Assembly (NCBI GenBank): GCA_965262585.1
Contig: OZ253546.1
Coordinates: forward strand, 2,437,894 to 2,501,893
Reading direction: 5' to 3'
Source: Candidatus Poriferihabitaceae bacterium
GTDB taxonomy: Bacteria > Pseudomonadota > Gammaproteobacteria > Arenicellales > Poriferihabitantaceae
Length of the DNA stretch: 64,000 nucleotides
Each line of letters opens with the position of its first letter. Within the stretch, counting starts at the first letter, position 1. The notes under the pieces were generated by a model. That model worked only from the letters and a program-made list of their open reading frames with translations. It was not told the DNA's origin and did no database searches. A program made the position numbers and the translations under genes. Positions 1 through 64,000 of this stretch are shown piece by piece.

Positions 1-829
1 CTGATCCGATGTCTAGATAATCAAACTCAAATTTGGCATCGGTGTCTTCGGACAACACAGCATCGTTCATTCTTACCCAGTGCTTAAGAGGAACTACTTC
101 CCAATGCTTCGGCACATCCCCCAGCCACTCTACACCGGAAAATTTAAGCGAAACATCAGGATCAAGTCCACGAGTAACGGCGTGATGAATGATGGCCTGC
201 TTCTGCTCATCCAGCAGGCCAATCAACTTCTCTTTCGCTCGCACAACCTGCCGTACCCGCCGATCTACATAATCCAAATACCGCACGATGGCGGCTTGCT
301 CGACGAGGGGTGGGAGAAGCGTTGGAATATTACGAACCTTTTCGGCATTTAGGTTTGCTTGTGTACTTGTGGTGGACAACCGAACTACATGCAATCGAAG
401 AAATTCAAGGTAATACAGGCAGTATTCTGCATTAAATTTCCCTTTTTGAGGCTGTATCCCAATGATTGCTTGATTTATAGTAGCATCAATTTCTAATATT
501 GAGACTGTACCTATGCTTGCATACATGGAATATAAAATTGTCCCGGCTGGTAGTAACTCTAAGCCCTTTGATGCTTTGCCTGCTTCTGTGATTGCTTTTT
601 GGGTGTGGCGGATGCGCTGCTGACCGGTCATGTCAGCGATCAATAACCAAGGAATACCTTCACTTGGCGAACAATAAAAGCTTTCCACACCAGAGTGTGG
701 TGTACCCCCGGAGTAAAAGCGTGTTACACAATACTTGAGTGGTCCAACTTCCCAATGCTTCGGCACATCCCCCAGCCATTCAACACCAGATTCTTTCATC
801 GCAGGGTAGGGAACGAGGTTGTTTGTCAT
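1..829 (-). CDS. hsdS: Type I restriction-modification specificity subunit HsdS (start present, 3' end beyond the window edge)
   Basis: Hand translation from ATG 829-827 gives MTNNLVPYPAMKESGVEWLGDVPKHWEVGPLKYCVTR. 231 codons later, in frame, comes ...KLIGLLDEQKQAIIHHAVTRGLDPDVSLKFSGVEWLGDVPKHWEVVPLKHW, the classic HsdS central conserved region followed by a second target-recognition domain. The start overlaps the upstream stop (TAATG). It is absent from the ORF track because it is open to the window edge. Confidence 0.8.
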   Translation of the reverse strand, partial: MTNNLVPYPAMKESGVEWLGDVPKHWEVGPLKYCVTRFYSGGTPHSGVESFYCSPSEGIPWLLIADMTGQQRIRHTQKAITEAGKASKGLELLPAGTILYSMYASIGTVSILEIDATINQAIIGIQPQKGKFNAEYCLYYLEFLRLHVVRLSTTSTQANLNAEKVRNIPTLLPPLVEQAAIVRYLDYVDRRVRQVVRAKEKLIGLLDEQKQAIIHHAVTRGLDPDVSLKFSGVEWLGDVPKHWEVVPLKHWVRMNDAVLSEDTDAKFEFDYLDIGS

Positions 830-2466
830 TAGTTTGTTTCTTCGCCGATACTAGGCAACATATTTTTTAGAGCATTCCGAAACTCCTCACTATTTTTTAC
901 ACATTCTATGACCGCTGCCTCGTAATCATTTCGAGATTGATAATGCAAAGTTTCTGCAATTTTATTGAAAGTTCCACTTTCTCGAACGGGATAGTTGGTT
1001 ATCAAAGCATCAATATCCTTTTCTTGTAAGAAGTTTTGAAATCTTTCTTTTTCTTCGCCAAATGGAGATGGAAAACTCATTTTAATTGTTTCAGTGGGGT
1101 TTGTAAGAATATCTTTCCAATCTGGAATTTTATTAATCGCTGCTCGTTCAATTTTATGGCAACATCTCCGAGCCGCCAACCTGTCGGCATGTCCAGATAA
1201 AACTTGTAACGCACAATCAGTAGTTTGTGACAATAAGTCATTTGCATCCTTGTTTAGTTCTTTCGCCTTATTTGTCGCAATAACAGTGCGTGCTTTTTCT
1301 CCATAGATTAAAGATTCTATGGAAAATATTGGTAACACAAATATGTTGTCATTTTTTAGGGCATCAATCTCTGATTCACTTCGCCCATCATTGTCAATGA
1401 TGCCATAGGCTGAAATCCAATGGAGGTTAGGGTTTTTCTTCAACCCGAGAACAGTCCGAATAACTTCAGAACACCCTCCTACCGGGTGCACTGTAAAATC
1501 AGGATAAATTACTTCGTAGAGTCGGCGGTCTAAACTGTTTGCTGTTCCCTCAACAAAGAGGACTTTCTTTCTTCCGCCGAGGATCGCTCGTCTTGTGTCA
1601 TTTGGAATCTCATCGTCCGATCGCAGCAAATTGGCATCCCATGCTGTTGGTTCGGCACCAGTCCAACAACATTCATGAAGCACCAGAACTTGGGCTTCAC
1701 CTACTGTTTCCACTAAAGATAGTTCATGGGTGAAAATAACGAATGCGCAATCAGATCTTTCAGAAATCAACGCCGACAGCATTGGCGATGCGATTGCACG
1801 ATGGAGATGTTGTTCCGGTTCATCTATAAAAAATATTGTCCCAGTGGGAGAAGATAAAACATGACAGGATAGAATCAATGCATTTCGTTCTCCATCGGAA
1901 ATCTGTGATGCTTCAAAAGTTTTCCCATTCTTGGTTGCTAGGATTTGTTGGGTTGTACTTAATGAAATTTCAGTATTGAACAAACTATGTGCAAAGATAT
2001 TGTTGAGTTTTTCTAGTGGACTATTTTGTTCCTTAAATTCCTTTTCCAGATTCGTGAGTTTCTCTTCCCTATTGTCGTTATGTTCAATAATCGCTCGTCG
2101 TGCCTTTCTCCCAAGTGCATTTTCACTTTCAACTAAGTCAAATAGAGCGTTACTAATCATGGCATCTTGATAAGGATCTGTGTATCTAGATTGGCTGATT
2201 CTTTGAGAAATCGCATAGTACTTTTCCGTCTCGTCACGTTGACTTGGAGATATGTTTACGGCGCTTGATTCCATCCAGTTTCTCCGGTGCGCGCGAAGTA
2301 TTTTTATGTTATCACCTTCAGTTTTTGCCCAATGCGACAGAAGTGCAGATTTTCCTGACCCGTTAGGGCCAACCACGAATAGTTTTGAGCCCTTGCTTAA
2401 ACTAATAGGCAGTGTCGATTCATCCAGAGTAGGAATTTCTAACTGTATTAACGGTTCTTCTGTCAT
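829..2466 (-). CDS. Fused ABC-type ATPase / DUF4435 (Toprim-like) protein, PARIS (AriA-AriB)- or OLD-like, embedded in the type I R-M operon
   Basis: 545-aa ORF. Walker A is VVGPNGSGKSALL. A long charged, coiled-coil-like insert follows (EEKLTNLEKEFKEQNSPLEKL). The ABC signature-like motif is SDGERNAL, Walker B is IFFIDEPEQHLH, and the H-loop is FTHE. The C-terminal half carries VLFVEGTANSLD ... GGCSEV ... GIIDNDGRS, the E...DxD pattern expected of DUF4435/Toprim. ATGA overlap with the hsdM stop (2463-2466) and TAATG overlap with the hsdS start (827-831). Confidence 0.7.
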   Translation of the reverse strand: MTEEPLIQLEIPTLDESTLPISLSKGSKLFVVGPNGSGKSALLSHWAKTEGDNIKILRAHRRNWMESSAVNISPSQRDETEKYYAISQRISQSRYTDPYQDAMISNALFDLVESENALGRKARRAIIEHNDNREEKLTNLEKEFKEQNSPLEKLNNIFAHSLFNTEISLSTTQQILATKNGKTFEASQISDGERNALILSCHVLSSPTGTIFFIDEPEQHLHRAIASPMLSALISERSDCAFVIFTHELSLVETVGEAQVLVLHECCWTGAEPTAWDANLLRSDDEIPNDTRRAILGGRKKVLFVEGTANSLDRRLYEVIYPDFTVHPVGGCSEVIRTVLGLKKNPNLHWISAYGIIDNDGRSESEIDALKNDNIFVLPIFSIESLIYGEKARTVIATNKAKELNKDANDLLSQTTDCALQVLSGHADRLAARRCCHKIERAAINKIPDWKDILTNPTETIKMSFPSPFGEEKERFQNFLQEKDIDALITNYPVRESGTFNKIAETLHYQSRNDYEAAVIECVKNSEEFRNALKNMLPSIGEETN

Positions 2467-4445
2467 TTTTGTTCTCCTCCTGTAATTTCTTCTAGCAACC
2501 CTTTGCTTTCTTTTTCCAACGCCAAGATATCAGCGCGGATTTCCTCCAGCGAACGCATTGGCCGTGGTTTGTAGAAGTACCGAGTGAAACTGATTTCGTA
2601 GCCGATTTTAACACTTTTCGGGACATACCATGCGTCGGGAGCGTAAGGCAGCACCTCGCGTTTCAGAAAAGCATCAATGCCGCCTTCTTCCAGCAGCGGA
2701 ATCTGCTCGGTGTCGCGCAAGTCGGTGTCGGGTGCGTATTCAACCACGGCCGGTTTGGCGTTGCTGGTGGTTTTAACTAAACCGCACAGGGGATTGGGTT
2801 TGACGCCTTTTGTATGGATTTTTGTGATGACCGGCGGGGCGTCTTCGGTGCGCTCGGCGGTTTCTTTGAGTTTCTTGATTTCGCCGGCTTTGTAGGCACG
2901 CTTCGGATCAATGCCTTTGATGCGCAGCGGGCGTTCAATGGTAACTTTCCAGTAACCAAATTCTTTGTTGTTGAATATTTTGCTTTGTTCGGTTTCTTTG
3001 AAAGCGAGAAAGGTGTCGCAGATGCGTTTGATGTATTCATCGGACAACTCGCAGTTTTTCTTGCCCAGATTTTTACGCAGCGGCTTGTACCATTCCGTTG
3101 CGTCTATCAACTGCACTTTTCCCTTGCGGTGCGCCGGTTTACGGTTGGTCAGCACCCAGATATAGGTGGCGATGCCGGTGTTATAAAACATATTGAGGGG
3201 CAGGGCGACGATCGCCTCGAGCCAGTCATTTTCAATCATCCAGCGGCGGATGTTGCTCTCGCCTTGTCCGGCATCACCGGTGAACAGTGAACTGCCGTTG
3301 TGTACTTCGGCGATGCGGCTGCCAAGTTTGGTGCGGCGTTTCATCTTGCTCAGCATGTTGGCGAGGAAAAGCATCTGGCCATCGCTCGATCGCGTAACCA
3401 GCGAATACTCCGGGTTACCCGCGTGTTCAATCATAAAACGCGAGTCATTGATGTCGCCCTTGCCGCCCATGCGATGCTGGTCGCTTTTCCAACTTTTTCC
3501 GTAGGGCGGATTGCTGAGCATGAAATCAAACTCGAGTGCCTGGAAAGCATCATTGGCAAGTGTCGAGTGTTTCGCTCCGCCAACAATGTTTTCCGCCGCT
3601 GCACCTTCTCCTTTGAGCAGCAGGTCGGCTTTGCAGATGGCGTAGGTCTCGGCGTTAATCTCTTGTCCATAGAGGTGGATGGATACTTGCTTGTCATGCT
3701 TATTAGCAAGGTCTCGCAACGTTTCCTCGGCAACGGTCAGCATACCGCCCGTGCCGCAGGCACCGTCGTATAGCAAATAGGTGCTGGATTTTATAGCATC
3801 GGCAATCGGTAGAAAAATCAACTGTGCCATCAGTTTGACGGCATCGCGCGGCGTCCAGTGTTCGCCTGCCTCTTCGTTGTTCTCTTCGTTGAAACGGCGC
3901 ACCAGTTCTTCAAAGATTGTGCCCATGGCGTGATTATCGAAGCCCGGATGTTTGACCGAGCCGTCATCGTGGAGGACTGGATACGGACTCAGGTTAATGT
4001 CCGGCGACAGGAATTTTTCGATGAGCGTGCCGAGTGCATCCGCTTCCACCAGTTGAGGGATGTCGTTGCGAAACTTAAAGTTTTTCAGGATGTCCTGCAC
4101 GTTCGGTGAGAAGCCGTCGAGATAGGCGATGAAGTCGGCCTTTAATTGTTGCTGGGTGGCGCGCGACTTCAAGTCACGGAGCGTGAACATTGACTGGTTG
4201 TAGAAAGCCTGCCCCGCGGCTGTGCACAGGGAGGCATCCTGTTGGTCTATCCCACTCTCATCCAGTTGAGATTTCATGTCGAGAACCTTCTGTTTGGTCG
4301 GTTCAAGTACCGCGTCCAGTCGGCGTACTACCGTCATCGGCAGAATTACATCGCGATATTTACTGCGCACGAAAAGATCGCGTAGCACATCATCGGCGAT
4401 GCCCCAGATAAAATTAGTTATCCCGCTCGGGTCGGATTGTTTCAT
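2463..4445 (-). CDS. hsdM: Type I restriction-modification DNA methyltransferase subunit HsdM
   Basis: 660-aa ORF. The AdoMet motif is LLYDGACGTGGML and the N6-adenine catalytic motif is LSNPPYGKSW. The N-terminus (ITNFIWGIADDVLRD) is HsdM_N-like. Confidence 0.9.
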   Translation of the reverse strand: MKQSDPSGITNFIWGIADDVLRDLFVRSKYRDVILPMTVVRRLDAVLEPTKQKVLDMKSQLDESGIDQQDASLCTAAGQAFYNQSMFTLRDLKSRATQQQLKADFIAYLDGFSPNVQDILKNFKFRNDIPQLVEADALGTLIEKFLSPDINLSPYPVLHDDGSVKHPGFDNHAMGTIFEELVRRFNEENNEEAGEHWTPRDAVKLMAQLIFLPIADAIKSSTYLLYDGACGTGGMLTVAEETLRDLANKHDKQVSIHLYGQEINAETYAICKADLLLKGEGAAAENIVGGAKHSTLANDAFQALEFDFMLSNPPYGKSWKSDQHRMGGKGDINDSRFMIEHAGNPEYSLVTRSSDGQMLFLANMLSKMKRRTKLGSRIAEVHNGSSLFTGDAGQGESNIRRWMIENDWLEAIVALPLNMFYNTGIATYIWVLTNRKPAHRKGKVQLIDATEWYKPLRKNLGKKNCELSDEYIKRICDTFLAFKETEQSKIFNNKEFGYWKVTIERPLRIKGIDPKRAYKAGEIKKLKETAERTEDAPPVITKIHTKGVKPNPLCGLVKTTSNAKPAVVEYAPDTDLRDTEQIPLLEEGGIDAFLKREVLPYAPDAWYVPKSVKIGYEISFTRYFYKPRPMRSLEEIRADILALEKESKGLLEEITGGEQK

Positions 4446-4537
4446 TGGTTATCCACGGTTATTTTTGATTGGAGCATTTTAGGTATGGGTTGCGGGCGGC
4501 ATCACGGCAAGCATCCGCCGCCAAGCCTGTGAAGACC

Positions 4538-7500
4538 TCACCCCGCCCACTCCCGCCAGCCCTGCAACGCTGGGAAGTATAAACCTAATTTGATTTCGGT
4601 CGGTTGTAACTGGGTGACGATGGCGGCGTATTGGGATAGTTGGTTTTGGTGGCGGTCTACTTCGCGGGTTAGGAATGCTTCGGGGTTGGCGCCTTCGTGG
4701 CGGCTGGATTTGAAGTCGATGATCCAGCGGATGCCTTGTGGGTCGGTGAAACTGCGGTCGATGATGATGTGTACGATTTTGCCGTCAACGGTGCCGCTGA
4801 GTGGCCATTCGCTTTTGATGTCGCGGTGTTCGGCGGAGAATATCCACGCGGCTTTGGGGTCGTTGCGGGTTTGTTCGATGGCCTCGGTTACTCGCGCAAG
4901 GGCGGCTTCAAGGTGCGGCCCGTAAATGCCGTTTTCCATGAGCAGGGTGCGGCAGTGGGTTTGTTGTTCATCCGCTGCTTGCCCGCACCAATGTTCCCAG
5001 CCGTGGTCGTCTACGCGCTGCAAAATTTGATGAATGACGACTCCGGCGACTCGCGCGGTTTCACCGGCCCAGGAAAATTCGATGGCTTCGGTTTCATCCG
5101 CCGCCGCATCGGTGGTACCGGTCCCGGTGAGTATGCCTTGCGGCAACGACGGCGGTCGCCATTCCTGCGGCAGTTTTTGCACGGGTTGGGGTTGGAACGG
5201 AACGGGTTCGTTTGTATCTATGACCTCGCCAACCTCGCCGTCTTCAGCATCATTGGCGGCGGCCGCTTCAGCATACTTTTCACGCAACGCCGGCCACAGC
5301 AGCGACAGCAGGGAAGTGGGGGTCGGTGTCGCGAGTTCGCCATTGGTTTCCCGGGCGCTGCCGAATAGGTGCAGGGTTTTCTTTGCGCGGGTGCAGGCGA
5401 CGTACAGCAGCCTGCACAATTCATTGTGGGTGTGGATTTTTTCCAGATGCTCGAGGTAGGGATAAAAGGCGTCGTCTTGTTCGGTGCTCGATGGCAGCGG
5501 CGCGGTTAACAGTTGTCGGGGTAGTTTGTGCCAACGCAACAAGGTTTTTTCTGGGCTGCGCGGGCGGCGGTCGAGACGCGGCAGGAATACGGTGTCGAAT
5601 TCCAACCCTTTGGCTTTGTGAATGCTCAGCAACTGCACCCGCGCATCGGCGCCGCCCCGTGCCCAAAGATTGTCGGTGGCTTGTTTCAAATTGTCGGCGG
5701 TAATCTCTATTCCGCCGGATTCCATTTCGCTGAGTAGGTCGAAGTATCGTTGGCAGTCATCGAGAGCGGATGCTTCGACGGTGGCCGGCCCGCCGAGACA
5801 AAGCCACGCGGCTTCGACGTTTTGTCGGATGCCAATTCGGCCACGGCGGCGAAGTGCCGGGGCGAGGGAATCGGCCAGGTGTTTCAATCTCGCCCGGCCT
5901 TCTTCGGACAAGGTCGCCAGCACCGCATCATCCCGCCAGCGTTCCAGAATCGTTGCGGCGTGGTTGGTGGCGGCGAGGACGGTGAGGTCGTGAAGACTCA
6001 ACCCACACCACGGCGCGCGCAGCAGGCTAAGCCAGGCGATGCGGTCGGCGGGCTGGGCGAGGGCGCGGGTGATGGCGAGCAAATCCCGAATGGCCGGGCG
6101 GTCGTTGAGTTTTTCCATATCCACGGCTTGAAACGCAACCCCTTGTCGGCGAAGGGCGGCGGCGATGTCGTGCAAATGCCCGCGACTGCGTCCCAGTATG
6201 GCGATGGATTGTTCGGGTTCCTGTTGTTGCGCCTGCTTGACCAGAGTCGCCACGGCCTCCGCTTCACGCGCGGCGTCTCGGTCGATGGCGGCGTGAATGT
6301 GAACCGCGCCGTTTGGGTCGGTGGTGTGTGCCGTGGCGTGCGCATAACTGACCGCGCCGTTGATGATGTCGTCCCGGGGCGGCATAACGCCCTGAAAGGT
6401 TTGGTTGAACCACTCCACCAACGCCGGTGCGGAGCGGAAGTTGGATTCAAGGACAATGGATTCGGGGTGTAAGTCTCCCAGCCCGACCTGCTGGACTTGC
6501 AAGAAATTGGCGACCTCGGCTTCGCGAAAGCGGTAAATGGACTGCATCGGATCGCCCACCAGAAACAATGTGCGCCCGTCTCCATTCTGCCAACCGGCGG
6601 TCAGTTTGATGAGCAGATCGAGGTGCGCGCTGGAAGTGTCTTGAAACTCATCCATTAGCACATGCCCGAGGCGGTAATCGAAGGCCAATGCAAGGTCGGA
6701 CGGCGCATCCTCTTCGCCGAGCGCCAACGCCGCGCGCTGGGTGAGTTCGATATAGTCGGCTTGATTTTGAGATTTGAAGAGAAGCCTCAGTTCCGCCGCC
6801 GCCAGCGGTAGCAAGCGCATCAAGGCATCTATGGAGCGCCATTGTGTATCGCTGAATTTCGCCCCCGGTAGCAGGCGCGCGGTTGCCAATACATCCACCA
6901 ATTCGTCCATCAATTCGGTTTGTTCGGATAACCCGTCCAGCAGCGCGAGCATGCGCGTTTTTACGTCCCGGTCTGAGTCGCTATCCACGGGAAAGCCCTG
7001 GTTTTTGTTCACGGTCTTTCGCAGTGTGCCGGTCCCGGTCAACAGTAAATCTGCGATGCCACGCCATTGCTCGATGTAGCGGTGATTGGCTTCGGGGAAA
7101 CTTTGTGCGCCGTGCAAGGCCGATACCTTTGTAACCTTGCCGGCGGCTTGCAATTTGCCCGCCGCAAAAGCACCCAATTCGGCCAGTTCCGTTTGCAATG
7201 ATGGCGGGATTATCGCTACCGCACGCTGCAATTCCGCATCCACCACTTGTTGCCACATCGCTTCAAGGTGCGCGCGGTCGGGTAGCACGGGCAGCCCGGT
7301 CAGGCGCATCCACTTGTCGCGTTTCGCCAGCATGTCGGCGAGCAGGGCGCGCGCTTTGTTCCAATCGGCGTCCACCACCGCCAGCAAATGTTCACAAGCA
7401 TCCGCGCAATCGGAGTCTTGATCGACATGTTCCAGAGCAAGGTTTGCCGCCCGGCGGTATAGCGGTGCGGCGGCGTCCACGATCTTCGGTGGCGAACCGA

Positions 7501-7900
7501 AGCGCGCCGACCACGGCATCTGCCGCACCAGTTCATTACAAAAAGCATCGATGGTTTGAATCCGCAGCCGCCGGGTGTTGGCGGTGATACGCCAGTTATG
7601 TCGATGGTCGTTGGCTAGCGCGGCATCGGCGATGGCGAGGATTTCCGGGTTGTCCTCCGGGTCGCCATTTTCCTTGATCCGCTTGAGCGCGTTGCTGATG
7701 CGCAAGCGCATTTCCGCGGTGGCCTTTTTGGTGAAGGTGATGGCGAGGATTTGCTCCGGTTCATCGACCTTGGCAAGTAACGCCAGATAGCGGCGCACCA
7801 GCAATTCGGTTTTACCGGATCCGGCGGGTGCCTGAACGATGAACGATTCCTTCGGGTTGAGGACGCGTTGTCGTTGCGCGTGGTCGGGGGGCAGGGCCAT
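4538..7900 (-). CDS. addA: AddA-type helicase-nuclease (UvrD/REP helicase plus C-terminal PD-(D/E)XK nuclease)
   Basis: 1120 aa. Walker A is QAPAGSGKTELL, with UvrD-like helicase motifs (DEFQDTS, LESNFRS). The C-terminal nuclease motif is RWIIDFKSS. Confidence 0.85.
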   Translation of the reverse strand: MALPPDHAQRQRVLNPKESFIVQAPAGSGKTELLVRRYLALLAKVDEPEQILAITFTKKATAEMRLRISNALKRIKENGDPEDNPEILAIADAALANDHRHNWRITANTRRLRIQTIDAFCNELVRQMPWSARFGSPPKIVDAAAPLYRRAANLALEHVDQDSDCADACEHLLAVVDADWNKARALLADMLAKRDKWMRLTGLPVLPDRAHLEAMWQQVVDAELQRAVAIIPPSLQTELAELGAFAAGKLQAAGKVTKVSALHGAQSFPEANHRYIEQWRGIADLLLTGTGTLRKTVNKNQGFPVDSDSDRDVKTRMLALLDGLSEQTELMDELVDVLATARLLPGAKFSDTQWRSIDALMRLLPLAAAELRLLFKSQNQADYIELTQRAALALGEEDAPSDLALAFDYRLGHVLMDEFQDTSSAHLDLLIKLTAGWQNGDGRTLFLVGDPMQSIYRFREAEVANFLQVQQVGLGDLHPESIVLESNFRSAPALVEWFNQTFQGVMPPRDDIINGAVSYAHATAHTTDPNGAVHIHAAIDRDAAREAEAVATLVKQAQQQEPEQSIAILGRSRGHLHDIAAALRRQGVAFQAVDMEKLNDRPAIRDLLAITRALAQPADRIAWLSLLRAPWCGLSLHDLTVLAATNHAATILERWRDDAVLATLSEEGRARLKHLADSLAPALRRRGRIGIRQNVEAAWLCLGGPATVEASALDDCQRYFDLLSEMESGGIEITADNLKQATDNLWARGGADARVQLLSIHKAKGLEFDTVFLPRLDRRPRSPEKTLLRWHKLPRQLLTAPLPSSTEQDDAFYPYLEHLEKIHTHNELCRLLYVACTRAKKTLHLFGSARETNGELATPTPTSLLSLLWPALREKYAEAAAANDAEDGEVGEVIDTNEPVPFQPQPVQKLPQEWRPPSLPQGILTGTGTTDAAADETEAIEFSWAGETARVAGVVIHQILQRVDDHGWEHWCGQAADEQQTHCRTLLMENGIYGPHLEAALARVTEAIEQTRNDPKAAWIFSAEHRDIKSEWPLSGTVDGKIVHIIIDRSFTDPQGIRWIIDFKSSRHEGANPEAFLTREVDRHQNQLSQYAAIVTQLQPTEIKLGLYFPALQGWREWAG

Positions 7901-7909
7901 GGTTGAAAT

Positions 7910-10687
7910 TTAGTCTTCCGAGTCGCCGCCGATGCGACACAAGCCGTGCAGGTCGCACTGCGCGCAGATGCTCGGGTTGAGCGGATCGACGCGCGCTTCG
8001 CCGTCGAGAAATTCCCGCGCCAATTCGGACAACGCCGCGCGCCAATGCGCCATCAATTCATCCCAGTCCGCAAAATCGTTTTTCAGCGTGCTGCTTTGCA
8101 GCGCATGCACTTTGGGGGCGAACTCCGCTTCACGGGCGACTCCGTTGAAACCGCAATCCCCCCGGCGCACCCGTCCGTAGGCAACGGCTTCCACGGCGGT
8201 TTGCCGTGCCAGTGCATACAACGGCAACTGCGGGGATTGCGGACGCGCGCCGCCCCAGTTGGCGAGGCTGGCCGGGAGGCCGGTTTTATAGTCGATAAGC
8301 GCAAGGCCGCCGCTTTCCATCTGATCGATGCGGTCCATCTTAAAGGTCAGTTCCAAGCCGTTCAGGTCGAGGGTGGTTTCGGTTTCGGTTTCGCCAATCA
8401 CAAACGCACCGGGGCGTTGTTTTTCCATCTCCAGCCATTCGGCAACGGTCGCGCTTGCCCAGCGGATTTGGGTTTGGTGGAAGCGTTCCCCGCAACCGCT
8501 CGACACTCGATAGCGTCGCGCAGATTGTTCAACGGCGGCATCGACAATTTCTTGCAGTCGTTCGGGCGGTAACTCGTGCAGTTCCTTTGATGAGTGAATT
8601 TCCTGCCAGACCAGTTGCAGCGCATGATGAATCAGCGTGCCGCGTTCCCCGGCCCCCAGCCCTTGTTCGTTTTGCTCGATTTCCCGTGCCCCGAGGCGGT
8701 GTATCGCAAAGGCGCGAAACGGGCACTTGGCTTGATTTTCAATCAACGAAATGCCGCCCTTGACCGCACCTGCAGCGCAGGTCGGCCCGTGGGTATCGAT
8801 GAACGCCAACAGTTCGGGTTTGCTGCCGTGGATGAAGGCTGCCGGTGTGTCGAAGTCCGCCGCTGTGACATCCTGCGGGTTGTCGAATGTCGCCGCCAGC
8901 GCGCTCGGCTCCGTTGCGACTTCATCGACCTGTTGTGGATATGAGAGGACGACTTCCGTGCCGCTTGCGATGAGCCGTTGTTGCTGAGTGGCGGCGTATT
9001 CGTTATTGGCTTCCAGCGATGCGTCAAAAACCCCGGCTTGGCGTTGCAGGGGGAGGGCGATGAACGGATTGGGGCGCTGCGCCGGTGGCCAGTGGGCTTC
9101 CACCAGTTCGCCAAACCAGATGCCGTCGAATTGCTGTCCGGCGGCCTCCACAACGCCGAGTACCTGAACCTGCGTGTCCCCGGCTTGTACCTGAAACGGC
9201 TGCTCGTCAACCCTACGCCGCAGCCATCCCAATGCCGTGGCGGCGTTCATCGGCGCGCCGGTGAGGTCGAGCAGGGCGAGGTTTCGCAGTTGTCGGCGAA
9301 AGGCGCGCCCGGCTTGAAATTCATCGCTGTCCAGTCCGCGCTCGCCGGGCCATCCCAGGGCATCGAGCCATTGCCCGAAGTGTTGGGCCCAGTGGGCGGC
9401 GGATTGAGATTTGCCGCTATCTTCGAGCAGCGGCAGGGCGGCATTCAAGGCTTCAATCAGCAGTGGGCAATGGGGGCCGTGGGCGTTGCGTTGGTCGGGG
9501 GCAGATTGGTCGGGGGCGGGCAACTCTTTGAGAAACTGCCGAAAACGAATTTGCCACGGTAACCATCGGCGACACCACGCTTCCAGTTTGGCGCGCGCCA
9601 CCGCTTCCCGGTCGGCGCCGTGAATGAAGGGCGAGCGCATCAGTCGGCAGAGGGAATCCACCGGCAACAATCCGCCCGCCATCGGCGCAAGCGCATCCAT
9701 TGCAGCCCGCGCCACCGCATAACTGCCAAGATTTTTCCCCAGCGAGAGATGCCAGGGCAGGTCGGTGCTCAAGCCGGGTTCGGCGAGTTGTTGCGGGCAT
9801 AGGAGTTGGTGCAATGCGTATTCGATGGCGGTGGCGGATTTGTTGAGATCCGGGGCGATGATGGCGAGGCGGGCGGTGGGATTGGCGAGCAGTTTTTCCC
9901 GCGCCCAGCGCGCCGCGCTTAACCATTGAATAGCCTCGTTGGGATAGCGGTGAAATTCAACTTTTTGGTTGATCGGTGTATCCGGCGCGCCGATTTGGAT
10001 GGCAACGCCGGATTTTTGTAACGTCTCGATGAATGCGTGTTGCTGAGGGAGTAGGTGGTCGAAACCGGCCAATTCGATGTTGGCCAATTCAATGCTGACA
10101 AATCCAATAGACCCGGCAAACAGGCCCGGCGGGTAGCCGTCGTCTCCGAACTGGTCGCGCAAACGCTCGCGCAACCGATCCGCCAGACAATGCGGATCAG
10201 TCCAGTTGTTGGTCGCGCATAGTTGCTGAAATTGCCGCGCCCAGCGCACCATGCATTGATGATCTTCCCGAGGGGATTGGGCGCATTGTTCGAGGTCGAT
10301 GCGCCATGCGTTGAGGATTCGCCATGCGCCGACTGCGGTTTTGGCGGTGGCGTGGATATTCCACAACGGCTCATCGCCGCGCATCCGGCGATGAATGTCG
10401 GCGCGGATGATGTCTTCCCACGCCGCCACAACCTGCGTTTCATCCAGCAAGGTTGCGCCCGGCGTGGTGCCGAGGTTTTGCCAGATACGCCGCAGCCAGT
10501 TATCCCACGACAGTACATCCGCGCTTTCCCATGCCGTTTTGCCGAGGGAAAGTTGATGCCGGTCGAATTGCGCCCGTAGTTCGTGCGCAAGTCGTGCGGT
10601 GGCGGTGATGACGGTGTTGGCGTTTAGCGGTTGCGTGATGGCCGGGGCGGGGGAATCCAGTGGAATAATCCCGGCGTAGCCGGTCAT
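7910..10687 (-). CDS. addB: AddB-type nuclease subunit (PD-(D/E)XK with a C-terminal Cys cluster)
   Basis: The track ORF 7910-10819 overlaps phhB. The internal ATG at 10687 (MTGYAGIIPLD) lies 9 nt after the phhB stop. Nuclease motif LALIDYKTG. Terminal cysteines CAQCDLHGLC plus upstream CPFRAF fit an AddB Fe-S cluster. Confidence 0.8.
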   Translation of the reverse strand: MTGYAGIIPLDSPAPAITQPLNANTVITATARLAHELRAQFDRHQLSLGKTAWESADVLSWDNWLRRIWQNLGTTPGATLLDETQVVAAWEDIIRADIHRRMRGDEPLWNIHATAKTAVGAWRILNAWRIDLEQCAQSPREDHQCMVRWARQFQQLCATNNWTDPHCLADRLRERLRDQFGDDGYPPGLFAGSIGFVSIELANIELAGFDHLLPQQHAFIETLQKSGVAIQIGAPDTPINQKVEFHRYPNEAIQWLSAARWAREKLLANPTARLAIIAPDLNKSATAIEYALHQLLCPQQLAEPGLSTDLPWHLSLGKNLGSYAVARAAMDALAPMAGGLLPVDSLCRLMRSPFIHGADREAVARAKLEAWCRRWLPWQIRFRQFLKELPAPDQSAPDQRNAHGPHCPLLIEALNAALPLLEDSGKSQSAAHWAQHFGQWLDALGWPGERGLDSDEFQAGRAFRRQLRNLALLDLTGAPMNAATALGWLRRRVDEQPFQVQAGDTQVQVLGVVEAAGQQFDGIWFGELVEAHWPPAQRPNPFIALPLQRQAGVFDASLEANNEYAATQQQRLIASGTEVVLSYPQQVDEVATEPSALAATFDNPQDVTAADFDTPAAFIHGSKPELLAFIDTHGPTCAAGAVKGGISLIENQAKCPFRAFAIHRLGAREIEQNEQGLGAGERGTLIHHALQLVWQEIHSSKELHELPPERLQEIVDAAVEQSARRYRVSSGCGERFHQTQIRWASATVAEWLEMEKQRPGAFVIGETETETTLDLNGLELTFKMDRIDQMESGGLALIDYKTGLPASLANWGGARPQSPQLPLYALARQTAVEAVAYGRVRRGDCGFNGVAREAEFAPKVHALQSSTLKNDFADWDELMAHWRAALSELAREFLDGEARVDPLNPSICAQCDLHGLCRIGGDSED

Positions 10688-10695
10688 TATGCGGT

Positions 10696-11010
10696 TTATT
10701 TCGAAATTCGCCCAAGCAGGGCTTCCATATGCCCGGCAAGGTCGAAGTCGAGGCGGGTGATGCCGCCGGATTCGTGGGTGGTCAAATCGACGCGAACGGT
10801 CTTGTAAACATTGAACCACTCAGGATGGTGATTCATTTTCTCCGCCACCAGAGCGGCCCGAGTCATAAAGCCAAATGCTTCGATAAAGTTCCTAAAAATA
10901 AAGGTCTTATGAAGTTTTTCGCTAGTAATTTCCCACTGTTCGACAGCGTCTTTATTGAGCCGCTCGAGGGATTGGCGAATGGCTTCGGCGGATAGTTTTT
11001 CTTCGGGCAT
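10696..11010 (-). CDS. phhB: Pterin-4-alpha-carbinolamine dehydratase
   Basis: 104 aa. [38 protein letters not shown] is the typical PCD/DCoH signature. Confidence 0.9.
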
Positions 11011-11068
11011 GGTTTTGGGTAGGGTAATAAATTTGAGTATGTAACAGTGTCATTATACAGCCTGCCAA

Positions 11069-11884
11069 CTACGCCATTGGCGTCAGTCCGCCATCAATCC
11101 ACAACTGCCCGGAGATGGCCGGGTTTTCGATGAGCAGGCACACCGCAGCGGCGATCTCATCGGGCTCGATTATTCGTCCGAGGGGAATCAGCGGCTTGAT
11201 GTGGTTTTCAAAATGGCCTTCGGGCAGTTGTTCCAGCATGGGCGTGTTGACCATTCCGGGGTGGATGATTTTGCTCTGCACGCCGTAAAACATACCCTCA
11301 ATGTTGAGCGTGTTGGCGGCGGCGTTGAGCGCGGATTTGGCGCAGGCGTAGGAAATCTGCCCACGATTGCCGCGTGAGGAAACCGAGCCTATCAACACTG
11401 CCGAGCCTTGAATGGCCTCCTCCGTCTGCCATTTTTTCAAACCAGATTCACTACGCTGCTCGGCGATGCGCGCCAGCATTTGCATAATCCAATACACCGG
11501 ATGCAGCAGGTTCACTTCCAAAACCTTGCGAAAAACCTCCTCGTCATACAACTCCGCCTTGCCGGTGTCGCGGTTCATCTTCACCGCCAGAGCGTCGCGC
11601 AAAATCCCGGCGGCGGGAACGCAAATGCGCACCACATCGCCACTGGTTTCCATCTCAGCAAAAACTTCGGCGCGAAAATTGGAGTCGCACACATCGCCGC
11701 AAAACGCCCGTGCCACTTGCGTCCCGGTTTCGCGATTCACCGCCTCGGCACTTTGCGCGCAACCTTCTGACACATCCACTATAGCCACGGCGCGCGCGCC
11801 TTTTTGCGCCAGTTGCCGTGCCACCGCAAGGCCGATGCCGCCGCTCGCCCCGGTAACCACCGCCACCTTGTCTTTGATTTTCAT
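11069..11884 (-). CDS. Short-chain dehydrogenase/reductase (SDR)
   Basis: The start is trimmed to MKIKDKVAVVTGASGGIGLAVA (ATG at 11884). The TGxxxGxG and YACAKSAL (YxxxK) motifs are present. The longer track ORF (to 12124) overlaps the upstream gene. Confidence 0.85.
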   Translation of the reverse strand: MKIKDKVAVVTGASGGIGLAVARQLAQKGARAVAIVDVSEGCAQSAEAVNRETGTQVARAFCGDVCDSNFRAEVFAEMETSGDVVRICVPAAGILRDALAVKMNRDTGKAELYDEEVFRKVLEVNLLHPVYWIMQMLARIAEQRSESGLKKWQTEEAIQGSAVLIGSVSSRGNRGQISYACAKSALNAAANTLNIEGMFYGVQSKIIHPGMVNTPMLEQLPEGHFENHIKPLIPLGRIIEPDEIAAAVCLLIENPAISGQLWIDGGLTPMA

Positions 11885-11903
11885 AGTGCCGCAATCTTCA
11901 TAA

Positions 11904-12923
11904 TCAAGACTCGCTTGCCGCCCCGCACAAAGCGCGAATCTTCGCCACCAGAGCGGCGTTGATGGCGCGCGGGCCGAGGTTTTTGCGATTGTCGTGGCGG
12001 CGTTGTCCGGGCAGGCGCACGCCGTCCAGCGCGTCAAGGCGGGCAAAAAACTCTGCGGCGTGTTGTTCCCAGCCCGAGCCGGCGATGCGTTGTGGCGACA
12101 ACGCCAGCAAGAACTCGCCGCCACGCGGTGGGCCGCCGTCGTGATTATCGGCTTCCCGTGCCTCGTAACTAAATCGTTCGCCGAGCAACCCCGCCGCCAG
12201 CAGTTCGATCATCAGCGAAATAGCCGAGCCTTTATGCCCGCCAAACGGCAGCAACACGCCGCCGTCGGCAATCTTCGCCGGGTCGGTAGTCGGCGTGCCA
12301 TCGGCGGCAAGCCCGGTGCCGGGGGGAACATCGTGGCCGTCCCGTGCCGCGATCTGTATCTCGCCCATAGCCATGGATGCGGTGGCCATGTCGTATACCA
12401 CTGGAGTATCGCCGGGGCGCGGCCACGCAAAAGAAATCGGGTTAGTGCCGAACAGCGCAGTCGCGGCACCCGCCGGAGCCACCATCGGCATATAAGCAGT
12501 GCAAGCGAGTGCCGCAAGGCCACGTTCCGCCAACGCCTCGGTTTCATGCCACAACGCCGCAAAATGATGAACGCGCACCACGGCAAGCACCGCAACCCCG
12601 CACTGTGTCGCGGCTTCAGCCAACGCCGGTATGCCATGCTGCAACGCTGTCGGCGCAAAGCCACCATCGCCATCCACGCGCATCAACGCCGGAGTCACCG
12701 ACTCAACACGCGGCACCGCGCCGCCATTAACCTTGCCACTACGCAACGCCGCCACATAACCCGGAATCCGAAACAACCCATGCGACACCGAACCATCGCG
12801 CTCAGCATGCGTGACGGTAGTAGCCACCGCATCAGCATTGGTTTGGTCGCAACCGTTGTCGATAAGACAAGCGAGTGCGAGCGCGTGAATTTGCTCCAAA
12901 GTAAGAGTTTCAATATCCGGCAT
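11904..12923 (-). CDS. Ldh_2 family (malate/L-lactate/pyrroline-2-carboxylate reductase type) oxidoreductase
   Basis: 339 aa. HAERDGSVSHGLFRIPGYV and FGGHKGSAISLMIELLAG are typical of the Ldh_2 family. Confidence 0.8.
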   Translation of the reverse strand: MPDIETLTLEQIHALALACLIDNGCDQTNADAVATTVTHAERDGSVSHGLFRIPGYVAALRSGKVNGGAVPRVESVTPALMRVDGDGGFAPTALQHGIPALAEAATQCGVAVLAVVRVHHFAALWHETEALAERGLAALACTAYMPMVAPAGAATALFGTNPISFAWPRPGDTPVVYDMATASMAMGEIQIAARDGHDVPPGTGLAADGTPTTDPAKIADGGVLLPFGGHKGSAISLMIELLAAGLLGERFSYEAREADNHDGGPPRGGEFLLALSPQRIAGSGWEQHAAEFFARLDALDGVRLPGQRRHDNRKNLGPRAINAALVAKIRALCGAASES

Positions 12924-13012
12924 AATAATTTTCTGGTCGAGTTAAGCCACGGAACCACACCCCGCAATTATCCCGGATTTCCCCCGCCACGGGAAGACCG
13001 ATTACGCTTTGC

Positions 13013-14046
13013 CGTCATTCTCGTGCCGCCAAGTCGTTATTTCCGCGACAGCGGGAATGACGAGTTGGGGGACACGGGAATCCAGTACAACATGCCGGCG
13101 ATAGCCGACTCCTTATTAGCCTTCTGGATTCCCGATACGATGAAAAATATGGTCGCTGGCGCTCCCTATTTTTCTATCGTTCGAGAATGACGCACTTTTG
13201 ATATTCCTCGTTTGCGGATGAGGACAAGTCGCGGCCTGTCCCTACGGGGGAAAACATAAGCCCGTCATTCTCGTGCCCCCAAGTCGTTATTCCTGCGACA
13301 GCAGGGATGACGAGTTGGGGGACACGGGAATCCAGTAAAACATGCCGGCGAATGCCGACTCCCTATGCCGTTATTTCCGCGACAGCGGGAATCCAATGAA
13401 ACATGCCCGGCGAATGCCGACTCCTTATTTGGCCTTCTGGATTCCCGATACGATGAAAAATATAGTCGCTGGCGCGCCCTATTTTTCTATCGTTCGAGAA
13501 TGACGCACTTTTGATATTCCTCGTTTGCGGATGAGGACAAGTCGCGATGGGTACTACGAAAAAACCACAATCTCGTCATTCTCGTGCCCCCAAGTCGTTA
13601 TTCCTGCGACAGCGGGAATGACGAGTTGGGGGACACGGGAATCCAGTAAAACATGCCGGCGAATGCCGACTCCCTATGCCGTTATTTCCGCGACAGCGGG
13701 AATCCAGTGAAACATGCCGGCGATAGCCGACTCATTATTGGCTTTCTGGATTCCCGATACGATGAAAAATATAGTCGCTACCGCTCCCTATTTTTCTATC
13801 GTTCGGGAATGACGCACTTTTGATATTCCTCGTTTGCGGATGAGGACAAGTCGCGATGGGTACTACGAAAAAAACCACAATCTCGTCATTCTCGTGCCGC
13901 CAACTCGTTATTCACGCGACAGCGGGAATAACGAGTTGGGGGACACGGGAATCCAGTAAAACATGCCGGCGATAGCCGACTCCCCAGGCCCGTCATTCTC
14001 GCGAAAGCGGGAATCCAGCAAAAACAAGTCCGGCGTTAGCCGCTCC
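13013..14046 (+). repeat. Array A of the mosaic palindromic repeat family (about 3.5 tandem composite units of 249-311 bp, ATTCCC-N8-GGGAAT-like cores)
   Basis: Units start with CGTCATTCTCGTGCC at 13013, 13262, 13574 and 13885. 18-bp-stem hairpins with a GACA loop lie at 13029-13068, 13279-13318, 13590-13629 and 13900-13939. CGGGAATCCAG/CTGGATTCCCG inverted pairs are present. The same modules recur reverse-complemented at 40565-41874. Confidence 0.9.
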
Positions 14047-14083
14047 TTTGCGTATAATTATTCGATTTTTGTGAGGGGTTGGT

Positions 14084-15244
14084 ATGCGGGGTGATTTTTC
14101 ATTGCGGGCGTTTATGGCGGGGGTTCTTGCTGCTTTTGTTGGGTTTTCGAGTTCATTTGCTATTGTGGTGCAGGGCTTGCAAAGCGTTGGGGCGAGTCCT
14201 GTTGAGGCGGCTTCGGGGTTGATGGCGGTGACGATTTCTATGGGGTTGTGTGGGATCTTTTTGAGTTTCAAGACGGCTATGCCGATTAGCGTGGCGTGGT
14301 CGACGCCGGGTGCTGCGTTTCTTGCCACTTTGAGCCCGCCGGACGGGGGGTTTTCGGTGGCGGTGGGCGCGTTTGTGGTGACTGCCGTGCTTTTCGTGGT
14401 TACCGGTATGTGCAAACCCCTCGGACGCGCGATCTCGGCTATTCCGGCACCGCTTGCCGGGGCTATGCTGGCGGGGGTATTGCTGCCGCTTTGCCTCGCG
14501 CCTTTTGTGGCGGTGGTGGAATTTCCCTTGGCGGGGTTGGCAATCATTCTGGCGTGGGCGGTGGTCGCCCGCATCAACCGCCTGCTTGCCGTGCCAACTG
14601 CGGTATTCGTGGCGGCGGTGTTGATTGCCACCACGGTCTCCATGGACACCGCCGGCATAAACTGGTGGTCGCCGCCGGTGGTGGTGGTTCCCCAATTCAC
14701 CGCATCCGCCGTCATCAGCATTGCGCTGCCCTTGTTCATCATCACTATGGCCTCGCAAAACATCACCGGCATGGCAGTGCTAAGCAGTTTCGGATACCGT
14801 CCCGACTCCGGGTCGATGTTCCGATGGACGGGCTTGTTCAGCCTCGCTTCGGCGCCTTTCGGCGGCCATGCGGTGAATTTGGCGGCCATCACCACGGCCA
14901 TTTGCGCCGGGCATGAGGCGCACCCGGACGCCAAGAAACGCTATTGGGCGGCGGTGGTCGGCGGTGCCGCCTATGTGGGGTTTGGCTTTGCGGCGGTGGC
15001 GGCGGTGGCATTCATCAGTTTATCGCCGCCGATTCTGATTGCTTCGGTGGCGGGCCTCGCCTTGTTTGGCGCGCTGGCCGCTTCTCTGATGTCCGCCTTG
15101 TCTTCGGAAACCGACCGGGAGGCTGCGCTCATTACCTTCCTGATTACCGCATCGGGAGTTACTTTGTTTGGCATCAGCGGGGTTTTCTGGGGGCTGCTGG
15201 GGGGCGGGGCGCTTTATTTCTGGAACCATCGGCGAGAGTCTTGA
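14084..15244 (+). CDS. benE: BenE-family benzoate membrane transporter
   Basis: 386-aa polytopic membrane protein. The N-terminus FMAGVLAAFVGFSSSFAIVVQGL is BenE-like. Confidence 0.75.
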   Translation: MRGDFSLRAFMAGVLAAFVGFSSSFAIVVQGLQSVGASPVEAASGLMAVTISMGLCGIFLSFKTAMPISVAWSTPGAAFLATLSPPDGGFSVAVGAFVVTAVLFVVTGMCKPLGRAISAIPAPLAGAMLAGVLLPLCLAPFVAVVEFPLAGLAIILAWAVVARINRLLAVPTAVFVAAVLIATTVSMDTAGINWWSPPVVVVPQFTASAVISIALPLFIITMASQNITGMAVLSSFGYRPDSGSMFRWTGLFSLASAPFGGHAVNLAAITTAICAGHEAHPDAKKRYWAAVVGGAAYVGFGFAAVAAVAFISLSPPILIASVAGLALFGALAASLMSALSSETDREAALITFLITASGVTLFGISGVFWGLLGGGALYFWNHRRES

Positions 15245-15283
15245 AACTCGACCTGAAACTCGACCTTAATGGCCGTGGTTTTT

Positions 15284-15292
15284 TGTTATAAT
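15284..15292 (+). promoter_or_regulatory. Candidate extended -10 promoter (TGTTATAAT) for petABC
   Basis: TG-N-TATAAT at 15284-15292, about 135 nt upstream of the petA start. No convincing -35 element. Confidence 0.3.
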
Positions 15293-15428
15293 GCGCCGCT
15301 TGCCGAACCTGCCCGGCTGTGAGTGTCGAGAATGTTGATAATGACAGTCGCAACCAAGGGCGCGGAACGAATTTTCTTTTTCCTTATGTCCAGTGTCTAT
15401 TACCGGGTCAATTCACGGAGGCCGATGT

Positions 15429-16007
15429 ATGACCGACGAACCTGTGGATAACAAACGGCGGCGTCTGCTGACGGCGGCCACCACCGGCGTGGGGCTGGTC
15501 GGCACCGGCGGTATGCTGGTGCCTTTCGCCGGCAGCATGTTGCCGAGCGAAAAGGCCAAGGCTTCCGGCGCGCCGGTGGAAGTGGATATTAGCGACATCA
15601 CGCCGGGCCGACAGATTACCGTGAAATGGCGTGGCAAACCGGTGTGGATTATTGGCCGCTCGCAAGAGGCGCTGGATTTTCTGGCTTCCATGGACGATTC
15701 CCTCGCCGATCCAAATTCAGAATTCGACCAGCAGCCCCGCTACGCCCGCAATAAATACCGCTCCATCAAAAAAGAAGTACTGGTGCTGGTGGGAATCTGC
15801 ACGCACCTCGGTTGCTCGCCCAAATACCGCCCGGAACTGGCGGCGGAAGCCGACGGGGCGTTTTTGTGCGCCTGCCACGGCTCGCGTTTTGATCTCGCCG
15901 GGCGGGTATATCGCAATGTGCCTGCGCCCACCAATCTGGTGGTGCCGCCGCACCGCTATCTGTCGGACAGCGTCATCCTCATCGGCGTAGACCAGGAGCC
16001 CGCCTGA
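15429..16007 (+). CDS. petA: Ubiquinol-cytochrome c reductase Rieske iron-sulfur subunit
   Basis: ATG at 15429 is preceded by GGAGG (15417-15421). Tat-like RRRLL signal. Rieske boxes CTHLGC and CACHGS are present. Confidence 0.9.
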   Translation: MTDEPVDNKRRRLLTAATTGVGLVGTGGMLVPFAGSMLPSEKAKASGAPVEVDISDITPGRQITVKWRGKPVWIIGRSQEALDFLASMDDSLADPNSEFDQQPRYARNKYRSIKKEVLVLVGICTHLGCSPKYRPELAAEADGAFLCACHGSRFDLAGRVYRNVPAPTNLVVPPHRYLSDSVILIGVDQEPA

Positions 16008-17233
16008 TGCGCCTGATGAACTGGATCGACGAACGCTTCCCGGCCACCAAAGTTTTCAAGGAGCACCTGTCCGAATACTACGCGCCGAAGAATTTCAATT
16101 TCTGGTATTACTTCGGTAGCCTCGCGCTACTGATGCTGGTGGTGCAAATCGTCACCGGCGTGCTGCTGGCGATGAACTACAAGCCGGATGCGGAGACCGC
16201 GTTTGCCTCGGTCGAATACATCATGCGCGATGTTTGGGGCGGCTGGTTCGTGCGGTATATGCACTCGACTGGCTCGTCGTTCTTCTTCATCGTCGTTTAT
16301 CTGCACATGTTTCGCGGGCTGTTGTATGGTTCCTATCGCAACCCACGGGAACTGCTGTGGATTTTCGGCATGGTCATTTATGTCGCCATGATGGCGACCG
16401 CGTTCTTCGGCTACCTGTTGCCGTGGGGACAAATGTCGTATTGGGGCGCGCAAGTCATTGTTAACCTGTTCGACACCATTCCCTGGATCGGGCCGGTTCT
16501 GGCGGAGTGGATTCGCGGCGATTATGTAATCTCCGACATCACCCTCAACCGCTTCTACGCCTTCCACTATCTGGTTCCGTTCATTCTGGTCGGGCTGGTG
16601 TTCCTGCATATCGTCTCGCTACATAAAGTCGGCTCCAACAACCCGGACGGCGTGGAGATTAAGCAAGGTCCCAAAGGCAACCAATGGAGCGCCGATGCGC
16701 CCGCCGATGGCATTCCATTCCACCCCTATTATTCGGTCAAGGACACTATGGGCGTGGCGGTGTTTATGGTGTTCTTTCTTGCGGTGGTGTTTTTCATGCC
16801 GGAGATGGGCGGCTACTTCCTGGAGCAACCAAATTTCGAGCCTGCCAATCCGCTGAAAACCCCGGAGCACATCGCCCCGGTGTGGTATTTCACGCCGTAT
16901 TACGCAATCCTGCGGGCGGTGCCGAGTTTCGCCGGCACTCAGGTCTGGGGCGTGCTGGCGATGTTCGCCTCCCTTATATTGTTCTTCTTTCTCCCCTGGC
17001 TCGACCGCAGTCCGGTCAAATCGATTCGCTACAAGGGCTGGATGTGCAAAGGGTTTCTCAGCGTGTTCGCAATCTCCTTCCTCGCCCTGGGTTATCTCGG
17101 CACTCTGCCACCAACCCCGCAACTGACCCTGCTGTCGCAGATTTTTACCGCATTGTATTTCGCCTATTTCCTGTTGATGCCGTGGTATAGCAAAATGGGC
17201 AAAACCAAACCGGTGCCGGAGCGAGTGACTTAA
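16007..17233 (+). CDS. petB: Cytochrome b
   Basis: 408 aa, overlapping the petA stop. It carries conserved cytochrome b segments (WNFGSL-like FWYYFGSLAL, PEWYF-like APVWYFTPYY). Confidence 0.95.
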   Translation: MRLMNWIDERFPATKVFKEHLSEYYAPKNFNFWYYFGSLALLMLVVQIVTGVLLAMNYKPDAETAFASVEYIMRDVWGGWFVRYMHSTGSSFFFIVVYLHMFRGLLYGSYRNPRELLWIFGMVIYVAMMATAFFGYLLPWGQMSYWGAQVIVNLFDTIPWIGPVLAEWIRGDYVISDITLNRFYAFHYLVPFILVGLVFLHIVSLHKVGSNNPDGVEIKQGPKGNQWSADAPADGIPFHPYYSVKDTMGVAVFMVFFLAVVFFMPEMGGYFLEQPNFEPANPLKTPEHIAPVWYFTPYYAILRAVPSFAGTQVWGVLAMFASLILFFFLPWLDRSPVKSIRYKGWMCKGFLSVFAISFLALGYLGTLPPTPQLTLLSQIFTALYFAYFLLMPWYSKMGKTKPVPERVT

Positions 17234-17982
17234 TGAAGAACATTCTGGTTGCGGTGGTTATTGCGCTGGTTATTACGCCGACTATGGCGACCGCCGCCGA
17301 GACCGAGAAAATGGAGATGGCACCTTTCAAGTCTTCGCTGAAGGACATGCCGTCTTTGCAGCGTGGTGCGCGGCTATTCGTCAATTATTGCCTGTCTTGC
17401 CATAGCGCGAAATTCATGCGCTACAACCGCATGGCCAAGGACTTGGAAATACCGCCCGAACTGGTGGTGCGTAATATGATGTTTGTCGGCGAGAAAATCG
17501 GCGACCCAATGGAAACCACCATGCCAAAAGAAGCCTCCGAAGAATGGTTTGGCGTCACTCCGCCGGATCTGTCGTTAATCGGCAGGTTGCGCGGCGAAGA
17601 ATGGTTGTATAATTATTTCCGAACCTTCTATCTGGACGAAAACTCTCCCAGCGGCTGGAACAATATAGTGTTTGAGAACGTCGCCATGCCCCACGCCATG
17701 CACGAATTGCAGGGGCTGCAGCGCGCCGTGTTCAAGGTCGAAACCGACCCCGACGGCAACTCGCGTGAAGTGTTGGATTACTTCGAAAAAACCACCGCCG
17801 GAAAAATGACCGTGAATGAATACGACCAAGCGGTGCGCGACCTCACCAACTTTCTGATGTACCTCGGCGAGCCGGCGAAGATGGTGCGCATCCAATACGG
17901 CATCTGGGTGATGCTGTTTCTGGGGATTTTCGTGGTGCTCGCCCGCGCCCTCAAAAAAGAATACTGGCGAGACATTAAATAA
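17233..17982 (+). CDS. petC: Cytochrome c1
   Basis: 249 aa with a signal peptide, the heme motif CLSCHS and a C-terminal transmembrane anchor. Confidence 0.9.
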   Translation: MKNILVAVVIALVITPTMATAAETEKMEMAPFKSSLKDMPSLQRGARLFVNYCLSCHSAKFMRYNRMAKDLEIPPELVVRNMMFVGEKIGDPMETTMPKEASEEWFGVTPPDLSLIGRLRGEEWLYNYFRTFYLDENSPSGWNNIVFENVAMPHAMHELQGLQRAVFKVETDPDGNSREVLDYFEKTTAGKMTVNEYDQAVRDLTNFLMYLGEPAKMVRIQYGIWVMLFLGIFVVLARALKKEYWRDIK

Positions 17983-17985
17983 CAC

Positions 17986-18047
17986 CAACCATCGACCGCA
18001 ATCATCGACCACAATCATCAGACCACAATCATCGACTACAACCATGG
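17986..18047 (+). repeat. Approximately 13-bp tandem repeat (CAATCATCGACCA-like, 4.5 copies) in the petC-sspA spacer
   Basis: Units lie at 17986-17998, 17999-18011, 18012-18025 and 18026-18038. A partial unit at 18039-18047 runs into the sspA ATG (18044). Confidence 0.8.
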
Positions 18048-18700
18048 CACTTCTCGAATCACCGAAACATAACGAAAACCTGTCAGCCGCTCGCCATCCG
18101 ACCATGACGCTGCTGTCGGGCCCGCTGTGCCTGTTCAGCCACTGCTGCCGCATCGTGCTGCTGGAGAAAGACGTCGAGCGCAACATCCAATATGTGTCGG
18201 AGAAAGACGACCCGGCATTGCTCGGCGAGTTCAATCCATATGGCGAGACGCCGACGCTGCTGGATCGGGATCTGGTGTTATACAGCAGCACGGTGATCAT
18301 CGAGTATCTCGATGAGCGTTTTCCCCATCCGCCGTTGATGCCGGTCGACCCCATCAACCGGGGCAAGACGCGGCTGATGATAGCGCGGTTGACCAGAGAC
18401 TGGCTGCTGCCCGTCAACGAACTCGGCGAAACCCTCAAGCCAAAGCCCTCCGCCGAACTCAAAAAGAGCATCCGAGACGGCCTGTTGTCGCTTTCTCCAC
18501 TGTTCACCCGCCATCCGTTTTTCTTGAGCACCGAATACTCCCTCGCCGATGCGTATATCGCCCCGTTGTTGTGGCGGTTGCCGGCGTTGGGGATTACCCT
18601 GCCCAAGCAGGCCGAGCCGTTGCTCGACTACGCCGAGCGGGTATTCAAACGCCCGGCTTTTAAGGACAGTCTGAGCGCACGGGAAGCGAAATTACGCTGA
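18044..18700 (+). CDS. sspA: Stringent starvation protein A (GST-like)
   Basis: MTLLSGPLCLFSHCCRIVLLEKDV ... IIEYLDERFPHPPLMP closely parallels E. coli SspA. Confidence 0.9.
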   Translation: MALLESPKHNENLSAARHPTMTLLSGPLCLFSHCCRIVLLEKDVERNIQYVSEKDDPALLGEFNPYGETPTLLDRDLVLYSSTVIIEYLDERFPHPPLMPVDPINRGKTRLMIARLTRDWLLPVNELGETLKPKPSAELKKSIRDGLLSLSPLFTRHPFFLSTEYSLADAYIAPLLWRLPALGITLPKQAEPLLDYAERVFKRPAFKDSLSAREAKLR

Positions 18701-18708
18701 GCACCGCC

Positions 18709-19116
18709 GTGACCGACCAATCCGAACCGGGCGAAGGTTCCACCAAGCCATATCTATTGCGCGCCATCTACGAATGGGCTATCGACCATCGGCTGACGCC
18801 TCAAATACTGGTGGACGCCGGTGTCGCCGGTGTGGTGGTGCCGATGAATTGCGTCAAAGACGGCCGCTTGGTGCTGACCATCCACCCGCAGTCGGTCGAA
18901 GACCTGCAAATGGGTAATGAATGGCTACAATTTTCGGCGCGCTTCTCCGGCAAGCCCTTTGCGGTCTGCGTTCCAGTGACGGCAGTCTCGGCGATTTATT
19001 GCCGGGAAAACGGTCGGGGAGTCGTTTTTCAGGGGTCGGACGGCGACCAAAAAGTCACCCCGGAAAAACCCACCCTGAAAAAACCCGCCGCCCCACATCT
19101 CAAACTGGTTAAATAA
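18709..19116 (+). CDS. sspB: Stringent starvation protein B (ClpXP adaptor)
   Basis: [25 protein letters not shown] is the SspB N-terminal signature. GTG start. The C-terminus LKLVK is a ClpX-binding-like tail. Confidence 0.9.
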
Positions 19117-19655
19117 TGAAACAATTTAGAGGCACTACCATTTTATCCGTGCGCCACGGCAACCAAGTGGTCATCGGTGGCGACGGGCAGGTTTCCCTGG
19201 GCGATACGATGATGAAAGGAAACGCAAAGAAGGTTCGGCGGCTGCATAATGGCCGTGTGCTTGCCGGATTTGCCGGTGGCACGGCGGATGCGTTCACATT
19301 GTTTGAACGGTTTGAGGGTAAACTCGAAAAGCACCAAGGGCAACTGGTGCGCGCCGCCGTGGAAATGGCCAAGGACTGGCGCGCCGACCGAATGTTGCGG
19401 CGGCTCGAAGCGTTGCTGGCGGTTGCCGACCACGAAGCCTCGTTGATCATCTCCGGAAACGGCGATGTCATCGAACCGGAACACGGCGTTATGGCAATCG
19501 GTTCCGGCGGTAATTACGCCAAAGCCGCGGCCCTGGCATTGCTCGGAACCAATCAACTTTCGGCCAAAGAAATTGTCGAAAAAAGCATGGAAATCGCCGC
19601 ACAAATTTGCATTTACACCAACGACCAATTGACCATTGAACTCCTTGAATATTAA
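19116..19655 (+). CDS. hslV: ATP-dependent protease subunit HslV
   Basis: [23 protein letters not shown] matches the HslV N-terminus, including the catalytic Thr. Confidence 0.95.
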
Positions 19656-19694
19656 ACACGCCGGTGGCGAACTTAATGATTGTGGTGCCCGCTG

Positions 19695-21023
19695 ATGACT
19701 GAAATGACTCCCAGAGAAATTGTCGAAGAACTCGACAAACACATCATCGGCCAGCAAAACGCCAAGCGCGCGGTAGCCATCGCGTTGCGCAACCGCTGGC
19801 GTCGCAGTCAGGTGGAAGAATCTTTGCGGGTGGAAATCACGCCCAAAAATATCTTGATGATTGGCCCCACCGGAGTCGGCAAGACCGAAATTTCCCGGCG
19901 GCTGGCTAAACTCGCCAATGCGCCGTTCATCAAAGTCGAGGCCACCAAGTTCACCGAAGTCGGCTATGTCGGGCGCGAAGTGGATTCCATCATCCGCGAC
20001 CTCGCCGACATGGCGGTCAAGATGATGCGCGAGAACGCCATGGAAAAAGTCCGCGCCCGTGCCGAGGACGCCGCCGAAGAACAAGTGCTCGACATCCTGT
20101 TGCCACCGGCCAGAGACGCCGACAAGAGCAGCCGCAAAGGTGCCGCCCGCCAACGCTTCCGCAAGGAACTGCGCGAAGGCCGGCTGGATGATCAGGAAAT
20201 AGAAATCGATGTGGGTTCGTCCAACGTCGGCGTGGAAATATTTGCGCCGCCGGGCATGGAAGAAATGACCAGCCAATTACAAGGAATGTTTCAGAGCATG
20301 TCCGACCGCAAAACCCGCAGCCGCAAGGTCAGGATTTCCGATGCGCTCAAACTGCTCACCGAGGAAGAGGCGGCAAAACTAATCAACGACGAAGACATCA
20401 AGCACGCCGCGGTGGAGCGCGTGGAACAGCACGGCATCGTTTTCCTCGACGAGATCGACAAAATAGTCGGGGGACACCACGCCGACGGCCACGCCGGGCC
20501 GGATGTATCCCGCGAAGGCGTGCAGCGAGACCTCCTGCCGCTGGTGGAAGGCACCACCGTTTCCACCAAATACGGCGTCATCAAAACCGACCACATCCTG
20601 TTCATCGCTTCGGGAGCGTTCCAACTGAACAAACCATCCGACCTCATCCCCGAACTTCAGGGGCGGCTTCCCATTCGCGTAGAATTGACCGCCCTGACCT
20701 CGGACGATTTTGTGCGCATCCTCACCGAACCAAACGCCTCGCTGACCGAACAATACCAAGCACTCATGGCCACCGAAGGCGTGCACCTTTCGTTCACCAA
20801 ATCGGGCGTCAAGCGCATCGCCGAAGCGGCGTGGCGAGTCAACGAGCAGACCGAAAACATCGGCGCGCGCCGGTTGCATACCGTGATGGAGCGGCTGTTG
20901 GAAGAGATTTCTTTCGTAGCCGCCGACCAGTCCGGGGAGAAAGCGGTGATTGACGAGAAATATGTGGATGAGTCGCTCCGTGACTTGGTGGAAGATCAGG
21001 ACTTGTCGCGCTACATCTTGTAG
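19695..21023 (+). CDS. hslU: ATP-dependent protease ATPase subunit HslU
   Basis: [37 protein letters not shown] is nearly identical in pattern to E. coli HslU. Walker A is [10 protein letters not shown]. The track start at 19680 is a TTG extension. Confidence 0.95.
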
Positions 21024-21042
21024 CCTCGCGCTTGCACACTTA

Positions 21043-21768
21043 ATGGACGCGATAATCGGCGTAGTGCGGTTGTTGCTGGTGATGCTGACCATCGCCGCCG
21101 GCGCGGTGATTTGTGGGTTAGTCGGAGTGCTGGGACGCGGTGGGTTCGAGCGGCTGGCGATGGGCTGGCATCGGGCCATTTTATATTTCCTCGGAGTACG
21201 CACCCGCTATACCGGTGCCGACCTCGTCCCCGGCGCTTTGCTACTCAGCAATCACATCACCTGGCTCGACTGCATGCTGTTCGGCGCAAGATGGCCGGTG
21301 ACTTTTCTCGGCACCGACGAAATCGCAAGATGGCCGGTGCTCGGTTGGATAATCCGAAGATCCGGCACGCTATTCATCGAGCGCGGGCGCGGCGCGAAAA
21401 AAGCACTTGATGAAATCGGCGGAGTATTGCAACAAGGCCGCAACGTAATCCTGTTTCCCGAAGGCAAAACCACCGACGGCAGATCGGTAATCCGCTTCCA
21501 GCCCCGACTGATACAAGCCGCCATCGACGCCCGCGCGCCGATTCAACCGGCGGCGATACGCTATTTCGATGACACCGGCGCACGGGTGGTGCGACATTCC
21601 TTCGCCGGCGACACCACGCTCTTGCAGAGCGCATGGAAAACCGTATACGGCCCCCGAATTACCGCCGAAGTCACCCTGTTCGCGCCGCTGGAATTAGATG
21701 ATCAAAGGCAGGAATTGGCTGAACGGGCGGCGGGGTTAGTGCGTGAGTGGGTGGAATCTAGGGGATAA
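21043..21768 (+). CDS. PlsC-family lysophospholipid (1-acyl-sn-glycerol-3-phosphate) acyltransferase
   Basis: The start is trimmed to the ATG at 21043 (MDAIIGVV), just after the hslU stop. The HX4D motif NHITWLD and FPEGKTTDG are present. Confidence 0.8.
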   Translation: MDAIIGVVRLLLVMLTIAAGAVICGLVGVLGRGGFERLAMGWHRAILYFLGVRTRYTGADLVPGALLLSNHITWLDCMLFGARWPVTFLGTDEIARWPVLGWIIRRSGTLFIERGRGAKKALDEIGGVLQQGRNVILFPEGKTTDGRSVIRFQPRLIQAAIDARAPIQPAAIRYFDDTGARVVRHSFAGDTTLLQSAWKTVYGPRITAEVTLFAPLELDDQRQELAERAAGLVREWVESRG

Positions 21769-21794
21769 TGAGCAAATCCGCCGATATTGAAACG

Positions 21795-21822
21795 GGAACT
21801 TCGAATAGTATTAGCACTCTAA
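21795..21822 (+). promoter_or_regulatory. Candidate sigma-E (RpoE)-dependent promoter of rpoH
   Basis: GGAACTT (21795-21801), then a 16-nt spacer, then TCTAA (21818-21822). This matches the E. coli sigma-E consensus (GGAACTT-N16-TCnaA), as at E. coli rpoH P3. It lies 54 nt upstream of the rpoH ATG. Confidence 0.5.
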
Positions 21823-21875
21823 TCTATCGAGTGCTAAAATATCATTTCACCTGAAAGCGAGGAAGTTACTCAACA

Positions 21876-22730
21876 ATGACCCGGCAAGCACCTATCGCCA
21901 TTACGCTATCTCCCGGCGAGAATCTTGGTTCCTATATGCGGGCGGTCAACGCCGCGCCGATTTTGTCGCAGAAACGGGAACGTGAACTCGCCCTTCGGTA
22001 TCGCAACGACAACGACCTTGACGCCGCCCGGGAACTAGTCGTATCCCACCTGCGCTATGTGGTCAAGGTGGCGCGTGGATTTATGGGCTACGGCTTGCCG
22101 CTCCCCGACCTTATTCAGGAAGGCAGCGTCGGCCTGATGAAAGCGGTTAAACGCTACGACCCGAACCGCGATGTGCGGCTGGTGTCTTTTGCCGTTCACT
22201 GGATCAAGGCGGAGATTTACGATTATGTCCTGCGCAACTGGCGCATGGTCAAAGTCGCCACCACCAAAGCGCAGCGCAAACTATTCTTCAACCTGCGCAA
22301 ATCCCGCGCCCGGCTTGGCTGGATGAAAGACGACGAAGTCAGCAAACTCGCCGAGAAATTGGAAGTCGACGAAGCCACCGTACGCCAAATGGAATCACGC
22401 CTGAGCGGCGGCGATATCGCCTTCGACGCCCGCACCGATCAGGATGACGATGAAGCATACCTAGCCCCCGCCCAACATCTCGGCGACAGCCGCTACGACC
22501 CGGCAGTGGTGGTGGACAAATCAGAACAAGCAAGCGAATCCCGCCGGCAACTGGTGGCGGCACTCTCCCAACTAGACAAACGAAGCCGAGACATCGTCTC
22601 CCGACGCTGGCTGAGCGACGACAAACCAACCCTGCACACCCTGGCCGACGAATACGGCATATCCGCCGAAAGAATCCGCCAAATAGAAAAACGCGCCATG
22701 GAAAAAATGAAAGTCGGGATTAGTTTATAA
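21876..22730 (+). CDS. rpoH: RNA polymerase sigma-32 (heat-shock sigma factor)
   Basis: 284 aa. The RpoH box QRKLFFNLRK is present, with regions 2 and 4 conserved. Confidence 0.95.
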   Translation: MTRQAPIAITLSPGENLGSYMRAVNAAPILSQKRERELALRYRNDNDLDAARELVVSHLRYVVKVARGFMGYGLPLPDLIQEGSVGLMKAVKRYDPNRDVRLVSFAVHWIKAEIYDYVLRNWRMVKVATTKAQRKLFFNLRKSRARLGWMKDDEVSKLAEKLEVDEATVRQMESRLSGGDIAFDARTDQDDDEAYLAPAQHLGDSRYDPAVVVDKSEQASESRRQLVAALSQLDKRSRDIVSRRWLSDDKPTLHTLADEYGISAERIRQIEKRAMEKMKVGISL

Positions 22731-22850
22731 GCGGGTAGTTGCTCCCTTTCCCTTTGGGAGAGGGTTGGCGAATTTGGTGGTGGTGTGGTAGGGTTTGGGG
22801 ATTACAAATGAAGGCTACAATCATCCATCCACCGAAGGAGCAGTGACACT

Positions 22851-24083
22851 ATGAAAATCCCTACCGCAGTTACCGGTTGCCTGCTCGGCGCCGCTTTGTT
22901 GTTTTCCCCGATTGTCTACGGCGCCGAGTGCGAAGAAATCACTCTGGGGTCGGCCATATCGCTGACCGGAAAATACGCCACCAACGGAATCCATGCACAA
23001 AATGGCTATGAATACGCCGTCACCAAAATCAAGGAAGCCGGTGGCATTCAAGTCGGCGATCGTTGTTATAACTTCAATGTGGTGTATTACGACGATGAGT
23101 CCAAGGGCGATCGTGGCGCCACGCTGGCCGAGCGTCTGATTAATCAGGACAAAATCCAGTACATTCTGGGTCCTTATTCATCGGGGCTGACCAAGGCCAT
23201 CGCACCGGTTACCGAAAAGTATCGGATTCCCATGGTGGAGGCCGAAGGCGCGTCCCGTTCGTTGTTCAACAAGGGATACAAATACCTGTTCGCTGTGCTC
23301 TCCACTTCGGAGCAATACCTCGCCTCCGCCATCGCGCTGGCGGCGGAGAAAGCCATCGAAACCGGCAAGGATCCATCTTCGGTGACGGTCGCGGTGGCGG
23401 TGGAGAATGATCCGTTTTCGCTGGACATCCGCGCCGGGGTTCTGGAGGACGCGAAAAAATACAATATGAAGGTGGTGGTGGATGAACAACTACCACGGGA
23501 TTTGTCGGACATGAGTGCCATTCTCACCAAGATCAAGGTGCGCAAGCCCGATGTGCTGATTGTCAGCGGCCATTCCAAGGGCGCGGCTACGGCGGTTCGT
23601 CAGATTGGCGAGCAGCGAATTAATGTGCCGATGATCGCGCTAACCCACTGCGAGGCCGCCGATGTGGTCGGAAAATTCGGCGCCACCGCCAATGACATTT
23701 TGTGCGCAACCCAGTGGGCGGAAACTTTGTCCTACGAAGATGAAATTTTCGGCACTGCGGCGGAATACGAACGCGGTTTCAAAGCCGCATACCCGGACTA
23801 CAAAGACCGTTCGGTTCCCTACCAAACCGCTCAGGCGTCCGCCGCGGTGTATGTATTCAAGGATGCTTTCGAGCGCGCCGGTTCCCTCGACAAAGAAGCC
23901 ATTCGAGATGCGTTGGCGGCTACGGATTTGTCGACTTTTTATGGCCAGATCCGGTTCTCCGAAGCGGGTAACAACATTGCCAAGCCGATGGTGTTGCGGC
24001 AGATTCAAGATGGCAAATTCAATGTGGTGGCGCCTTCGAAATTTGCCTCGCATCCCCTTAACTGGCCGCGCAAACCGCAATAG
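22851..24083 (+). CDS. ABC transporter periplasmic substrate-binding protein (LivK/Peripla_BP_6 type)
   Basis: 410 aa with a signal peptide (LLGAALLFSPIVYGA). The type I periplasmic binding fold pattern is present, and LIV-type permease/ATPase genes follow. Confidence 0.85.
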   Translation: MKIPTAVTGCLLGAALLFSPIVYGAECEEITLGSAISLTGKYATNGIHAQNGYEYAVTKIKEAGGIQVGDRCYNFNVVYYDDESKGDRGATLAERLINQDKIQYILGPYSSGLTKAIAPVTEKYRIPMVEAEGASRSLFNKGYKYLFAVLSTSEQYLASAIALAAEKAIETGKDPSSVTVAVAVENDPFSLDIRAGVLEDAKKYNMKVVVDEQLPRDLSDMSAILTKIKVRKPDVLIVSGHSKGAATAVRQIGEQRINVPMIALTHCEAADVVGKFGATANDILCATQWAETLSYEDEIFGTAAEYERGFKAAYPDYKDRSVPYQTAQASAAVYVFKDAFERAGSLDKEAIRDALAATDLSTFYGQIRFSEAGNNIAKPMVLRQIQDGKFNVVAPSKFASHPLNWPRKPQ

Positions 24084-24112
24084 GTGCGGCGGTAAAATAC
24101 AGTAATCATCGA

Positions 24113-24150
24113 AAGCCGCCACGCAACGGTCAAGTGCGCGGCGGCTTTTT
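24113..24150 (+). terminator. Rho-independent terminator after the substrate-binding protein gene
   Basis: AAGCCGCCACGC (24113-24124) pairs with GCGCGGCGGCTT (24136-24147): 11 of 12 bp with an 11-nt loop. The T-run ends at 24150. Confidence 0.55.
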
Positions 24151-24185
24151 AGTATTTACTATAATCCAATCTTGCAGGATACAGG

Positions 24186-24572
24186 ATGGATGACAAACGC
24201 ACGCAACGCATGCTCAACACGGTTGGCAAGAAAACTTTTGTTGATTGTTTTGAGGCGCGACAAAATCAGCATGCTGATTTAAGCAAAAAAGAAATCCGTA
24301 AATTGTGCCAGCCAGATTCAATGGATTGGGAAGAAAGGTCGTTGGCGACAAAAGCAAGTTCATTCAACAATATATTTCGGGAAAAGCGACACTGCTATGC
24401 GTTGAAAATATGTTGCGATGCAAAACGTATAAGCAATGTAACTCGGATAAAAGCACAATCGCTTTGTGCCAAGTACTGCGCCGATGACAAACCGGAAGGC
24501 AACTTACCAAATAAGGACAAAACTCCACGCTATTTAATTGAAATAACCATTGCGGTCTTTGAGAACAAATGA
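24186..24572 (+). CDS. Hypothetical protein (128 aa) in an AT-rich insert inside the LIV-type transporter operon
   Basis: An ORF in visibly AT-rich DNA that contrasts with the flanking genes. I recognise no motif beyond a Lys/Cys-rich basic character. Confidence 0.4.
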   Translation: MDDKRTQRMLNTVGKKTFVDCFEARQNQHADLSKKEIRKLCQPDSMDWEERSLATKASSFNNIFREKRHCYALKICCDAKRISNVTRIKAQSLCAKYCADDKPEGNLPNKDKTPRYLIEITIAVFENK

Positions 24573-24685
24573 AAAATGCGCTGAAAGTTTTTGTCATTAT
24601 TTCTGTGATGTTTTTGTCAACTGGTATCAGTGCACAAAAGTTTGAGGGATCAGAGTCATACGCCCCAACATTCCAAGTTCCATAA
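24569..24685 (+). CDS. Putative small secreted peptide (38 aa), start overlapping the preceding stop (ATGA)
   Basis: Hand translation gives MKNALKVFVIISVMFLSTGISAQKFEGSESYAPTFQVP. It has a typical Sec signal (n-region K, h-region, ISA-Q cleavage-like site) and a 16-aa mature part. It is below the ORF-track size cut-off. Confidence 0.3.
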   Translation: MKNALKVFVIISVMFLSTGISAQKFEGSESYAPTFQVP

Positions 24686-24718
24686 TAATAAAAAAATACG
24701 ACCACCCAACTAAATCCA

Positions 24719-25630
24719 ATGGAACAAATCCTCGACAATTTATCTCTGCTGGTGGAGTTTCCGGTGATCAATATCAAGATCATCGTCGACGGGTTGATGA
24801 TTGGTTCGTTGTTTGTGCTGACGGCTTATGGGTTGGCGTTGGTGTGGGGGGTGATGAATGTCAAAAACCTCGCGCAGGGCGATTTCGTCATCGCCGGTGG
24901 CTACATCGCCTGGGCCCTCGCCGGTACCGGGCTGCCGCCGTTGCTTGGAGTGCCGGCGGCTTTCGGGGTGATGTGGGCAATCGGCTGGGTAATCTATAAA
25001 GTGGTTATCTCGCGGGTCATCGAGCGTGATTTATTCACCTCGCTACTCGCCACTTTCGGACTGGCAATCATGATTGCGCAGATTCTCAACTTGCTGTTCG
25101 GTTCCGATACCCAGAGCATTAAACTCGAATACGAAACGCTGTATTTTTTCGACGAATTCGTGGATGTGCCCATCGCCAAATTGATTGGCGTGTTACTCGC
25201 CGCAACGCTCGCCACCGGGGTTATCATCTTTATGAAATCGAGCCGCATGGGGCAAGCCATCCGCGCCACCGCCCAGGATGCGCGCGCGGCACGGGTGCTG
25301 GGTATCGACACCGAAAAAGTATATGCCTTCACCTTTTCCTTGAACGCCGCCATCTGCGGCGCCGCCGGTGCCATCATCGTCATGGTGTGGCTGATCCAGC
25401 CGTTCTACGGTATCTCCTATTCCATCCGCGCCTTCGTGGTGGTCACCGCCGCCGGCCTCGGCAACCTACCCGGTGTCATCGCCGCCGGTCTCGGCATCGG
25501 CGCCTTCGAACAATACGGCGCGCACATCTTCGGCATCGGCTACCAGCAGGCGGTGGCGGTGTTGCTGTTGTTGATAGTGCTGCTGGCGCGGCTGATTCAA
25601 CAACGCCGTGTGCGCCAGAGTTTGCAATAA
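24719..25630 (+). CDS. Branched-chain amino acid-type ABC transporter permease (LivH-like)
   Basis: 303-aa polytopic membrane protein with the LivH-family pattern. Confidence 0.9.
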   Translation: MEQILDNLSLLVEFPVINIKIIVDGLMIGSLFVLTAYGLALVWGVMNVKNLAQGDFVIAGGYIAWALAGTGLPPLLGVPAAFGVMWAIGWVIYKVVISRVIERDLFTSLLATFGLAIMIAQILNLLFGSDTQSIKLEYETLYFFDEFVDVPIAKLIGVLLAATLATGVIIFMKSSRMGQAIRATAQDARAARVLGIDTEKVYAFTFSLNAAICGAAGAIIVMVWLIQPFYGISYSIRAFVVVTAAGLGNLPGVIAAGLGIGAFEQYGAHIFGIGYQQAVAVLLLLIVLLARLIQQRRVRQSLQ

Positions 25631-25633
25631 CCG

Positions 25634-26677
25634 ATGACTGCAAGGCACACCATTTTCCATGTCGTTATGCTGCTGCTGATTGTGGCGGCGCCGTTTTTGT
25701 TTCCGGGCTTTCGCACGCAACTGGCGACGCTGTGGCTGATGATCATCGTTGCGTTGAGTTGGGACATGACCGGCGGGCAGATGGGCTATAACTCCCTCGG
25801 CAACATTTTTTTCTACGGCACCGGAATGTATGTGGCCGCCATCATCACCATCGCTCTCGCCCACGATGTCGGCGACTACACCGGTTCATCCGGCGGCGGG
25901 GTGTATGAATTCACCGAAGCGCAATACTTCACCGGCTTGCTGTTGGGAATGCTCGGCGCGGGGATTTTCTGCGCCGCATGCGCGTTCGTTATCGGCTACA
26001 TCACCTTCGGATTGCGCGGGCCCTATTTCGCCATCGGCACCCTCGGTGTCGCCATCGCCGCCGGTGAACTGGTGTCCAACTGGGAGTGGGTCGGCGGCGG
26101 TCAGGGAATCGCCCTGCCGGTTTACCCCGGCGATCTGGACACCGGCAAGGTGGTGTTTTATTTCCTATTCGCCGCCACCGGCGTGGCTTTGTTCTTGTTC
26201 CTCAAATGGCTATACGGCACGCGCTTCGGCGCCGCCATCAACGCCGTGCGAGACGATGAAGAAAAAGCCGAGGCCATGGGCTTGCATACGCTACGCTACA
26301 AACTGCTCACCTGGGCCATGGCGGCGTTCTTCGTCGGCATCGCCGGTGCCATTTCGGCGTTCCAACTGATTCATTTTGAGCCGCTGGAAACCGCCTATCA
26401 GACCATCAACCTCGGCATCTTCATGGTGGTGTGCGTGCTGCTGGGCGGCAAAGGAACCTTGTGGGGGCCGGTCATCGGCGCAGTATTGTTTCATTTTTTC
26501 AAGGAAGTCACTTGGAACTACCTACTCGGCTGGCAATGGGTGGCGCTGGGTGCGCTCATCGTGGTTACCGTGGTGTATTTTCAAGATGGAGTTATGGGCT
26601 GGCTTATGCAACGCCGACCGGAGTGGTTTGGCATCCGCGTCGAAGGCCGGGAAGGCGCGGCGGAGCCTCCCCGATGA
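25634..26677 (+). CDS. Branched-chain amino acid-type ABC transporter permease (LivM-like)
   Basis: 347-aa polytopic membrane protein, adjacent to the LivH-like gene. Confidence 0.9.
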   Translation: MTARHTIFHVVMLLLIVAAPFLFPGFRTQLATLWLMIIVALSWDMTGGQMGYNSLGNIFFYGTGMYVAAIITIALAHDVGDYTGSSGGGVYEFTEAQYFTGLLLGMLGAGIFCAACAFVIGYITFGLRGPYFAIGTLGVAIAAGELVSNWEWVGGGQGIALPVYPGDLDTGKVVFYFLFAATGVALFLFLKWLYGTRFGAAINAVRDDEEKAEAMGLHTLRYKLLTWAMAAFFVGIAGAISAFQLIHFEPLETAYQTINLGIFMVVCVLLGGKGTLWGPVIGAVLFHFFKEVTWNYLLGWQWVALGALIVVTVVYFQDGVMGWLMQRRPEWFGIRVEGREGAAEPPR

Positions 26678-27441
26678 ACTCGATGACGAATTCGATGACG
26701 AACTCGATCATCGAAATCAACGGCGTCAGCAAATCCTTCGGCGGGGTGGCGGCCAACAAAGACATCACCCTGTCGGTAAAAAGCGGCGGCATCACCGGCC
26801 TCATCGGGCCGAACGGTTCCGGTAAAACCACGCTGTTCAATTCCATCGTCGGCTACCACCCCATAGACGCCGGCTCGATCCGCTTTGGAAGTCGGGAGAT
26901 TTCCAAACTATCGGTGCAAAAAATTGCCCGCATGGGTTTGTTGCGAACCTTCCAACAAACCCGAATCTACGGCGCCATGAACGGCGTCCACAACATGCTC
27001 ATCTCGCTGCCACACCGCAAGATGAGCATACTCGATTCATTCGCCCGCAACAGTCGCGAAGAATACGAGCGCGCCGATCATCTGCTGGAATTCGTCGGCC
27101 TCTATGAAAAACGCCTGCTGCTTTCCAACTCGCTTTCTTTCGGTCAGCAGAAACTGCTCGAATTCGCCATGGCGTTGATGAACGAACCCACTTGCCTGCT
27201 GCTGGACGAACCCACCGCCGGTATTAATCCGACCCTCATCAACGGCCTCATCGAGCGCCTCAAATTGGCCAACAGCGAATTCGGCATTACGCTGTTTATC
27301 ATCGAACACAACATGCGCGTCATAATGAACATGGCCGACACGATTTACTGCCTCGCCCACGGCGAAATGCTGGCCGGCGGCACACCCGATGAAATTCAGA
27401 ACGACCAACGGGTAATCGACGCCTATCTGGGGGCGCACTGA
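26674..27441 (+). CDS. ABC transporter ATP-binding protein (LivG-like)
   Basis: The start is trimmed to the ATG at 26674 (ATGA overlap with the livM-like stop). Walker A is GLIGPNGSGKTT. LSFGQQKLLEFA and LLLDEPTAG are present. Confidence 0.9.
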   Translation: MNSMTNSMTNSIIEINGVSKSFGGVAANKDITLSVKSGGITGLIGPNGSGKTTLFNSIVGYHPIDAGSIRFGSREISKLSVQKIARMGLLRTFQQTRIYGAMNGVHNMLISLPHRKMSILDSFARNSREEYERADHLLEFVGLYEKRLLLSNSLSFGQQKLLEFAMALMNEPTCLLLDEPTAGINPTLINGLIERLKLANSEFGITLFIIEHNMRVIMNMADTIYCLAHGEMLAGGTPDEIQNDQRVIDAYLGAH

Positions 27442-27448
27442 GGCCGCC

Positions 27449-28312
27449 GTGGCAGACAAACCGAACGGCAAACAAGCAATGGTTGGCGTAGACACCGTGA
27501 TTTCGGTGGAGCAGGTGGCCCGCCAAGCGGCGGCCATCGCCGAAGACATCGATGTCGCACAACTGGATGCGCTGGCGGGCGGAACGCCCTATGTCTCGCT
27601 GGAAAAACTGCGCGCCGGTTACGGGCAAATGGAAATCTTGCACGAAATAGACCTCAAGGTCGGACGCGCCCAATCGCTGTGCCTGATTGGCCCCAACGGC
27701 GCGGGAAAATCCACCGTGCTGCATGCCATATTCGGATTCAACAGCATCTTCTCCGGGGAAATTTTTATCGGCGAAGGCGAACAACGCCTAGATGTAACCG
27801 CCCTCACGCCGAGCGAAAAACTCTCCAAAGCGGGTATCGCCTACATCATGCAAGACAAATCCATTTTCCCGGGGATGACGGTGGAGGAAAACCTGTGGAT
27901 GGGCGGGTTCCTGAAAAACCGCCCGGCGGAAGCCAAACGAGCCGCCGAAAAAGTCTTCGACAAATACCCGCGCTTGGCGGCACGGCGGGGACACCGCGCC
28001 AAAGTGCTATCCGGCGGAGAACGCCGCCTGCTGGAAATCTCCAGAGCATTGGTAATGGACCCCGAGGTGTTGCTGGTGGACGAGCCATCCATCGGCCTGG
28101 AACCACGCTTCATCGACCGAGTGTTCGAAATCCTAGACGACCTGCAACGCAACGAAGGCAAGACCATCATCATGGTAGAACAGAACGCCAAAAAAGGCTT
28201 GGAATTTGCCGATATAGGCTATGTCATGGTATCCGGCCAAATCGCCATCGCCGGTACCGGCGATGACCTACTGAACAATCCTAAAGTAGGGGAATTGTTT
28301 TTAGGCGGCTAG
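27449..28312 (+). CDS. ABC transporter ATP-binding protein (LivF-like, with about 40-aa N-terminal extension if the GTG at 27449 is used)
   Basis: Walker A is LIGPNGAGKST. LSGGERRLLEISRAL and LLVDEPSIGL are present. Confidence 0.85.
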   Translation: MADKPNGKQAMVGVDTVISVEQVARQAAAIAEDIDVAQLDALAGGTPYVSLEKLRAGYGQMEILHEIDLKVGRAQSLCLIGPNGAGKSTVLHAIFGFNSIFSGEIFIGEGEQRLDVTALTPSEKLSKAGIAYIMQDKSIFPGMTVEENLWMGGFLKNRPAEAKRAAEKVFDKYPRLAARRGHRAKVLSGGERRLLEISRALVMDPEVLLVDEPSIGLEPRFIDRVFEILDDLQRNEGKTIIMVEQNAKKGLEFADIGYVMVSGQIAIAGTGDDLLNNPKVGELFLGG

Positions 28313-28348
28313 ATGGAATGACAACAAACGGGAAAATTATTCAATTCG

Positions 28349-29359
28349 TCATTCCCGCGCAGGCGGGAATGCACATTCACATTTGAAGCGCAACACATGG
28401 TTTCTAAAAACCTCGGCGGGAGTTTGATAGCCGAGGCACTTTCGGGGGGTATTATTATGCGCTTGTATGATGCGTGTAAAGTGCTCATCTGAGAGGGTTT
28501 TCAGGTCGGTTTTTCGGGGCAAGTTCCGGCGCAAGCGACCGATGGAATTTTCAACACCGCCCTTTTGCCAGGGCGCTCTGATGTCGCAGAAAAAGGTCTC
28601 AATACCGAGGGCATGGAGGTGGTAATGGCGGGCGAATTCAGTGCCGTTATCGAAGGTAATGGTTTGCCGCCATGTGGGTGGCAGCGGTGCCAGCAGGTCG
28701 CCGATAAGTTCGGCGATGGGCGCCGCGGATTTGCCGGCAGGGCGCGCCGCGAGCAGCAGGCGGGAGTGCCGTTCTTGGACAACCAGCAAGGCTTGACCGT
28801 AGGCGCTAAACAGCATCAGGTCGGCTTCCCAATGACCGGGGGTTTGTCGGTCGGTGGCGGTGTCTGGCCGCTCAGAGAGTGGCCGGCGTTGGGATATAGC
28901 GGGTGCTTTGCCGTTCAATTTGTGCCGGCGGCGGCTTCGTTTTGATCGGGCTTGGGGCAGATAATGGCGCCATGGATATTCTTTTTTACGAGCAATTTGG
29001 GCATAGACGAAGCGGTAGATGGTTTCGTAGGAAATGACTGGCCGCTGGTGCTTTCGGGCAAGTCCGGCGGACACCTGTTGGGGCGACCAGTCGTGTTTGA
29101 GCAAATCCAAAACTTCCTCGCGCAGCACCTCATCGCGGTCCAGCATAGAGCCTTGCCATCGCCGCGCCCGGGCTTTCAGGTCGGCATAGTCTTTCTCGTA
29201 GCCCTTGGTTGCAGAGCCATTGCGATTCAGTTCTCGCGACACCGTAGATGGCGCGCGATCCAGAGCTGCCGCGATTTGTCGGAGTGAGTGTCCCTTGGTG
29301 AGTAAGTAGGCCATTTCACAGCGCTCTTCAAGGGTGATCTGTTTGTAGTGATTTCCCAT
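28349..29359 (-). CDS. IS30-family transposase
   Basis: 336 aa. The N-terminal HTH is LRQIAAALDRAPSTVSRELNRN, followed by a DDE core. The last roughly 8 codons and the stop lie outside the terminal inverted repeat, in the flanking repeat. Confidence 0.9.
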   Translation of the reverse strand: MGNHYKQITLEERCEMAYLLTKGHSLRQIAAALDRAPSTVSRELNRNGSATKGYEKDYADLKARARRWQGSMLDRDEVLREEVLDLLKHDWSPQQVSAGLARKHQRPVISYETIYRFVYAQIARKKEYPWRHYLPQARSKRSRRRHKLNGKAPAISQRRPLSERPDTATDRQTPGHWEADLMLFSAYGQALLVVQERHSRLLLAARPAGKSAAPIAELIGDLLAPLPPTWRQTITFDNGTEFARHYHLHALGIETFFCDIRAPWQKGGVENSIGRLRRNLPRKTDLKTLSDEHFTRIIQAHNNTPRKCLGYQTPAEVFRNHVLRFKCECAFPPARE

Positions 29360-29401
29360 GGTAATACCGTAGCAGAGTGTTGCGCTTCGTTTGTGAATTC
29401 A
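28371..29401 (-). mobile_element. IS30-family insertion sequence inserted in a solo palindromic repeat unit
   Basis: Imperfect 22-bp terminal inverted repeats: ATTCACATTTGAAGCGCAACAC (28375-28396) versus GTGTTGCGCTTCGTTTGTGAAT (29377-29398), 19 of 22 matching. GGGAAT occurs on both flanks (28365-28370 and 29402-29407). Confidence 0.8.
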
Positions 29402-29538
29402 GGGAATCCAGTAAAACAATCCCGGCGGAGTTGGACATTTTAATGAGCAACTCGCGCCGCTGTGGACAGGCACGGGGGCCTGTCCTTGTCTGCGGTTTCT
29501 TTTTTCTTTGGGGGTGGGAACATTTGTTAGAAGGTTAT

Positions 29539-29640
29539 GAGAAGATTTCATTCATTTGTGAGAAGATTTTATTCATTTGTGAGAAGAATTCATTCATTTA
29601 TGAGAAGATTCTTCTCATTGTGAGAACATTTATGAGAAGG
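29539..29640 (+). repeat. Tandem array of a 21-bp motif (GAGAAGATTTCATTCATTTGT) upstream of the carnitine cluster
   Basis: Units lie at 29539-29559, 29560-29580, 29581-29601 and 29602-29621 (20 bp, containing the palindrome GAGAAG-ATT-CTTCTC). A 12-bp unit at 29622-29633 and GAGAAGG at 29634-29640 follow. The array ends 105 nt before the BKACE start. Confidence 0.85.
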
Positions 29641-29744
29641 TGGAGGTATGGCCTTGCATTGATGGCGTTAGTTGGGGCAAAGTTGTTGGGGCAAAGTTGT
29701 TGCCGTGACTCGCCCCAAAAATCGACACAAGTATTGAGGAAAAA

Positions 29745-30635
29745 ATGAACTTTAACGCATTCATCACCTGCGCGGTGACTGGCTCTGGGAATACGGTTGG
29801 GAAGCATCCTGATATTCCGGTTACGCCGCAACAGATTGCTACGGCGGCTATTGATGCGGCCAAAGCGGGGGCGGCTATTGTTCATATTCATGTGCGGGAT
29901 CCGCATAGTGGGGCGCCGTCCAGGGATGTGAAATTGTTTGCTGAGGTGGTCCATCGAATTCGTGATAGCGATACCGATGTGGTCATCAATACTACCGCCG
30001 GTATGGGTGGCGATATGGTGTTTGGTAGCGGGGAAAATCCGTTGCCGTTGGATGCCGATGGCACCGATATGGCGGGGCCGTTGGAACGGCTTGCGCATGT
30101 CGAAGAATTGTTGCCGGAAATTTGTACGCTGGATTGCGGCACGATGAATTTCGCCGAAAGCAATTATGTTATGACCAATACGCCCGGTATGTTGAAGGCC
30201 ATGGCCAAGCGGGTGCAATCTCTGGGGGTGCGCCCGGAGTTGGAGGTGTTTGACAGCGGCCATCTGGTGCTCGTTAAAGAAATGGTGAGGGACGGGTTGT
30301 TGGATGATCCGTTGATGATTCAGTTGTGCATGGGCATTCCTTACGGCGCGCCGGATGATCCGAGCACGTTGTTGGCGATGGTTAATCAACTGCCCACCGG
30401 GGCGGTGTTTTCGGCTTTTTCGATTGGCCGTCATCAATTTCCTTATGTGGCCATGGCGGTGCTCGCCGGTGGCAATGTGCGGGTCGGGTTGGAAGATAAT
30501 CTGTATTTGGAAAAGGGTGTGTTCGCGAGCAACGCGCAACTCGTGGAACGCGCCGTTACGATTTTGTCGGCACTCAATGTCACGATTATGGGGCCGGATG
30601 AAGTGCGTGAAAAATTGGCGTTGATAAAACGCTAG
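29745..30635 (+). CDS. BKACE-family beta-keto acid cleavage enzyme (dehydrocarnitine cleavage enzyme-like)
   Basis: [17 protein letters not shown]...[29 protein letters not shown] is the DUF849/BKACE signature. It is adjacent to the carnitine dehydrogenase gene. Confidence 0.85.
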
Positions 30636-30670
30636 CGTACCGAGTCGGTGGAATTACAAAGCAGTCCGGC

Positions 30671-32163
30671 ATGAAAAAAATACGCCATGTTGCGCTAATC
30701 GGCGGCGGAGTGATTGGCGCCGGGTGGGCCGCACGATTGCTGATTAACGGCATCGATGTCACCGTCTGCGATCCGTCCGCGCAAGTGGAAAAGCGTCTCG
30801 GCGAAGTGTTGGAAAACGCCCTGCGCGCATACCGCACCATGACGCTGGCGCCAATCGCTGCGAAAGGTAAATTGACTTTCACGAGTTCCCTGAGCGAGGC
30901 GGTTAGCGGCGCGGATTTTGTCCAGGAAAGCGGGCCCGAACGAATCGACATCAAAAAAGCACTCATCGGCGAAGTATGCGAACACACCGCCGCCGAGGTC
31001 GTGGTGGCTTCGTCTTCTTCGGGATTACTACCCAGCGAAATGCAAGCCGGGGTGCGTTTTCCCGAACGAATCATAGTTGGTCATCCGTTCAATCCGGTGT
31101 ACCTGATACCGCTGGTGGAGATCGTTGGCGGGAAACAAACCAGCGACCATGCGCGCCAAACGGCGGCGGATTTTTACCACAGTATCGGCATGCATCCGCT
31201 GCAAGTTCGCAAAGAAGTCGACGCCTTCCTCGCCGACCGAATGATGGAAGCGTTGTGGCGTGAAGCGTTGCATCTGGTCAACGACGGGGTCGCCACCGTC
31301 GACGAAATCGATCAGGCGATTTGTTATGGCCCGGGTTTGCGTTGGTCGTTTATGGGTCGTTTTTGGTATACCGGGTAGCCGGTGGGGAAGGGGGCTTTCG
31401 GCATTTCATGGAGCAGTTTGGGCCGAGTTTGAAATGGCCGTGGACGCGCTTTGACGGACCCGACCTTACCGATGAATTGCTCGACAATTTGTCGAAGCAA
31501 TCCGATGAACAAGCCGATGGCAGGAGCATTGCCGAACTGGAAAAGTTGCGGGATGATTGTTTGGTTTCGGTGATGCAAGCACTTCGTTCCCACGACCATG
31601 GGGCCGGCAAGGTGTTGAAACGTTATCAAGAAAAATTATACGCCGTCGATCACTCCAAAGTTATGGCGGATTCGGACGACATCACATTACCACTCACGCT
31701 ACATCACGACACCGTCAAACCGGAATGGGTGGATTACAATAATCACATGACCGAAAGCCGGTACCTGCAGGCGTTCGGCGATGCTTCGGATGCGTTGTTT
31801 CGGTATATTGGCGTGGATGGTGATTATCATGCCAGCGGCTACAGTTACTACACCGTTGAAACTCATCTCAATTTTTATCGGGAAGCGGTGGTCGATCAAG
31901 CGTTCTATGTCAGCACGCAATTACTGGATGTAGACCCCAAACGCATCCATCTTTTTCACACCTTATACGCCACCGAAGACGACGCCATGCTCGCCACCAC
32001 CGAACAAATGCTACTGCATGTAAACACCGCCGAGGGCCGCGCTTGTCCGGCTCAAACGCAAGTTCTGGAGCGGTTAAACCGCCTCATGGCCGCCCACATC
32101 TACATCCCTCGCCCAGCGCAAGTGGGGCGCGCCATGTCCACCGAATTTCGGTCGAAAAAATAG
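30671..32163 (+). pseudogene. Fused L-carnitine dehydrogenase / thioesterase-like protein interrupted by a 1-nt frameshift near 31354-31357
   Basis: ORF 30671-31378 is the 3-hydroxyacyl-CoA dehydrogenase-type N-part (IGGGVIGAGWAA). It ends ...ICYGPGLRWSFMG then RFWYTG-stop. The -1 frame (ORF 31321-32163) continues SFLVYRVAGGEGGFRHFMEQFGPSLKWPWT, restoring the conserved carnitine dehydrogenase motif. A hotdog-thioesterase-like C-terminal domain follows. Confidence 0.7.
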
Positions 32164-32171
32164 AACCACCC

Positions 32172-32957
32172 ATGCCGTCTTTTGAATCCCAAAGCGTTCT
32201 GATAACCGCCGGAGCCTATGGCATCGGCCACGCCATCGCCACGAGTTTTCACGCCGCCGGTGCGAAGGTGCATGTGGTTGATGTCGATAAAGACGCGATC
32301 AAAAAAATGCGCGGCGACCATCCCGGCATTCACACCAGCGTCGCCGATGTCGCCGATGAAGACGCGGTGGATCTGGTATTTGAAGAACACTGCGCGCGCT
32401 TCGGTGGACTCGAAGTGATGATAAATTGCGCAGGCATCGCGGGCCCCACCGCGCTGGTCGAGGAAATCGCTTTCGCCGATTGGCGGCGATGCATAGCGGT
32501 CGGGCTGGACGGCACTTTTTTGTGCTGTCGCAAAGCCATCCCACTCATGCGCCGCGCCGGTATGGGTTGCATCATCAATATCTCATCCACCGCCGGCTGG
32601 CATGGCTATCCGTTGCGCACTCCTTACGCCGCCGCCAAGTGGGCGGTCATCGGCTTGACCAAATCCATCGCAATGGAATTGGGACCGGCGGGCATCCGCG
32701 CCAATGTGATATGCCCGGGTAGCATCGACGGTGGGCGAATAGACCGGGTCATCGCCGCCGAAGCGGTGCACAAAAATTTGAGCGAAGAACAAGTCCGGAA
32801 AAAATACACCGACGGCGTTTCCCTACGCACCTTCATCAACGCCGAAGACATCGCCGACTCGGCGTTGTTTCTCGCTTCACGGGCGGCTTCAAAAATCACC
32901 GGACAAGTCATCAATGTAGACGGCCATCTCGAAAGCATCGGCGGCCTCAATCAATAA
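32172..32957 (+). CDS. Short-chain dehydrogenase/reductase (SDR)
   Basis: The start is trimmed to the ATG at 32172 (MPSFESQSVLITAGAYGIGHAIA). The YAAAKWAV (YxxxK) motif is present. Confidence 0.85.
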   Translation: MPSFESQSVLITAGAYGIGHAIATSFHAAGAKVHVVDVDKDAIKKMRGDHPGIHTSVADVADEDAVDLVFEEHCARFGGLEVMINCAGIAGPTALVEEIAFADWRRCIAVGLDGTFLCCRKAIPLMRRAGMGCIINISSTAGWHGYPLRTPYAAAKWAVIGLTKSIAMELGPAGIRANVICPGSIDGGRIDRVIAAEAVHKNLSEEQVRKKYTDGVSLRTFINAEDIADSALFLASRAASKITGQVINVDGHLESIGGLNQ

Positions 32958-32978
32958 CCCGCAACCAACCAAACAAAC

Positions 32979-34151
32979 ATGAATTTTGCCCAAACTGAAG
33001 AACAGCAAATGCTGGTGGATACCGCTCGGCGTTTTGTGGAGAAGGAATTGTATCCTCACGAACAGCAAGTGGAAAAAACCGACCGGGTAGATGATGCGTT
33101 GCGCCAACAGATCATCGCGCGCGCGCAGGAAATTGGTTTGTATGCCGCGAACATGCCCTCGGAACTCGGCGGTGGCGGTCTGGATACTTTGTCGATGTGC
33201 ATGCTCGACCGGGAACTGGGACGCGCTAACATGGCGTTGCAGTATACGGTTGCGCGCCCCAGCAACATCCTTCAAGCGTGCGTCTCGGAGCAACGGGAAA
33301 AATATCTTTACCCGTGCATTCGCGGAGAAAAAGTAGACTGTCTGGCAATGACCGAACCCGGCGCCGGTTCCGACTTGCGCTCGATGGCGTGCACTGCTGA
33401 AGCGCGTGGAGACGAGTTTGTCATCAACGGCACCAAGCATTTCATCAGCCACGCCGACGTTGCCGACTTCGTTATTTTGTTTGCCGCCACCGGCAGCGAA
33501 GAAAGTGCGCGCGGCCCGCGAAAAAAGATCACCGCGTTTCTGGTGGACAAAGGCACCAAAGGATTCACCGTGCGAGACGGTTACGCCAGCGTTTCCCATC
33601 GCGGCTATCACAATTTCGTGCTCGAATTTGATAGTTGCCGGGTTGCCGCCGCGCAAGTACTCGGCGAGGTAGATCATGGTTTCGAAGTCGCCAATAGTTG
33701 GCTCGGCAACACGCGCCTGCAGGTTGCGGCGATTTGTCTGGGACGCTGCGACCGTGCTTATGAACTGGCGTGTGAATACGCCGCAACCCGCCGCCAGTTT
33801 AATCAAACCATCGGCAAGTTTCAGGGGGTCGCTTTCAAACTGGCGGACATGGAAATCAAGCGTCGCTCGGCGGAGTTGCTGACCTACCATGCGGCGTGGA
33901 AGGAAGACCACGGCGGCATGAGCGATCTGGATGCCGCGATGGCCAAACTGGCGGCCACCGAAGCGCTTGCGTTTATCGCCGATGAGGCGTTGCAAATTCA
34001 CGGCGGCATGGGGTTGATGTCCGACCTACCCCTCGAACGAATTTGGCGGGATGCGCGGGTGGAACGCATCTGGGAAGGCACCAGCGAAATCCAACGCCTA
34101 ATCATCTCTCGGGCCATCCTCAGCCCGTTGGAAAAATCTCGGAAACGGTAG
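32979..34151 (+). CDS. Acyl-CoA dehydrogenase
   Basis: 390 aa. AMTEPGAGSDL and ...IHGGMGLMSDLPLERIWRDARVERIWEGTSEIQRLII are ACAD signatures. Confidence 0.9.
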   Translation: MNFAQTEEQQMLVDTARRFVEKELYPHEQQVEKTDRVDDALRQQIIARAQEIGLYAANMPSELGGGGLDTLSMCMLDRELGRANMALQYTVARPSNILQACVSEQREKYLYPCIRGEKVDCLAMTEPGAGSDLRSMACTAEARGDEFVINGTKHFISHADVADFVILFAATGSEESARGPRKKITAFLVDKGTKGFTVRDGYASVSHRGYHNFVLEFDSCRVAAAQVLGEVDHGFEVANSWLGNTRLQVAAICLGRCDRAYELACEYAATRRQFNQTIGKFQGVAFKLADMEIKRRSAELLTYHAAWKEDHGGMSDLDAAMAKLAATEALAFIADEALQIHGGMGLMSDLPLERIWRDARVERIWEGTSEIQRLIISRAILSPLEKSRKR

Positions 34152-36298
34152 TGGGTGTTGATAGCGCGCGTCTCAACCGCTGCTTGAGTCCGCGATCCAT
34201 TGCGGTCATCGGCGGAGACGAAGCGGCGCAGGTGATTCGGCAATGCCGCAAACTGGGGTTTAGCGGCGATCTCTGGCCGGTGAACCCAAAGCGGCATTCT
34301 ATAAATGCGACCATGGAAGATCTGGATTGCTTTCCCACTATTGATGCGCTGCCCGAACCCCCGGACGCGGCTTTCGTCGCCATTCCCGCAAACGCCAGCA
34401 TCGAAATGGTTGCCGCCTTGTCGCGCATGGGCGCCGGTGGTGCGGTGTGTTATGCATCAGGATTCAAGGAAATCGGCGGAGACGGAATCGCCCGCCAGCA
34501 ACGATTGATTGAAGCCGCCGGTGCAATGCCGGTCATCGGCCCCAACTGTTACGGGTTCATCAACCTCACCTGCGGCGCGGCGTTGTGGCCCGATTATCAC
34601 GGCGCGACCGGCGTGGAAAAAGGCGTGGCAATCTTTTCCCAGAGCGGCAATGTTAGTTTGAACTTGAGTATGCAGCGGCGATTGCTGCCGCTGGCGTGGC
34701 TGGTGACTTTGGGTAATCAAGCGGTAATTGGCATCGAAGAATGCATCGCGGCGGCGTTGCAAGCCCACTGCATAACCGCCATCGGCCTGCATATCGAAGG
34801 CTTGAAAAATTTACCCCGCTTCGTGGATCTGGCCGAGCAAGCGCGTCAAAAAGGCATCCCCATCATCGCCCTCAAAGTCGGCAGATCGAAAATTGGTGCG
34901 CGCATCACCATGAGCCACACCGCCACGCTGGCAGGCGAAAGCGCATTGTATGACGCGCTGTTTGAACGGCTTGGAATCGGTTGCGTAGCGACTCCCGAAG
35001 AGTTTATCGAAGCCCTGAAACTGGCATCGGTCTGCAGCGTGCCGTCCGGCAATCGCATCGCTTCGATGAGTTGTTCCGGCGGCGAGGCTACGCTGGTGGC
35101 GGACTTGGCCGGCGGACGCGCGCTCGAATTTCCCGCCCTTGAAGACGCCCACCGACAACAAGTGCAAGATACCCTCAACGACTATGTGCGAGTGGACAAC
35201 CCGCTGGACTATCACACCTTCATCTGGGGCGACCGCAAACGCATGACCGACACCTTCACCGCCATGATGTCGGGAAACTATGACCTGACCTTGCTGATCC
35301 TCGATATTCCCGCCACCGATCCCACCGCCACCGACCTATGGCTTCGTGCGGTGCGGGCGTTCATTGCCGCCTGCCACGCCACCGGCGGCAAAGGGGCGTT
35401 GGTGACTTTGCTGGGAGAAAACCTCCCCGAAACAGTGGGACGCTTACTGTTGGAAAATGGAATCGCCCCGCTGCAGGGCCTCACGCAAGCATTGGCGGCG
35501 GTGGAATCTGTCTGCCACATTGGTCGGGTTTGGGGGCGCAATATCGTGCCCGTGCCGCCGGTTTTTGCGACCTTTGATGCCGATGCGCTTGTTGCCGCCG
35601 TCCCGCACCAAGAACCATTGCCAGAACCATTGGATGAATCTCAAGCGAAAAAACTGCTTGCCGCCGCCGGGTTGCCGGTTCCGGCGTCCGAATCGGTGGA
35701 TTCGGTGGAAGATGCGGTTGCCGCCGCCGGGCGGCTGGGCTATCCGGTGGTGGTCAAGGCGTTGTCAAGCAGCATCGCCCATAAAACGGAATTGGGTGCG
35801 GTGGCGGTGGATCTGCGGGATGATTTGCAGGTGCGTAAACACGCCGCGCAAATGCTTTGCCACAGTGGTCGGTTGCTGGTGGAAAAGATGGTGGAAGGGG
35901 CGGTCGCCGAATTGCTATTGGGAGCGGGTTACGACCGGCAGTTCGGCTATTATCTGATTATCGGTTTTGGTGGCGCATTGGTGGAATTGATTGGCGACCG
36001 CCAACTGCTGCTGCCGCCGGTGGATGCGCCCATGATTCGCTCGGCCATCGACCGTCTGAAAACCGCGCCGCTGTTGCACGGCTATCGTGGTCGGCCGGTT
36101 GCCGATGTGGATGCGGTGATTGAGTGCGCGCTTCGGTTACACTCATTCCTTGAAAATGGTCTTAAAAACGGGCGAGATAATCCAATCGATATCGAAATCA
36201 ATCCGTTGATGGTAAAGTCCGAAAACAACGGGGTGGTAGTGGCTGATGCGTTGATAACTAGAGCGCATCAGTCAAATGCGGGAGAGAAATCAATATGA
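34151..36298 (+). CDS. ADP-forming acyl-CoA synthetase family protein (CoA-binding + succinyl-CoA-synthetase-like + ATP-grasp domains)
   Basis: The start is set at the GTG at 34151 (TAGTG overlap with the ACAD stop). It has a CoA-binding N-terminus (PRSIAVIGGDEAA...LWPVNPKR) and a C-terminal ATP-grasp (YPVVVKALSSSIAHKTELGAV). Confidence 0.8.
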   Translation: MGVDSARLNRCLSPRSIAVIGGDEAAQVIRQCRKLGFSGDLWPVNPKRHSINATMEDLDCFPTIDALPEPPDAAFVAIPANASIEMVAALSRMGAGGAVCYASGFKEIGGDGIARQQRLIEAAGAMPVIGPNCYGFINLTCGAALWPDYHGATGVEKGVAIFSQSGNVSLNLSMQRRLLPLAWLVTLGNQAVIGIEECIAAALQAHCITAIGLHIEGLKNLPRFVDLAEQARQKGIPIIALKVGRSKIGARITMSHTATLAGESALYDALFERLGIGCVATPEEFIEALKLASVCSVPSGNRIASMSCSGGEATLVADLAGGRALEFPALEDAHRQQVQDTLNDYVRVDNPLDYHTFIWGDRKRMTDTFTAMMSGNYDLTLLILDIPATDPTATDLWLRAVRAFIAACHATGGKGALVTLLGENLPETVGRLLLENGIAPLQGLTQALAAVESVCHIGRVWGRNIVPVPPVFATFDADALVAAVPHQEPLPEPLDESQAKKLLAAAGLPVPASESVDSVEDAVAAAGRLGYPVVVKALSSSIAHKTELGAVAVDLRDDLQVRKHAAQMLCHSGRLLVEKMVEGAVAELLLGAGYDRQFGYYLIIGFGGALVELIGDRQLLLPPVDAPMIRSAIDRLKTAPLLHGYRGRPVADVDAVIECALRLHSFLENGLKNGRDNPIDIEINPLMVKSENNGVVVADALITRAHQSNAGEKSI

Positions 36299-36307
36299 GA
36301 GATAGCC

Positions 36308-37096
36308 ATGAGTGATAAAGCAATCACAACGAAAATCAACGGCGCGGTGTTGGAAGTGGTGCTGAACCGCCCCAAAGCCAACGCCATTGATACCCCGACC
36401 AGTCAGGAAATGGGGCGAGTGTTCGCCGATTTTCGCGACAATCCGAAATTGCGGGTGGCCATCCTCACCGGCGCCGGCGAAAAATTTTTCTGCGCCGGCT
36501 GGGATCTAAAAGCGGTAGCGGAAGGGAAGGAAGACACCGCCGCCGATTTTGGAGTCGGCGGCTTCGGTGGGTTGCAAGAGTTGCCAAACCTCAACAAACC
36601 GGTCATCGCCGCGGTCAATGGCATCGCTTGCGGCGGCGGGCTGGAACTGGCACTTTCCGCCGACCTCATCATCGCTGCGGAACACGCCAGTTTTGCGCTG
36701 CCGGAAATTAACGCAGGCACCATCGCCGACGCCGCCACCATCAAACTGCCGAAGCGCATTCCCTATCACATCGCCATGGACATGCTACTCACTGGCCGCT
36801 GGGTGGATGCCGAGGAAGCGCACCGATGGGGGTTGATTAATGAAATCGTGAGCGGGTCGCGATTGATGCCCCGTGCCAGAGAGTTGGCCGACTTGCTTGC
36901 CGACGGCCCGCCGCTGGTGTTTGCGGCAATCAAGGAATGCATGCGCCTCACCGAAACGCTGTCCACGCAAGAATCTTTTGACCTGTTGTATAAAAAAATC
37001 CCGCCCACCATAAAAACTTTGTATGAAAGCGAGGACATCCTCGAAGGCGCGCGGGCGTTTAGCGAAAAACGCAAACCGGTGTGGCAAGGTCGTTAG
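36308..37096 (+). CDS. caiD: Crotonase-family enoyl-CoA hydratase, carnitinyl-CoA dehydratase (CaiD)-like
   Basis: LNRPKANAIDTPTSQEMGRVFADFRDNPKLRVAILTGAGEKFFCAGWDLKA...FSEKRKPVWQGR tracks E. coli CaiD closely, as I recall its sequence. Confidence 0.8.
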   Translation: MSDKAITTKINGAVLEVVLNRPKANAIDTPTSQEMGRVFADFRDNPKLRVAILTGAGEKFFCAGWDLKAVAEGKEDTAADFGVGGFGGLQELPNLNKPVIAAVNGIACGGGLELALSADLIIAAEHASFALPEINAGTIADAATIKLPKRIPYHIAMDMLLTGRWVDAEEAHRWGLINEIVSGSRLMPRARELADLLADGPPLVFAAIKECMRLTETLSTQESFDLLYKKIPPTIKTLYESEDILEGARAFSEKRKPVWQGR

Positions 37097-37131
37097 AAAA
37101 AAAGGCCTAGAAAAAAAGGGCGCTAACAATA

Positions 37132-38370
37132 ATGAAACTATCATCGGCCAACATCCACGCCCGGCAACACGGCGCAATGGAATATAGCCACGCGCCGGTG
37201 GATATTGATGTGGTCAGACGCTATCGGCTTGGCCGGGTGCGGGAAAAACTTGCGCAGTTGGATTACGCCGGAATTTTGTTGATCAACCCGCTGAATTGCC
37301 GGTATGCATGCGACGCCACCAACATGCAAGTCTGGACTGCCCACTACGAAACCCGGTGCGTGTTCGTTGCCACCGCCGGCCCGTTGGTTTTGTTCGATTA
37401 CGCCCATCATCCGCACCTCGCCGAAGGCATTCCGACCATCGACGAATATCGCGTGAACCCTTCGTTCTACTACTTCGCCGCCGGTCCGCGCAGTGCCGAG
37501 AAGGCCGCGAAATTTGGCGGCGTTATCGCCGATCTGGTGCAAACCCACGGCGGCGGTAATTCCCGGCTGGCCATCGACCACTTGTCCCATCTCGGTTGCG
37601 ATGCCATTCGCAGCCACGGCATTTCCATCCATGACGGTTTGGAGGTTATGGAAACGGCGCGTGCCGTCAAGTCGGCGGAAGAACTGGTGTTGATGCAAAA
37701 ATCCATCGATGTATGCGAAATTGCCGTGCGGCGTATGCGCGAAGCCACGCAACCGGGCATGACCGAAAACGCGCTGTGGGCCAACCTGCATTATGCCAAC
37801 ATCGAACACGGCGGCGAATGGATTGAAACCCGCTTGCTGTCGTCGGGCCCGCGAACCTTCCCGTGGTTTCGCGAATCCTCCATGCGCAAAATCGAAGCCG
37901 GAGACTTAATCAGCCTCGACACCGACCTCATTGGTCCGTACGGCTACTGCGCCGATATGTCGCGTTCCTGGGTGTGCGGAGACGGCCAGCCCAGCGACCA
38001 GCAAAAACGAATTTATGCGTTGGCGCATGAACAGATTCAGCATAACAAATCCATCCTCAAGGCGGGTATGAGTTTCCGGGAAGTCGCGGAAAAGGCGTGG
38101 ACGATTCCCGATGAATTCGTCGACCACCGATACGGTGTCCTCATCCACGGAGTCGGCCTCGCCGATGAATATCCGGCAATCAAACACATCCATGATTTTG
38201 CCGAAAAAGGATACGACGGCGTGCTGGAAGAAAACATGACGCTGTGCGTGGAATCTTATATCGGCTCGGCGCGAAGCGGGGAAGGGGTGAAACTCGAAGA
38301 ACAAGTTTTGGTGGGCGCAAACGGCATCCGCCAACTGACCACCGACCCGCTGGAAACGGATTGGTTGTAA
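37132..38370 (+). CDS. M24-family metallohydrolase-like protein (creatinase/DoeA/DddP-like; possibly a DddP-type DMSP lyase)
   Basis: 412 aa with a pita-bread fold pattern (GGEWIETRLLSSGPRTFPWF, ISLDTDLIGPYGYCADMSRSW, IHGVGLADEYP, TLCVESYIG). These blocks resemble DddP as I remember it. This has not been verified. Confidence 0.7.
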   Translation: MKLSSANIHARQHGAMEYSHAPVDIDVVRRYRLGRVREKLAQLDYAGILLINPLNCRYACDATNMQVWTAHYETRCVFVATAGPLVLFDYAHHPHLAEGIPTIDEYRVNPSFYYFAAGPRSAEKAAKFGGVIADLVQTHGGGNSRLAIDHLSHLGCDAIRSHGISIHDGLEVMETARAVKSAEELVLMQKSIDVCEIAVRRMREATQPGMTENALWANLHYANIEHGGEWIETRLLSSGPRTFPWFRESSMRKIEAGDLISLDTDLIGPYGYCADMSRSWVCGDGQPSDQQKRIYALAHEQIQHNKSILKAGMSFREVAEKAWTIPDEFVDHRYGVLIHGVGLADEYPAIKHIHDFAEKGYDGVLEENMTLCVESYIGSARSGEGVKLEEQVLVGANGIRQLTTDPLETDWL

Positions 38371-38389
38371 TCGGCATCGGCAATAAAAA

Positions 38390-38878
38390 ATGATTACCGT
38401 CACCGCCGCCGACCCACGCACGCCGTCCATCGCCGTCTTGATTACGCAACTGGACGACTACCAGTTGGCGTTGTATCCGCGCCAATTTTGTTATCTCGAT
38501 TCGCCGGACGAACTGGCCGGTTCGGATACGCATTTTGTTAGCGCGCATGCCGGAGACGGCAATGATTCCAAAGACAATCGGCCGCTCGGTTGCGGCGCGA
38601 TAAAATATGTGCACGGCGATTGTTTTTACGGCGAAGTTAAAAGATTATTTGTAGCCGCCGAAGCGCGGGGCAGGGGGGTGTCGAAAAAAATCATGGCCAA
38701 CCTCGAAGCGCATGCGGTGGGAAAACAGGTCGCGTGTATTCGCTTGGAAACCGGCATCCACCAGCCCGAAGCAATCCGCTTATACGCACGGCGCGGTTAT
38801 AAACGCCGTGGGCCCTTTGGAAATTATGCCGATGATCCGTTGTCGGTGTTCATGGAAAAGATGGCGGGCGAGTTATGA
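38390..38878 (+). CDS. GNAT-family N-acetyltransferase
   Basis: 162 aa. The acetyl-CoA binding motif is RLFVAAEARGRGVSKKIM. Confidence 0.8.
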   Translation: MITVTAADPRTPSIAVLITQLDDYQLALYPRQFCYLDSPDELAGSDTHFVSAHAGDGNDSKDNRPLGCGAIKYVHGDCFYGEVKRLFVAAEARGRGVSKKIMANLEAHAVGKQVACIRLETGIHQPEAIRLYARRGYKRRGPFGNYADDPLSVFMEKMAGEL

Positions 38879-38891
38879 CTCTTAACATTTT

Positions 38892-40556
38892 TTGGCGGAC
38901 TTGAAGTTGAATTTTGATTACATCATCATCGGTGCCGGCTCAGCCGGTTGCGTGCTGGCTAATCGCTTGAGCGAGGACGCGGATGTCACCATATTGCTGC
39001 TGGAATACGGCGGCAAAGACGACAGCATTTATATTCAGATGCCGACCGCGCTTTCCATTCCGATGAATAGCGAACGTTTTGCATGGCAATTTCATAGCGA
39101 ACCGGAACCGGGATTGAACAACCGCCGCATGCACTGCCCACGCGGAAAGGTGCTGGGCGGATCATCATCCATCAACGGCATGGTCTATGTGCGCGGGCAC
39201 GCCCACGACTTTGATGCGTGGGTAGACAGCGGCGCCGCCGGTTGGGATTACCGCCATTGCCTACCGTATTTTAGAAAAGCCGATGACTGGAAATACGGCA
39301 GCGACGCATACCGCAGTCAAGGCGGGCCGCTGACCGTGGGCAACGGCAACGAAATGAAAAATCCATTATACCGAGCGTTCATCGAGGCCGGTGTTCAGGC
39401 GGGTTATATGAAAACCGATGATTACAACGGATATCGTCAGGAAGGGTTTGGCGCCATGCACATGACGGTGCGCAACGGCGTGCGATGGTCGACTGCCAAT
39501 GCGTATCTCAAGCCGGTTATGGGACGGCACAACCTCAAAGTGGAAACCCGCGCGCTGAGTCGCCGCATTCTGCTGGAAGGAAAAAAAGCGGTCGGGGTTG
39601 AATACCAGCGAGGCGGAAAACTCGTGACCGCACGGGCAAACCGTGAAGTGATTTTGTGCGCCGGTTCGGTCGGTTCCCCGCAGTTGTTGCAATGTTCGGG
39701 CATCGGCCCCGCCGAGGTGCTTAAAAACGCCGGTGTCGAGGTTCTCCACGACTTGCCCGGAGTCGGTGAAAACCTCCAAGACCATCTGGAATTTTATTTT
39801 CAGTTTCAGTGCAAGCAACCCATCACCTTAAACGCCAAACTGAACTGGTGGAGTAAATTTTTGATTGGCGCAAGATGGCAGTTTTTCAAATCGGGACTCG
39901 GTGCCAGCAATCACTTCGAGTCCTGCGCGTTCATTCGCTCCCGCGCCGGTATCCCGGCGCCGGATATTCAGTATCATTTCCTGCCGGGTGCCATGCGCTA
40001 TGACGGGCGGGCGGCTTTTGAGGGCCACGGTTTTCAGGTGCATGTAGGCCACAACAAACCCGCCAGCCGTGGTCGGATTCGGATTACCTCGCCGGATCCG
40101 CTGCACAAGCCTTCCATCTTGTTCAATTATCTGGATCGCGAAGAAGACCGCGAAGGCTTTCGCCAATGCGTACGCCTGACCCGCGAAATTATTGCCCAAC
40201 CGGCCATGTCAGCCTATCGCGGAGCGGAGATTCAGCCCGGCGAAGCGGTTCAAAGCGACTCCGAGATCGACGCCTTCGTCAGCAATTCCGTGGAAAGCGC
40301 ATATCATCCGGCATGCACTTGCAAGATGGGGGTTGATGAAATGGCGGTGGTGGACCCGCAAACCCGCGTGCACGGCATGGACGGATTGCGAGTGGTAGAT
40401 TCCTCGATTTTCCCAATCATCACCAACGGCAACCTCAACGCCCCCACCATCATGACAGCAGAACGCGCCGCCGACCTCATCAAGGGCCGCAACATGCTAC
40501 CACCCGGCAGCGCCAAAAGCGGGCTTGGGGAAAACTGGAAACAGCAACAGCGTTAA
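38892..40556 (+). CDS. betA: GMC oxidoreductase, choline dehydrogenase-like
   Basis: 554 aa with a TTG start. FAD motif [25 protein letters not shown] signatures [14 protein letters not shown] and C-terminal HPACTCKMG are present. Confidence 0.85.
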
Positions 40557-40564
40557 ACCACCGA

Positions 40565-41874
40565 AATGAGCGGCTGTCGCCGGACATGTTTTTCTGGATT
40601 CCCGTGTCCCCCAACTCGTCATCCCCGCTGTCGCGGAAATAACGAGTTGGGGGCACGAGAATGACGAGTCTGGGAGTCCTCATCCGCAAACGAGGAATAT
40701 CAAAAGTGCGTCATTCCCGAACGATAGAAAAATAAGGAGCGCCAGCGACTATATTTTTCATCGTATCGGGAATCCAGAAAGCCAATAATGAGTCGGCTAT
40801 CGCCGGCATGTTGTACTGGATTCCCGCTTTCGCGAGAATAACGGCGTAGGGAGTCGGCTATTGCCGGCATGTTGTACTGGATTCCCGTGTCCCCCAACTC
40901 GTCATTCCCGCTGTCGCGGAAATAACGACTTGGCGGCACGAGAATGACGGCGGTACGTCGTCATTCCCGAACGATAGAAAAATAAGGAGCGCCAGCGACT
41001 ATATTTTTCTTCGTATCGGGAATCCAGAAGGCTAATAATGAGTCGGATCTCGCCGCACATGTCTCACTGGATTCCCGCTTTCACGAGAATAACGGCGTAA
41101 GGAGTCGGCTATCGCCGGGCATGTTTTACTGGATTCCCGTGTCCCCCAACTCGTCATCCCCGCTGTCGCGGGAATAACGACTTGGGGGCACGAGAATGAC
41201 GGCGGCGCGTCGTCATTCCCGAACGATAGAAAAATAAGGAGCGCCAGCGACTATATTTTTCATCGTATCGGGAATCCAGAAGGCCAATAATGAGTCGGAT
41301 CTCGCCGCACATGTCTCACTGGATTCCCGCTTTCACGAGAATGACGGCGTAGGGAGTCGGCTATCGCCGGCATGTTGTACTGGATTCCCGTGTCCCCCAA
41401 CTCGTCATTCCCGCTGTCGCGTGAATGACGACTTGGCGGCACGAGAATGACGAGTCTGGGAGTCCTCATCGGCAAACGAGGAATATCAAAAGTGCGTCAT
41501 TCCCGAACGATAGAAAAATAAGGAGCGCCAGCGACTATATTTTTCATCGTATCGGGAATCCAGAAGGCTAATAAGGAGTCGGATCTCGCCGCACATGTCT
41601 CACTGGATTCCCGCTTTCACGAGAATGACGGCGTAGGGAGTCGGCTATCGCCGGCATGTTGTACTGGATTCCCGTGTCCCCCAACTCGTCATCCCCGCTG
41701 TCGCGGGAATAACGACTTGGCGGCACGAGAATGACGAGTCTGGGAGTCCACAGCGGCAAACGAGGAATATCAAAAGTGCGTCATTCCCGAACGATAGAAA
41801 AATAAGGAGCGCCAGCGACTATATTTTTCATCGTATCGGGAATCCAGAGAAAACAATCCGGCGCCAGCCGCTCC
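40565..41874 (-). repeat. Array B of the same mosaic palindromic repeat family (5 tandem composite units of 250-284 bp), inverted relative to array A
   Basis: The module TCATTCCCGAACGATAGAAAAATAAGGAGCGCCAGCGACTATATTTTT recurs at 40711, 40961, 41213, 41497 and 41781. It is the reverse complement of the array A module (for example 13170-13200). Hairpin and CTGGATTCCCG modules are interleaved. Confidence 0.9.
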
Positions 41875-41955
41875 TTATTAAGGACAGGCACGGGGGCGCT
41901 GTCCCTACGAGAGTGATGACGACGGGTGGGATGCGCGGCGCAAGCCGCTCCTCAT

Positions 41956-41979
41956 AAAAAAGGCGGCCCGAAGGCCGCC
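41956..41979 (-). terminator. Rho-independent terminator of the alanine/glycine:cation symporter gene
   Basis: The minus strand reads GGCGGCC-TTCG-GGCCGCC followed by TTTTTT, 26 nt after the stop at 42005. Confidence 0.65.
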
Positions 41980-42004
41980 AGATTACAAATGATGAAGTTT
42001 ATGG

Positions 42005-43387
42005 TTATGCTTTGTTGGCTGCTTTATCGTCTGCCTTGTCGTCTGCTTCATTGAAATAATCACGCGTGACCTTGAAGATCATCGGCGCGAGCAGTATCAG
42101 GCCAATCAGGTTTGGAATTGCCATCAAGCCGTTTAGCGTGTCTGACAGGTTCCACACGAAATCGACTTTTTGGTTGGCAAACCACAACGCGGCTAGCACC
42201 CAGAGGATGCGGTAGATTATCACCGACTTTTCTTTGAACAGGAATTGCCAGCAGCGTTCACCGTAATAACTCCAACCGAGGATGGTGGTGAACGCGAATA
42301 CTACCAGCGCGATGGTGACGACATAGTTGCCACCGACGAAGGTTGATTCGAACGCGGTGGCGGTGATTACATCGGCGCTGATGCCGTAGATTTGCCATGC
42401 GCCGGAAGTGATGATGCAAAGCGCGGTGATGGTGCAGACTACCAGGGTGTCGATGAAGGTTCCCAACATTGCGATCAAACCTTGTCGTACCGGGTTGTTG
42501 GTTTTTGCCGCGGCGTGTGCGATTGCGGCGGAACCCAAACCGGATTCGTTGGAGAACACACCACGCGCCACACCGAAGCGGATTGCGGCGGCTACAGCGG
42601 CACCAGCGAAACCACCGGCGGCGGCTGCGGGATTAAAGGCGTGATAGAAAATCAGGCCAATCGCGGCGGGGATTTCGGTTATGTTGATAGCGAGTACCAC
42701 GAGGCCGGCGCCGATATACAGCACGATCATAGTCGGCACTAATTTGCCCGCGACTTCACCGATGCGGCGGATGCCGCCCAGAATGACGAACCCGACCAAT
42801 ACCGCGACCACAATGCCGGTGACATATTTCGGCACCGCGAAGGTGCTGAGTAAGTTGCCGGCCATTGAGTTGACTTGAACCGCGTTACCGATTCCGAACG
42901 CGGCGACCGCGCCAAAAATCGCGAACGCATAGCCGAGGTATTTGCCCAGTTCCGGCGCGAATTCGCCGACTCCGTTGCGCAAATAATACATCGGCCCGCC
43001 GACATAGTTGCCGTTGGCATCGGTTTCACGGAAGCGCACTGCGCACACCGCTTCGCCGTATTTTGTCGCCATACCGAGCAATGCGATGACCCACATATAG
43101 AAGATCGCACCCGGGCCGCCGAGGAAGATGGCGGTGGCGACGCCGACTATATTACCGGTGCCGACTGTTGCCGAAAGCGCGGTCATCAGCGCATTGAACG
43201 GCTTGACCTCGCCTTCGCCTTCGTCGTCTTTGGAGAATAAAAGTTTGAACCCGTAGGGTATTTTGCGCCACGGGATGAAAACCAGCCCCAGCGTCAGCAA
43301 GAGCCCGGTCATGCCCAGAATTCCGAGCATGGGTGGGCCCCACGCAAAAGCATTGATTTGATTGATGATATCGTTTAAGGCGTCCAT
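42005..43387 (-). CDS. Alanine/glycine:cation symporter (AGCS family)
   Basis: 460-aa polytopic protein. FNALMTALSATVGTGNIVGVATAI and SNESGLGSAAIAHAAAKT are AGCS signatures. Confidence 0.9.
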   Translation of the reverse strand: MDALNDIINQINAFAWGPPMLGILGMTGLLLTLGLVFIPWRKIPYGFKLLFSKDDEGEGEVKPFNALMTALSATVGTGNIVGVATAIFLGGPGAIFYMWVIALLGMATKYGEAVCAVRFRETDANGNYVGGPMYYLRNGVGEFAPELGKYLGYAFAIFGAVAAFGIGNAVQVNSMAGNLLSTFAVPKYVTGIVVAVLVGFVILGGIRRIGEVAGKLVPTMIVLYIGAGLVVLAINITEIPAAIGLIFYHAFNPAAAAGGFAGAAVAAAIRFGVARGVFSNESGLGSAAIAHAAAKTNNPVRQGLIAMLGTFIDTLVVCTITALCIITSGAWQIYGISADVITATAFESTFVGGNYVVTIALVVFAFTTILGWSYYGERCWQFLFKEKSVIIYRILWVLAALWFANQKVDFVWNLSDTLNGLMAIPNLIGLILLAPMIFKVTRDYFNEADDKADDKAANKA

Positions 43388-43824
43388 AAAAAGTTCTCCC
43401 CGCTGTGTGAGTTGTGTAACGTTGATTTATGTAACGGCTGGTTTAGGAAACGGATGTACTATATAGAGATACGGTAAACAACATTCAGCCATCGCCGAAG
43501 TTTGCAAAATTTTGGTGCAAAATTCAAGTGGTATTATCAATCCGCCGGTTGTTGCGTAAATTGCGTGGGAAGCCAAATCATACGATAAAGTGGAGACGCA
43601 ACTTGACTAGTTACCTTTCAATAAAACTATATCTATTTGAAAAATAAAAATACTTCACATAAAAAAACCCGTAAACGCTCTAAAACCGCCCTCAAAAAAC
43701 CATGTTGAATAACGAAATATCCATCGGTTCGGTCGCCAACCAGGCCCGTTTTCGGGTAGCATTCGGCGGCTTGTTTGGCACTGTTTACTATTATTTTCAA
43801 GAATCGCAATGACCGTGAATCTCA

Positions 43825-44568
43825 ATGACCGCTAGGCGGAAAATTTATCTGGGCGTGAACGTCGACCACGTCGCCACCATCCGTCAGGCACGGGGAACCC
43901 CCTACCCGGATCCGGTGGAAATCGCGCTACAAGCCGAACAAGCCGGTGCCGACGGTATCACCATGCATTTGCGTGAAGACCGGCGGCATGTGGTCGAATC
44001 GGACATCGAGCGCATGGCCGACTGCACTGGAACCAAACTCAATATGGAGATGGCGGCAACCGAGGAAATGCGCGAAATCGCCCTCAGGATAAAGCCCGCC
44101 GATGCCTGCATCGTCCCCGAACGCCGGGTTGAATTGACCACCGAAGGCGGCCTCGATGTGGTGCGACAACGGGACCTGATTGCCGATTTGGTGGCGGCTT
44201 TCAGCGAGGCGGGCATCCGCACTTCATTGTTTATCGACCCCGACCTTCGACAAATAGACGCTAGTTTGGAAGTGGGCGCGCCGGTCATCGAACTGCACAC
44301 CGGAAAGTATGCCGACTCCCACGACCCCGAGGCGATCCAAAAAGAGTTACAGGCGGTCATAGTCAGCGCAAAACACGCGGATCAGGCGGGGATCATCGTG
44401 AACGCCGGGCATGGCCTGCACTACACCAACACCCAAGTTATCGCCGCGATACCGGAAATAACCGAATTGAATATCGGCCACAGCATAGTCGGACGCGCCC
44501 TTGCGGTGGGATTTTTCCGGGCGGTCAGCGAAATGAAAACGTTGATGAATGAAGCACGGGCGGCTTGA
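43825..44568 (+). CDS. pdxJ: Pyridoxine 5'-phosphate synthase
   Basis: [23 protein letters not shown] and ELHTGKYA are PdxJ signatures. Confidence 0.9.
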
Positions 44569-44571
44569 AAA

Positions 44572-44976
44572 TCAGACGATTAATGCCGCCACCGCATCCC
44601 TGCCATCGGCGGCAAGGATGTTGTAGGTGCGACAGGCGGCGGCGGTATCCATGACTTCCAGCCCGATGCGTCGACGCATCAATGGGCCGGTGAGGGCAGC
44701 ATCGGGAAAAACCGTGCGGGTTCCGGTGCCGATGATCACCACTTCCGCACCGAGTTCCGCGAGTTGTTCGAAATGGCTGGTTTGCAATGCCGAAAGGTCT
44801 TTTACATCCCACAATTTCACCGCTTGGGGTGTTAAAATCAGGCTCTGTCGATACCAAGTGTCCGCGATGCGGATGCGGTAGCGTTCGCGGTCGCTTTGCG
44901 CGCCGTCTTTCAGCGGGTCGAGGGCCCAGGAATGAATCAGCAGCGAATCCGGCCGATGGTTGAGTTCAAGTTTCAT
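44572..44976 (-). CDS. Mth938/DUF498-domain protein
   Basis: 134 aa. LAELGAEVVIIGTGTRTVFP...GLEVMDTAAACRTYNIL is typical of the family. Confidence 0.7.
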   Translation of the reverse strand: MKLELNHRPDSLLIHSWALDPLKDGAQSDRERYRIRIADTWYRQSLILTPQAVKLWDVKDLSALQTSHFEQLAELGAEVVIIGTGTRTVFPDAALTGPLMRRRIGLEVMDTAAACRTYNILAADGRDAVAALIV

Positions 44977-45050
44977 AAATTTGCCTCGCGGGATTGCCCC
45001 GCGGATTGCCCCGCCACGGCATTGTATAACACCGGCAACGAATTCGTCCG

Positions 45051-46361
45051 ATGAAAGCGGTCAATATTGGCTTGTTGGGCCTCGGCACAGTCGGCGGCGG
45101 CACACTCGCGGTGTTACATCGAAACGCCGATGAAATCAGCCGCCGCGCCGGTCGCGAGATTCGCGTGACCCGCGCTGCGGTGCGCGACCTGCAACGCAAG
45201 CGGCCATTCAACACCGACACCCTCGACTTAACCACTAACCCGCTGGAAATCGTCAACGACCCGAACATCGACATCGTCGTTGAGTTAATCGGCGGCCACG
45301 ACATCGCCCGCGAAGCAGTCCTCGGCGCTATCGCCAATGGCAAGCATGTGGTCACCGCCAACAAAGCACTCATCGCGCTGCACGGCAACACCATTTTTGA
45401 AAACGCTCAGCGGCAGGGGGTAATGGTGGCTTTTGAGGCGGCGGTTGCGGGCGGCATTCCGATCATCAAATCCATCCGCGAAGGGCTGGCGGCCAATCGC
45501 ATCGAATGGCTTGCCGGTATCATCAACGGCACTTCCAATTATATTCTGAGCCACATGGAAGAAGCCGCGAGCGACTTTGACGAGGTGCTACGGCAGGCAC
45601 AGGAACTGGGCTACGCCGAAGCCGACCCGGCTTTTGATGTGGGCGGTATCGATGCAGCCCACAAACTCACCATCCTCGCCTCCATCGCCTTCGGCATCCC
45701 GCTGCAGTTCGAGCAAGTGTATGTGCAGGGCATCACCGACATCGCCGGTGAAGACATCGTCTTTGCCCGGGAACTCGGTTATCGCATCAAGCATCTCGGC
45801 CTCGCCAGACGCACCGCCGAAGGCATCGAACTGCGCGTCCACCCAACGCTGATTCCCCACAAGCGGCTGATTGCCAACGTCAACGGAGTGATGAATGCGG
45901 TATTGGTATGCGCCGATGCGGTGGGGCCGACTTTATATTATGGCGCCGGTGCCGGTGCCGAGCCAACCGCATCTTCGGTGGTGGCGGATCTGGTCGATGT
46001 GGTGCGCGCCATCACCACCGACCCGCAAAACCGCGTCCCGCACTTGGCGTTCCAACCCGGTTCGCTGGCAACCCTGCCAATCCTCTCCATCGAGCAGGTC
46101 GAGACCGCCTATTATCTGCGCCTCACTGTCACCAATCGCCCCGGCGTGCTGGCCGCTATCACCCGCATATTCGGTGACAGCGAAATCAGCATCGACACCA
46201 TCTTGCAAAAGGGCAGGGGGCGACCGGAAGAAAACGTGACCATCATCATGCTCACCCAGCAGACCCGCGAACGCAGTATGAACCAAGCGTTGAAAAAACT
46301 AGCCAAACTGGACACCGTAAGCGACAAAATCGTGCGCATCCGGCTGGAGAAATTGTCCTGA
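45051..46361 (+). CDS. hom: Homoserine dehydrogenase
   Basis: 436 aa with an NAD-binding N-terminus (VNIGLLGLGTVGGG), a catalytic domain and a C-terminal ACT domain. Confidence 0.95.
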   Translation: MKAVNIGLLGLGTVGGGTLAVLHRNADEISRRAGREIRVTRAAVRDLQRKRPFNTDTLDLTTNPLEIVNDPNIDIVVELIGGHDIAREAVLGAIANGKHVVTANKALIALHGNTIFENAQRQGVMVAFEAAVAGGIPIIKSIREGLAANRIEWLAGIINGTSNYILSHMEEAASDFDEVLRQAQELGYAEADPAFDVGGIDAAHKLTILASIAFGIPLQFEQVYVQGITDIAGEDIVFARELGYRIKHLGLARRTAEGIELRVHPTLIPHKRLIANVNGVMNAVLVCADAVGPTLYYGAGAGAEPTASSVVADLVDVVRAITTDPQNRVPHLAFQPGSLATLPILSIEQVETAYYLRLTVTNRPGVLAAITRIFGDSEISIDTILQKGRGRPEENVTIIMLTQQTRERSMNQALKKLAKLDTVSDKIVRIRLEKLS

Positions 46362-46399
46362 GCCTCGCGCCCGCCCGAGTAATCAACGCAACCAACGCC

Positions 46400-48187
46400 A
46401 TGACGCACTCTTCCAACCGCAGCCGACAAATCACCCGCCGGCAACCGCTGTGCCACCTCGAAGAGCAAACGGGCGGCGCATCCGGCTTGCATCCGCTGTT
46501 GCGAAGAATCTTCGAAAACCGCAATGTCCAAACCCCGGATGAACTCGATTATTCGCTGGAACGCTTGCATCCGCCCGCAAAACTCAAAGGCATCGAGGCG
46601 GCAACCGCGCGCCTGCAAAAAGCCATCGAAGCCGAGCAGAAAATTCTGATAGTCGGCGACTACGACACCGACGGCGCCACCGCCACCACCGTTGCCTTGC
46701 TCGGCTTGCGGGCACTCGGCGCCGGGCGGGTGGACTATCTTGCCCCCAGCCGCTTTGAATATGGCTACGGCCTGTCGCCGGAAATCGCCGAGGTGGCATT
46801 GCTTGCGGATGAACCCGCCGACTTGGTGATTACCGTGGATAACGGCATATCGAGCATCGCAGGCGTCGCCCGCCTGCGCGCCGCCGGGGTGTCGGTGATT
46901 GTCACCGACCACCATCTCGCCGGCGCGGAATTGCCCGACGCCGACGCCATCGTCAACCCCAATCAGCCCGGCTGCGACTTCCCCTCCAAAGCCCTGGCCG
47001 GGGTCGGCGTGATGTTTTACCAACTGCTATCCCTGCGCACCGCATTGCGGGAAGCCGGCCACTTTGACCTCGCACAATTCCCGGAACCCAACTTGGCGAA
47101 TCTGCTGGATCTGGTGGCACTCGGCACCGTTGCCGACATGGTGCCGCTGGATTACAACAATCGCATTCTGGTGGCGCAAGGCGTTGCGCGGGTTCGTGCC
47201 GGGCGCTGTCGTCCGGGTATCAAGGCGTTATTGGAAGTGGCGGGTAAGGGCGGTTGCGATTTCGATGCGTCAGATTTCGGCTTCATCATCGGCCCCCGCC
47301 TCAACGCCGCCGGGCGCATGGACGACATCTCCATCGGCATCGAATGCCTACTCGCCGATAATCCTGATGCCGCTATGGAACATGCCCGGCAACTCGACGA
47401 AATAAACCGAGCACGGCGGCAAATCGAACAATCCATGCACCAACAAGCGGCGCGCATAGTCGCCGACATCAGCCGCCGAGACGCCGATAAAAAACGCTTC
47501 GGCTGGTGCCTGTTTGATCCCGAATGGCATCAGGGCATAGTCGGCTTGGTAGCCAACCGCATTCGCGAGAAATCCAACCGCCCGGTGATCGCATTCGCAC
47601 CGGCGGACGGCGGCTGGCTGCGTGGTTCGGCAAGGTCGGTGACCGGGTTGCACATCCGCGATTTACTCGAATCTATTTCCACTCGTTGCCCCGGTCTCAT
47701 CGAAAAATTCGGTGGTCATGCCATGGCCGCCGGTCTGACCATTGCCGCGGAAAACTTCGAAAAATTTTCAGACGCTTTTACTTATCAGGTCGACGCTCAT
47801 TTTAAGGACACGCCTCCGGCATGGGAAATTCTCACCGACGGCGAACTCGCCGCCGAAGAATTCACCATGGAAACCGCCGAACTGGTGCGCGCCGCATCCC
47901 CCTGGGGACAGCATTTCCCGGCGCCGTTGTTTGACGGCCAATTCCGCGTCACCGACCAGCGAATAGTCGGCCAACGGCATCTGAAAATGACCCTTGCCCC
48001 GGTCAATGGCCGCGCCGCAAACGACAACTACGATGCCATCGTTTTCCGCTATATCGAACCCGATGAAGACCTGCCTCCACTTGAAACCATAACCGTGGCG
48101 TACCAACTCCGGGTGAATGAATTCAAGGGCAAACGCTCCCTGCAACTACTGGTGGAACACCTGCAACCATCCGCCATTGACGGCTAA
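46400..48187 (+). CDS. recJ: Single-stranded-DNA-specific exonuclease RecJ
   Basis: DHH motifs (ILIVGDYDTDGATA, VIVTDHH) and a DHHA1 motif (GGHAMAAG) are present. Confidence 0.9.
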   Translation: MTHSSNRSRQITRRQPLCHLEEQTGGASGLHPLLRRIFENRNVQTPDELDYSLERLHPPAKLKGIEAATARLQKAIEAEQKILIVGDYDTDGATATTVALLGLRALGAGRVDYLAPSRFEYGYGLSPEIAEVALLADEPADLVITVDNGISSIAGVARLRAAGVSVIVTDHHLAGAELPDADAIVNPNQPGCDFPSKALAGVGVMFYQLLSLRTALREAGHFDLAQFPEPNLANLLDLVALGTVADMVPLDYNNRILVAQGVARVRAGRCRPGIKALLEVAGKGGCDFDASDFGFIIGPRLNAAGRMDDISIGIECLLADNPDAAMEHARQLDEINRARRQIEQSMHQQAARIVADISRRDADKKRFGWCLFDPEWHQGIVGLVANRIREKSNRPVIAFAPADGGWLRGSARSVTGLHIRDLLESISTRCPGLIEKFGGHAMAAGLTIAAENFEKFSDAFTYQVDAHFKDTPPAWEILTDGELAAEEFTMETAELVRAASPWGQHFPAPLFDGQFRVTDQRIVGQRHLKMTLAPVNGRAANDNYDAIVFRYIEPDEDLPPLETITVAYQLRVNEFKGKRSLQLLVEHLQPSAIDG

Positions 48188-48202
48188 TCGCCCGGCTATT
48201 GA

Positions 48203-48781
48203 ATGGAAAATCAGGATCACGACAACGAGTTGGTCACGCGGGTAAAGAACGGCGACAAACAGGCCTTCAACCTGCTGGTGGAAAAATATCAATACCGCAT
48301 CCGCAGTTTGGTCAGTCGGCTGGTCAGGGATTCGGCGGAACAAGAGGACATCGTACAAGAAGCATTCATTAAAGCCTATCGCGCCATTGGCCGCTTTCGC
48401 GGGGACAGCGCGTTTTACACCTGGCTATACCGCATCGCCGTGAACACCGCCAAAAACCACTTGGTCGCCGCCAGACGTCGGCCACCGGCACAGGACGTTG
48501 AAATCAGCGAAGACGGCCCGATGCGCGCCCCGGAACGTTTGATTGAGACCAATACCCCGGAAGTGATCCTGCAAAACGATCAACTCGTGGCAACCATCCG
48601 CAAAGCCATCCGCGAACTCCCGGAAGAACTGCGTCAGGCTATCACCTTGCGCGAACTGGAAGGGCTGAGTTACGAAGACATCGCCGAAGCCATGAACTGC
48701 CCCATCGGCACCGTCCGCTCCCGCATCTTCCGCGCCCGTGAGGCGATACAGGAAGCAATGGCGCCGATGATGGATGGATAG
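48203..48781 (+). CDS. rpoE: ECF sigma factor sigma-E (sigma-24)
   Basis: 192 aa. LVEKYQYRIRSLVSRLVRD...DIVQEAFIKAYRA and the region 4 HTH (LSYEDIAEAMNCPIGTVRSRIFRAREAI) are present. Confidence 0.9.
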   Translation: MENQDHDNELVTRVKNGDKQAFNLLVEKYQYRIRSLVSRLVRDSAEQEDIVQEAFIKAYRAIGRFRGDSAFYTWLYRIAVNTAKNHLVAARRRPPAQDVEISEDGPMRAPERLIETNTPEVILQNDQLVATIRKAIRELPEELRQAITLRELEGLSYEDIAEAMNCPIGTVRSRIFRAREAIQEAMAPMMDG

Positions 48782-48911
48782 ACGGGGTTTGTAGATTTAA
48801 GTAGGTAATTCCCTTTTTTACCGATGCGAGTGAACTAATTCGCCTCAATGGTGACTAATAGATAGTTGGTTTCTTATCCGCAAACCCCGCCCCCTCAATC
48901 GATTCACGCAA

Positions 48912-49493
48912 ATGATGAACGACTCAATGATGAATGAACAAGCGATGAATGAACAAGCGATGAATGAACAAGCGATGAATGAACAAATCTCCGCGCTTAT
49001 TGACCGGCGGGAAAATCCCCGTCACCAGCGGGATATGTTCGACCATATCATGGCCGATGACGGCGCGCGCAAGGTGTGGCAGCGTTATCACCTGATAGGT
49101 TGCGTGTTGCGGGGCGAGGTCGATCGCACCGGCGCGGATCTCAGCGTGCGTATTCGCGCCCGGCTTGAGGATGAACCGACTGTGCTCTCCCCGATCCGGC
49201 GGCTGGCTTTGCTTCGTTCGCCCTTGCGAATGATGCCCCGCATAACGACCCGAATCCCCATATGGAAATCCGCCGGTGCGCTGGCGTTGGCGGCTTCCAT
49301 TGCGCTGGCGGCGGTGATTACCTTGAACCCAATCGCACCAGAACAGGGCACAGGGCTCACCGACAACGGCGCACGCTTTGAGCAAGAAGTCGGCGAGATG
49401 CTGGCACAGCACGGGGAATTTACTTCCTCGCCGGGGCTGAACGGTCTCGTGGTATACGCCAAACTGGTCAGCAATGAACCCATTGAACGCTGA
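48912..49493 (+). CDS. rseA: Anti-sigma-E factor (RseA/MucA-like); true start ambiguous among repeated ATGs
   Basis: EQISALIDRRENP...RKVWQRYHLIGCVLRGE parallels the E. coli RseA N-terminus (KEQLSALMDGE...QKTWESYHLIRDSMRGD). A central transmembrane segment is present. Confidence 0.75.
   Translation: MMNDSMMNEQAMNEQAMNEQAMNEQISALIDRRENPRHQRDMFDHIMADDGARKVWQRYHLIGCVLRGEVDRTGADLSVRIRARLEDEPTVLSPIRRLALLRSPLRMMPRITTRIPIWKSAGALALAASIALAAVITLNPIAPEQGTGLTDNGARFEQEVGEMLAQHGEFTSSPGLNGLVVYAKLVSNEPIER
48930..48986 (+). repeat. In-frame 15-bp tandem repeat (ATGAATGAACAAGCG, 3 copies plus a 12-bp partial) at the 5' end of rseA
   Basis: Perfect copies lie at 48930-48944, 48945-48959 and 48960-48974, with a partial copy at 48975-48986. 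Each encodes MNEQA. Confidence 0.9.
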
Positions 49494-50550
49494 TCCGGTG
49501 CGCGCCGTGATTCGGCGAACCCCGGGGCGGTTTGCGCCGCCGAATTTCCGCTCCCCGGCTCCGGTTTTGTGGGGCAATGGTCGCACCGGCAAAGCGGTCA
49601 TGTTGCTGGTCATGTCGCTGTCTGTCCTGCCGATAGTGAGCACCGCCCGTGCCGAACCTGCGGACTGGCTGATGAAGATTAACCGGGCGGCATCCGATCT
49701 GAGTTTCTCCGGGGTGTTCGTATATTCCCACAACGGGCGCATCGAGACCATGCAAGTGGTGCGCCGGGTCAAGGACGATACGATGCAGGAACGCCTGTAT
49801 TCCCTGAACGGCGAGGCACGAGAAATCGTGCGCGACAGCAACCGCATCTGGTGTTACATCCCGGAGCAACAAGTCGGCCTGCATGATTACCGTCAGGAAT
49901 TTGCAAGCGGCTTTCCGCGCATCCTGCCCGGCGACCTTGACGGGCTTATGCGGAACTATCACTTCACCGAAGGCGACATCAACCGCATCGCCGACCGCAT
50001 GGCACGGCGCATCAACGTGATTCCCAACGACGGCTACCGCTACGGCTACCGCCTGTGGGCCGACCTCGAAACCGGCTTGCTGCTGCGCTCCGATCTGGTC
50101 GATCCGGACGACCGCGTGGTGGAGCAATACCTGTTCGTTACCATCGACCTTGACAGCGAAATCAGCGACCACGCCCTGCAAGCCGTCACCAGCAAGGAAA
50201 AACTCGTCTGGTATGGCGGCGAAAAACCCCTGCCTTCAGCCGCCATCGAAGAATCAAAATGGCAATTCACCCAACTGCCATCCGGCTACCGCTTGGATAA
50301 ATACATCCGCCGAATGTCGCCCAGGGAGGGCCGGGAAATCGAACACATGATATTCACCGATGGCCTGTCAACGGTGTCCATTTTCATCAAACCGGTGGAT
50401 ACCAGACAAAGCGGCATGGAAGGCTTGAGTCGCATGGGCGCAGTGCATGTCTATCGCAGCACCATCAACGACCACCATATAACGGTAATGGGCGAAACGC
50501 CGGCGCAGACCGTGGAATTTCTCGCCTCAGGCGTGGCGTATATCCGCTAA
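49474..50550 (+). CDS. rseB: Sigma-E regulatory protein RseB/MucB
   Basis: The MucB_RseB pattern is present (ADWLMKINRAASDLSFSGVFVY). A more likely start is the ATG at 49600 (MLLVMSLSVLPIVSTARA signal peptide). Confidence 0.85.
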   Translation: MNPLNADPVRAVIRRTPGRFAPPNFRSPAPVLWGNGRTGKAVMLLVMSLSVLPIVSTARAEPADWLMKINRAASDLSFSGVFVYSHNGRIETMQVVRRVKDDTMQERLYSLNGEAREIVRDSNRIWCYIPEQQVGLHDYRQEFASGFPRILPGDLDGLMRNYHFTEGDINRIADRMARRINVIPNDGYRYGYRLWADLETGLLLRSDLVDPDDRVVEQYLFVTIDLDSEISDHALQAVTSKEKLVWYGGEKPLPSAAIEESKWQFTQLPSGYRLDKYIRRMSPREGREIEHMIFTDGLSTVSIFIKPVDTRQSGMEGLSRMGAVHVYRSTINDHHITVMGETPAQTVEFLASGVAYIR

Positions 50551-50565
50551 ACCAGCCCCGCTAAA

Positions 50566-51864
50566 TCACTCCCTCGGCAAGATTGCCTGAAACGGGTAAT
50601 ACGCCAATTCCGCGGGCTTGCAGTTGTCCAGCGCACCCATAGCGTCCAGCACGCTGGTTAAAAACCCCTGACCGGTGATCCTGCCGAGCGCGCCATGGAC
50701 GCAGGCGGTTTCGTTGTAGTCGGCGACGCCGTCTCGCCGCCCGGCGGGATTGCACAACAGCACCGGCACCGGGTCGCCGCTATGTTCGCCGCGCATGGAG
50801 TCCGTGGAATGGTCGGCGCATACACCGACTACCAGGTTGTCGAGATTAAGTTTCCCCAATTCGCGGTCGAATCGGGCGATAAATTCCGATTTAAGCACCG
50901 GGTCCTTATCGTGGGCGGCGGTGTCCGTGCCTTTGATGTGTACGAATACCAAGTCGTGCTGATGCAGGGATTCGAGCGCGGTTCGCAGTTTTTCTTCGAG
51001 GTCGGTGTCCGGCAGGGAGGTGAACCGGGGGTTGCTGTGGCAATGAAAATCGAGCAAGCCGGCCAACCCCAGAATGGTCATCTCGCCGGCCACCGCCGCG
51101 GCCTTGAGACCGAGTTCGGCAAACAGGTTTTTCAACGGCTGATAGCCCCCCGCGCTTCGCACGATTACTCCATTGGCGGCAGGCTCGCCACGGGCGATTC
51201 GGGCGGCGTTCAGCGGATGGTTTTCCAGTATCTCGCAGGCGCGGCGAGTAAAGCGGTTGAGGGCATCCGCTGTGGCCTGAGCGGGAGCAGAGGTCTGCAA
51301 AGCCGAGTCGGGTGCGGCTTCGAGAATGCCGAGACCGATGTCGCCGCCCCCCGGATCGGTGTCGCTGACCGCCGCCGACAAACCACTGCCGCGAAACCTT
51401 AAAACCGCGCGGTGCTGGGTGGCGGGGTGGAGGCTGGCGGTGATTCCTGCGCCAACTTCCAGGTCTTGCAAAGCCGCGCATAACTCCTCGGCGTCTTCGC
51501 GGATACGCCCGGCACGGCGGTCGACAATGCGGTAGCCGTGCGCGGTTTTTTCCACCGTGGCGAGGTTGGCACGCCACAACACATCGCCGGGTTGCAATTT
51601 CAAGCCAATGCCCGCCGCCTCGATGGGCCCCCGGCGCAGGTCAACCGCTTCGGCGGGGTTCAGCCCGAATAAAATAGCGACTCCGGTGTGGGTGTCCACC
51701 GGCAGGCCCGGCAGCAGCGGGTCCATCATCCCGCATTGATGCTGCGCAACCAGCGCGTCTAGCACCGGCGTTTCGGCGGCTTCCAGGGGCGTCTTGCCGC
51801 CCAGTTGCGGGCACGGACGGTCGCCGAGTCCGTCGAGGATGAACACCAAGCCTTTAGTTTTCAC
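50566..51864 (-). CDS. Cofactor-independent phosphoglycerate mutase, archaeal ApgM-like (alkaline phosphatase superfamily)
   Basis: 432 aa. VFILDGLGDRP...TPVLDAL and HIKGTDTAAHD, CADHST are ApgM/metalloenzyme superfamily motifs. Confidence 0.75.
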   Translation of the reverse strand: MKTKGLVFILDGLGDRPCPQLGGKTPLEAAETPVLDALVAQHQCGMMDPLLPGLPVDTHTGVAILFGLNPAEAVDLRRGPIEAAGIGLKLQPGDVLWRANLATVEKTAHGYRIVDRRAGRIREDAEELCAALQDLEVGAGITASLHPATQHRAVLRFRGSGLSAAVSDTDPGGGDIGLGILEAAPDSALQTSAPAQATADALNRFTRRACEILENHPLNAARIARGEPAANGVIVRSAGGYQPLKNLFAELGLKAAAVAGEMTILGLAGLLDFHCHSNPRFTSLPDTDLEEKLRTALESLHQHDLVFVHIKGTDTAAHDKDPVLKSEFIARFDRELGKLNLDNLVVGVCADHSTDSMRGEHSGDPVPVLLCNPAGRRDGVADYNETACVHGALGRITGQGFLTSVLDAMGALDNCKPAELAYYPFQAILPRE

Positions 51865-51869
51865 TTTTT

Positions 51870-53063
51870 TTATTTGTATTCGGCTTTCACCGCCTTGAGG
51901 CGGCTTTTCGAATAAGTGGCGGCGATGGTCAGGGTGATGGTTTTGATGATTTCTCTGACGGTCTGTTCGCGGTCCAGGTTGTTGAGAATCTGAATATCGG
52001 CGATGTCTGCCTCGGATAGCAGCGCCGATTGCAACTGCCAGATTTCATCAATTTTTTCCAGATAACGCGCCGCCCGCCGTTGCCGGGTTTTTACTCGACG
52101 CCCCTTGATATGGCTGATTAGCGATTTCTTATCCAGCACGCAGAGGATGAACGGCGCGATTACGGCGTCGCCTTTGTCGATATGCTGCAGCAAAGTCGGG
52201 CGAATGTGAACGCCTTCGAGAATCATCGAAACCCGTTCATTCAGCGCCCGCTGCAACACCGCCTGACACGCCACCTCCACCAGTTCGGTCTGACGTTGAA
52301 ACCCGTATAAGAGATTTTCATTCTCCTTGACGGCGTAGATGTCGGCGCTGTCCACGGCGGCACCGGCGGCGAATGACGAAGTGTGCAGTAGCGGCGACAG
52401 GCGTTCCGGGATGAGGATGCGCATGACCTCCCGCAGCATGTCCGTGGACTGGGTGCGCACGATGCCGAGGCTGTTGGCGAGTTCGGTGGCGACGGTGCTT
52501 TTGCCGGTGCCCGCCACGCCGCCAATCAGCACCAGCAGCGGCCGGTCGCTGTCGATGAAATCGTTCCAGATTAAATAATAATCGGCAAATTCGGGACCCA
52601 ATTCCGTACCGATGGTGCGATAGGTGATGGAGGTCAATTTAGCGGTGGTGATTTTCCGCTGTTGGTCGCGGATGAGTTTGCTGTGAATGGACCGGGCAAT
52701 GGCGTTGCACTTGTTGCGCGGCAGGGAGCAACTTTCCAGCCGCTGGGCGTGCATGCCTCGGGAAAAAGGCGCGCTGTGGCCATCGCTGTATACCACCTGC
52801 AAATTTTCCCGATAAATATCCTCCCGCTTGTAACGCCGCGACACCTTGCCCGGATGATATTCCGACAGCACCTCGATGGTGCGTGCGCGCAGTTCGCTGC
52901 TGGTGATTTCATCGACTTCGTCCAGTTCATCGCGGATGTCCGTTGCCAGTTTATAGGCATCGGCAAAATCCAGCCCCGCGTCTTGCAGCGAGCGCGTCAG
53001 CATTCCCCGCAAAAAAGGAACCCGCGCGCCCCCTTGTTCGTCGATTACCAGTAATCTGGCCAT
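51870..53063 (-). CDS. 2-phosphoglycerate kinase-like P-loop kinase with N-terminal ATP-cone-like region
   Basis: The start is trimmed to the ATG at 53063 (MARLLVIDEQGG). Walker A is GGVAGTGKSTVATELA. The family assignment is from memory of COG2074-type proteins. Confidence 0.65.
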   Translation of the reverse strand: MARLLVIDEQGGARVPFLRGMLTRSLQDAGLDFADAYKLATDIRDELDEVDEITSSELRARTIEVLSEYHPGKVSRRYKREDIYRENLQVVYSDGHSAPFSRGMHAQRLESCSLPRNKCNAIARSIHSKLIRDQQRKITTAKLTSITYRTIGTELGPEFADYYLIWNDFIDSDRPLLVLIGGVAGTGKSTVATELANSLGIVRTQSTDMLREVMRILIPERLSPLLHTSSFAAGAAVDSADIYAVKENENLLYGFQRQTELVEVACQAVLQRALNERVSMILEGVHIRPTLLQHIDKGDAVIAPFILCVLDKKSLISHIKGRRVKTRQRRAARYLEKIDEIWQLQSALLSEADIADIQILNNLDREQTVREIIKTITLTIAATYSKSRLKAVKAEYK

Positions 53064-53133
53064 GGATTTTATGCTTTCAGTGCCGGTGCCCAATGATAGC
53101 AAATTTTCGGCGTCCCGGCGTTGACTACCCCGC

Positions 53134-53850
53134 CTATCTTTTCAGCGCCAGTTTCCCGAGTTGGTAATACAACGCGCTTCGCTGTTCATACCAATCCCCC
53201 AGAACATAGCGCCAAGCCGGTTTTTGGTCGAGTTGGAAATGGTGAACCGCCGGCCGGTGGGTGTGGCCGTGGATTAAAGTGTCCGCGCCATAACGCCGCA
53301 TCAACGCTTCCACCGCTTTTTGGTTGACATCCATGATCGCCATGCTCTTGGTTTGTTTGGCAGTTTCGCTTTGACTACGCATGGCGGCGGCGGTTTCCAT
53401 GCGCTGCTCCAGAGGTTTTTTCAGGAACGCCATTTTCCACTTAGACGAAAGCATTTCCCGGCGGGATGCCTGATGTTCATGGTCGTCGGTGCACAGCGCA
53501 TCGCCGTGGGTAAGCAGGAAGTCGCGTCCCGATAGCGAGACCATCACCGGGTCCGGCAGCAACGTGCAACCGCTGCGCCGGGCAAAGTCCTCGCCGGCAA
53601 GGAAGTCGCGGTTTCCGTGCATGAAAAATATCTCGGTTCCATTGTCGGCGGTTTTGCGGATGGCGGCTTGCACGCCGTCGTGTCCCAGCAGTTCGCCGCC
53701 GTCATCGCCAACCCAGTATTCGAACAAATCACCGAGGATATACAATCGTTCCAATCGCTGCGCCGCGCCGCGCAGAAATTCCTCGAACAGGCGGGTGGAA
53801 GCGGGACGCTCCGGGGTCAGGTGAAGATCGGAAATAAAGGCAACAGTCAT
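53134..53850 (-). CDS. lpxH: UDP-2,3-diacylglucosamine diphosphatase
   Basis: FISDLHL...LYILGDLFEYWVGDD...HGNRDFL...HGHTHRP are the calcineurin-like motifs characteristic of LpxH. Confidence 0.9.
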   Translation of the reverse strand: MTVAFISDLHLTPERPASTRLFEEFLRGAAQRLERLYILGDLFEYWVGDDGGELLGHDGVQAAIRKTADNGTEIFFMHGNRDFLAGEDFARRSGCTLLPDPVMVSLSGRDFLLTHGDALCTDDHEHQASRREMLSSKWKMAFLKKPLEQRMETAAAMRSQSETAKQTKSMAIMDVNQKAVEALMRRYGADTLIHGHTHRPAVHHFQLDQKPAWRYVLGDWYEQRSALYYQLGKLALKR

Positions 53851-53983
53851 GGGGTTAGTTTTTCAGCGTGTAATCGTCAATGGCAATGCGTCAATGGCAA
53901 TGCGGCGGATAGCGGTTTATTGTACCATTGCCGGGCTTCCATGCACCGCCGCCCATCCGACAACCTGATCTCGCCGCGCAATC

Positions 53984-55396
53984 ATGAATCTGCAACTGTA
54001 CGACAGTTACCGCCGCCGCCTGTGCCGGTTTGAGCCGCTGCAGGGCAAGCAGGTGGGGTTATACGCTTGCGGGCCAACGGTATACGACTACGCCCACATC
54101 GGCAACCTGCGCACCTATATTTTTGAGGACGTGCTACGCCGCACCCTGGAGTTTTGCGGCTGGCAAGTGCGGCACATCATTAACATCACCGATGTCGGGC
54201 ATCTCACCTCGGACGCCGACACCGGCGAAGACAAGGTCGAAGAAGGCGCGCGGCGTGCCGGCAAAAGCGCATGGGAAATCGCCGAACAATACACCCGCGC
54301 ATTCCAAGACGATTTCCATACCCTCAACATTCTCGAGCCGACTTTGTGGTGCCGGGCGACCGACCACATCGCCGAGCAAATCAACGACATCACCGAAATC
54401 GAACGCCGAGGTTTCGCCTATATCACCTCCGATGGCGTCTATTTTGATACCTCGAAACTGCCCGATTACGGCCATCTGGCGCGCCTTGACCGCGCCGGGC
54501 TGGAAGCCGGGGCGCGGGTCGAGGTCGGCGAAAAAAAACACCCCACGGATTTTGCGCTGTGGAAGTTCAGCCCCCAAGACAGCACCCGACAGATGGAGTG
54601 GGACAGCCCCTGGGGGCGCGGTTTTCCCGGCTGGCACATCGAATGCTCGGCCATGGCGGTCAAATATCTGGGCAGCAAATTCGATATTCATTGCGGCGGC
54701 AAAGACCACATCCCGGTTCACCATTGCAATGAAATCGCTCAGACCGAGGTATGCCACGGCACCACCCTCGCCAACTTCTGGCTGCACGGTTATTTTCTGG
54801 AAACCGCCACCGAGACCGAATCGGCGAAGATGTCCAAATCAAGCGGCGAATTTTTACGCCTCAAAACCCTGCAAGAACGCGGCTACGACCCGCTAAGTTA
54901 CCGCTACCTGTGCCTGACCGCGCACTATCGCAGCGACCTGAAGTTCACCTGGGAAAGCCTGGACGCCGCCGTCACCGCCCTTATGCGACTGCGTAATCTG
55001 GCGTATTCATGGGGCGAAGTTGGCGAAGTTGGCGAAGCCGACGAAGCCACCATCGCGGCTTTTTCCGAGGAAATCTTCCGCGATTTGAACACCGCACGGG
55101 GGCTGGCGGTGGTGTGGGGAATGGTCAAAAGCGATTTACCGGCGGCGGTCAAAAAAGCCACCTTGTGGCGCATCGACCGAGTGCTTGGGCTTGGAATAGG
55201 GGACTGGCAGCCCGCTACCGTAGAGATTCCCGCCGAAGTTGCGGCATTGGCGAGAAGCCGCACCGAAGCCCGCGAAAACCGCGACTGGCGTGAAGCCGAC
55301 CGCTTGCGCGATGCCATCCACGCTCACGGATTCGAGATTGACGATTCCGCAGGCGGCAGCCAAATTCGCCGCCGCCGGGCGGAAACCAGCCGATAA
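53984..55396 (+). CDS. cysS: Cysteine--tRNA ligase
   Basis: The class I motifs HIGN (YAHIGNLRTY) and KMSKS are present. Confidence 0.95.
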   Translation: MNLQLYDSYRRRLCRFEPLQGKQVGLYACGPTVYDYAHIGNLRTYIFEDVLRRTLEFCGWQVRHIINITDVGHLTSDADTGEDKVEEGARRAGKSAWEIAEQYTRAFQDDFHTLNILEPTLWCRATDHIAEQINDITEIERRGFAYITSDGVYFDTSKLPDYGHLARLDRAGLEAGARVEVGEKKHPTDFALWKFSPQDSTRQMEWDSPWGRGFPGWHIECSAMAVKYLGSKFDIHCGGKDHIPVHHCNEIAQTEVCHGTTLANFWLHGYFLETATETESAKMSKSSGEFLRLKTLQERGYDPLSYRYLCLTAHYRSDLKFTWESLDAAVTALMRLRNLAYSWGEVGEVGEADEATIAAFSEEIFRDLNTARGLAVVWGMVKSDLPAAVKKATLWRIDRVLGLGIGDWQPATVEIPAEVAALARSRTEARENRDWREADRLRDAIHAHGFEIDDSAGGSQIRRRRAETSR

Positions 55397-55483
55397 CCCA
55401 CCGACAACCCACCAATAACCTACCGAAAACCTGCCAATAACCCATAACTATAAGAATAACTATACAAAAATCGATATCGGGCA

Positions 55484-55513
55484 TTGCAATCGGCCAACGC
55501 CATCGGATATAAT
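55484..55513 (+). promoter_or_regulatory. Candidate sigma-70 promoter of tRNA-fMet (metY)-nusA operon
   Basis: TTGCAA (55484-55489), an 18-bp spacer, then TATAAT (55508-55513). The tRNA starts 12 nt downstream. Confidence 0.5.
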
Positions 55514-55524
55514 CCGGCCTTTGT

Positions 55525-55601
<77 letters not shown>

Positions 55602-55623
55602 TTTGCCGAAAGGCAAACTACTG

Positions 55624-55648
55624 CCCCGCTACAAGCGGGGTTTTAATT
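55624..55648 (+). terminator. Rho-independent terminator/attenuator downstream of metY
   Basis: CCCCGC (55624-55629), loop TACAA, GCGGGG (55635-55640), then TTTTAATTTT. Confidence 0.6.
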
Positions 55649-55732
55649 TTGAGGATCAGCACATAGTGGTGATCCGGTAGCGATAACAACCCGCAAGGGC
55701 GAGCGGCATTCAGTGTGGATGCCGCATGGAAT

Positions 55733-55755
55733 ATGGGCCGTTGGCCCATTTTTTA
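55733..55755 (+). terminator. Second hairpin plus T-run (attenuator candidate) in the rimP-nusA leader
   Basis: ATGGGCC (55733-55739), loop GTT, GGCCCAT (55743-55749), followed by TTTTT. Confidence 0.5.
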
Positions 55756-55799
55756 TGGCCCCGGCGGGGGTGGACAGGCGATAAGACGAGGCAATTGAT

Positions 55800-56264
55800 A
55801 TGGCGGGCGACCCGGCGAAACTGCAGAGTTTACTCGAACCGTCGGTGGATGCGCTGGGCTATGAACTGCTGCACCTTGAGTTTTCGGCCCAGGGCACCAG
55901 CAGCGTTTTGCGGGTTTATATCGATGCCCCCGGCGGCATTCGAGTGGAAGACTGCGAGGCGGTCAGCCGGCAGTTGAGCGCGTTGCTGGATGTGGAAGAC
56001 GCGCTGCCATCGGCTTATGCGTTGGAGGTGTCGTCGCCGGGACTCGACCGCCCGCTGGTGAAGCCGGAGCATTTTCGGCGATTTACCGGAAGCCGGGCGC
56101 AGATTGTGTTGAATGCTCCGCTAGGTGGGCGAGGTGGCCGACGCCGCTTCACCGGCGAGTTGATAGAGGTCGGCGAGGAGTGCGTGGTGATTGAAGTGGA
56201 TGGCGAGCGTTATGAACTTGCCTACAAAGACATGGACACAGCGCGGCTTGCACCGGTGTTTTGA
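55800..56264 (+). CDS. rimP: Ribosome maturation factor RimP
   Basis: 154 aa. LGYELLHLEFSAQGTSSVLRVYID and YALEVSSPGLDRPL are RimP signatures. Confidence 0.9.
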   Translation: MAGDPAKLQSLLEPSVDALGYELLHLEFSAQGTSSVLRVYIDAPGGIRVEDCEAVSRQLSALLDVEDALPSAYALEVSSPGLDRPLVKPEHFRRFTGSRAQIVLNAPLGGRGGRRRFTGELIEVGEECVVIEVDGERYELAYKDMDTARLAPVF

Positions 56265-56299
56265 ATAGGTTCTGAACCGACAATTTTGGCGGCAAAATT

Positions 56300-57781
56300 A
56301 TGGCGATTACCAACAACGAAATCCTGCTGATGGTGGAAGTGGTTTCCCGTGAAAAAGATCTCGAAAAGGGGATCATTTTCAACGCCATCGAAGCAGCCCT
56401 GGCCACCGCCACGCGCAAGTGGCATACCGGCGAGATCGACGCACGGGTAAGCATTCACCAAGACACCGGAGACTACGACAGTTTCCGCGTCTGGGAAGTG
56501 TTGCCCGATGAAGATGAAGTGGAGTTTCCGGATCAGCAAATTCCCCTCGCCGAGGCGCTGAAAACCTATCCCGACATCACCCCCGGAGAGCGGATCGAAA
56601 AGCCCATGGACAAGGTCGAGTTTGGCCGCATCGCCGCGCAGGCGGCCAAGCAGGTGATCATGCAGAAGGTGCGCGAAGCGGTGCGCGAGCAGACCGCCGA
56701 ACGCTATCAGGATAAATTCGGCGAGTTGATTTCCGGCACCGTGAAGCGCATGGAGCGGGGCAACGCCATCATCGACCTCGGCGACAGTGAAGCCATCCTG
56801 CCGAAGACCAACATGATTCCCCGCGAAGGATTGCGGCCCGGGGATCGAATTCGCACGCTGCTGCAGGAAATCGATGTCGAGGCACGCGGGCCGCAGTTGG
56901 TGCTGACCCGCCTGACTCCGGAATTTCTCATCGAGTTATTCAAACTCGAAGTGCCAGAAGCCGGCGAAGGCATCATCGAAATTATCGGCGCCGCCAGAGA
57001 CCCCGGCTCCCGCGCAAAAATCTCAGTACGCACCAACGATTCCAACGTCGATCCGGTGGGTGCTTGCGTCGGCATTCGCGGTTCACGGGTGCAAAGCGTG
57101 TCCAATGAAATCGCCGGTGAGCGCGTTGATATCATCGTGTGGTCCGAGAACATCGCCGAATTTGTCATGCAGGCGCTGGCACCGGCGGAGATCGAATTCA
57201 TTTATGTGGACGAAGAACTGAAAGCCATGGACGTGGTGGTGACCGAGGAAAACCTCTCCCGGGCCATTGGCCGTGGCGGGCAGAATGTGCGTCTGGCTTC
57301 GGAACTGACCGGTTGGGAATTAAACTTAATGACCGATCAGGACGCCGCGGATAAACAGGAAACCGAGCAAAAGGCGTTGGTGGATACCTTCATGACGCAG
57401 TTGGACATCGACGAAAACGTCGCCAGCATCCTCGCCCATGAGGGATTCAATTCCCTCGAAGAAATCGCCTATGTGCCGAGGCAGGAAATTCTCGACATCG
57501 AAGAATTCGACGAAGAACTGGTGGATGAATTGCGCAACCGCGCCCAGGACACTTTGTTGACCAGCGCCATCGCCTCACAGGAAGCGAAAAAGCCCGAAGA
57601 TGATTTGCTGAGCATGGAAGGCATGGACGAGCAGACCGCCCGCGCGCTTGCCGAAGGTGGTGTGCGCACCATGGCCGATCTGGCGGACTGCGCGGTGGAC
57701 GAGGTTCTCGACATCGTTGAAATCGACCGGGAGCGCGCCAGCGAACTGATCATGACTGCCCGGGCGCCGCTGTTTGCCTGA
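56300..57781 (+). CDS. nusA: Transcription termination/antitermination factor NusA
   Basis: 493 aa with S1, KH and C-terminal acidic repeat regions. [16 protein letters not shown] matches the NusA N-terminus. Confidence 0.95.
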
Positions 57782-57801
57782 TATTCATCGAGAAATATCC
57801 A

Positions 57802-60333
57802 ATGGCACATATCACCATCAACACCTTCGCCAAACAGATTGGCGTCAGCATCGAGAAGTTGCTGGAGCAGTTGCAAGACGCTGGTATCGAAGGGAAAGCC
57901 AAGAACGACCTGCTGGAGGATGACGAAAAAATAAAACTGTTGCAGTTTCTGCAAGGCAGCGACGCCCGCCGTGAAGCCGGACGCCAACAAATCACCCTCA
58001 AGCGCAAAACCACCAATGAAATCAAACAGACTTCACGAACCGGGGCGGCGCGCACGATTCATGTCGAAGTCAAAAAGCGCCGGACGTTTGTAAAGCGAAG
58101 CGTCATTGAAGCCCAGCACGCCGAAGAAACCGAACAACGCAAGGCTCGAGAGGACGAAGAAAAACGCCACATCGAAGAAGCCAAAGCCAAAGCCGCCGAC
58201 CAAGTTGCTGCAAAAGATGAACCGCAAGTGGTAGAAAAATCTACCCCGGAAAAAACCCAAGCCCCGGAGCAGTCGGCCAAAGAAGAACCACAACAGCCGG
58301 AACCAACCTCGCCACCCACCGAAACGCCACCCACCGAAACACCGCCCACCGAAACGCAACCCACCGAAACACCGCCCGCCGCGAAAACCGCGGATGATGC
58401 GGCACCAAAGAAACCGAAAAAAGGCAAGAAGGGCAAGTCCGCCGGAGATGCCCGGCGCACCGAGTTGCATGTAGCCAAAGGGCGCGGCGGTAAAACCCGG
58501 CGCAAACGGAAATTCAAGGTCGGTAAAATTTCTTCGACCATCTCCGATGCCCACGCTTTCGCCCGTCCCACCGAGCCGGTGGTCCACGAAGTCAGCATTC
58601 CCGAAAGCATCAGCGTCGGCGAACTGGCTCAAGCCATGTCCATCAAGGCCGGCGAAGTCATCAAAGCGATGATGTCCATGGGATCCATGGTGACCATCAA
58701 CCAACTGCTCGACCAAGACACCGCCATTCTGGTGGTGGAAGAAATGGGGCATGTGGCACGGATCATGGCTCAGGAAGACCCCGAAGCCTTGCTGCTTGCC
58801 GGAGACCACGCGGATCGAGAATTGAAACCGCGCCCGCCGGTGGTGACGGTCATGGGCCATGTTGATCACGGCAAAACCACGTTGCTCGATTACCTCCGAA
58901 AAGCCCGTGTCGCCAGTGGCGAAGCCGGCGGCATCACCCAACACATCGGCGCGTATAAAGTAAAAATCGGGCAGAACGAGATCTGCTTCCTCGACACCCC
59001 GGGGCACGAGGCGTTTTCGGCCATGCGCGTGCGCGGCGGTAAAGCCGCCGACTTGGTGATTCTGGTGGTGGCGGCGGATGACGGGGTCAAACCGCAAACC
59101 ATTGAGGCGATCAATCACGCCCGCGCCGCGGAAGTGCCGATTATTGTCGCCATCAACAAAATCGACCGCGAACAGGCCGATGTAAAAAAGATCAAACAAG
59201 AACTCACCGCCCATCAGGTCATCTCCGAAGATCTGGGCGGCGATGTACTGATGAACGAAGTATCGGCACTCACCGGACAGGGGGTGGATGAGTTGCTGGA
59301 ATCGGTATTATTGCAAGCCGAAGTGCTCGACCTCACGGCGCGCGACACCGGGCCTGCCAGCGGCCAAGTGGTGGAAGCCCGCCTTGACCGAGGCCGCGGC
59401 CCGGTGGCAACGGTGCTGGTGCAGCAGGGTACTTTGCGCAAGGGCGATGTAGTGTTGGCGGGGCGCGAAACCGGGCGCGTGCGGGTGCTGACAGACGGGC
59501 AGGGGCAGCAGGTGAACGAAGCCGGACCATCTACTCCAGTAGAAATTCAGGGGCTGGCCGGTGTGCCGGTGGCTGGCGATGATCTTTTCGTGGTCGGCGA
59601 TGAACGCAAAGCCCGGGACATCGCCTTTCAACGCCAGGGCAGGCACAAGGAAAGCAAACTCGCCAAACAGCAGAAGACCAAACTGGAAAGCATGTTCAAC
59701 CGCATGAGCGAGGGGGAGGTCAAATCCCTCAACATTCTCATCAAGGCGGACGTCCGAGGCTCGGTGGAAGCGTTGTCCGATGCCATCGAAAAAATGTCCG
59801 TGGACGACGTTAAGGCCAAGGTGGTGCACGGCATGGTTGGCGGCATCACCGAATCCGACGTCCATCTCGCCGTTACTTCCGGCGCGATCATCATCGGCTT
59901 CAACGTGCGCGCCGACGCCACCGCTCGCAAACTCATTGAAAACGGAGGCGTCCAAGTCCATTACCACAACGTGATTTACGATGTTACCGACCTAGTGAAA
60001 TCGGTGATGTCGGGAATGCTGTCGCCGCTCATTAAAGAACAAGAGGTCGCGCTGGTGGATGTGCGCGATGTATTCAAGGCGCCAAAAATCGGCGCGATTG
60101 CCGGCTGTTATGTACTGGAAGGCACGGTCAAGCGCAGCCTACCGGTGCGTGTGCTGCGGGACAACGTGGTTATTTTTGAGGGTGCCATCGATTCCCTGCG
60201 CCGCTTCAAGGACGATGTCAACGAAGTCCGAAATGGAATGGAATGCGGCATCGGCATCAAAAACTATAACGACATCAAGATCGGAGACCAGATCGAAGTG
60301 TTTGAAATTGTCGAGACCATTCGGCAGTTGTAG
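57802..60333 (+). CDS. infB: Translation initiation factor IF-2
   Basis: 843 aa. The GTPase motifs [19 protein letters not shown] and NKID are present. A low-complexity PTETP-repeat linker lies near codons 170-195. Confidence 0.95.
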
Positions 60334-60357
60334 CATTCAAGGCTACGGCCGGGGCAA

Positions 60358-60720
60358 GTGATGCATGAAGTGGACCGAAGTCGGCGGATATCCGAACTCA
60401 TTCGCCGGGAATTATCCACGCTGATTGCCCGAGAGGTCAGCGACCGGCGCGTGAAAATGGTTTCCATCACCGCCGTTACCATCAGCAAAGACATGAAACA
60501 GTCGACCGTCTATGTATCCGGCGTCGATGAGTCGACCTCCCCCGAGGAAATCGAAAAAGCCCTCAACCACGCCGCCAAATACTTGCGCTATCTGCTCGGC
60601 AAGCAGGTCAATCTCAGAACCACCCCGGTATTGCATTTCAAATACGACCACAGCATCCGTCAGGGCATGGAAATGAGCGCGCTTATCGATTCCCTCAACA
60701 AAAATGCCACGCCCGAATGA
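60358..60720 (+). CDS. rbfA: Ribosome-binding factor A
   Basis: 120 aa. R(I/V)SELIRRELSTLI and VTISKDMKQSTVY match the RbfA pattern. Confidence 0.9.
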   Translation: MMHEVDRSRRISELIRRELSTLIAREVSDRRVKMVSITAVTISKDMKQSTVYVSGVDESTSPEEIEKALNHAAKYLRYLLGKQVNLRTTPVLHFKYDHSIRQGMEMSALIDSLNKNATPE

Positions 60721-61622
60721 GTAAGCAACGGGGCCTTCCCGTGAATGGAATGCTGTTGCTGGACAAGCCTCCGGGACTCTCCTCCAACCGCGCATTGCAA
60801 CACGCCAAACGCCTCTTGAATGCCCGCAAAGCCGGACACACCGGCAGCCTCGACCCCATCGCCACCGGCCTGCTGCCGCTATGTTTCGGCGAGACCACAA
60901 AGATTTCCGGGTTGTTTCTCGACGCCGGCAAAAGTTATTGCGTACAAATTCGCCTCGGCGCAGACACCGACACCGGCGACCGGGAAGGCAAGGTTGTGCA
61001 ACAACGCCCGGTTGATTTCAACGAGCAGCAGTTGCACGACGCCCTCGATAAATTCCGTGGCGATTTTGAGCAGATACCGCCGATGTTCTCCGCCTTAAAG
61101 AAAAACGGCCAACCCTTATACAAACTGGCAAGGGCGGGGATTAGCATCGAGCGCGCGCCGCGACCTGTCACGGTCTATGCACTGTCCCTGGAAAAGTGGT
61201 GCGATGATTTACTGGAACTGAACCTCTCCTGCTCGCGCGGATTTTATGTCCGCACGCTCGCCGCCGACCTCGGTGAAGTGCTCGGATGCGGCGGCCATGT
61301 GCTGGAATTGCGGCGAACCGTGGTGGGGCATTTCACAATCCAAAACGCCATCACTCTGGCGCAACTCGAAACGATTGATTCACCGGCGCAACGACAAAAG
61401 TTTCTCCTATCCACAGAGCAGAGTCTGACGCACCTGCCGATAATCAACCTGCCGGACAACATCGCCTTTTACCTATGCCGAGGCCGCTCGGTGCGCGCAC
61501 CAACGACCACGGAAGAAACCCCACAAAGCGGTCTGGTGCGAGTTTATTCAGACAGCACCGGCTTCCTCGGCCTAGCCGAAATCGCCGAAGACCAAAAGGT
61601 TGTGCCAAAGCGCTTGTTTTAG
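60717..61622 (+). CDS. truB: tRNA pseudouridine-55 synthase
   Basis: GMLLLDKPPGLSSN and GHTGSLDPIATGLLPLCFGE (catalytic Asp motif) are present. Confidence 0.9.
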   Translation: MSKQRGLPVNGMLLLDKPPGLSSNRALQHAKRLLNARKAGHTGSLDPIATGLLPLCFGETTKISGLFLDAGKSYCVQIRLGADTDTGDREGKVVQQRPVDFNEQQLHDALDKFRGDFEQIPPMFSALKKNGQPLYKLARAGISIERAPRPVTVYALSLEKWCDDLLELNLSCSRGFYVRTLAADLGEVLGCGGHVLELRRTVVGHFTIQNAITLAQLETIDSPAQRQKFLLSTEQSLTHLPIINLPDNIAFYLCRGRSVRAPTTTEETPQSGLVRVYSDSTGFLGLAEIAEDQKVVPKRLF

Positions 61623-61640
61623 AAGAAACAACCAAAAAAG

Positions 61641-61716
61641 TGGCTCCCCGGGACAGACTCGAACTGCCGACAAGGTGGTTAACAGCCACCCGCTCTACCA
61701 ACTGAGCTACCGGGGA
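61641..61716 (-). tRNA. tRNA-Asn (anticodon GUU)
   Basis: The reverse complement folds as a 76-nt cloverleaf: TCCCCGG/CCGGGGA acceptor, anticodon loop CTGTTAA, T-loop TTCGAGT, CCA encoded. Confidence 0.9.
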
Positions 61717-61728
61717 ACGGAACCGCGA

Positions 61729-61757
61729 ATACTAATCCGCACGGCTGAGTAGGTCAA
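61729..61757 (-). promoter_or_regulatory. Candidate sigma-70 promoter for tRNA-Asn
   Basis: The minus strand reads TTGACC (61757-61752), a 17-bp spacer, then TAGTAT (61734-61729). This is 12 nt upstream of the tRNA 5' end. Confidence 0.4.
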
Positions 61758-61899
61758 GGGGTTGTATGGATTGCGCTAGGGCGGAGGGCAGGGGTTTTGT
61801 GCCGGTCCTTAGTAATGAGCGGCTACGCCGGACATTACTAAGGACGCGCCTAGCGCAACCCGATTCCGAGATGCCGGATAGGCTATACTTAACCCCATT

Positions 61900-61974
61900 G
61901 CGGGTGTCGTATAATGGTTATTACCTGAGCTTCCCATGCTCATGATGACGGTTCGATTCCGTTCACCCGCTCCA
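61900..61974 (+). tRNA. tRNA-Gly (anticodon CCC)
   Basis: 75 nt. GCGGGTG/CACCCGC acceptor, anticodon stem TGAGC/GCTCA with loop TTCCCAT, T-loop TTCGATT, CCA encoded. It resembles E. coli tRNA-Gly(CCC). Confidence 0.85.
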
Positions 61975-62028
61975 CTGGCATATCACCGAACGCATATTTC
62001 CATGCAATTCTCATTTCCGGCCCGCTGA

Positions 62029-62808
62029 ATGGCGTGGTGGGGCAAAGTTATCGGCGGCACCTTCGGCTTCCTATTGGGCGGGCCGCTGGGTGCGTTGTTG
62101 GGGGCTTCCTTCGGCCATCAGTTTGATAGCGGCGTGAGGTCCGGCGGGTTGCGCCGCCACGCCGGGGATCAGGAGCGCGTGCAAGCCGCTTTTTTCACCG
62201 CCACTTTCGCGGTAATGGGGCATATCGCCAAGGCCGATGGCCGCGTGAGCCGCGATGAAATCGCCATGGCCCGGCAGTTGATGGACAACCTGCGGCTGGA
62301 TGAATCGCAAAAGGAACTGGCCGAGTCGCTGTTTAATCAGGGCAAGCAAGCGGAGTTTGATCTGGTGGCGGTGCTGGAGCAGTTTCGGCAGGAATGTCAC
62401 CGCCGTAGCACGCTGGTCAAAATGTTCATGGAGATCCAAATCCAGGTGGCACTGGCGGACGGTCGCATCGCGCCGGAAGAAAGCGAAATTCTCAAACAGG
62501 TTGCGCAAATGCTCGGCATTGCGCACGCCGATCTCGAACAACTAATCAACCTGATTCGCGGCGCTCACGCATCCCACGGCGGCGGCGAAAAAATTGCGCT
62601 GACCGATGCGTACCACATTCTCGGTGTCACCGCCGATGCGCCCCTGCCCGAAATCCGCAAAGCCTACCGCCGCCTGATGAGCCGCCATCATCCCGACAAA
62701 CTGGTTGCCAAGGGCTTGCCGGAAGAAATGATTAAACTCGCCAACCAAAAAACTCACGAAATACGCTCCGCATGGCAGCGGGTTAAAAAAGCGCGATCGG
62801 ATTCCTGA
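62029..62808 (+). CDS. djlA: Co-chaperone DjlA (TerB-like domain plus C-terminal J domain)
   Basis: 259 aa with an N-terminal transmembrane/Gly-rich segment. The J domain is AYHILGVTADAPLPEIRKAYRRLMSRHHPDK. Confidence 0.85.
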   Translation: MAWWGKVIGGTFGFLLGGPLGALLGASFGHQFDSGVRSGGLRRHAGDQERVQAAFFTATFAVMGHIAKADGRVSRDEIAMARQLMDNLRLDESQKELAESLFNQGKQAEFDLVAVLEQFRQECHRRSTLVKMFMEIQIQVALADGRIAPEESEILKQVAQMLGIAHADLEQLINLIRGAHASHGGGEKIALTDAYHILGVTADAPLPEIRKAYRRLMSRHHPDKLVAKGLPEEMIKLANQKTHEIRSAWQRVKKARSDS

Positions 62809-63525
62809 ATGCGCACGGCATCCCGGGACGGGCGTCCGGTGCGCAGTTATGTGTTGCGTAAAGGGCGGTTAACAGACGGGCAGCGGCGGGCCCTGACGCG
62901 GTTGTGGCCAGTTTATGGGCTTGCGCTGCCGAGCGATTGCCAACCGGTAAATTTTCAGCAGATATTCGAACGCACCGCACCCACTCATCTCGAAATTGGC
63001 TTTGGTGACGGCGGCGCGTTGCTGGAGATGGCCGAAAAAAAACCCGAGTGCAACTTCATCGGCGTCGAAGTCCACCGCCCCGGCATTGGCCGATTGTTGT
63101 TGCAACTGGAAGCGCGCCGACTTACCAACGTGCGCGTGTTTTGCGAAGACGGCATTGAAGTGTTGTCGACGGCCATCGCCGAACAGACGCTGGAGGCGGT
63201 GTATCTATATTTCCCCGACCCGTGGCCGAAAAAAAAACACCACAAACGCCGCATCATCCAAAACCCATTCATCGAACTAGTCGCCACCCGACTCGCCGCC
63301 AACGGCCACTTCCATTTTGCGACTGATTGGCAGCCATACGCCGAACAAGCCCTCGAACGACTGGAACAATCCGGCAACCTAAAAAACTGCGCCGCCCCCG
63401 GACACTTTTCCCCCCGCCCCCCCACCCGCCCACTAACCAAATTCGAACGCCGAGGACGAATGCTCGGACATGAAGTTCGGGATGTGGTGATGCGAAAGGT
63501 AGAGGCATGCGCAGATTCGACATAA
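62809..63525 (+). CDS. trmB: tRNA (guanine-N7)-methyltransferase
   Basis: 238 aa. EIGFGDGGALLEMA, YLYFPDPWPKKKHHKRR and TDW are TrmB motifs. Confidence 0.9.
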   Translation: MRTASRDGRPVRSYVLRKGRLTDGQRRALTRLWPVYGLALPSDCQPVNFQQIFERTAPTHLEIGFGDGGALLEMAEKKPECNFIGVEVHRPGIGRLLLQLEARRLTNVRVFCEDGIEVLSTAIAEQTLEAVYLYFPDPWPKKKHHKRRIIQNPFIELVATRLAANGHFHFATDWQPYAEQALERLEQSGNLKNCAAPGHFSPRPPTRPLTKFERRGRMLGHEVRDVVMRKVEACADST

Positions 63526-63640
63526 TTTATCGACACACCTATACTATTAGAACAACCCAATATCTGGAAGCAAAACTAAATCTACGCGGGTACGTCGCTG
63601 GATTAAATTTGACCGCGCACTCACACGGGAAACAAAGTTC

Positions 63641-64000
63641 ATGCCAAAGTGGAAACAAATTGAAGATCAATTGAAGTTTCGGGTGTCTGAATGCCCACCT
63701 ACGCCTTGGGGACGGACGCAAGAGGATAACTGGGACCAACAGACCACCTTTATCTACCGTATCCATGAATGGAAGGAATTGCAGCGGAAAGTGGAAAACA
63801 TGTCACCAGATATGTCGGCGTATGCCATCAATCGTTGGTTTAACTTCTGGTCTGCGCGGGCAGTAGAGGAAATTTTTTGTGCATTGCCTAGAGTTTATCC
63901 CAACCAAAATAAGTATGACAAATTAGTTGATTTCACCTTGCATGGCATTAAATTTGATCTCAAAACTAGCGTCTTCCCTAAAGGCTACCCCCGGAGTATT
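63641..64000 (+). CDS. Hypothetical protein, 5' part only (open to the window end), with a PD-(D/E)XK-like D...DLK motif
   Basis: Hand translation gives MPKWKQIEDQLKFRVSECPPTPWGRTQEDNWDQQTTFIYRIHEWKELQRKVENMSPDMSAYAINRWFNFWSARAVEEIFCALPRVYPNQNKYDKLVDFTLHGIKFDLKTSVFPKGYPRSI. There is no stop in 120 codons. The surrounding DNA is AT-rich. Confidence 0.5.
   Translation, partial: MPKWKQIEDQLKFRVSECPPTPWGRTQEDNWDQQTTFIYRIHEWKELQRKVENMSPDMSAYAINRWFNFWSARAVEEIFCALPRVYPNQNKYDKLVDFTLHGIKFDLKTSVFPKGYPRSI

Follow-up and report, generated by a model that had tools for sequence, protein, structure and literature searches.

The defining paper on PARIS (PMC9122126) already described single-gene fusions of ariA and ariB, and such fusions have detection models of their own. 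Defence genes embedded in type I restriction-modification (R-M) operons are known as well, such as PrrC and, in Campylobacter, RloAB (PMC10802264), and a preprint on "guilt-by-embedding" (10.1101/2024.01.29.577857) deals with a backup that is embedded in an R-M operon and answers Ocr-like inhibitors. PARIS-like modules have also been reported within BREX loci (PMC12839542). On fused PARIS, the literature that we searched held no experiments, only statements that such fusions exist. An earlier note on the DNA studied here had pointed to a fused gene between hsdM and hsdS, had taken the fusion itself as unusual and had suggested an embedded, Ocr-answering backup; both are already in the literature, the fusion with PARIS itself and the backup in the examples given above, and a PARIS embedded in this way and answering Ocr has been put forward before. 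Neither the type of system nor the fusion nor the idea of embedding is new to the literature, and the locus leaves current understanding unchanged. The feature specific to this locus is a sub-lineage in which ariAB always stands directly before hsdS.

Within the window, the whole 64,000-nt stretch of DNA that was analysed, the ariAB-type fused gene lies on the minus strand at 829..2466 (545 aa, ATG start, GC 0.40) and is read as a single-polypeptide PARIS, an ABC ATPase joined to a DUF4435/Toprim nuclease. The open reading frame list and its translation confirmed this 545-aa frame together with all the motifs quoted from it in the earlier note. On the same strand, 2463..4445 holds hsdM, the type I methyltransferase subunit (660 aa, GC 0.52), identified both by Pfam (N6_Mtase 2.7e-52, HsdM_N 1.7e-22) and by PADLOC (MTase_I 8.1e-243). 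The 5' part of hsdS, the type I specificity subunit, occupies 1..829, also on the minus strand, with 276 aa visible and the gene cut by the window start (Pfam Methylase_S 5.5e-16; PADLOC Specificity_I 3.2e-75). The type I operon content of the window is hsdM and this 5' part of hsdS, and hsdR would fall beyond the window start.

Both junctions of ariAB are overlaps on the minus strand. At the ATGA of 2463..2466, the ariAB ATG (2466..2464) overlaps the hsdM TGA (2465..2463), a junction that is also present in L001, a related locus 98% identical in DNA, and at the TAATG of 827..831 the ariAB TAA (831..829) overlaps the hsdS ATG (829..827). A Shine-Dalgarno-like GGAGGAG run (2474..2480, minus strand) lies within the hsdM 3' end, 7 nt upstream of the ariAB ATG. 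A scan of 1..5000 found no terminator-like or promoter-like signals in the hsdM-ariAB-hsdS block above shuffled expectation. The two overlaps, as first noticed, are present in the raw sequence, and these overlapping stops and starts make the operon reading of the three genes right. Judging from this gene structure, ariAB would be co-transcribed with hsdM and hsdS, and it is probably translationally coupled to both.

Other parts of the surroundings were also considered. Genes for a UvrD-like and a PD-(D/E)XK protein (4538..10819) were rejected as part of the system, since their GC (0.60) is as high as that of the rest of the flank and since genes with metabolic domains (Ldh_2, adh_short, Pterin_4a) precede them in L001. 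Upstream of hsdM, neither the window nor L001 showed a gene for an RptR-like regulator. An Rfam scan of the window returned three tRNAs only, far from the ariAB locus.

We then compared the protein with family models. Pfam DUF4435 (PF14491) scored 46.3 bits against a cut-off of 27 (5.8e-12), aligning aa 301-405 with positions 3-109 of the 238 in the profile, so that only the Toprim half of the model was matched. AAA_21 likewise passed its cut-off of 27 with 44.4 bits (3.1e-11), and AAA_15, at 28.4 bits, fell under its cut-off of 32.1. The fused AriAB model of PADLOC (PDLC02982) matched end to end at 223.5 bits and 1.3e-66 (aa 10-538 on profile positions 28-565 of 570). The separate PADLOC AriA and AriB models matched too, with AriB (PDLC02983) aligning aa 299-405 to positions 1-109 of 236, and a profile search against solved structures matched AriA (8ux9_B) at 3.9e-6. 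The proposed profile check with DUF4435 and ABC-ATPase models came out in favour of the suggestion, and so did the PADLOC models.

The full-length AF2 model (pLDDT 87) was compared with the PDB by Foldseek, which returned PtuA, OLD (6p74), GajA and Rad50/SMC heads at E 1e-7 to 1e-5; ABC ATPase heads dominated these matches, and nothing in them was specific about AriA or AriB. Since the whole-model search was swamped by ATPase heads, the C-terminal half was modelled separately (pLDDT 89.7). Its top two PDB matches were AriB chains, 8ux9_A (E 5.3e-3, prob 0.98, TM 0.37/0.32, a weak global superposition) and 8v46_D, and no other PDB fold matched it better in Foldseek. HMMER searches of solved structures with the sequence of this half, both as a single sequence and as a 19-sequence profile, gave chance matches only and no AriB, so the evidence for the AriB relationship comes from the family models of Pfam and PADLOC together with Foldseek. 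Of the structural matches looked for, AriB was the best but weakly superposed one for the C-terminal half, and OLD and GajA were matched by the full model. Pfam, the PADLOC AriAB model, the invariant motifs and AriB as best PDB match together bear out an ABC-ATPase and DUF4435/Toprim fusion of the AriA-AriB kind. Judged from its sequence, the gene codes for an intact form of the known PARIS system in a single protein, a type already catalogued.

The domains follow one another along the minus strand. The N-terminal OLD-type ABC ATPase domain (1615..2466, aa 1-284) carries GPNGSGKS at aa 33-40, SDGERNAL at 190-197, FFIDEPEQHLH at 212-222 and FTHE at 245-248, that is, Walker A G33-S40 with K39, signature S190-R194, Walker B D215/E216 and H-loop H247. 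Within it, a charged helical insert (1972..2274, about aa 65-165; helices 74-87, 100-127, 133-146 and 150-160 in the model) is a putative trigger-sensing surface, a role suggested by analogy with AriA (PMC11464382). The DUF4435/Toprim core (1252..1572, aa 299-405) follows, with the invariant acidic residues E306, D313, D358, D360 and E384; the motifs of the C-terminal half are VLFVEGTANSLD at aa 302-313, GGCSEV at 330-335 and IIDNDGRS at 356-363. The protein ends in an all-helical domain (832..1251, aa 406-545), variable except for the invariant R434, E472, Y492 and P493; it falls within the C-terminal half that has full-length AriB as its top PDB match.

Conservation was examined in 25 homologues, down to 35% identity, and K39, S190-DGER, D215/E216, H247, E306, D313, D358, D360 and E384 were invariant in all of them. 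The conserved acidic catalytic residues, on which the Toprim assignment had been made to depend from the start, are indeed present. Defence by the E. coli PARIS requires K39 and E393 of the ATPase and the Toprim acidic residues E26, D88/E90 and E122. The metal-binding set of AriB has been given as E26/D30/D88/E90/E122 (PMC11464382), and the register of our model suggests that E306/D313/D358/D360/E384 would be its residue-by-residue equivalent. The variable parts of AriAB are the helical insert, among the most variable segments in the close clade (mean pairwise identity 0.47-0.48, against 0.73-0.80 in the ATPase core), and the C-terminal helical domain.

The family is large. Among 8000 candidates scored, 328 proteins were homologues at E<=1e-5, and at E<=1e-30 the family comprises at least 903 clusters at 50% identity; with hundreds of full-length homologues, the ariAB frame is, on sequence grounds, not a chance open reading frame. 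Family members are 527-570 aa long, so that the 545 aa that the earlier note had found unusually compact are a normal size. An exact-sequence look-up of the protein found no identical entry on record, and the genomic context of a relative, P0001, was used in place of an exact match (91% protein identity, in a stretch otherwise about 98% identical in DNA).

The close clade consists of eight loci at 53-91% identity, all of which have or had ariAB directly before hsdS. The TAATG overlap is kept in seven of them, whatever stands between hsdM and ariAB, including one (L084) in which hsdS is reduced to a 5' remnant; the eighth (L085) has a 2-nt gap instead. The other slots of these operons vary while the ariAB-hsdS linkage stays in all eight. 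In L001, ariAB is followed by hsdS-darT-darG-hsdR, and the first target-recognition domain of its hsdS differs from the one in the window. Partial copies of the hsdM 3' end precede ariAB in related loci and, in the richest locus, two more embedded genes as well. Throughout the clade ariAB has a GC of 0.38-0.40 against 0.51-0.56 for hsdM and hsdR, and it has diverged further, to about 55-60% identity against about 76% for hsdM and about 72% for hsdR; this faster divergence and the variability of the insert and of the C-terminal domain are as expected of a sensor.

None of 75 distant relatives has the hsdM-X-hsdS arrangement; they stand mostly alone, or beside TPR, TIR or type IIG genes, or on small plasmids. 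Because most family members are not beside any R-M system, a functional tie to restriction is not a family property. The position between hsdM and hsdS, which had been called unusual, is a fixed place before hsdS in one sub-lineage of eight loci and is found in none of the 75 distant relatives. This position in a small lineage of type I operons is the only mildly unusual feature of the gene.

Building on the gene structure, the domain identity, the intact catalytic motifs and the conserved hsdS linkage found in this analysis, we think that AriAB is probably a PARIS-family sensor-nuclease, made with the methyltransferase, with an anti-restriction-type trigger, Toprim activation and an abortive outcome; co-transcription, trigger, substrate and outcome are here what we infer. 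Sharing a transcript, and probably translational coupling, with hsdM and hsdS, AriAB would be produced each time the type I methyltransferase is. By homology, the ATPase part would keep the nuclease inactive and sense a phage protein, for which an anti-restriction DNA mimic such as Ocr is the best precedent. Sensing would turn on the Toprim nuclease, which may damage tRNA, as AriB does, or another nucleic acid, and translation and growth would stop, so that the infection aborts. Since sensor and effector form one chain, free AriB could not be released and a switch would be required, presumably conformational or oligomeric as in OLD and GajA. The mechanistic precedents are in PMC9122126, PMC11464382, PMC12409363 and PMC10802264, and trigger and substrate of the fused form are extrapolated from the two-gene system of E. 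coli B185; PARIS is characterised by the anti-restriction proteins Ocr and Ptr1/2 as activators and by tRNA cleavage that leads to growth arrest. The sensed ligand may differ from Ocr, because the ATPase part is without most of the long AriA insert whose pores bind Ocr.

Other explanations were weighed against this one. AriAB could be an OLD- or Gabija-like ATPase-Toprim nuclease whose trigger and substrate have nothing to do with restriction, such as one that nicks or degrades DNA when nucleotides are depleted, RecBCD is inhibited or another phage cue appears, and it could be present in the operon through insertion tolerance (a "genomic sink") and co-travel. The full model does match OLD (6p74, with 542 columns aligned) as well as the GajA structures 8u7i and 8x5i, with E-values of 3e-7 to 9e-7, the distant relatives mostly live away from type I operons, and the low GC of ariAB in all eight loci is that of a foreign insert. 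However, the Toprim half is of the DUF4435/AriB family, the Pfam matches at E<=1 include no OLD-type Toprim family, and the PADLOC GajA model (PDLC00075) covers aa 176-265 only (31.9 bits). The retention of ariAB at the hsdS start in every close-clade locus, while other slots vary, also suggests more than passive co-location, and we regard this explanation as unlikely. That AriAB serves the R-M enzyme as an accessory or regulatory ATPase, or is a decaying passenger with no defence role, is extremely improbable: a match to NCBIfam TIGR04435, "restriction system-associated AAA family ATPase", is faint (E 3.7e-4, 19 bits), far under the 300-bit family cut-off and 47 residues long, while the frame is intact and full length, with all catalytic residues present and 91% protein identity kept to P0001 in a stretch otherwise about 98% identical in DNA.

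The close link with hsdS raises two further readings. AriAB might be a physical guard like PrrC, docked on and silenced by HsdM2-HsdS and firing when an anti-restriction protein binds or disables the R-M complex, so that it would sense the state of the R-M enzyme and not, directly, the phage protein. PrrC-EcoprrI is a precedent (10.1101/2024.01.29.577857; PMC12707154), and the 1-nt stop/start overlap with hsdS in seven of the eight close-clade loci would favour co-translational assembly. Contact of AriAB with HsdM or HsdS is nevertheless purely hypothetical here, two-gene PARIS binds Ocr directly and acts without any R-M system (PMC11464382), and the wider family is mostly R-M-independent, which makes such docking very unlikely in our judgement. 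It is also quite unlikely that the clade is an R-M-dedicated fused-PARIS lineage, in which ariAB and hsdS would be a translationally coupled, co-inherited unit, the nuclease a PrrC-like physical guard of HsdM2S, and the boundary between hsdM and hsdS a cassette site that gains and stacks defence genes through recombination between hsdM 3'-end repeats and the conserved hsdS 5' end.

With AriAB read as a PARIS-family sensor-nuclease, the locus offers a clear-cut case from nature of immunity layered within a single transcript, type I R-M together with a PARIS-type suicide nuclease, and its near-identical relative L001 adds DarTG to the layering. It raises the question of how a fused sensor-effector is silenced and activated, given that the two-gene mechanism relies on the physical release of AriB. 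The hsdS-linked clade would be a good system for asking whether embedding serves a purpose, such as sensing R-M inhibition, or reflects mere co-transfer.

Among the known systems embedded in type I operons, DarTG2 of the RRDM island of EPEC (PMC12255303) is a defence system of the toxin type that sits between hsdS and hsdR, and L001 has DarT-DarG in exactly this slot, downstream of the same ariAB-hsdS unit; it differs from ariAB both as a system and in its slot. In the operon studied here, the stretch from hsdS to hsdR falls beyond the window. PrrC, in EcoprrI (hsdM-hsdS-prrC-hsdR), is an ABC-ATPase-based, tRNA-targeting suicide module triggered by the anti-restriction peptide Stp. It stands between hsdS and hsdR and is kept silent by being physically bound to the R-M enzyme, and its effector is a HEPN anticodon nuclease, not a Toprim; the C-terminal half of AriAB is DUF4435/Toprim and not a HEPN-type anticodon nuclease domain, and neither PrrC nor RloC is among its best 25 PADLOC matches. 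According to the account given in PMC10802264, which cites Miller 2005, RloAB of Campylobacter jejuni is an ABC ATPase and Toprim/OLD module inside a type I hsd operon, read there as synergy of R-M with a PARIS-like backup; it consists of two genes, is stated in that account to be structurally distinct from PARIS, and is set beside AriAB by its description.

Class 1 OLD and GajA share with AriAB an N-terminal ABC ATPase and a C-terminal Toprim in one polypeptide (Foldseek about 1e-7 to 1e-6, more than 500 columns) and probably also activation by a conformational or oligomeric change, but the Toprim of AriAB is of the DUF4435/AriB type and it lacks a GajB helicase partner, no helicase gene being adjacent to ariAB in the open reading frame list of the window. 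The two-gene PARIS of E. coli B185 (AriA 464 aa, AriB about 306 aa; PDB 8ux9, 8v45-8v49) likewise combines an ABC ATPase with DUF4435/Toprim, has the Walker A lysine at K39 as AriAB does, and would share the Toprim acidic set by the mapping given above. AriAB is one chain, its ATPase of about 285 aa falls about 180 aa short of AriA and has a helical insert that is much smaller, and the sequestration and release mechanism of AriA6:AriB3 is not applicable to it as such. The closest system is fused PARIS itself (PADLOC AriAB PDLC02982; the AAA_21+DUF4435 fusion class of Rousset et al. 2022), with the same domain order and length class (profile 570, protein 545 aa) and no structural difference; the copy described here belongs to one 50%-identity cluster of at least 903, tied to hsdS in type I operons.

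The ariAB gene (829..2466, minus strand) is an intact single open reading frame (ORF) of 545 aa that overlaps an R-M gene on each side. Its ATG (2466..2464) is shared with the TGA of hsdM in an ATGA overlap and its TAA (831..829) with the ATG of hsdS (829..827) in a TAATG overlap; both junctions, reported by the earlier note, are seen in the sequence, and a GGAGGAG run lies 7 nt 5' of the ariAB start. hsdM (2463-4445, minus strand, 660 aa) was recognized by N6_Mtase (2.7e-52), HsdM_N (1.7e-22) and PADLOC MTase_I (8e-243), and hsdS (1-829, minus strand), truncated by the window start, by Methylase_S (5.5e-16) and PADLOC Specificity_I (3e-75). A consensus scan gave no excess of promoter- or terminator-like signals in the hsdM-ariAB-hsdS block. 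All the motifs quoted by that note were found in the ORF: GPNGSGKS (aa 33-40), SDGERNAL (aa 190-197), FFIDEPEQHLH (aa 212-222), FTHE (aa 245-248), VLFVEGTANSLD (aa 302-313), GGCSEV (aa 330-335) and IIDNDGRS (aa 356-363).

The identification of the gene as a PARIS-like ATPase/DUF4435 fusion, made from raw sequence, was borne out by Pfam DUF4435 (46.3 bits, cut-off 27, aa 301-405) and AAA_21 (44.4 bits, cut-off 27) and by the PADLOC model for fused AriA-AriB, PDLC02982, which matched end-to-end (1.3e-66, aa 10-538 against positions 28-565 of 570). The two halves were each matched by the separate PADLOC AriA and AriB models; NCBIfam held no specific model for the protein and gave only sub-threshold ABC matches. 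Residue conservation was evaluated in an alignment of 25 relatives, down to 35% identity, in which Walker A (G33, N35, G36, G38, K39, S40), the signature-like S190-D-G-E-R194, Walker B D215-E216, H-loop H247 and the Toprim-type acidic residues E306, D313, D358, D360 and E384 are invariant. In the register of the family models, these acidic residues appear to match, in order and spacing, E26/D30/D88/E90/E122 of AriB, its metal-binding set (PMC11464382). The catalytic cores are conserved, and the variable parts are a helical insert of the ATPase (~aa 65-165) and the C-terminal helical domain. AriAB joins an ABC ATPase to a DUF4435/Toprim domain, each with a complete catalytic set.

The whole protein gave a confident AlphaFold model (pLDDT 87), whose structural matches are ABC-ATPase defence proteins, OLD (6p74) and GajA, themselves ATPase-Toprim fusions, among them. 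For a separate model of aa 286-545 (pLDDT 89.7), the two best PDB matches were both AriB, 8ux9_A and 8v46_D (E 5e-3, probability 0.98), although the global TM-score is low (0.37). HMMER detected E. coli AriB neither from the AriAB sequence nor from its family profile; the relationship between the two is distant. By every sequence criterion applied, AriAB belongs to the fused PARIS class.

Full-length relatives of 527-570 aa number in the hundreds in a database search, and for nearly all of them DUF4435 and AAA_21 matches were already precomputed. At E<=1e-30, an exhaustive comparison with 1.84 billion cluster representatives gave 903 clusters, and P0002 represents the 50%-identity cluster to which the window protein belongs. 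The earlier note had singled out fusion and compactness as unusual; given this size range and the published fusions, both are ordinary for the family. The contexts of 80 distant relatives (30-38% identity), taken with their flanks from species-representative genomes, many of them MAGs labelled Poribacteria, Chloroflexota or Dehalococcoidia, were examined with tblastn for HsdM/S/R and, for 75 of the relatives, with Pfam scans of the immediate neighbours. The order hsdM-X-hsdS was found in none of the 75 by these searches. hsdS lies directly 5' of the gene in two (L028 and L031, the latter ordered hsdM-hsdS-X-hsdR), three follow ~1200-aa Eco57I/TaqI_C-type methyltransferase-nucleases, the next gene 3' encodes a TPR protein in eight and a TIR protein in four, and the neighbours of the remainder are unrelated.

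Plasmid and phage records agree with this picture. On large plasmids the gene stands alone, and on mobilizable E. coli/Salmonella plasmids of 5.3-6.5 kb a fused homologue is the only large cargo gene; L093 (NZ_CP041680.1, 5330 bp) and ~20 similar small, Rop-type, mobilizable plasmids carry it at 30% identity, annotated 'AAA family ATPase'. A more weakly matching relative, 27% identical across 79% of the query, is encoded by Oenococcus phage phi9805. Split versions occur on a Rhizobium binae plasmid (L091:3205-4831) and a C. coli plasmid (L092:3923-5430), as a short ATP-binding protein and a separate DUF4435 protein aligning to window residues 273-544. On the C. coli plasmid the AAA ATPase ORF overlaps the DUF4435 ORF, whereas on other Campylobacter plasmids the gene is single and intact; the split genes reflect either natural fission/fusion or frameshifts.

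The close clade (53-91% identity) is drawn from four metagenome assemblies (ENA). In seven of eight loci, the window included, ariAB lies directly 5' of hsdS in a type I operon beginning with hsdM, with the TAATG overlap in six and a 2-nt gap in L085. In the eighth, L084, the TAATG junction survives together with the first 14 hsdS codons: a 37-aa ORF 3' of ariAB (L084:9584-9697) begins MINNLAPYPAMKDS, the first 14 HsdS residues, and is therefore an hsdS 5' remnant. This one close relative without hsdS is preceded by a Type ISP enzyme and a TPR gene. The interval between hsdM and ariAB is empty in the window and in its 98%-identical relative L001, and holds a 300-nt gap in L082, Fic in L087, SLFN/AlbA, Fic and a KAP NTPase in L085, and a DEAD helicase with DprA/LDcluster4 in L083 and L086. 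The hsdS-to-hsdR slot varies as well, containing DarT-DarG, a lone Macro-domain gene, or a 314-aa protein with PIN. An ariAB sub-lineage locked to hsdS is a modest new finding.

In all eight loci ariAB has a GC content of 0.38-0.40, lower than that of hsdM (0.51-0.53), hsdR (0.51-0.56) and the flank (0.60), and the gene diverges faster (~55-60% identity versus ~76% for hsdM and ~72% for hsdR). In the window the step at the hsdM/ariAB junction is sharp (ariAB 0.40, hsdM 0.52, flank at 4538-10819 0.60), and low GC is kept in the close clade despite protein divergence to 53% identity. In some relatives, part of the hsdM 3' end (31-123 nt, 68-97% identical) is repeated between hsdM and ariAB: there are four copies in L085 (2816-6889), standing before Fic, the KAP NTPase and AriAB in turn, and, with the extra ones within or close to the region upstream of AriAB, three in L083 (2957-7985), two in L082 (7574-7968) and two in L086 (3124-7653). 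The window, L001 and L087 have one hsdM 3' end each. These repeats suggest that cassettes enter the slot and stack by recombination on hsdM 3' homology, and that the direct hsdM-ariAB overlap of the window is the ancestral state. Such stacking was not described in the literature examined, and the repeated hsdM 3' ends marking cassette boundaries are likewise new, in a modest way. The same interval carries short tandem repeats, with 40-nt units having AAGGCAGCGTTTAGTATGG-like cores (L083:7635-7777, L087:6669-6773) or units of ~75 nt (L085:3132-3317), possibly regulator binding sites or recombination scars.

Window and L001 DNA are ~98% identical from the UvrD-like gene through ariAB, and they diverge solely in the first target-recognition domain of hsdS, where the specificity domain has been swapped between operons that are otherwise nearly identical; identity drops to ~40% at window ~300-700 (~200-800 being most divergent) and returns to 85% at 100-199. 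Given this identity and the L001 gene order, hsdM-ariAB-hsdS-darT-darG-hsdR-fic, the window operon probably continues past its edge in the same way. In L001, the hsdS-to-hsdR slot (12990-14712) is occupied by DarT and a Macro-domain DarG, with a Fic gene following, so that operon carries two embedded systems. Directly upstream of hsdM, the window has a UvrD-like helicase gene (4538-7900, minus strand, 1120 aa) and beside it a 969-aa ORF (7910-10819, minus strand), which look like an AddA/AddB-type pair, given the UvrD-helicase and PDDEXK_1 domains of their L001 counterparts. Both are GC-rich, with synteny in L001 and partially in L083, and are probably housekeeping genes outside the defence operon. 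Rfam reported only three tRNA genes in the 64-kb window (55525-55598, 61644-61716, 61900-61971).

By analogy with two-gene PARIS (PMC9122126, PMC11464382, PMC10802264, PMC12409363), the AriAB ATPase would sense a phage protein, anti-restriction DNA mimics being the best precedent, and sensing would unleash the Toprim nuclease, which would cut tRNA, arrest translation and abort the infection. In E. coli PARIS, AriB leaves the AriA hexamer upon activation and then dimerises. As AriAB is fused, activation by AriB release is impossible, and the likeliest substitute would be a switch in conformation or oligomeric state like that of OLD/GajA. The ligand may also differ from that of AriA, since the ATPase half is ~180 aa shorter than AriA of E. 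coli PARIS.

In the close clade the insert is variable and the linkage to hsdS is conserved. It is rather unlikely that AriAB is a restriction-independent, OLD-like nuclease merely hitch-hiking with the R-M operon. PrrC is the classical embedded guard, and we regard a PrrC-like role for AriAB, binding the methyltransferase, as improbable. A non-defence accessory protein finds essentially no support and is hardly credible.

The discovery paper of PARIS already reported single-gene ariAB fusions, for which detection models were made (PMC9122126), and such fusions were mentioned again later (PMC11464382, PMC12409363). The hsdM-X-hsdS position, stressed by the earlier note, holds up as rare across the family, yet it belongs to the known phenomenon of embedding in R-M operons. 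A survey of genes embedded in type I R-M, BREX and DISARM operons makes the explicit suggestion that PARIS or Gabija, when embedded, would be triggered by Ocr upon inhibition of the surrounding system (10.1101/2024.01.29.577857). The ATPase and Toprim pair RloAB lies inside Campylobacter type I loci and was noted as backing R-M/PARIS synergy (PMC10802264), and BREX loci have recruited PARIS-like modules (PMC12839542). In EPEC, the characterised DarTG2 lies between hsdS and hsdR (PMC12255303), the slot that DarT-DarG occupies in L001 too.
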